A stretch of 24,632 bases of DNA from a virus (IMGVR_UViG_3300048762_000128:1-24632); one strand, 5' to 3'. Positions 1-24,632 are shown, counted from the stretch's first letter. The notes: generated by a model from the sequence alone, not told the origin. A program made the numbers and translations.

Positions 1-429
1 AACTCGGACACCGCCCAGGGCCGCCTGTTGACCGGAAACGCCCAGTTGCCGGTTTGCCGCCGCCGCTTCCGCTGCTGCTGCTGCCGCTGCTTTAGCCTGC
101 GCTTTGATTGCCGCCGCCGCTTCCGCTGCTGCTGCTGCCGCTGCGCGTTCAGATTGGACGAATCCATCAAGAACCGCCTGCGCGACCCTCAACGCCGCAG
201 TGTCCTCGTCTACACACTGAGTGGCAAACTTAATTGATCCGGCACCCCCCCTGGTCGCATTGGTCAATAGCTCTTGCGATTGAGCCAAACGCAAGGTAGC
301 AGCAGTGACGGCATTCTGAGCAGCGGCCATGTCTGCCGCAGAAGCCGTAACTTGCCCGGTAGCATCCGCCAGGCCGGCCGAGAGCCCGCTTGTGTCGGCC
401 TTGATCGATACAATCAGTTCGTTTGGCAT
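1..429 (-). CDS. Tail tape measure protein, N-terminal part (runs off the window start)
   Basis: Read by hand (not in the ORF track): ATG at 429 gives MPNELIVSIKADTSGLSAGLADATGQVTASAADMAAAQNAVTAATLRLAQSQELL..., Ala-rich, helical and open to base 1. It follows the tail chaperones, and the N-terminal 'L.V.I.ADTSGL' pattern is typical of tape measures. Confidence 0.8.
   Translation of the reverse strand, partial: MPNELIVSIKADTSGLSAGLADATGQVTASAADMAAAQNAVTAATLRLAQSQELLTNATRGGAGSIKFATQCVDEDTAALRVAQAVLDGFVQSERAAAAAAAEAAAAIKAQAKAAAAAAAEAAAANRQLGVSGQQAALGGVRV
54..144. repeat. 37-bp direct repeat (54-90 and 108-144), 54-nt period
   Basis: ttgccgccgccgcttccgctgctgctgctgccgctgc occurs twice. It encodes AAAAAAEAAAA blocks at 18-aa spacing in the tape measure. 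Confidence 0.9.
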
Positions 430-788
430 GAGAGCCTCAGATCATCCACCAGCTTGAGAAAATCAGGGGTCCGGACAAAAGCTGGCATCTGGGCAAGCGT
501 CTTGACGTGCCGGCGGGGTGGCATGGCGTCTAACGCTTCGGAATTCATTTTGAGCGCCTCCCGTCGTGTAACCTTCGCATCCGCCTTCCCCGGCTCTTTG
601 TAGCCAAGGTAAGCCGCGACCAGGACATCCACGGGCGGGTGACGGAGGAGAAAACCGTCCAGCATGTGAACCTCCTCAAGCGTCATTGCTCGCGTTTCGG
701 CGAGCGTGTAACCGAACCACCGCCCCATGGATCCGAAAATGTACTGGAGGTCTATGCCCCGGCCGGTGCCGCCGGCTCGCTTTCCCCC
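414..788 (-). CDS. Tail assembly chaperone, gpT-like part (reached by -1 frameshift; in-frame ATG at 728)
   Basis: The -1 frame relative to 752..1126 is open from the slippery site: GKRAGGTGRGIDLQYIFGSMGRWFGYTL...RHPPVDVLVAAYLGYK. It lies between the gpG-like gene and the tape measure. Confidence 0.7.
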   Translation of the reverse strand, partial: GGKRAGGTGRGIDLQYIFGSMGRWFGYTLAETRAMTLEEVHMLDGFLLRHPPVDVLVAAYLGYKEPGKADAKVTRREALKMNSEALDAMPPRRHVKTLAQMPAFVRTPDFLKLVDDLRLSCQTN

Positions 789-1126
789 TTGGGTCTGCGC
801 CCCGCTTTTACTGCGGCCAACGCATCGGCCTTCGCCTTCCGCGCCGCGACCTGGTCCTCTTCTGTTTCAAAGTAGTTGACCACGTTGGCCGCATTCACGA
901 CCTGCTGGAACTGCGATTCTTCGGCCTCCGGCGCGAAGGCCTGAAGGGAGCGGACCCAGGCTTCTAGTCCGGTCTCTGAAAAGCCACCAGCAAGCGCCGA
1001 AGCTACTACCAAAGCAATATTGAACTTCCGGCCATTCTTGCCGGCAAGGTCGCACTTTTCGAGTGCATCCACGGTGATCGTGGCCAACTTCACGGTCCGG
1101 CCAGCGAGAGTGATTGTCTTTTCCAT
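752..1126 (-). CDS. Tail assembly chaperone, gpG-like
   Basis: 124 aa, directly after the tail tube. Starts MEKTITLAGRTVKL and ends with a PKGE motif over a G GGG GAA heptamer. Confidence 0.75.
   Translation of the reverse strand: MEKTITLAGRTVKLATITVDALEKCDLAGKNGRKFNIALVVASALAGGFSETGLEAWVRSLQAFAPEAEESQFQQVVNAANVVNYFETEEDQVAARKAKADALAAVKAGRRPKGESEPAAPAGA
782..788 (-). other. Putative programmed -1 ribosomal frameshift site (G GGG GAA)
   Basis: Minus strand reads AAG GGG GAA AGC near the gpG 3' end, followed by a GCCGG-CGGCA-CCGGC hairpin. The downstream ORF is in the -1 frame. Confidence 0.7.
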
Positions 1127-1197
1127 CGGCTGAGTTTCCCCTTTTCTCGGTTGCTGTTGCGTTCCACGTGGAACTTAACGCCTGGAATTCGGGCGTG

Positions 1198-1983
1198 TTA
1201 CCACGCTTGGTAACTGACGAAGGGTATCCCGGCGGCGCCGGCGAAGCCCTCATAATCGACGGTGTACATCGCGTAGTCATCGAGCTTCGTGGCCACATCG
1301 ATCTTGCCCAGACGCGCATTCGGGACAAAGAAGCCGATTCCGCCGCCCTCATAGGGAAAGACGATATTCAGAGCCACGACCGGGCCAAAGCCCATGGGGT
1401 GAGCCTGAACTGTCAGCGTCGTTCCTTGGGCGGGTGCCGCAGGCCACTCGTAATTGATCAAGATGGCAGCGAGCGCATCGGCAGCGTCAAAGGTGTAAGT
1501 TCCGGTGGAAGGAACAACCTTGTACTGCCCCGCGGCGGCAAGCGAGCCGGATCCCACATTCACGAGCGGCTGCCCGGTGGCCGCATACGTCACACCCCAA
1601 TCAACGATCGGGCCGGGCGATGCGTTGGTGACCACGATGGTATAAGGCCCTGAGGAGGCCGGGACGCTGTGAGCCTCGCCGGGATAAGCGGTCGTTTCGA
1701 GCACGTTCGCGACCGGCGCATCCGAAAAGAAAAGCTGGCTCATGAGCGTGTTTGAGACCTGGGCGAGCTCAAAGGTTCCCTTGATCGTGCGCTTGCCCAC
1801 GGCCGAGTCGACGGCCCATTGGCTCTGCCCGAAGAGCGTCTTGATTTCCGCGCCCAGGGTCATTTTCACGTTTTGCAGGACGCCCAGGCCCAGCGGCGTG
1901 GGGTTGACGGGAGGATTCCCGGAACTGGACTGCGGAACCGCAAGAACCACGCCGGAGCCGAATTGCAAGCCTGGAAGAATCAT
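1198..1983 (-). CDS. Major tail (tube) protein with an inserted beta domain
   Basis: 261 aa with SD GGGAG. Motifs FGSG, LGVLQNVKMTL...KTLFGQSQWAVD..VGKRTIKG and C-terminal TKLDDYAMYTVDYEGFA. Sits after the tail terminator. Confidence 0.8.
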   Translation of the reverse strand: MILPGLQFGSGVVLAVPQSSSGNPPVNPTPLGLGVLQNVKMTLGAEIKTLFGQSQWAVDSAVGKRTIKGTFELAQVSNTLMSQLFFSDAPVANVLETTAYPGEAHSVPASSGPYTIVVTNASPGPIVDWGVTYAATGQPLVNVGSGSLAAAGQYKVVPSTGTYTFDAADALAAILINYEWPAAPAQGTTLTVQAHPMGFGPVVALNIVFPYEGGGIGFFVPNARLGKIDVATKLDDYAMYTVDYEGFAGAAGIPFVSYQAW

Positions 1984-2047
1984 TTGAGGTGCTCCCTTTG
2001 CTAAATTCGGCGGATCGCTGCTTTGGTTCTTAGGGGTTCACAGCCCC

Positions 2048-2563
2048 TTACATCCCGCGAAGGATCGAAACTGGAATCACGATAGCACCTTGGTTATTTT
2101 GGGTGCCCTCATTTTGAAGCACGGTCCCCTTCACCCGTGCATGATAAACCACGCCTCCGAGCGTCTGGCGCTGCCCGCCCAGGAGAGGAACCACCGTCAC
2201 CCCATCGGCCGCCAGCGTGGCCTGTTGGAGCTGATAGATCACTGCATCCCGAAGCGCGTTCATCTGGCTCGATGCCACCTCATTCGGGCCGCCCGTATTG
2301 CGGAAAAAGACGAACAGATCGCAGTGGAGCTCATAGCTCGCCGCGCCCTGGGTTTTCTCGATCACATCCTGATTCAATTCGAGCTGATAGATGGCCGGCT
2401 GTTCCGCCTGGCCCACATTCGAGACCTGGGGAAGGCGCCGGCTGGTGGTAGCGAAGGCCGCCGTTCCCGTTGGATTCCCGGAGGTATCCAAAAGCGTCGT
2501 CTGGCTCACCAGCGAAAAGAGGTTCTGAAAGATCGTTTCGGTTGAAATGAATGGTTTGCTCAT
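2048..2563 (-). CDS. Tail terminator / tail completion protein
   Basis: Likely start is MSKPFIST (ATG 2563, ATGA overlap with the upstream stop). Motifs SRRL...EQPAIYQLE, QTLGGVVYHARVKG and IVIPVSIL. Synteny supports the call. Confidence 0.7.
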   Translation of the reverse strand: MSKPFISTETIFQNLFSLVSQTTLLDTSGNPTGTAAFATTSRRLPQVSNVGQAEQPAIYQLELNQDVIEKTQGAASYELHCDLFVFFRNTGGPNEVASSQMNALRDAVIYQLQQATLAADGVTVVPLLGGQRQTLGGVVYHARVKGTVLQNEGTQNNQGAIVIPVSILRGM

Positions 2564-3138
2564 GCGGCCAGCACCTCCGCCAAGATGCCCTTGATTTCTC
2601 CCACGGCCTCCGCCTCCATCTCGGCCAGGCTTGACCGCAGGTAAGACCGTTCCTTCGCCGGAGGGTGCCAGACGTGCATGGCAAACACGATCCCCTCCGG
2701 ACCGACCCACCGGAGCGTGTGTGGGAGCCGGCCTTCGAGAAGCGCCGGCGAATCCTCCGCGGAGTGTGGCGAGATCCGGCCCTGCCCGCTCAGACCGGCC
2801 GCATTGTAAATCGCCTCGTGGGGATAGATGTCGTAATACTCCTTCCCGCCATACTCATGCACCATGCCCACCAGCCAGGCCGGATCTTCGTCCTGGATCC
2901 CGACATACACGCCGCAGACGGCACCAATGAACTGGGCGCTCCAAAGGTCAACCGCACCGCGGAGTTGACCGGTGCGAGCCTGTAGCACCTCACCAGAAAG
3001 CTTCGCTTGGACCCGTTCAAAAAGCTGGCGTCCCAACCCATCGAGTGTGAACTCAATGGCATCGCGTAGTGTCTCCTCTTTGCCCGCCAAACGAGCAGCG
3101 GCCAGATCGGCGTCGACGGTGAGGGTAACAAGGGTCAT
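2560..3138 (-). CDS. Neck/tail completion protein, HK97 gp10-like
   Basis: KLSGEVLQARTGQLR, VHEYGG and HPPAKERSYLRSSL motifs. Translationally coupled on both sides. Confidence 0.75.
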   Translation of the reverse strand: MTLVTLTVDADLAAARLAGKEETLRDAIEFTLDGLGRQLFERVQAKLSGEVLQARTGQLRGAVDLWSAQFIGAVCGVYVGIQDEDPAWLVGMVHEYGGKEYYDIYPHEAIYNAAGLSGQGRISPHSAEDSPALLEGRLPHTLRWVGPEGIVFAMHVWHPPAKERSYLRSSLAEMEAEAVGEIKGILAEVLAA

Positions 3139-4064
3139 TGCGGAATGTGCCTCGTTTTGTAGTGTTCGAGGATCATGCCCACCTGCGGCGGAATCCCAAG
3201 CCGGCTGTAAGCGGTGGTACCGATGCCCGGCTGCACCTGGGAAACCTGCTCAATCCATTGCCGGGACTTATAGCGCGCGGCCACGAGCTCGGTGGCTGCC
3301 TGGGCCAGATCATAAGGCGTCCCACCGTACTGATACGCAAAGTTTACCGCCGCACCGGCCTGGGCGGAATTGAAAGTGTACTGGCCCGTTGCCGGGTTCA
3401 CGTTGTACTGGCCAGCGCCTGGCGCCGCCGGATAGACCACAGCCACGAGCGCGGTTCCGTTTGCAAGCTTAACGCCCTGATCGGCATAGAAGTTCGCGGC
3501 ATTCGCGACGCTAAGAATGTAGGGTCCGGGGCTCGCCGGGACCGTTCCACCCTCGGCCGGGACGCTGAGCACATATCCGGCGGTGTAGCTTACCGCCACA
3601 TTCATAATGCCCTCAGAGAACCGATAAGGCGTGTATCCGAGCGGCGGCGCGTTTCCGTACCCACCCCAAAAGCCCCCGCGGCCGCCCCCTGCCCCGTCTG
3701 CCCATGCGCGCTCCCCCCCGCCCCCGGAACGCAGTGCCAGAGCCGCCTGGAGACCGCTGGTGTCGATTACCCACCCCGGCTTGCTTGGGTCGAGACTTTG
3801 GGGCAGTGCGGTCGTGCCGATCATAAGGCTGGAGACGGAAAGGATGGGATAGTTGCGGAGGTGCTGGCGCGCGCCGCCCGTGCCATCGTACATCTCCGAA
3901 TAGCTCTGAATTTGCGATAGATTATTGCGGCCGGTCAGAGTGAGAACGAAACGGGAAAAGGCGGTTATCGCGCCCTGGATGATCGCCGCGTCGACCGTCG
4001 AGCCTTGATTCAGCCAACTGTTTACCGCGGCCACCGTGGTCAAGTCTATGACGTTCGCGCCCAT
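3135..4064 (-). CDS. Head-tail connector (adaptor) with an inserted beta domain
   Basis: Start MGANVIDLTTVAAVNSWL (ATG 4064). Motifs YSEMYDG..LRNYPILSVSSL, NVAVSYTAGY, PYDLAQAATELVAARYK and IPPQVGMILEHYK. Confidence 0.8.
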   Translation of the reverse strand: MGANVIDLTTVAAVNSWLNQGSTVDAAIIQGAITAFSRFVLTLTGRNNLSQIQSYSEMYDGTGGARQHLRNYPILSVSSLMIGTTALPQSLDPSKPGWVIDTSGLQAALALRSGGGGERAWADGAGGGRGGFWGGYGNAPPLGYTPYRFSEGIMNVAVSYTAGYVLSVPAEGGTVPASPGPYILSVANAANFYADQGVKLANGTALVAVVYPAAPGAGQYNVNPATGQYTFNSAQAGAAVNFAYQYGGTPYDLAQAATELVAARYKSRQWIEQVSQVQPGIGTTAYSRLGIPPQVGMILEHYKTRHIPQ

Positions 4065-4158
4065 GCATCCCACCTTCAAATATCACGGGCGAACTCTGTG
4101 AAAGCCCGCCCGCTGGGCCATCACGCTCCGCCGTGGGACGCTCCGGCCGTCTCTGCGA

Positions 4159-4314
4159 TTAGCTGCTGTGAATCACTCCCAAAAGCAAGCAAGCCAGGAG
4201 AGCGAACAGCAACACGCCCAAAATCCCAAAGCCATAGCGGTAATGCGGTTCCGGAGCGCGGTAAGCATCCGTGAAAAGCATCAGGACGAGCACAACCAAA
4301 ATTAGGGTGATCAC
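4159..4314 (-). CDS. Small two-TM membrane protein (51 aa)
   Basis: SD GGAGG then GTG at 4314: MITLILVVLVLMLFTDAYRAPEPHYRYGFGILGVLLFALLACLLLGVIHSS. Confidence 0.6.
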   Translation of the reverse strand: MITLILVVLVLMLFTDAYRAPEPHYRYGFGILGVLLFALLACLLLGVIHSS

Positions 4315-4334
4315 TTGGAAAACCTCCGCGATTG

Positions 4335-4410
4335 AAAATGGTTGCCCGGAACCTTGCTGGGTTCCGGGCCTGGGGAGCGGGGCCGCGCCGGTTTGGGCTC
4401 CGCTCCCCAT
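4335..4410 (-). terminator. Tandem hairpins after the capsid stop (possible terminator or mRNA stabiliser)
   Basis: GGGGAGCGG..CCGCTCCCC stem, then GCCCGGAACC..GGTTCCGGGC stem, followed by AACCATTTTC on the minus strand. Confidence 0.5.
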
Positions 4411-4416
4411 ACCTGG

Positions 4417-6186
4417 TTAGAACAGAGCAGCCTGTCCGTATGGGCCGGCTCCCTTGATGTAGCCGAGGAGCTGGGGAGTCTTGACGGCAAGGACCTCTTC
4501 CGAATACACGCCGAAGGGAAGTTTGCGGCTGGTCTGTGCGAACTCGATCCCATAGGTATCGCGCCGCACGAAAACGCCGCGGGTTTCGCCGAGCCGGCTG
4601 TTGTCATACGCGATGCCCAGGTTGTCGACATCGAACAGGATCGTGCCCTTGGGCAAGTAAGGATGCTGCACGATGTCGATGAAGCTGCCGCCCGCAAGCG
4701 AGAAAATGTTGTGATACTGGGCGATGTGTTGATTGACGCTGATTCCGCTGCCATCCGTCTTTGGGCCGCCGCCGGCAAAGAAGAAATTCATCGCGGTCGA
4801 GCCCGTCGCGCCCACCATAAAGGCCGAGCGGAAGCCCGGTACCTGATCGGTGGACAGGTAAATCCGGGTCGGGCTGGTGAGACTGGCCTGTTGGATGGCA
4901 AACAGGACGTTGTCAATCTCCGTGACGGAGCCCACCAGGCCGCCATTGGTGAGCCCGGCGCCGTGCAGATCCACGCCGCCGGGGAGAGCGGTCTGGGTGC
5001 TGTTGGCGGGATACGTCCAGGTTGGCAGCCCGATGGTGTAGGCGGAGTTCGATGCAATCGTGAGAAGCCCATCCTGGTCCAGAGGGTTGGTGGACAGATC
5101 CGAGGCAAAGCCGGCATAGCCTCCCTGGCCCGCATACGCCGCGGTCTGGGTGCCCTGAGTTTGGCCGAAGTAGTTGAAGCTGGAGATTCCGGCCGTGATC
5201 CCGGACAGCTTGGCGCTGGCGGCGGAGGGCGAAAAAGTGGCGGCGGTGTTGATCTGCACAAACCAGGCATATCCCCACGCACCGGCCTGGGGAACACAAG
5301 AGAACTGGATGGTTTTGGTCCCGGAGACCGTGGGGCCGACAACATTTGAAGCGGCCGAGACGATGGCCGTTCCGCCATTGATCACGTCGCTCGATGAGTC
5401 GGAATTCGTCCGGAGAAACTGAGTCGTGATCCCGGCCGCTACCGTATTGGTCGGATTGGTGATCGCGCGATAGTTCAGCGCCACGGCATAGGCGGCCGCA
5501 TAGCTGCCCACCGGCAGGACGCCGGTCACGTAGCTGCTATTGTTCAGTGCGGAAAGGACGCCCACCGGGGTGTTGGTGGTACTGAGCTGGAGTGCGCCAT
5601 TGGAGGCGCTGGTGCCGGAGCCGCCCACGTAGGTCCGCTCTTGCATCCGGACGAACCGAAGCAGCTCCATCATCTTGCCATCCCCCAGCACATCCTCGTA
5701 GCCTTCGCCGGCGGACATCGCCTCATAGGTGACAAAGTCGTTGGTGCCCATTGTCACGTAAGGGCTCGAAAAGTTCAGGCTGGTGAAAGAGCTATTGGCG
5801 TTCGTGTTGCCTTCGGACACGAACGGGGGAGTGCTCGTCGCGTCGAGCGAGGAGATCGCGCGCCATTGAGGCTGCACACCGTAACCGTCGTTGACCCTGT
5901 CCCACCGCGGCGTGGTGTTACGGATCGGCGTGTAAATCGGGTCCAGCATGTAAGCCGGCGCGCGCAGATCGATGAAAACCAGATCCAGGCCGGTCGTGAT
6001 GCCAACCGTGGTGCTGGACTTGGCCAGGCACCGAGGGTCGCTCAGTTTGAACTTCCGGAGATTGTCCTGAACGTACTGGCGAAATTTCTTCACGCCATGT
6101 TCGCGGACCAGCTCCTCCACGCGCCCCATGTCAGTCTTTGAAGCCAGTTGCGCGAAATTTGCCTGTGAAATGCCGGATTGGCGCAT
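4417..6186 (-). CDS. Major capsid protein (589 aa)
   Basis: Strong SD (AAGAGGAG) before ATG 6186. Motifs DLRAPAYMLDPIYTPIRNTTPR, VSEG, IVQHPYLPKGTILF and FGVYSEEVL. It follows the protease/scaffold gene. Confidence 0.85.
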   Translation of the reverse strand: MRQSGISQANFAQLASKTDMGRVEELVREHGVKKFRQYVQDNLRKFKLSDPRCLAKSSTTVGITTGLDLVFIDLRAPAYMLDPIYTPIRNTTPRWDRVNDGYGVQPQWRAISSLDATSTPPFVSEGNTNANSSFTSLNFSSPYVTMGTNDFVTYEAMSAGEGYEDVLGDGKMMELLRFVRMQERTYVGGSGTSASNGALQLSTTNTPVGVLSALNNSSYVTGVLPVGSYAAAYAVALNYRAITNPTNTVAAGITTQFLRTNSDSSSDVINGGTAIVSAASNVVGPTVSGTKTIQFSCVPQAGAWGYAWFVQINTAATFSPSAASAKLSGITAGISSFNYFGQTQGTQTAAYAGQGGYAGFASDLSTNPLDQDGLLTIASNSAYTIGLPTWTYPANSTQTALPGGVDLHGAGLTNGGLVGSVTEIDNVLFAIQQASLTSPTRIYLSTDQVPGFRSAFMVGATGSTAMNFFFAGGGPKTDGSGISVNQHIAQYHNIFSLAGGSFIDIVQHPYLPKGTILFDVDNLGIAYDNSRLGETRGVFVRRDTYGIEFAQTSRKLPFGVYSEEVLAVKTPQLLGYIKGAGPYGQAALF

Positions 6187-6289
6187 GGAAATGCTCCTCT
6201 TACCGGCGGTTTGGGTTATGGGTGGACGGGGCAGCAACCCCGCGAATCTTGGAAACGGGCGGCCCTTAATCCCGGACCGCCCGGATCAC

Positions 6290-7816
6290 TCAGTGAGTGA
6301 TGCTGGATGCCTCAAGCTCCTCGAAGCCGGTGGCTGTCTTGGCCAGGGGATCGATGTTGCCGCTGTGAGCGCCGCCGGTCGCCGGCGTTGCCGCCAACTT
6401 GGCGACCAGATCAGCGAGCGATTTCTTCAACTCAAGCATCTGGGCCTCCATGGCCTTGTCGCCCTTTTCGCCCGGCTCGGGCTCGTTGCCCTCCATGGCA
6501 TCCTTGGCGGCCTTCATGCATTTCTCGATGTGCTCGCCCACCGCCTTGTGCTTCTCTTCCATGGCATCCGTGGACTTCTTCATGTGCTCGCCCTGGGCCT
6601 TGTGCATCTCCGCCAGCTTTTCCAGGTGATCGTGCACCGTCTTTGCCGCTTTGGTGAGTCCGGCCTGATCCGTGATCTTCATGCCCTTTTCCCCTTTTCC
6701 GGCCTCTGCGGCCAATTCATCTGCCTCTTCGACTGCCATGGCTTTGAACTCTGCGAGGAGACTCAGCCAGGCCTCACGCATCCCCCCGGGAACCTTGCTC
6801 CCATCATCCTCATAATCGCGCTCCCATTCGGCCTGCAAACAGAGCCAGTGGAGGTTTTCAATGAGGCTGGCGAAATCGCCTACCTGATAAAGCCCCTTTT
6901 CGAGGGAAATCTTAGCACACACCATTCCAATGGCTGCCTTATCGGTGTCCGAGACATCGATCCCGTGCTCTTTTGCCGCGGCCATGATCTTTCGCTTGGC
7001 GGCCTTTTTCTCCTCTTCGCTCATGCCTTCGGTCTGCCCGAACCGGGCCAGAGCATTCCGGATGTGGGTCTTCGTCTTTTCCTCATCCGAGAACTTGATG
7101 GGCAGTTTCCACGTCGATGTATCCTCGGGATCGCCGACAAAGGCAAAACAGGAACTGGTTAGATCCTCACCATCGACGCGCTTGGTTTTCTTCTCTTTCA
7201 GGAGTTCCTGTAGGATGGCCAATTCACGTTCCATTTTGATCAAACGGGCCTGGTCAACTCCAAGAATCTGCAAAGGAACCTGTTCAGTAACCCCGGCTGC
7301 CTTTGCCAACGTAACGGTCCGGCCCTTCATCGTCTCCACCAGCGCCTGCGGAAGGCAGGGCGAGTCTACGGCCGAGACTTCGGCGGGATCAGCCACGTAC
7401 CGCTTGCACCCTGGGAACTTCGGATCTGCGACCAACTCGCCGACATAAGCGCCGCCTTGGGAAAAGCCGATCAGTACCCCGGTCTTGAACTTAAGCACAG
7501 AAACGGGATCTACCACCTGAAAACCCATCTTGATGGCCTTGTTGGCATCGTCAAAATCGATCGTCCGCCCGGCGCCGATCGCCTTGAGTTGGTGCATCTC
7601 CCGCATGGGCATGATTGAGGGCGTCATACCATCCACGGCGGAAGTAAGTTTGAACATGCTGGCCGTTTTCGCCTGAAAAAATGGCTTTGTCCCGGCATAA
7701 TCGCAGACCTCGTTTTCGAGGTCGGGCTGCTCGGCTGTCACGGTGCCATAAACGAATAGCGTTCCATCCGTCTGCTCTTCCATCTTGGTCAATGGAACGA
7801 ATTTCTCGAACTTCAT
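6290..7816 (-). CDS. Prohead protease (XkdF-like) + DUF6582-like domain + scaffold fusion
   Basis: N-terminal VYG..TAEQPDLENE, MREMHQ, GFSQGG and EVSAVDSP. Middle FAF..KLPI..HIRNALARFGQ..IMAAAKEHGIDVS. Charged coiled-coil C-terminus. Confidence 0.8.
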   Translation of the reverse strand: MKFEKFVPLTKMEEQTDGTLFVYGTVTAEQPDLENEVCDYAGTKPFFQAKTASMFKLTSAVDGMTPSIMPMREMHQLKAIGAGRTIDFDDANKAIKMGFQVVDPVSVLKFKTGVLIGFSQGGAYVGELVADPKFPGCKRYVADPAEVSAVDSPCLPQALVETMKGRTVTLAKAAGVTEQVPLQILGVDQARLIKMERELAILQELLKEKKTKRVDGEDLTSSCFAFVGDPEDTSTWKLPIKFSDEEKTKTHIRNALARFGQTEGMSEEEKKAAKRKIMAAAKEHGIDVSDTDKAAIGMVCAKISLEKGLYQVGDFASLIENLHWLCLQAEWERDYEDDGSKVPGGMREAWLSLLAEFKAMAVEEADELAAEAGKGEKGMKITDQAGLTKAAKTVHDHLEKLAEMHKAQGEHMKKSTDAMEEKHKAVGEHIEKCMKAAKDAMEGNEPEPGEKGDKAMEAQMLELKKSLADLVAKLAATPATGGAHSGNIDPLAKTATGFEELEASSITH

Positions 7817-7824
7817 GGCGCTCC

Positions 7825-8295
7825 TTAGACGAGGACCGTAGCCTTCCAGGCCGTCCCATTGTAGATGTAGAGGGTGCCGGTCGCTGGATCGAAGGCCATG
7901 GTGCCAGATGCTGGCGTGGTAGATGGCGCGCCGCTGGTGGCCGGAATGGTGCCGGCAAGAACAACCCCGGCCGGAATGGAAACCAGCGTGGCGGCCGCCG
8001 ATCCAGGGCCGCTAGCGGTCACGTTGCCGGTTAGCGCCGTGATGCCCGCGGGCGTCTGCCAGGTTGCGGCAGCGGCGCCGGTGGCTGTTGGCACCTTCCC
8101 GATGCTGGGGGTGCCGGTGAGAGTAACGCCCGGCGGGATCTTCACCGCCGTCGCCGCAACCGAGCCAATCCCGCTGGCCGTCACGTCGCCGGTTAGCGCC
8201 GTGATCCCTTCGGTTGTCTGGAGAGCCTGGACAGCAAGCACCAGCGCATTGAGCGTTTTTTCAGGGGAGGCTGGATTCGGAAGAATGAGAGTCAT
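7825..8295 (-). CDS. Putative head fibre / decoration protein
   Basis: A/T/G-rich with two GITALTG(D/N)VTASG.GS.AAT repeats 54 aa apart and a C-terminal GTMAFDPATGTLYIYNGTAW. Confidence 0.55.
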   Translation of the reverse strand: MTLILPNPASPEKTLNALVLAVQALQTTEGITALTGDVTASGIGSVAATAVKIPPGVTLTGTPSIGKVPTATGAAAATWQTPAGITALTGNVTASGPGSAAATLVSIPAGVVLAGTIPATSGAPSTTPASGTMAFDPATGTLYIYNGTAWKATVLV

Positions 8296-8336
8296 GGCGG
8301 CAAAGCCTCCGATACACCGGAAATCTTAGCACAGGG

Positions 8337-8684
8337 CTATTTGAGCCCGGCCGCCAGGATGCGCCTTTGCTTTCGGTTGGGGCCGCCTTTATTTGTGTAA
8401 AGCATTACCGGCGGCCGCTTCATTTCACGCCGCCCGGTCTTCTGTATCCCGCGCGCCTTCGCTATCTGGGCCTTGGCCATGGCCACGAACCCAGGAGAGG
8501 TAATCCGCTGTATCAGCTCCCCCGGAATGCCCTCAAGCTGGTCGGTACTGATCGTGCCATCCCAGTCAAAGACCAGGCGCGCCATGATGGAGGCATCGCT
8601 CTCCGCCGGCTCGGCGGTGCCGACAGGGACCTTATCGTAAAGACCTTCCTCCATCTCGATTCTGGCCAACTCATCCATGGACAA
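8337..8684 (-). CDS. Hypothetical protein with a C-terminal NRKQRR motif
   Basis: SD GGAG before TTG 8684 (alternative ATG at 8678). Overlaps the previous ORF. Confidence 0.6.
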   Translation of the reverse strand: MSMDELARIEMEEGLYDKVPVGTAEPAESDASIMARLVFDWDGTISTDQLEGIPGELIQRITSPGFVAMAKAQIAKARGIQKTGRREMKRPPVMLYTNKGGPNRKQRRILAAGLK

Positions 8685-8919
8685 GGGGCATCTCCTTTGC
8701 TATGAGAATCGGGCTCGGACCCGGCGGCACATGAGCCCCGACAATGGAAACCTGCGCGCCCATCACGTAGGCGGCCACGCGCATATCGCAGGTCGCACAA
8801 TAGCCAGTCTGAGGGTGCTCGATGATAATGAGGCTCAAGCCTGGGCGGTTAATCACCTGGGGATCGCTGACGGCCGGAATCTCAATCTGGCTTTGACACT
8901 TCGAGCAAATAAGCTTCAT
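8671..8919 (-). CDS. Small Zn-ribbon protein
   Basis: CSKC...CATC, with ATGA coupling to the upstream ORF. Confidence 0.6.
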   Translation of the reverse strand: MKLICSKCQSQIEIPAVSDPQVINRPGLSLIIIEHPQTGYCATCDMRVAAYVMGAQVSIVGAHVPPGPSPILIAKEMPLVHG

Positions 8920-9104
8920 TTTCCGATCTCCGGATCGATCCGCTTGAGGATCAGCAAGACGTTTACCTTGGCGCCGAACCCAATGCCCACCTGATACGCA
9001 CTCTGCCCTAAGAGTTCAAACTCCTGGGCGCTGGCGTCCAGCTTTGCCTCGACCTCATCCAGCGCGCAGAGGATCACTTTGTGGCGAACTCTGGGTCTAG
9101 CCAT
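8916..9104 (-). CDS. Hypothetical protein (62 aa)
   Basis: Overlapping start/stop chain within the operon. Confidence 0.55.
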   Translation of the reverse strand: MARPRVRHKVILCALDEVEAKLDASAQEFELLGQSAYQVGIGFGAKVNVLLILKRIDPEIGK

Positions 9105-9393
9105 CGGTTAGGGCCTTCATCCCATCCACTGCCCGCCGCAGCCTCTCATGCCAATCCTCGTGGCGCTCTGCCTCATCCGGAGGCAGCGCCGCGCCGCACT
9201 TTTCACAGATGGCAAAAACCGGCTCGGTCTCCCCATCCTCATGCGCGATCGTTGCGGCCACGACGGCGGCCAGGAAAAGACCCGATGCTATAAGCGCCTG
9301 GATGATCTTTTCCGGTTGCGCGGTATAGATCAGAACCACGAAGAAAACGCCGGCCAGGATGGCCCACAGATGCCACTTCTTAAAGCGTCTCAA
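9097..9393 (-). CDS. Membrane protein with a C2H2-like Zn finger
   Basis: SD GAGGAGG, TTG adjacent to the portal stop, two TM segments and CEKC..HEDWH. Confidence 0.6.
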   Translation of the reverse strand: MRRFKKWHLWAILAGVFFVVLIYTAQPEKIIQALIASGLFLAAVVAATIAHEDGETEPVFAICEKCGAALPPDEAERHEDWHERLRRAVDGMKALTDG

Positions 9394-11730
9394 TCAATCC
9401 TCCTCAGTTGGTTTGAACTTCGATGCCGTGAGCCAGCACCTACAGAACGGATGCGCGCCGGGAGCCCAGATCATCGGGGCGAATTCATAACCCACGGGAA
9501 CCGAGCCCAGCATGGAAAAGCTGAAGCAAAGCGGACAGCAGCCCAGATCCGCCACCGTCCAGGTGTACTCAAGAACCTTACCGCTTGAGAGCCAACTCTG
9601 TAAATGGCCGCTTGCCTGTTGCCGGGTGATCTCATTATCCGCGATCATGGCGGCGTGATCCTCGCTGAAGAGATCAAGCTGTTGGATTCCGGCCTCAAGG
9701 TCCGCCGGGCTCCAATCCTCTCGGATGGCCTGCTTGATCGTTTCCAGGACGTTAGCCTTGGCGGTCGTCGACATGGCCCATTGCGCCGCCGGATCCTCCA
9801 CCAGCGCGCCGGTATCATCTTTCTTGAGGCCCACCAGCTCCGCCGCGCGATCGGCGGCCGCCGCCTTGGCCTTCCCCAGTGAAACTTCGAGGACATCATT
9901 CAGGTTGGCGCCCTGGTGGGCTGCCATCTGATAAGCGCCGGCCTCGGCACCCTGCCCGGCCGCCTCCTCCATGTAAGGCAGTACGGCGGCATAAAGATCC
10001 GGATACTGCCATTGCAGCATGGCAAGAATCACCAGAGCCTTGTTCCGATCATCCTCGGCGTCGCCCTTGGCAAGCTTTCCGCCGCCGACCGCCTTCTGAG
10101 CGATGTACTCGCCCCGTGCCGCCTTGGCGACCCTCATCCCCTGGTTCTTCAGGAATTGGCCCAGCTTGCGATCCATGGCCTGGCGCGCTTGAGTGCTCCG
10201 CGGCGTCAGATCGCCGGCCACGATCTTGAGGGCGGCCGCCTTCCGAACCTTGTTTCGGGCCGCGCCGGATTGTGGCTGCTGCCCCTTTGGCGGCGTTCCA
10301 TCATCCTCCGGATCCGCATTAGGATCGGCGACCGGCGCATCCAGCGGAACAAAGCCGGTTGCCGTGGTGATTCCCGGTATGGCGCCCTGGGGAACGCCCA
10401 GCGGATCATCTCCATTGGCCTCCCGGATCTCATCCCTGGTGTAGGTTCCCGAATTGATGTAAGCGACGTCCACCTGGCTTTTTTTGAGCGGATCCACCTC
10501 GCGCGCATCGGCGAAGGCAAACTCTACGTCCTCCGCGCCCAGGCCCAACTCGATCACCCGATTCAGTTCAACCTCGATGTGCTTCAGAATCGGCTCCAGG
10601 CCCTCCTCCTGGCTCGTGTCGGTTTGCTCCTTGTTGGTTGACTGGTGGCCAACCTGCTTGACCAGATTCGATGGCGAAATGCCGAAGGCGAAGGCTACAA
10701 CCCGGATAAGGTACTCGTCCGTGGTATCCGTGAGCGCCTCGGTCTTTGAAAACTGGATGCCCTTTTTGGTGTCCGGAACAATGAGAATCCGGCGCTTGCG
10801 CTGCAAGTTGCCGGCCAGGATCGAATCAAACCAGTTTTGGAATTCCTTGATCTGTTTCGTGTCCCACGTCTCCGGGACACTCAAGAGGCCCTCGGGGACG
10901 TTGCCGCTGGTGTAATAGCTCCGAAAAAACGTCTGGCGGTTGGCAGCAATGGCGAGCGTGGTGACCATCTGCTCGATCGGACCGAAGCCCCACCGGCTGT
11001 TATTCCTCGGGTTCATCGGCGAGTAAAACAGCGCATCGGCCGCGAAGCCCTTTTCCGATCCCTTTCCGTCTTTCGTCTTTTGCCAGCCCGCGGCGATCAT
11101 GTTCGAGGTGGGGATCCCCAGAATGATCTGCTGAAAGGCCGGGCTCGGCGGCATCGGAACAAAGCCCTGTTGATCGACCAGCGGCGTGATCGTTGTTCCG
11201 CTGATTGTTCTGAGAGCCATCACGTCCCCCAGCATGTTCTGAACCGGGGAAATCACCGGCGCGTCATACACCAGAAGATCCTCCAGCCACATTCGGATCC
11301 ACTTATCGAAAGGGTGGTATCCATCCGGGAAGCGGAGCAACTTTGAGACGCGCGCCACGTTAGGCGTCGTACCCTCCCGCTTGAGCCTCTGGGCCTTGAG
11401 CTCGCCGGGCTGGGTCTTGACCCTGATCACCCAGGGCCGGTTGACAACCTGGTTTTTTCTACGCTCGATGATCAGCCGGCAAAGGTCGAAGCTGTTGGCC
11501 ACGTTGTTTAGTTGCTGAAAGGTGATGGGAGAATCGCCGCGGGGCGTGAAATTGAGGTTGATCCCGGGGCGGAAATCCCAGGTTCGGACGCCGGTGGCAA
11601 GCTGGGCGGTTGGCCGGATCGGATTATTCGGGCTCGCCCAGGATGATGGGTTGACGCCCTCAATCAGCGTGCCGGCCGGCCGGAACATCGGCGCGAAGGC
11701 CTCTTGTACGGATTTCACGAAACTGGCCAT
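9394..11730 (-). CDS. Portal protein fused to a head-morphogenesis (SPP1 gp7 / Mu gpF-like) domain
   Basis: SD AGGAGAGG then ATG 11730. Portal motifs LEDLLVYDAP, GFGPIEQ, YYTSGNVPEGLL, AFAFGISP and GTYTRDEIRE..GDDPL. C-terminal W..ADLGCCPLC...PGAHPFCRC. Confidence 0.9.
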   Translation of the reverse strand: MASFVKSVQEAFAPMFRPAGTLIEGVNPSSWASPNNPIRPTAQLATGVRTWDFRPGINLNFTPRGDSPITFQQLNNVANSFDLCRLIIERRKNQVVNRPWVIRVKTQPGELKAQRLKREGTTPNVARVSKLLRFPDGYHPFDKWIRMWLEDLLVYDAPVISPVQNMLGDVMALRTISGTTITPLVDQQGFVPMPPSPAFQQIILGIPTSNMIAAGWQKTKDGKGSEKGFAADALFYSPMNPRNNSRWGFGPIEQMVTTLAIAANRQTFFRSYYTSGNVPEGLLSVPETWDTKQIKEFQNWFDSILAGNLQRKRRILIVPDTKKGIQFSKTEALTDTTDEYLIRVVAFAFGISPSNLVKQVGHQSTNKEQTDTSQEEGLEPILKHIEVELNRVIELGLGAEDVEFAFADAREVDPLKKSQVDVAYINSGTYTRDEIREANGDDPLGVPQGAIPGITTATGFVPLDAPVADPNADPEDDGTPPKGQQPQSGAARNKVRKAAALKIVAGDLTPRSTQARQAMDRKLGQFLKNQGMRVAKAARGEYIAQKAVGGGKLAKGDAEDDRNKALVILAMLQWQYPDLYAAVLPYMEEAAGQGAEAGAYQMAAHQGANLNDVLEVSLGKAKAAAADRAAELVGLKKDDTGALVEDPAAQWAMSTTAKANVLETIKQAIREDWSPADLEAGIQQLDLFSEDHAAMIADNEITRQQASGHLQSWLSSGKVLEYTWTVADLGCCPLCFSFSMLGSVPVGYEFAPMIWAPGAHPFCRCWLTASKFKPTEED

Positions 11731-11782
11731 GATCACCCTCTCCTAATCGGGTCGGAACCCGCTCAGAGGCATGATACCAGTC

Positions 11783-12109
11783 TTACTCCTCCGCGATCGG
11801 CTTCGCCCAGACGGAAGCATTGACCAGCGGCGCGCGCGACCAGCAAGCCTGGCATTGCGGGCATTGAATAATCACAACCTTTTCTATCGGATCGAATCGA
11901 AGGTCTTTCCGCCCCGCGAAACCACAGGCCAGGCAGAGCTCCCGCGGATTGATCCGCCGGCGCCGATAAGCCACCATGAGCCAGGGGAAACGCCGATAGA
12001 TCCAAGCCATCACCGGGACGATCCATCGGAGTAACGTGCCCAGCATCAGGGCCACCAGCGCGCAGACCGAAAGAAAGATTTGTGACCTCAGACCACCGGG
12101 AATGAGCAT
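11783..12109 (-). CDS. Membrane-anchored Zn-finger protein
   Basis: N-terminal TM segment, then CLAC...CPQCQAC. Confidence 0.6.
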   Translation of the reverse strand: MLIPGGLRSQIFLSVCALVALMLGTLLRWIVPVMAWIYRRFPWLMVAYRRRRINPRELCLACGFAGRKDLRFDPIEKVVIIQCPQCQACWSRAPLVNASVWAKPIAEE

Positions 12110-12357
12110 TTGCCCTCTTCTCTGACCAGCTCCTGGGCTTTCAGCGGGAAGATCCGGAACCCGAACAGCGAGAAAAGCGGGAGCCTATACCCGTTGCGCT
12201 CACTGAATAAGGCCTCACACCATGGGGCCTTCAAGATCAGCCCATCCCCGACGCATCGATAGAAAGCAATTCCTGGGCCTGGTGCGATCGAAGCAAAGGT
12301 GAAGGGATTCCAGGTCGCCTGGATGCTCCACGGATCGCGTTTGACTTCGATCCTCAT
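12088..12357 (-). CDS. Hypothetical protein (MRIEVKRDPW...)
   Basis: ATG 12357 forms an ATGA overlap with the upstream stop. Confidence 0.55.
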   Translation of the reverse strand: MRIEVKRDPWSIQATWNPFTFASIAPGPGIAFYRCVGDGLILKAPWCEALFSERNGYRLPLFSLFGFRIFPLKAQELVREEGKCSFPVV

Positions 12358-12530
12358 AGATCGACGCCCCTCCCCGGCTTGGGATAGTGCTGGCTCACCA
12401 GCTCGCCGCAAAGCGTACAGCGCCAGACGCCCTTTGGCCCCGTAAGATGCACATTCCCATGAGGGCATGTCGCATCTTTCCGCAGGACGCCGGTGATGAC
12501 CGGCTTTTGCAACTTACCGGGCTTTTGCAC
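12354..12530 (-). CDS. Small Zn-finger protein (58 aa)
   Basis: SD GGGAGG then GTG 12530: MQKPGKLQKP...CPH...WRCTLCGE. Confidence 0.55.
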   Translation of the reverse strand: MQKPGKLQKPVITGVLRKDATCPHGNVHLTGPKGVWRCTLCGELVSQHYPKPGRGVDL

Positions 12531-12699
12531 AGTAATCCTCCCGATAGTGGCCCGCGATATTCCACGCCGCCAACTGCGCGCGCTGGTCTGGGGTAAGATT
12601 GCGCTCAAGGGCCGCAACGAAGCCCCACATGCCGATCTTCCATCCGATGAAGACACCGACGAGCAAACAGCCGGCGCCCGTGCCAATGGCAAGCAACAT
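12514..12699 (-). CDS. Small membrane protein
   Basis: TGATG coupling and a hydrophobic N-terminus. Confidence 0.55.
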   Translation of the reverse strand: MLLAIGTGAGCLLVGVFIGWKIGMWGFVAALERNLTPDQRAQLAAWNIAGHYREDYCAKAR

Positions 12700-12878
12700 C
12701 AGCGGCCTCCCATGCGGTCAACGTGCGCGCGCCAGGCGGCGCGCTCCATGCGACGGCGGCGCCAGCCGGCCAGGATGTATGCCACGATCCGGAGGGCCAC
12801 AAAGAGCCCCACAATCGCCGCAACGAAGGCAATCCCGAGCACCAGGGTCGCGGTCGCATCATGCCAGTTATCTACCAT
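12699..12878 (-). CDS. Small membrane protein (59 aa, not in the ORF track)
   Basis: SD GGAG then ATG 12878: MVDNWHDATATLVLGIAFVAAIVGLFVALRIVAYILAGWRRRRMERAAWRAHVDRMGGR. Confidence 0.6.
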   Translation of the reverse strand: MVDNWHDATATLVLGIAFVAAIVGLFVALRIVAYILAGWRRRRMERAAWRAHVDRMGGR

Positions 12879-13105
12879 CTGAGTTGCTCCTTTGCGATTG
12901 GCCGGCCGCGGCCGTGCTCCTCGGCATGTTCGCGGCCGCGAACCTTGCGCTCCGCCTCCGCCTCCAGTTCATCCTCAGGCGTAACCACGATCCAGTCAAG
13001 CCCACATCCGTTGCATATCCTTTGGCGATCCCCGATCCTCGTCGCCGGCGCACCGCAGCCGGGGCATTCCTTCAGATCCTCAGTCGCCACGATTCCCGAG
13101 CTCAT
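12872..13105 (-). CDS. Zn-ribbon protein
   Basis: LKECPGCG...RICNGCG, with ATGA coupling. Confidence 0.6.
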   Translation of the reverse strand: MSSGIVATEDLKECPGCGAPATRIGDRQRICNGCGLDWIVVTPEDELEAEAERKVRGREHAEEHGRGRPIAKEQLRW

Positions 13106-13392
13106 GATGCCTTCGCCTCGGGGATCTTCTCAAGCACCCAAAGTGTTTTCGCGTAAACGATCAGGTAGGCGGACCCACGGAGCATACCGCCTCGGGTCGC
13201 CCTGGGCTCGGCCCTGAACTTGATCGCCTTGAGTATTTCGCACCGCCTGGCGCAGTCAGGGCAGAGCCGGTAACTAGCAGTGAATGACTGAGCCATATTG
13301 CCCCGCGCACCAGGCTTCAATTCCCAAACCGCGATCGTCATGCCCTCGATCTGGCAGGACGCGCACTTCGCCAACAAATATCCGTTGCTCAT
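13102..13392 (-). CDS. Zn-finger protein (MSNGYLLAKCASC...CPDC)
   Basis: TGATG overlap at 13390-13394 and two CxxC pairs. Confidence 0.55.
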   Translation of the reverse strand: MSNGYLLAKCASCQIEGMTIAVWELKPGARGNMAQSFTASYRLCPDCARRCEILKAIKFRAEPRATRGGMLRGSAYLIVYAKTLWVLEKIPEAKAS

Positions 13393-13733
13393 CACTCGCC
13401 CCCTCTGAGCTCTTCCCAGAGCTCGCCGCCTTCCGTGTTCAGCGCCTCGATCCGGGCCTGTACGGTGAAACTCTCCGGTGTGCTGCATTTCGTTGCCTCT
13501 CTTCCCGGCAGTGGATGCCCTTCGCACCATTCGGGTGAAGACAAACATAAAGGAAAGGCGCCGGATCCGCCGCAGGCACCGCAGGCCACATTGTCTTCCG
13601 GATCAAGGCAGCAGCAGCAATCCTCGCCGCAGTCGTGCGACGTCACGCCTTCGCCTCCACAATGCTCACATTCTTCAAACGAGATACTTGAGCCGCACCG
13701 CCCGCACATCCATTCGGTCCGCTCACAGGGCAT
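13392..13733 (-). CDS. Cys-rich protein with DnaJ-type CxxCxGxG motifs
   Basis: CGRC, CEHCGGEG, HDCGEDCCCCLDP and CGACGGSG; 15 Cys in 113 aa. Confidence 0.7.
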   Translation of the reverse strand: MPCERTEWMCGRCGSSISFEECEHCGGEGVTSHDCGEDCCCCLDPEDNVACGACGGSGAFPLCLSSPEWCEGHPLPGREATKCSTPESFTVQARIEALNTEGGELWEELRGGE

Positions 13734-13908
13734 GGGGCGCCTCCTGGATCATGGCGCGCACGATCTTCTGGATGCGCCGGTGCTCCCACTCTAGCTGAAA
13801 GAGCATGCGGTCGACAGTGGCCGCCGCATCGCGCTCGGGAAACTGAGCCCGGCAGCGTTCGAGGAGTTCATCTTCAAAAGCGATGTTGGATTCCAGGACC
13901 GTCTTCAT
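13723..13908 (-). CDS. Hypothetical protein (61 aa)
   Basis: SD GGAGG and ATGA coupling. Confidence 0.55.
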   Translation of the reverse strand: MKTVLESNIAFEDELLERCRAQFPERDAAATVDRMLFQLEWEHRRIQKIVRAMIQEAPHAL

Positions 13909-14156
13909 CTCAACCTCCAGCGAATCCGCGGCGACGTGGTCCCGGACCAGGGAAACTCGTGCAGAAAACAGTAGACAGCGGCCTGGTCGATTGCATCAGC
14001 GCCGTCGAATGCTTTGCCTTCCCACGTGGCGAACGGTGGCCGTGATTGCTCATATCCTTTTGGCCAGCGTGTAAGAATTGGCAGCGCCACGATCTGGCCG
14101 CCGCCAAGGTCGTAAACTTTCCACATTTTCGGGAGTTTGAATTCCTCAGTTCCCAT
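13905..14156 (-). CDS. Hypothetical protein (83 aa)
   Basis: SD GAGG immediately after the TerL stop. Confidence 0.55.
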   Translation of the reverse strand: MGTEEFKLPKMWKVYDLGGGQIVALPILTRWPKGYEQSRPPFATWEGKAFDGADAIDQAAVYCFLHEFPWSGTTSPRIRWRLR

Positions 14157-14163
14157 GGTTTCC

Positions 14164-16410
14164 TCAGTTCTGGCCGGGCCTGGGCAGCCGGCACTTGAAG
14201 CAAACCTGCTTGTCGCCTATAGTAATCCAAACTTTCGACCCGCAGGAACAAATATCTCGATTCGATCCGTCAAAGAGGATCCGATTCTCAGGCAGCGCCG
14301 GCACATGCCCCGCCTTGGCGGCGCCCTCGGCCTCACCCTTGGCCCAGCCGGCCCATCCGCTCGTTCCTTCACATAGCTCCGTCACGGCCCACACCAGAGC
14401 GTCCATTCTATCGGGCGAGTCCTTATCCGTTGCCGGCGCCCAATTCGTCTGCTGATCCTCAAGTTTGGCCAGCATCCCGACATGATGGACGCGCCCCTGC
14501 TCATACATGGCGCTCACGGGCTCGGCACGGATCGCCTTGCCTCGACTTGCATGGACAGCCTTATAGGACACGTTGCTGTCCTGGGTGCGGAGATTGGCCT
14601 CCACCAGGTCCCCGCCATTGTTCACCTCACCAACGATGCGATCCGCCTGCCAGCGGTGGTAAGCCGTGATCGCCACCTTCGCCCACTCATCCGGGGTATA
14701 GATTCCGCTCAGATCCTCAAGCACGTACACATGCACCGGCTCGCGCCCATCGATCGCGGCCACGATGATGCCCGTCTCGTCGCTGTCCTCTTTGGCGCTC
14801 ACGGCCGGATCGATCGCCACGACAATCCGGATCAACGGCGGCGCCGTCCGGACGCGCGCGGCCTCTATCAGTGCCAAGTGGAAAAGCGCGCCGGGGTTGT
14901 CATCCAGCACCTCAGCCAGGAGCTCCTGGCGGCCCAGCCGCGTTCCCTCATATGCCGTGATGATTTTCGAATAGAAGCCCGGCGCCAGGTTGGGCCGGTT
15001 CTCGTACGTCGTGCCGCGGGTGACGATCACGGTCGGATTCTCACTCTTTGAATCCGCTATCAGCGCCTTGATCAGCTTGATCGGCCGCGGCGTCGTCGTC
15101 ACGACCGCCTGGGGACTGTTCCCGAGCCGAAGCCCAAACATGGCCTGGTCCCATGCCTCCTGGGCATATTTCCAAGAGGCAGGCTCATCACAATTGTGAA
15201 CAATTATGCCGTTGGCGATGAATTCGTGATCCCGTTCAACCGCTAGGTTGTAAACCGCCTGATTTCCAACGGGCTCCCAGGTTGACGCAACGCTGACTGC
15301 AAAACCCACCCTTGCGAGACTGGAAGGGCGCCGCGCAATAAAGACATATTCTGGCGACCTTCCTTTTCTCATCCGCGATCCTGCGGTGACAAACCACGCA
15401 TTTAGGCGCCCTCGTCCGAGCTTTGAGGATAAGCGCCTTCCCACACTTGCAACAGTTCGCCGGGTACCGACGCTCGCTGAGACCATGCTTCTTTCGGGTC
15501 GGAGCGTGAAGCGCTTGATGCTGCTGGTGTGTAAGGCATTCGAGGTTGCAGATGTCGTTATTTGACCTATTCCGGTCCCTGTGGTGAATCTTGCATTTCG
15601 GCGAAATAATCCCGTGCGCCCGCTCCCAAACCCAGCGGTGCTGATAAACCGCCCGTCTCTTTCCGTTGGGCCTTTTCTCGCCAATGTAGGCGAGAATGTA
15701 GCCGTCGCGACGTTTTGCCCAATGAATAGCCCGCCGAGTCTCGTCCATCCACAAGATGTTAACACCGGATGCTCGCTTGTCCCGATCAATTCTGAGCCAT
15801 TGGAAAAAGTAACTTTCCCGACCTCCGCGACACGCTCCAACACCGAGGCCACCGCGCTGCTTCCTTGTCGAGTCAACACTATATCTGCGGGACGCAAGGA
15901 TTCTATAGAGACTGGTCCCGACGGCGTGGCCACCATCGTCCCGGCAATAAAGCACCAGAGCTTCTGGTGCTGTTTGCCGCGGAGCCGGTCCGGCTCTTCG
16001 GCCGAGAATAGTAGCGTCCGGGATCCATCCGGCCAGGTGAGCCGGCGCTTTGATACCTGATATTTTGGCCGCTCGCCCCGCGGGCAGATGGCCAAGATTC
16101 CACTCTCGCCCTCCACCATCACGTCGCGGAGATCATCCGACGTCGGCGCAACAAAATTGACGCGGGAGTATCCCTGCCGTTTCCAGATCCGCACCGTCTC
16201 CGCGCCGGTGCGCGTCTTGCCGTATCCGCGGCCGGCCAGGATCAGCCAAACGGCCCACTCGCCCAGGGGCAGCGTCTGGTTCGGCCGCGCCCAGGAGGGC
16301 CAATCGTAAAAAAGCGCCTCAAGGTCTTGATCCGGAACTGATTCCAAAAGAGCCCGCAGGTCATTGGATGGTTTCCGCTGGAGCCTCAACCTGTCGAATA
16401 ATTCTCTCAA
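14164..16410 (-). CDS. terL: Terminase large subunit, intein-containing (ORF is open to ATG 16449; TTG 16410 is a plausible start)
   Basis: WARPNQ, Walker A AGRGYGKTR, EEPDRLRG, Walker B W/CDE restored after splicing, TTTPRP coupling motif, and nuclease motifs VAIDPA, DETGIIV, EVNNGGD and SPDRMDALVWA. Confidence 0.95.
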   Translation of the reverse strand: MRELFDRLRLQRKPSNDLRALLESVPDQDLEALFYDWPSWARPNQTLPLGEWAVWLILAGRGYGKTRTGAETVRIWKRQGYSRVNFVAPTSDDLRDVMVEGESGILAICPRGERPKYQVSKRRLTWPDGSRTLLFSAEEPDRLRGKQHQKLWCFIAGTMVATPSGPVSIESLRPADIVLTRQGSSAVASVLERVAEVGKVTFSNGSELIGTSEHPVLTSCGWTRLGGLFIGQNVATATFSPTLARKGPTERDGRFISTAGFGSGRTGLFRRNARFTTGTGIGQITTSATSNALHTSSIKRFTLRPERSMVSASVGTRRTVASVGRRLSSKLGRGRLNAWFVTAGSRMRKGRSPEYVFIARRPSSLARVGFAVSVASTWEPVGNQAVYNLAVERDHEFIANGIIVHNCDEPASWKYAQEAWDQAMFGLRLGNSPQAVVTTTPRPIKLIKALIADSKSENPTVIVTRGTTYENRPNLAPGFYSKIITAYEGTRLGRQELLAEVLDDNPGALFHLALIEAARVRTAPPLIRIVVAIDPAVSAKEDSDETGIIVAAIDGREPVHVYVLEDLSGIYTPDEWAKVAITAYHRWQADRIVGEVNNGGDLVEANLRTQDSNVSYKAVHASRGKAIRAEPVSAMYEQGRVHHVGMLAKLEDQQTNWAPATDKDSPDRMDALVWAVTELCEGTSGWAGWAKGEAEGAAKAGHVPALPENRILFDGSNRDICSCGSKVWITIGDKQVCFKCRLPRPGQN
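15193..15954 (-). mobile_element. Class 1 intein (254 aa) in the TerL Walker B motif
   Basis: Block A CFIAGTMVATPSG, block B GTSEHPV, block F VYNLAVERDHEFIANG and block G IIVHN with +1 Cys. Removing it restores KLW-CDEPASW. Confidence 0.95.
15236..15748 (-). CDS. HNH homing endonuclease with C-terminal Zn fingers, in the -1 frame inside the intein (frame open from 15955)
   Basis: DGY...VYQHRWVWERAHG...IHHRDRNRSNNDICNLECLTHQQH, then CCKCG, CVVC and CLYC...FCSQRC. Confidence 0.85.
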   Translation of the reverse strand: MDETRRAIHWAKRRDGYILAYIGEKRPNGKRRAVYQHRWVWERAHGIISPKCKIHHRDRNRSNNDICNLECLTHQQHQALHAPTRKKHGLSERRYPANCCKCGKALILKARTRAPKCVVCHRRIADEKRKVARICLYCAAPFQSRKGGFCSQRCVNLGARWKSGGLQPSG

Positions 16411-16813
16411 TGATGTCCCCCCGATCGACGGGCTGGAATAACGGGCCATCGTCGGCGCCGGTGGCCTCGAACCGATCCTTTTGGCCGCAAAGGTTTTTCC
16501 CCATCCAGATCAGGGCGGTAACGTTGCCGGCCATCCCCATCTCAAATTGCTTTCGACGCACGGAGGCGGAGCACTTGAGCTTCCCCAGCTCGTACTCCTC
16601 ACTGTAATTGCGCTGGAGGGTATCGACGCTGCAGCCGAGGAGCGCCGCGCATTCCCGCTGCGTGAGGCTCATGGATGCCATGGCAATCAGCTTTTTCTTA
16701 TCGATCCGCTTCGGAGGGCGGTCCGCCTGGATCGGGCCGGCCCGGCGCATCCGAAGTTTGCTCTTGGCCGTGACGGACATCTCGACAGGCCTGGAAAGAT
16801 CGTATTTAGACAC
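16361..16813 (-). CDS. terS: Terminase small subunit
   Basis: HTH TQRECAALLGCSVDTLQR and SVRRKQFEMGMAGNVTALIWMGKNLCGQKD. Immediately upstream of TerL. Confidence 0.85.
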   Translation of the reverse strand: MSKYDLSRPVEMSVTAKSKLRMRRAGPIQADRPPKRIDKKKLIAMASMSLTQRECAALLGCSVDTLQRNYSEEYELGKLKCSASVRRKQFEMGMAGNVTALIWMGKNLCGQKDRFEATGADDGPLFQPVDRGDIIERIIRQVEAPAETIQ

Positions 16814-18008
16814 TCAAAACCGCTTTCTTGCCGGTGGCCAGTTCCCAGCGAATTCGGATCACGTCGACGTAGGCCGGCGAAAGCTCCATCATGAAGCAAC
16901 GGCGGCGCGTTTTCTCGCAGGCGATCAGGGTTGAACCGGAGCCGCCGAAGAGGTCTTGGATAATCTGTTTGGGCATCGAAGCGTATTCCAGCGCCTGCTC
17001 TATAAGGGCCACGGGCTTCGCCGTAGGATGGTCTGAGCTTACTTCCCTATCGACGCGCCACACGTCTCCAGCAACCGTCTTCTGGCCCCCGAATGGCCCA
17101 TAGTACGCAATGAACTCATGTTGTTTGTAGAATTTATCGAGGTTTTGGATGCGAACCTTCTTATCCCAAACGATACAGGATTTTGGCGGTTTCTCGGCCT
17201 CAATCATTGCCCGCTCATAGGTTGACCAGCTCTTCCAGTTGCAGCAGATAAATAACGGGCAAGTGTTTAATAACACAAGTCTTATCAGGTCAGGTATTGC
17301 GCCAAGCTCAGCATCGTTCGCTATTTTCGCGTGTTTCCCTTTCGTGTGCTGATAGCCGATACCATAAGGCGGGTCAGTAAACACCATGTCCGCCTTCTGG
17401 CCGCCCATCAGCCGCTCCACGTCCGCCAGCACGGTTGAATCTCCGCACAGCAGCCGGTGATCGCCGAGGATGTACAGGTCGCCAAGCTTAGCCACAGCCT
17501 CGACCGGAACGGCCGGAACCTCATCCTCGTCCGTTTGGAGTTCAGCATTCTGCGGCCAAAGATCCTCTAGCTCATCTGCATTCCAGAAGGGAGCCAGATC
17601 GAAGCCCTCCGCGGTAAACGCCTTCAAAACGTCCACATCCCAACTGAGCGATACCTCGTTGGCCCTGTTGTCTGTGATCGCCAGCGACCTGGTCTTCGCG
17701 TCCTTCAGGTCCAGATCTATGCGCTGAACCGCGACAAGCTGGCGTCCGTCGGTCTTGATCACCAGCACATCGTCCAGGCCTGCGGCCGCAGCGTTCTGAG
17801 CGGTCTTATTGCCGGCAATGATGGCGCCGTGCTTGTCCAAGAGGATCGAGCGGCCGGCGCCATAGTCCCGGAGGCTCTTCTCGATCATGGCGTTTCCGCG
17901 CGCGGTCCCCTTGTTGGCATTCTTCGCATCCTGGGTGAGATCACTCAACTTTTTGCGCGCGACCGCATTGCCCGGCGGCAAGTTCTTAGGTTTATGTGCC
18001 TTCGCCAT
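16806..18008 (-). CDS. ParB-like N-terminal domain + N6A/N4C DNA methyltransferase (beta class)
   Basis: N-terminal NAN..SLRDYGAGRSIL..IIAGN, then HRLLCGDS, FTDPPYG, HPTAKPV and DLFGGSGST. Confidence 0.92.
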   Translation of the reverse strand: MAKAHKPKNLPPGNAVARKKLSDLTQDAKNANKGTARGNAMIEKSLRDYGAGRSILLDKHGAIIAGNKTAQNAAAAGLDDVLVIKTDGRQLVAVQRIDLDLKDAKTRSLAITDNRANEVSLSWDVDVLKAFTAEGFDLAPFWNADELEDLWPQNAELQTDEDEVPAVPVEAVAKLGDLYILGDHRLLCGDSTVLADVERLMGGQKADMVFTDPPYGIGYQHTKGKHAKIANDAELGAIPDLIRLVLLNTCPLFICCNWKSWSTYERAMIEAEKPPKSCIVWDKKVRIQNLDKFYKQHEFIAYYGPFGGQKTVAGDVWRVDREVSSDHPTAKPVALIEQALEYASMPKQIIQDLFGGSGSTLIACEKTRRRCFMMELSPAYVDVIRIRWELATGKKAVLSV

Positions 18009-18206
18009 TCAGGCTGCCTTTGCTGGTCCGATGCGGAGATCCACATAGCGCCGCGTCGGCTCCATCACGTAGCCTACCAGCCTCGGCTCCCGCGTGTCCT
18101 CCGCAAAAACGGGAAAGACCCCCATTTCATAGAGATAGACCCGCGCCGGCGCCGGCACCTGGACTTTCGGGTTGTCCGCCACGATCCGCATGGCAAAGCG
18201 TAGCAC
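18009..18206 (-). CDS. Hypothetical protein, first ORF of the leftward operon
   Basis: Its stop abuts the MTase ATG. The start is uncertain (ATG at about 18191 is also possible). Confidence 0.45.
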   Translation of the reverse strand: MLRFAMRIVADNPKVQVPAPARVYLYEMGVFPVFAEDTREPRLVGYVMEPTRRYVDLRIGPAKAA

Positions 18207-18257
18207 GGAAAGTGTTTAGCTGAAAAGAGCAGATCTATCCGCGTTACCAAAGTAATC

Positions 18258-18286
18258 TTGACTTCTTTTCCACAATAGATTACATT
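18258..18286 (+). promoter_or_regulatory. Sigma70-like promoter for the rightward genes
   Basis: TTGACT-17 nt-TACATT in an AT-rich gap, flanked by the inverted repeat GTAATCT/AGATTAC. Confidence 0.65.
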
Positions 18287-18324
18287 TAAACCATAAGAGG
18301 CAACCAGCCTCATGGAGATTAGAA

Positions 18325-18573
18325 ATGACAAAGGCAATCAGAACCGCATCGATCAATCACAATGACCAAGATGGTGTGCGCGTAATTCTCAACCTCCGCA
18401 ACATCCACGATGGGAGCAAGTATCCCTATCGCTGGTATACAGCCGATGGTGATGACACTGAGGTTACGGGCTCAACGGTAGCGCAGGCCTGTGATGCTGC
18501 CGAACATGCCTGGGGTCGCAGGACGCGCGGGACATCATTTGATGTGTGGGGTTTCCGCGCACGCTGGTCTTAA
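18325..18573 (+). CDS. Hypothetical early protein
   Basis: SD GGAG, first gene after the promoter. Confidence 0.65.
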   Translation: MTKAIRTASINHNDQDGVRVILNLRNIHDGSKYPYRWYTADGDDTEVTGSTVAQACDAAEHAWGRRTRGTSFDVWGFRARWS

Positions 18574-18676
18574 CCTTCGCCGCGCCCTCTCCAGGGCAAG
18601 CGGAGCGTCCTGCGTGGTAGCAGGGGCCGGTACGTAACCCGGCCATCGATTCAACCGCTCTGAGGAGGCGGACATT

Positions 18677-18871
18677 ATGACAACCCTTTTCCTGATCGTT
18701 GCCCTTGTGGCCGGATATTATCTGCTGACCGTCGCCATCCGTGACATTCGCGCCGCCATATCCGCAAACCGGGCATGGAACCGACTCCAGGCGGAAATCG
18801 ACGGGCGCGCCCCGGCCATGACCCAAGAGGATATCCGCGAATTCCATCAAAATCGGTGGGAAGGGGACTGA
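18677..18871 (+). CDS. Small membrane protein
   Basis: SD GAGGAGG and an N-terminal TM segment. Confidence 0.6.
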   Translation: MTTLFLIVALVAGYYLLTVAIRDIRAAISANRAWNRLQAEIDGRAPAMTQEDIREFHQNRWEGD

Positions 18872-18873
18872 CC

Positions 18874-19080
18874 ATGACTCCCCACGCAATCGAGCGGCGG
18901 ATCTTGGGAGTGTCCGTGCTCACCGTCCACGCCTTCGAGACGGCCCTGGGCATCCTGATCTTGATTTATTGCGTCTTAGCCTTCACCAAGCTTGGGGCCG
19001 TGCTGGCGCGTCTCCTGCTGTTCTTGGTGGCCACCGTGCTGCTTTGGCAGCCCCTCGCATACCTACTGAGCCGCATCTGA
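18874..19080 (+). CDS. Small membrane protein (MTPHAIERRILG...)
   Basis: ATG just after the previous stop, with hydrophobic segments. Confidence 0.55.
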   Translation: MTPHAIERRILGVSVLTVHAFETALGILILIYCVLAFTKLGAVLARLLLFLVATVLLWQPLAYLLSRI

Positions 19081-19095
19081 GGAGGGCGGCAACCC

Positions 19096-19770
19096 ATGGG
19101 AAAATTGATGCTTCCAACGAATTCGGGGACCGGCGATTTCAAGCCCGTTTCCGCCGGCACACATATCGGGGTCTGTGACATGGTGGTGGATCTAGGCCTC
19201 CAGGAGGGCTCCGGCGCTTATCCTAAAACCAGACGCCAGGTACTTATCCGCTTTCAGCTTCCGCACGACCGCGTCGAATGGGACAAAGACGGGAAGCATT
19301 TCAACCAGCCGGCCGTGATCAGCCAGACGTACACGGCCTCGATGCACGCTAAATCCACGCTACGCCACACGCTCGAAAGTTGGCGTGGTCGCCAGTTCAC
19401 GGAAAAAGAGGCGGCGGATTTTGATGTAGCCTCGATCCTCGGGAAGCCCTGCATGGTTGTCGTGATGCAGAGCGAAAGCAACGGCAAGGTCTATGCCAAC
19501 ATATCGGGGATTGGCGGCCTTCCGGCCGGGATCAGTGCTCAGACCATCATCCCGGAAACGCTGCCGATCTTCTATTCGTCCGACGATCCAGCAACCTACC
19601 ACCAGCTCCCGGAATGGATCCGAAAGAAGGTCGACGAGCAGATCATCGAGGAGCCGAGGCCGCCGGCACCGCCGCCGCCCAGCCAGGGAGGCCCCTCTGC
19701 ATGGGATGGCGCCGATTATGATGCCATGGCCGCCACCACCCAGATTACCGACGATGATATCCCCTTTTGA
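19096..19770 (+). CDS. Phage ssDNA-binding/replication protein with an SSB-like acidic tail
   Basis: GTHIGVC..VVDLGLQ, YTASMHAKSTLR..LESWRGRQFT, FDVASILGKPC, YANI, LPEWIRKKV and a C-terminal DDDIPF. Confidence 0.75.
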   Translation: MGKLMLPTNSGTGDFKPVSAGTHIGVCDMVVDLGLQEGSGAYPKTRRQVLIRFQLPHDRVEWDKDGKHFNQPAVISQTYTASMHAKSTLRHTLESWRGRQFTEKEAADFDVASILGKPCMVVVMQSESNGKVYANISGIGGLPAGISAQTIIPETLPIFYSSDDPATYHQLPEWIRKKVDEQIIEEPRPPAPPPPSQGGPSAWDGADYDAMAATTQITDDDIPF

Positions 19771-19885
19771 CGCTTCCCGCCGGCGGTAATCCGGAGCGGG
19801 AAAACCTGGGGCTCGGACTTGCGCGCGCGCATCCGGCCCCAGGTAAAAACGTTATTACATTTTAACGTTCTAACGAGAGGATTGC

Positions 19886-20127
19886 ATGGGAACGAGAACC
19901 GAAATCGAATGGACAGATGCGACAGGAATCCGCTCCGCGGCTGTTCGCGCGTAAGCGAAGGTTGCCGGAACTGCTATGCCGAGCGCGATGCGCTCCGCTG
20001 GTCTGGGCCTGGGCAGCCATTTGAGGGCCTGGCTGTGCTTCGGGATGGCCGCGTCGGCAAGAAAGCCGCGGGCGCGCTGCTCGACGGCCGGGAATACAAA
20101 CAGTTTCCGGAGGAGGAAAACTCATGA
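19886..20127 (+). pseudogene. Gp37Gp68/DUF5131 family remnant (frameshift plus internal deletion)
   Basis: MGTRTEIEWTDAT, then a 1-nt loss, then NPLRGCSRVSEGCRNCYAE...; joined directly to the C-terminal RVGKKAAGALLDGREYKQFP. Confidence 0.8.
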
Positions 20128-20537
20128 TCCCAGATGGAACGAAAATAAAGGCGATCGCCTTATTCAGGGAAAAGAGGAGCACCCACCACATTGCAGAGGC
20201 TCTTGGGATTTCCTGGCCAACCGTCGACAAGCTACGGAAGGAATGGCTTAGCCAACCTCCCGCCGAAGAACGGCTTAACAAACCCCCAGCATCTGAGGAC
20301 TCCGCGCCGGATCCTCAAGCCCCGGAGCCCGATGCCAACCCGGAGGATCCCTGGGATATCAGCCTCAAGGTTCTGCCGGCGGACCTGAATAGAATCCTCC
20401 TGGCGGCGAGTGAGTCCGAACGGGCCACCGCGGTCGCGGTGATCCTACAAGCGCGCCTGGATGCCATCCTGAACCCACCAGCCAATGAGACTGAGGAGAA
20501 ACCCGAATGCGACCAAGAAAGCGAATCCTCTGCATAA
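20124..20537 (+). CDS. HTH-domain protein
   Basis: STHHIAEALGISWPTVDKLR, with ATGA coupling. Confidence 0.65.
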   Translation: MIPDGTKIKAIALFREKRSTHHIAEALGISWPTVDKLRKEWLSQPPAEERLNKPPASEDSAPDPQAPEPDANPEDPWDISLKVLPADLNRILLAASESERATAVAVILQARLDAILNPPANETEEKPECDQESESSA

Positions 20538-20953
20538 ACGACGATGAGCAAGAGCTTTCCGTGCTCCGGATCGTACTGGAAACGAACGGCTATCGCGTCA
20601 TTCCCGCCGCATCCGGTGAACAGGCAATTGGCCTTTTCCCCGAAAACCAAATTGATCTGGTGCTCGCCGATTATGCGATGCCGCAGATGGATGGGGACCA
20701 ACTGATTGAGCGCCTGAAACAGATGGCCCCGCATATTCCCATGATCCTCCTGGGTGTCGACCTCTGGCCCACCCACGCCGATGCCCTGCTGCTCAAAAGA
20801 GCCTGCCCAGCATCTGAGCTGCTCGATCGCATCAAAGTCATGTCCGCGCGCAGGCGCGGACCACGACAGGGATGGAAACTTGAAGCCGGGGTCCGGATTG
20901 CGCCGGCGGCCGCTCCGGGATATATTCATGGAAGTCCATCCACGCTTGCGTGA
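20507..20953 (+). CDS. Stand-alone response regulator receiver (CheY-like)
   Basis: ILCINDDEQ, DLVLADYAMPQMDG, IPMILLG, ADALLLK and a C-terminal KVMSARRRGPR. Confidence 0.9.
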   Translation: MRPRKRILCINDDEQELSVLRIVLETNGYRVIPAASGEQAIGLFPENQIDLVLADYAMPQMDGDQLIERLKQMAPHIPMILLGVDLWPTHADALLLKRACPASELLDRIKVMSARRRGPRQGWKLEAGVRIAPAAAPGYIHGSPSTLA

Positions 20954-21038
20954 GTGCGACGGGTAGCCTGGGCGACGGTCCAGGCTTGAAAATGGCGGAG
21001 GCGTCCTCAGCGTCTCCGCCGGCCTCACTGAGGAGGGG

Positions 21039-21070
21039 TTTTGCACAAACTTATCCACTTTCCCTATGAT
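21039..21070 (+). promoter_or_regulatory. Promoter-like TTGCAC-18-TATGAT overlapped by two DnaA-box-like 9-mers
   Basis: TTTTGCACA (21039-21047) and TTATCCACT (21051-21059), upstream of the initiator gene. Confidence 0.5.
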
Positions 21071-21115
21071 CCTTCGTGTTGCTATGTAGCGTTTCAGATG
21101 TTACAGTCCAAACTC

Positions 21116-22129
21116 ATGTACAACAAACTCTTCACCAAGATTCTTGATTCCTCAGTTTGGCTCGAGTCAACCCCCACCCGGATCGTCTGGATCACCCTTA
21201 TTGCCGCGATGGATGAGACCGGCTTTTGTTCATTTGCAGCCCCTGCAAACATCGCCAATAGAGCCAGGGTATCTCTGGAAGAGACCGTCGAGGCCCTTGA
21301 GCACCTCTCCTCACCAGACCCTAACTCCTTCGACCCAGACAATGAGGGCCGGCGAGTCGAGCATGTTCCTGGTGGATGGATGGTTCTCAATGCCGGGAAA
21401 TTTCGGGAAATTGTCACCCGATCCGACCAACAGCAAAAAACCCGAGAGAGAGTAAGAAGATTCCGCGAAAGGAAGCGGGCTTTGGCTGCAACACTTGTCA
21501 CCCGTGACGACGTCACCGTTACACGTGACGATATGAAACGATCTGTAACGAAGTGTAACGAAACGGTAACCCCATCAGAAGCATATACAGAAACAACAAA
21601 AGCACCCCCTTCGCGCGCGCGCGATCCCGAGCCTTCAAAGCCCGAAAAAGCCCCACCTCAAGCCGGCGCCAATGGCGAGTTCATGGCAGCGACGTGGCTC
21701 CTGGATGAGTTGGGCCTGGCCGGCGGCCCCTCTGATATCCGGATTTTGGCCCAAGTGATTCTTTATGCCGCCCGTGAGGCGCGCACGGATGCCGAGGAGG
21801 CCGCCACGTTCCTTCGGGATGTTGGCCTGGCTGCGCGGGCGCGCGGAGAGGCTGTGACCGTCTTTTGGTACAAAGATCGAAAATTCACTGAGGAGAATGG
21901 CAATGGAAAAGGTAAGCCGAGCGCAGCTAAACAACGCCTTGACGGAAATCGGAGAGCCCTTGCGGAGGCAGCTATCAAGCGAGGATGGTTCCCAGCTAAC
22001 GGCCATTCTGGACAAAGCCCAGCGGCGTTGGCCGAACCAGGACACAGCGGAATCGATGGAGGAATACCTGGAGGACATCGAGAGATTATGCCTGAAATAC
22101 TCGCTCCCGCAGGTGGCCGCCGCCCTTGA
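21116..22129 (+). CDS. Phage replication initiator / replisome organiser
   Basis: Start MYNKLFTKILDSSVWLE, winged-HTH-like region, EGRRVE..GGWMVLN, RERVRRFRERK, and a VT-repeat linker over the iterons. Confidence 0.8.
   Translation: MYNKLFTKILDSSVWLESTPTRIVWITLIAAMDETGFCSFAAPANIANRARVSLEETVEALEHLSSPDPNSFDPDNEGRRVEHVPGGWMVLNAGKFREIVTRSDQQQKTRERVRRFRERKRALAATLVTRDDVTVTRDDMKRSVTKCNETVTPSEAYTETTKAPPSRARDPEPSKPEKAPPQAGANGEFMAATWLLDELGLAGGPSDIRILAQVILYAAREARTDAEEAATFLRDVGLAARARGEAVTVFWYKDRKFTEENGNGKGKPSAAKQRLDGNRRALAEAAIKRGWFPANGHSGQSPAALAEPGHSGIDGGIPGGHREIMPEILAPAGGRRP
21497..21572. repeat. Iteron-like repeats, putative replication origin
   Basis: Clustered GTGACG/GTAACG/CGTTAC/GAAACG boxes inside the initiator gene. 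Confidence 0.6.
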
Positions 22130-22373
22130 TGAACTTCGCATAGATCCAGACCAAAACTTCTTTCCGACGCCAAATAAGATCTCCGCGCGGATAGAGGCGA
22201 TGATCAATCTGGGTGCTGCACATCTCTCATCGAAAGCCACCCAAGATTATCTGGCGATGTTCGATGAATCCATGGAGAAAACCCGCATATTCCGGGAAGC
22301 GTGGCTCGCATCCGGCCTTGCGCTCTCCGAATTTTGCGCCACGGATGAAAGGCCCGATCCATGCCAGAAGTGA
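21903..22373 (+). CDS. Helicase loader/inhibitor-like protein
   Basis: SD GAGGAG 8 nt before ATG 21903, helical protein with an FFPTP motif, following the initiator. Confidence 0.6.
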   Translation: MEKVSRAQLNNALTEIGEPLRRQLSSEDGSQLTAILDKAQRRWPNQDTAESMEEYLEDIERLCLKYSLPQVAAALDELRIDPDQNFFPTPNKISARIEAMINLGAAHLSSKATQDYLAMFDESMEKTRIFREAWLASGLALSEFCATDERPDPCQK

Positions 22374-22837
22374 ATTTTACCGTGCTCGGCAAGGTCGAGC
22401 CCCAGGGCAGCATTCGAGCCTTTGTGATTCAGGCCGACCCCAAAGCGGGCCGATCGCGGGCCTCGGCGCGCCTCACCAGCACGAACCCGAAGATGAAGCC
22501 CTGGCGCCAACAGATCGGATGGACGGCGCTGGCGGCCCGCAACGAGGCCGGATGGCGTTTGCAGCCGAAAGAAGTGCCTTTCCGGCTGGATGCCACGTTT
22601 TACATTGAGAGGCCAAAGAGCATAACGAAGAGCCGGACCTGGCCAACGGTCAAGCCGGACTATGACAAACTCACCCGCGCCGCCACGGATGCCCTCACCG
22701 GGGTTTTGTGGACAGACGACGCGCAGGTGGTGCAAGCTACTATCCAGAAGCGATATGGGAGCCCCGCCAGGGCGGTCTTTACCGTGCGGACGCTCCCGCC
22801 GGCCACTGAGGAGGCCAACCATGGAAAAGCCCGCTAA
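22361..22837 (+). CDS. rusA: RusA-family Holliday junction resolvase
   Basis: FTVLGKVEPQGS, KPDYDKLTRAATDALTGVLWTDDAQVV and KRYG. Confidence 0.92.
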   Translation: MPEVNFTVLGKVEPQGSIRAFVIQADPKAGRSRASARLTSTNPKMKPWRQQIGWTALAARNEAGWRLQPKEVPFRLDATFYIERPKSITKSRTWPTVKPDYDKLTRAATDALTGVLWTDDAQVVQATIQKRYGSPARAVFTVRTLPPATEEANHGKAR

Positions 22838-23312
22838 AATCTGCCCAACCTGCCACCAGATGATCCAGCCAAAGAGCAACGGCCGCATTTGCTGGGATTG
22901 CAAGGAACCCATTCGCCGGAATGAACGCTGGCATATCGGCCGGGACAGCCGGGTTTATCACAATTCTTGTTCCGGGACGATTCCATCGTCTGAGGCCCTG
23001 ATCAGGGTTATGGATGGCATTGCGGCCGGCGTGAAGCCCATGCTGGCCCTGCCGGCGCTCACCATCCGCGAAGTCGATCCGGCGCCGGTGCCACCCAAAA
23101 TGGCGTCTGGGGTTTCCGTATCGCGAATTCCGCCATCGGCAAAGATGGCCAAGGCGCGCGCGGCCGCGGCATCGGGTAGACCCAAGAACGTGACCCTGGC
23201 GGAGATCCGGTCAATGGCCACCGCGGCATACAGAGTCAGCACGGATGGCCTTTACAAGTTTGAAGATGGCCCGGCGGACACCGAAAACCCCGCAGATCAC
23301 CAGCTAGCTTAA
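22821..23312 (+). CDS. Zn-finger protein
   Basis: SD GAGGAGG then ATG 22821; CPTC, CWDC and H..C. Confidence 0.6.
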   Translation: MEKPAKICPTCHQMIQPKSNGRICWDCKEPIRRNERWHIGRDSRVYHNSCSGTIPSSEALIRVMDGIAAGVKPMLALPALTIREVDPAPVPPKMASGVSVSRIPPSAKMAKARAAAASGRPKNVTLAEIRSMATAAYRVSTDGLYKFEDGPADTENPADHQLA

Positions 23313-23348
23313 TTCCGATTTCCAACCGCAGTCAACGAAAGGGAGCAC

Positions 23349-24104
23349 ATGGAAAACCAATCTGGATTCTTTCGGGGCGCCAGCCGTCTGATCACCCTGG
23401 GCAGCCCCACGCTTCAAGTCTCTAACCGCCGCATCTGCATCCCGATCAAGATGCCCCTCAACGGCGAAGATTCAACGGATATGCCCGACTGGCTGTGCAG
23501 CGCGTATGCCGCCGTCTCCAAAAGCTTTACGGAGGTGAGCCCCAACATCCTGCAACTGACCGATCTTACCCTTGCCTTCAAGGCAGAGAAGCAAGACGGG
23601 AAGCTGTTCGAGTCACCCAATGCAAAGGTGTCTTCCGCGGAGATCCGCAAATTCAAGGTGATGCGCGTTGGGAGCCGGGATGATCCCCAGGTCGAGCTCC
23701 ACTTCAAGGTTTACATTGCTTTCAATCGAAAGTTCTGGGCCTGGATCGGCGAAATGGCCGGCGAAGAGGTACATATGGCATTCCCGTCAAACCTCGGGGA
23801 AGTGAGAACCGAGGAGCCAGAATCCGAGCCGCTCCCGTTCATCATGCCGGAAAAGGCCCAGGAGGCTGCCCTGGCGGCCGCTGGTGAGGAGGAGGCTCTG
23901 GACTTCCCGGCCAGCCACGCCGATGCGCCACGGCCAAGCACAGGCCCGGCGTCGAGGCGAAGAAAGAGCGGGCCAAAGGAATTGGGGGGGAAACACGAGA
24001 AAGCGGCCAAAGAGGAGACAAAACTGGCCATGCATCACGGCAAGGGTGGCAGGCCTCCGAATCCCGGTGGCCTCGGTCCGGCGCGAAACTTCGCCTTGAA
24101 TTGA
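23349..24104 (+). CDS. Hypothetical protein (251 aa)
   Basis: SD GGGAG, globular N-terminal half and a disordered basic tail. Confidence 0.7.
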   Translation: MENQSGFFRGASRLITLGSPTLQVSNRRICIPIKMPLNGEDSTDMPDWLCSAYAAVSKSFTEVSPNILQLTDLTLAFKAEKQDGKLFESPNAKVSSAEIRKFKVMRVGSRDDPQVELHFKVYIAFNRKFWAWIGEMAGEEVHMAFPSNLGEVRTEEPESEPLPFIMPEKAQEAALAAAGEEEALDFPASHADAPRPSTGPASRRRKSGPKELGGKHEKAAKEETKLAMHHGKGGRPPNPGGLGPARNFALN

Positions 24105-24267
24105 ACTAAAAGCTTGGGTGCCTTGATGGCCCAGGGGAAAGCTGAACCCGCGGAAACCTGAACCTGCAACGAGGGGCGCTAGGGACTTTCTTGAACAAAA
24201 GACTCCGGCGCCCAGATCATTCATCCAAAATTCCGGCCACGGAGTTGTGGCAGACTGAGGAAACATC

Positions 24268-24564
24268 ATGGCCCCATCCAAGGGGAAGTATGTAATCTGC
24301 CGCACCTACTCTGCTGGAGTATTTGCGGGCAACCTGAAAACACGCGATGGCAAAGAGGCTACGCTCACCGACGCGCGCCGGATCTGGTACTGGTCTGGCG
24401 CTGCATCCCTCTCGCAACTTGCAGTTTCCGGAACCTCCAAGCCAAACGATTGTAAATTTCCGGTGGCCGTCCCGTCGGTCACACTAACAGAAGTGATTGA
24501 AATTCTTGATGTAACTCCGGAAGCGGAGATCTCGATCAAAGCTGTTCCGGTATGGAAAAGCTAA
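24268..24564 (+). CDS. DUF6948-like phage protein
   Basis: GKYVICRTYSAGVFAG, L.DARRIWYW.GAASLSQLA..G, EVIEI and I..VPVWK, recognised from memory. Confidence 0.75.
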   Translation: MAPSKGKYVICRTYSAGVFAGNLKTRDGKEATLTDARRIWYWSGAASLSQLAVSGTSKPNDCKFPVAVPSVTLTEVIEILDVTPEAEISIKAVPVWKS

Positions 24565-24632
24565 CTACCGGGTCCGGGTCCGGGTACGGGGACGGGTACG
24601 GGTACGGGTCCGGGTCCGGGGACGGGTCCGGG
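24552..24632 (+). CDS. Gly-X repeat protein, partial (MEKLTTGSGSGYGDGYGYGSGSGDGSG...)
   Basis: ATG 24552 overlaps the DUF6948-like stop, followed by the hexamer repeat GGG-(TCC/TAC/GAC) running off the window. Confidence 0.6.
   Translation, partial: MEKLTTGSGSGYGDGYGYGSGSGDGSG

Follow-up and report, generated by a model that had tools for sequence, protein, structure and literature searches.

A phage terminase intein harboring an HNH_3 endonuclease gene in its -1 frame, with a predicted promoter-like start in a splicing block

Inteins that carry a homing endonuclease on the same strand, out of frame with the splicing domain, have been in print since 2015, when an out-of-frame HNH gene inside the TerL intein of brucellaphage Tb and other brucellaphages was described (PMC4422536; GenBank JN939331, ORF07/ORF08), so that the general layout of the element studied here is not new. 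According to the accessible text of the preprint by Gosselin, Arsenault, and Gogarten (bioRxiv 10.1101/2025.01.02.630785), EndoVII-like homing endonucleases are located in frame 3 of non-canonical actinobacteriophage inteins; a free-standing endonuclease invading an intein was proposed as their origin, such captures were regarded as extremely rare, and the second ORFs were typically found outside the splicing domain. For a cyanobacterial dnaX intein, a LAGLIDADG endonuclease in a +2 ORF is described in the available part of Phillips et al. (bioRxiv 10.64898/2026.09.14.751524). Two further arrangements, likewise taken from the accessible portions of the respective papers, are the ShiLan element, an out-of-frame HNH gene with zinc fingers in a phage DNA methylase (Arsenault et al., PMC11855218), and the "fractured genes", in which a free-standing endonuclease gene lies between the halves of a split intein (Dassa et al. 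2009, PMC2677866).

The window analyzed here, i.e., the whole stretch of 24,632 nt (IMGVR_UViG_3300048762_000128:1-24632), is a phage fragment with the genes for the small and large terminase subunits and the portal protein all on the minus strand (Table 1). The terL gene, as host of the intein, is a single open frame and is not split into two ORFs, though a TTG about 13 codons past the first ATG may be its true start. The nearest TerL relatives without an intein have 492-494 aa.

Table 1. Features of the terminase region of the window, with positions counted from its first nucleotide
Feature	Position	Strand	Basis
terS	16813-16361	minus	
terL, Terminase_6N and Terminase_6C	14164..16449	minus	761 codons counted from first ATG
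Intein, 254 aa (762 nt), just N-terminal to the Cys of the Walker B segment (QKLW/CDEP)	15954-15193	minus	motifs, Pfam, AF2, Foldseek
N-terminal splicing region, residues 1-85, with C1 and block B TSEH (15780-15769)	15700..15954	minus	AF2 pLDDT 96-98 over 1-80; selection in own frame
Predicted extended -10 box TGT-TAACAT, within the V-L-T codons of block B and 7 nt ahead of the HNH start codon	15764-15756	minus	inferred from sequence
HNH_3 endonuclease gene, -1 frame, 170 aa; ATG from intein G-W codons, stop from block F V-E codons	15236..15748	minus	
HNH catalytic core: H37; H55-H56; N64; N68; H77; H81	15508..15640	minus	(nearly) invariant in 13 aligned members; aligns with I-HmuI 32-105
Intein-frame middle, 130-aa passenger, predicted disordered, stop-free	15310..15699	minus	composition, AF2
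Four Cys pairs of the HNH protein: CxxC at 99, 117, and 135; CxxxC at 150	15287..15454	minus	8/8 Cys invariant in alignment
Doubly constrained stretch: CSQRCVNL (HNH frame) / VSVASTW (intein frame)	15277..15301	minus	overlaps strand E218-222 of Hint model
C-terminal splicing region: strand FAVSV, block F VYNLAVE, terminal HN	15193..15303	minus	motifs, AF2
Portal	11736-9394	minus	

An intein with complete splicing blocks had been predicted in terL, and all of these blocks were found, namely C1, block B (T59-S-E-H62), block F, and H253-N254 followed by Cys+1. Across the 31 aligned intein members, C1, T59, H62, and N254 were invariant. At position 4 of block F, Asp is the usual residue; the window intein carries Asn there. 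Searches against Pfam revealed a match of the intein frame to Hint_2 (33 bits, above the cut-off of 28.4) and a match to Intein_splicing that lay 1.9 bits under its threshold (33.9 vs 35.8). An AF2 model built from the 31-sequence alignment was of high confidence for residues 1-80 and 221-254, with pLDDT below 50 over most of 91-214, and Foldseek retrieved the gp41-1 intein as the best match (E 7e-8, TM 0.89 over the target). Thus, the insert was confirmed as a class-1-type intein with a Hint fold, for which splicing is predicted from the motifs and the model. The middle of the intein, described from the outset as a featureless, R/S/T/G-rich region of about 130 aa, corresponds to residues 86-215 (130 aa, 54% R/S/T/G) and is predicted to be disordered. 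A group I or group II intron, spliced at the RNA level, was considered and rejected, based on the lack of an Rfam match in the window and on the complete intein motifs. In the contigs of three RNA runs, no joint over the insert was seen, their coverage being too sparse to count.

On the same strand, at an offset of +2 (= -1) from the intein frame, the DNA of this middle region encodes the intact HNH domain that had been proposed. Its translation matched HNH_3 with an E-value of 1.5e-14 (53.8 bits vs a cut-off of 24.8), which was the single Pfam match at E<=0.1, and an Endonuclease VII-like domain was absent; among eleven PHROG families matched, ten are named HNH endonuclease. Residues H55, H56, N64, N68, and H77 were invariant in the 13 aligned HNH members. 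Instead of the three Cys clusters reported initially, four Cys pairs were counted, which likely form two zinc ribbons for DNA binding. The AF2 model of the protein had a mean pLDDT of 85.6, and the top PDB match was I-HmuI, by Foldseek (weak; E 0.019, prob 0.99, TM 0.35) as well as by sequence profile (weak; E 0.003). I-HmuI is an intron-encoded enzyme that nicks DNA.

The extent of the HNH gene had to be corrected at one end. The original prediction placed it between 15955 and a stop at 15236 within block F; the stop holds (TGA, 15238-15236), but the upstream limit does not, as the -1 frame of the window is open from 16132 (298 codons). In relatives, the -1 frame is closed by stops 23-53 codons into the intein, which led us to reject the GTG at 15955 as a start, and separately called homologues (P0001-P0003) begin at the matching MD, so that the likely start is the ATG at 15748. 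With this start, the true overlap of the two frames is 513 nt. For the window copy on its own, shuffling gave a probability of 0.05-0.13 for the lack of a stop, so that the openness of both frames is borderline beyond chance; dual coding is nevertheless certain, based on the HMM match and on the family.

This family was surveyed using the best 80 HNH relatives in IMG/VR. In 58 of them (two being copies of the window element and one a locus truncated at its 5' end), a contiguous intein carries the HNH gene in its -1 frame, while an HNH domain in frame with a contiguous intein was found in 0/80. The remaining loci comprised three inteins with a +1-frame HNH gene (L016, L055, and L058), one locus cut by a contig end (L072), two with the gene outside a continuous intein (L040 and L070), two in which a DNA methylase gene carries it in the -1 frame (L019 and L021; a third locus, L022, looks similar), and 13 in which no intein was detected. 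Together with further scans, 81 distinct -1 elements were collected, which were reduced to 74 after collapsing near-copies. All collected -1 elements start with Cys and end with Asn, and their HNH stop mostly lies 12-25 codons from the intein end, i.e., in block F or slightly upstream of it. Their insertion sites comprise several adjacent ones ahead of Walker B as well as many in the apparent nuclease domain of TerL. A GTDB scan resulted in three loci only, one of them unrelated. Among cultured phages, the layout was identified in TJE1, phiCDHM19, LS06-2018-MD07, and Highwayman, the records of which give the terminase alone at this place; for example, the record of Tetrasphaera phage TJE1 lists only terL.

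The fixed frame relation also bears on an artefact, in which an ordinary intein with an in-frame HNH domain had been split between frames by two compensating indel errors. Such frame breaks do occur, as seen in phiCD119 (L107) relative to phiCDHM19. In the window, however, the DNA of the intein recurs without any difference in four other contigs (ten locus entries), and contigs of four DNA runs, which may include the window's own source, span positions 14200-16500 with 0 differences and 0 gaps. As the offset is common to 58 of the 80 loci and an in-frame arrangement to none, the artefact is refuted by the family-wide relation, and we consider its chance negligible. Of the findings that would speak against the original prediction, namely compensating indels, homologues with an in-frame HNH only, and a missing HNH HMM match, none turned up; the initial observation was confirmed, and its interpretation is largely supported.

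Which of the two frames is maintained was analyzed for the subfamily of the window, using 29 members aligned in the HNH frame, which gave 406 pairs that are not independent of each other. In the HNH frame, pN was below pS in 406/406 pairs, compared with 48/406 for the intein frame over the overlap and 11/406 for the third frame; the N-terminal splicing region was conserved in its own frame in all 406. The four closest pairs (84-98% identical) revealed pN/pS values of 0.005/0.073, 0.025/0.119, 0.056/0.353, and 0.073/0.49 in the HNH frame, and pN equal to or above pS in the intein frame. Hence, the HNH frame is under purifying selection and the overlapped intein frame is not. Stops are nevertheless avoided in the latter: in the overlap, 0 of 13,886 intein-frame codons of 73 elements were stops, while synonymous permutation gave an expectation of 169, and 17 non-nested HNH control genes had 155 stops in 3,345 codons (three of 20 controls had been dropped as nested, i.e., L016, which overlaps an intein in the +1 frame, and L019 and L021 in methylases). 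The count of zero holds partly by construction, since the nested set was picked in part on contiguity, leaving out L107 (three stops), L088, and L089. A stop in the intein frame requires an HNH codon NTA before A or G, or NTG before A, and because synonymous choice can mostly avoid these contexts, the intein frame is cheaply kept open. At SQRCVNL, third positions of five HNH codons were fixed in 25-28 of the 29 members, as the same bases spell S-V-x-S-T-W, a Hint strand. Altogether, the middle of the intein frame is a stop-free passenger that is predicted to be disordered.

Regarding expression of the HNH gene, an ATG or GTG was found in the expected start window of 68 of the 74 elements. A TAnnnT motif lay 5-7 nt before the start in 24/74, with 7.7 expected and a maximum of 15 in 1000 synonymous redraws, and the box-to-start spacer peaked at 6 and 7 nt; a Shine-Dalgarno (SD) motif preceded the start in 28/74 (15.0 expected). 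Both signals occurred together in one element and neither in 23. Having either a -10 box or an SD, and rarely both, is what distinguishes leaderless from leadered starts. Within the window's subfamily, the block B box occurred in 19 of the 25 members that remained after collapsing (2.8 expected), and for the window alone the P value of the box was 0.034. These redraw tests overstate the significance, since the motif was picked after inspection of the sequences and the members are related. The Leu codon of the box was TTA or CTA in 9/9 (host share 22%), and TTA is rare in the module, with five of 275 Leu codons. In L006, the Gly codon that contributes to the start is changed to Gln, yet the A before TGG, and hence the ATG, is retained. 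A consensus promoter scan requiring both -35 and -10 elements gave no site in the intein and none at 15761, and an SD is absent at the ATG at 15748. Separate expression of the HNH gene is predicted, with indirect support from the conserved start with a -10 box or an SD, and the -10-like box in block B suggests that the HNH gene of the window has a leaderless transcript of its own. Alternatively, a programmed -1 ribosomal frameshift might yield the HNH protein as a TerL-N/intein-N/HNH fusion without a start of its own, which would fit the long open stretch of the -1 frame ahead of the ATG in the window and the missing SD. But an XXXYYYZ heptamer was not found between the upstream stop and the HNH gene, the sole one (16313) preceding that stop; moreover, most relatives have a -1-frame stop a few codons before the conserved ATG, and the start window is occupied in nearly the whole set as given above, so that we regard a frameshift as very improbable. 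In RNA run X18, one contig of 214 nt was located at 15498-15711; its strand, start, and level could not be read, and DNA was possibly present in the library, so that this contig was not taken as evidence of expression.

The distribution of the element was analyzed in 201 TerL relatives, 11 of which had no anchor motif, while 190 could be parsed. The Walker B stretch was empty in 178 of the 190, among them the three nearest TerL relatives (76-79% identical); 11 had an insert in it, representing seven distinct elements with three entries being the window's own, and one carried an intein four residues downstream of the Walker B stretch site. Filled and empty alleles were found with matching exteins, as P0133, which carries an intein of the subfamily, and the empty L201 are identical over the first 430 extein residues. 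At the same KLW/CDE site, L185 harbored an unrelated -1 element of 333 aa. A FastTree extein tree of 120 rows, 29 of them carriers, required at least 12 changes, a count that is only suggestive because carriers and empties were gathered by different searches. That identical exteins occur with and without the element suggests that it is homing. The filled and empty alleles also bear on a different role of the HNH protein, namely as a cofactor of terminase packaging of the HK97 gp74 type, retained for the benefit of the phage. Such a role was speculated on for the brucellaphage HNH in the accessible text of that report (PMC4422536), and in the window's subfamily the HNH gene always accompanies TerL. 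However, most close TerL relatives lack an insert in the Walker B stretch, exteins are identical with and without the HNH element, the gene is decayed in some carriers, the same HNH also occurs in DNA methylase genes and in other inteins, and it belongs to the HNH_3/I-HmuI-like type, all of which makes a packaging cofactor highly improbable.

Decay was seen in relatives. In L131, the HNH core has been lost by an in-frame deletion, leaving a mini-intein of 134 aa that retains both overprint ends; L120 is a similar decayed form, and the second intein of L084 has four stops in the HNH frame. Alternatively, the family could be a homing unit in which the nuclease of the window copy is no longer made or active, its open -1 frame being recently inherited and the intein fixed in the population. 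In addition to the decay in these relatives, all five contigs with the window element are identical, an intein-free form of the exact window terL is absent from the contigs of the four DNA runs, and the closest relative of the window intein with DNA is 57% identical over the overlap, which is too far to gauge current selection on the window copy. In the window copy, however, every invariant residue, catalytic or Cys, is intact, as are the start codon and the -10-like box, including its rare TTA codon, and we consider an inactive copy unlikely.

We regard it as probable that the window harbors a phage terminase intein and, in the -1 frame of its middle DNA, a separate gene for an I-HmuI-like HNH endonuclease, which is likely expressed from its own leaderless transcript and likely drives homing of the whole unit into empty terL alleles. 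Under this reading, the late terL mRNA would be translated into a precursor of 761 aa, in which the Hint halves would fold around the disordered loop of 130 aa and splice the intein out, restoring the Walker B strand. Separately, the host polymerase with a sigma70-type factor would start at the extended -10 box in block B, with the transcript beginning at the ATG, and the resulting protein of 170 aa would, during co-infection or prophage overlap, nick or cut intein-free terL in the vicinity of Walker B, so that repair copies the element. We hypothesize that the nuclease would in this way be made during DNA replication, ahead of the late terL operon, which an in-frame nuclease of a late gene could not achieve. 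Once homing no longer pays, the HNH gene would decay by stops or in-frame deletions, giving rise to mini-inteins.

A broader proposal is more tentative, and we rate its chances at slightly below even. It holds that -1-frame HNH_3 inteins are a major overlooked class in phages, that their splicing codons double as a sigma70-type promoter and a leaderless start, that this provides an early nuclease for homing from a late gene, and that many "decayed" inteins and some mini-inteins are members of the class or deletion products of it. If true, one stretch of DNA would serve as catalytic block, promoter, and start of a second gene. The window element itself, with its -10-like box placed in the splicing domain at a constant spacing from the start codon, offers a testable answer to the question, left by the 2025 papers, of how a hidden out-of-frame nuclease is expressed. 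It is also suggested that intein surveys undercount nuclease-bearing inteins of phage terminases, and in-frame deletion provides a route from overprinted elements to mini-inteins.

Compared with the described systems, new here are the I-HmuI-like nuclease in the -1 frame, its breadth across phage terminases, and the likely promoter embedded in a splicing block. In the literature covered, i.e., openly accessible papers and the main texts of preprints, neither an HNH_3/-1 intein family nor a promoter inside an intein splicing block was found. By its top though weak matches, the nuclease may share the N-terminal beta sheet and the HNH core with I-HmuI (PDB 1u3e), but its C-terminal part is Cys-rich. 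As in the fractured genes (as far as described in the part of PMC2677866 available), an endonuclease gene with its own signals, which in the window are predicted, lies between intein halves and overlaps the C-terminal intein part with its 3' end; those genes are split, while the intein frame of the window is continuous, and within the HNH family of the window L070 and L108 resemble such a split-intein state. The ShiLan element, as presented in the accessible portion of PMC11855218, shares the frame-3 HNH with zinc fingers, the open host frame, and the proposal of leaderless initiation, and the relatives of the window HNH in L019 and L021 are placed in methylases like the ShiLan HNH; in contrast to ShiLan, which has no splicing domain, a complete Hint domain surrounds the HNH gene of the window. 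With the dnaX intein, judged from the available text of the preprint (10.64898/2026.09.14.751524), the same-strand +2 frame, the frame-dependent dN/dS, and the co-occurrence of full, mini, and empty alleles are shared, but that intein has a LAGLIDADG nuclease, a chromosomal host gene, and an SD-led start, and the word "promoter" is absent from this text. The inteins of Gosselin et al., compared here by their description in the accessible text, are likewise missed by annotation, with the nuclease on the same strand in frame 3 (= -1) and a structureless middle of the intein frame; they differ in their EndoVII-like (type D) nuclease, as opposed to HNH_3/I-HmuI-like, and, unlike their second ORFs, the ORF of the window overlaps Hint strands at both ends; 74 distinct elements were collected here. 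Finally, brucellaphage Tb shares the contiguous class-1-type TerL intein near Walker B and the same-strand nested HNH gene with Cys clusters in another frame, and its account, in the part available to us (PMC4422536), comes without promoter or selection analysis. Since the HNH gene of Tb is in the +1 frame, with Cys clusters N-terminal to the HNH core rather than C-terminal to it as in the window, and matched the family profile of the window over the core only (19.5 bits), it probably represents an independent capture.

Among HNHs of this family nested in inteins, the -1 offset dominates over +1. The contiguous inteins of two related loci, L016 and L055, revealed HNHs of the same family nested in the +1 frame, so that both offsets are viable.

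The SV(A/V)STW strand, the C-terminal Hint strand constrained by both frames, was retained in the mini-inteins of L131, L120, P0019, and P0021. L131 and L120, which apparently originated by in-frame deletion, also retained both the HNH's start and its end in the -1 frame. Clostridium phage phiCD119 (L107) displayed, relative to phiCDHM19 (L106), frame breaks in the same element, due to either sequencing errors or decay, and its TerL is annotated as split.

In Lactobacillus phage CL2 (L108), the related locus L070, and Exiguobacterium phage vB_EauM-23 (L252), a free-standing HNH of the window's family interrupts TerL. Split intein halves were kept in L108 and L070, while no intein motifs were found at the broken TerL of L252, where an unannotated TerL C-terminal piece lies downstream of the HNH.

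Inteins of the window's subfamily occupied several adjacent positions, preceding the Walker B acidic pair by five residues to one (L006, L009, L083, L121, L153, and L161). Another intein, in P0072, was located four residues after the insertion site.

Regarding other genes of the window, the 606-aa product matched solely phrog_13692 (E 7e-33), and a Pfam search with it resulted in no match. The 148-aa product presumably resembles a response-regulator receiver domain, judging by its motif. The short ORF, whose match to the 299-position phrog_2045 is confined to positions 15-42, looks like an internally deleted gene.

Coordinates of further window genes and related loci
Feature	Locus	Position	Strand	Remark
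Gene in major-capsid position, 606 aa	window	4417-6237	-	unnamed PHROG match only
N6/N4 DNA methylase gene	window	16806-18008	-	directly upstream of terS
Short ORF	window	19819-20127	+	partial phrog_2045 match
Gene in phage replication region, 148 aa	window	20507-20953	+	unnamed PHROG matches
Intein, HNH in +1	L016	1866-3443
Intein, HNH in +1	L055	1302-2180
Mini-intein	L131	894-1295
Methylase-like gene	L019	673-2238
Methylase-like gene	L021	1931-3388

Relatives of the window HNH were also nested in the -1 frame of DNA methylase-like genes (L019 and L021), in which no intein motifs were detected. In this arrangement they resemble the ShiLan element (PMC11855218), an out-of-frame HNH in a phage DNA methylase without a splicing domain.
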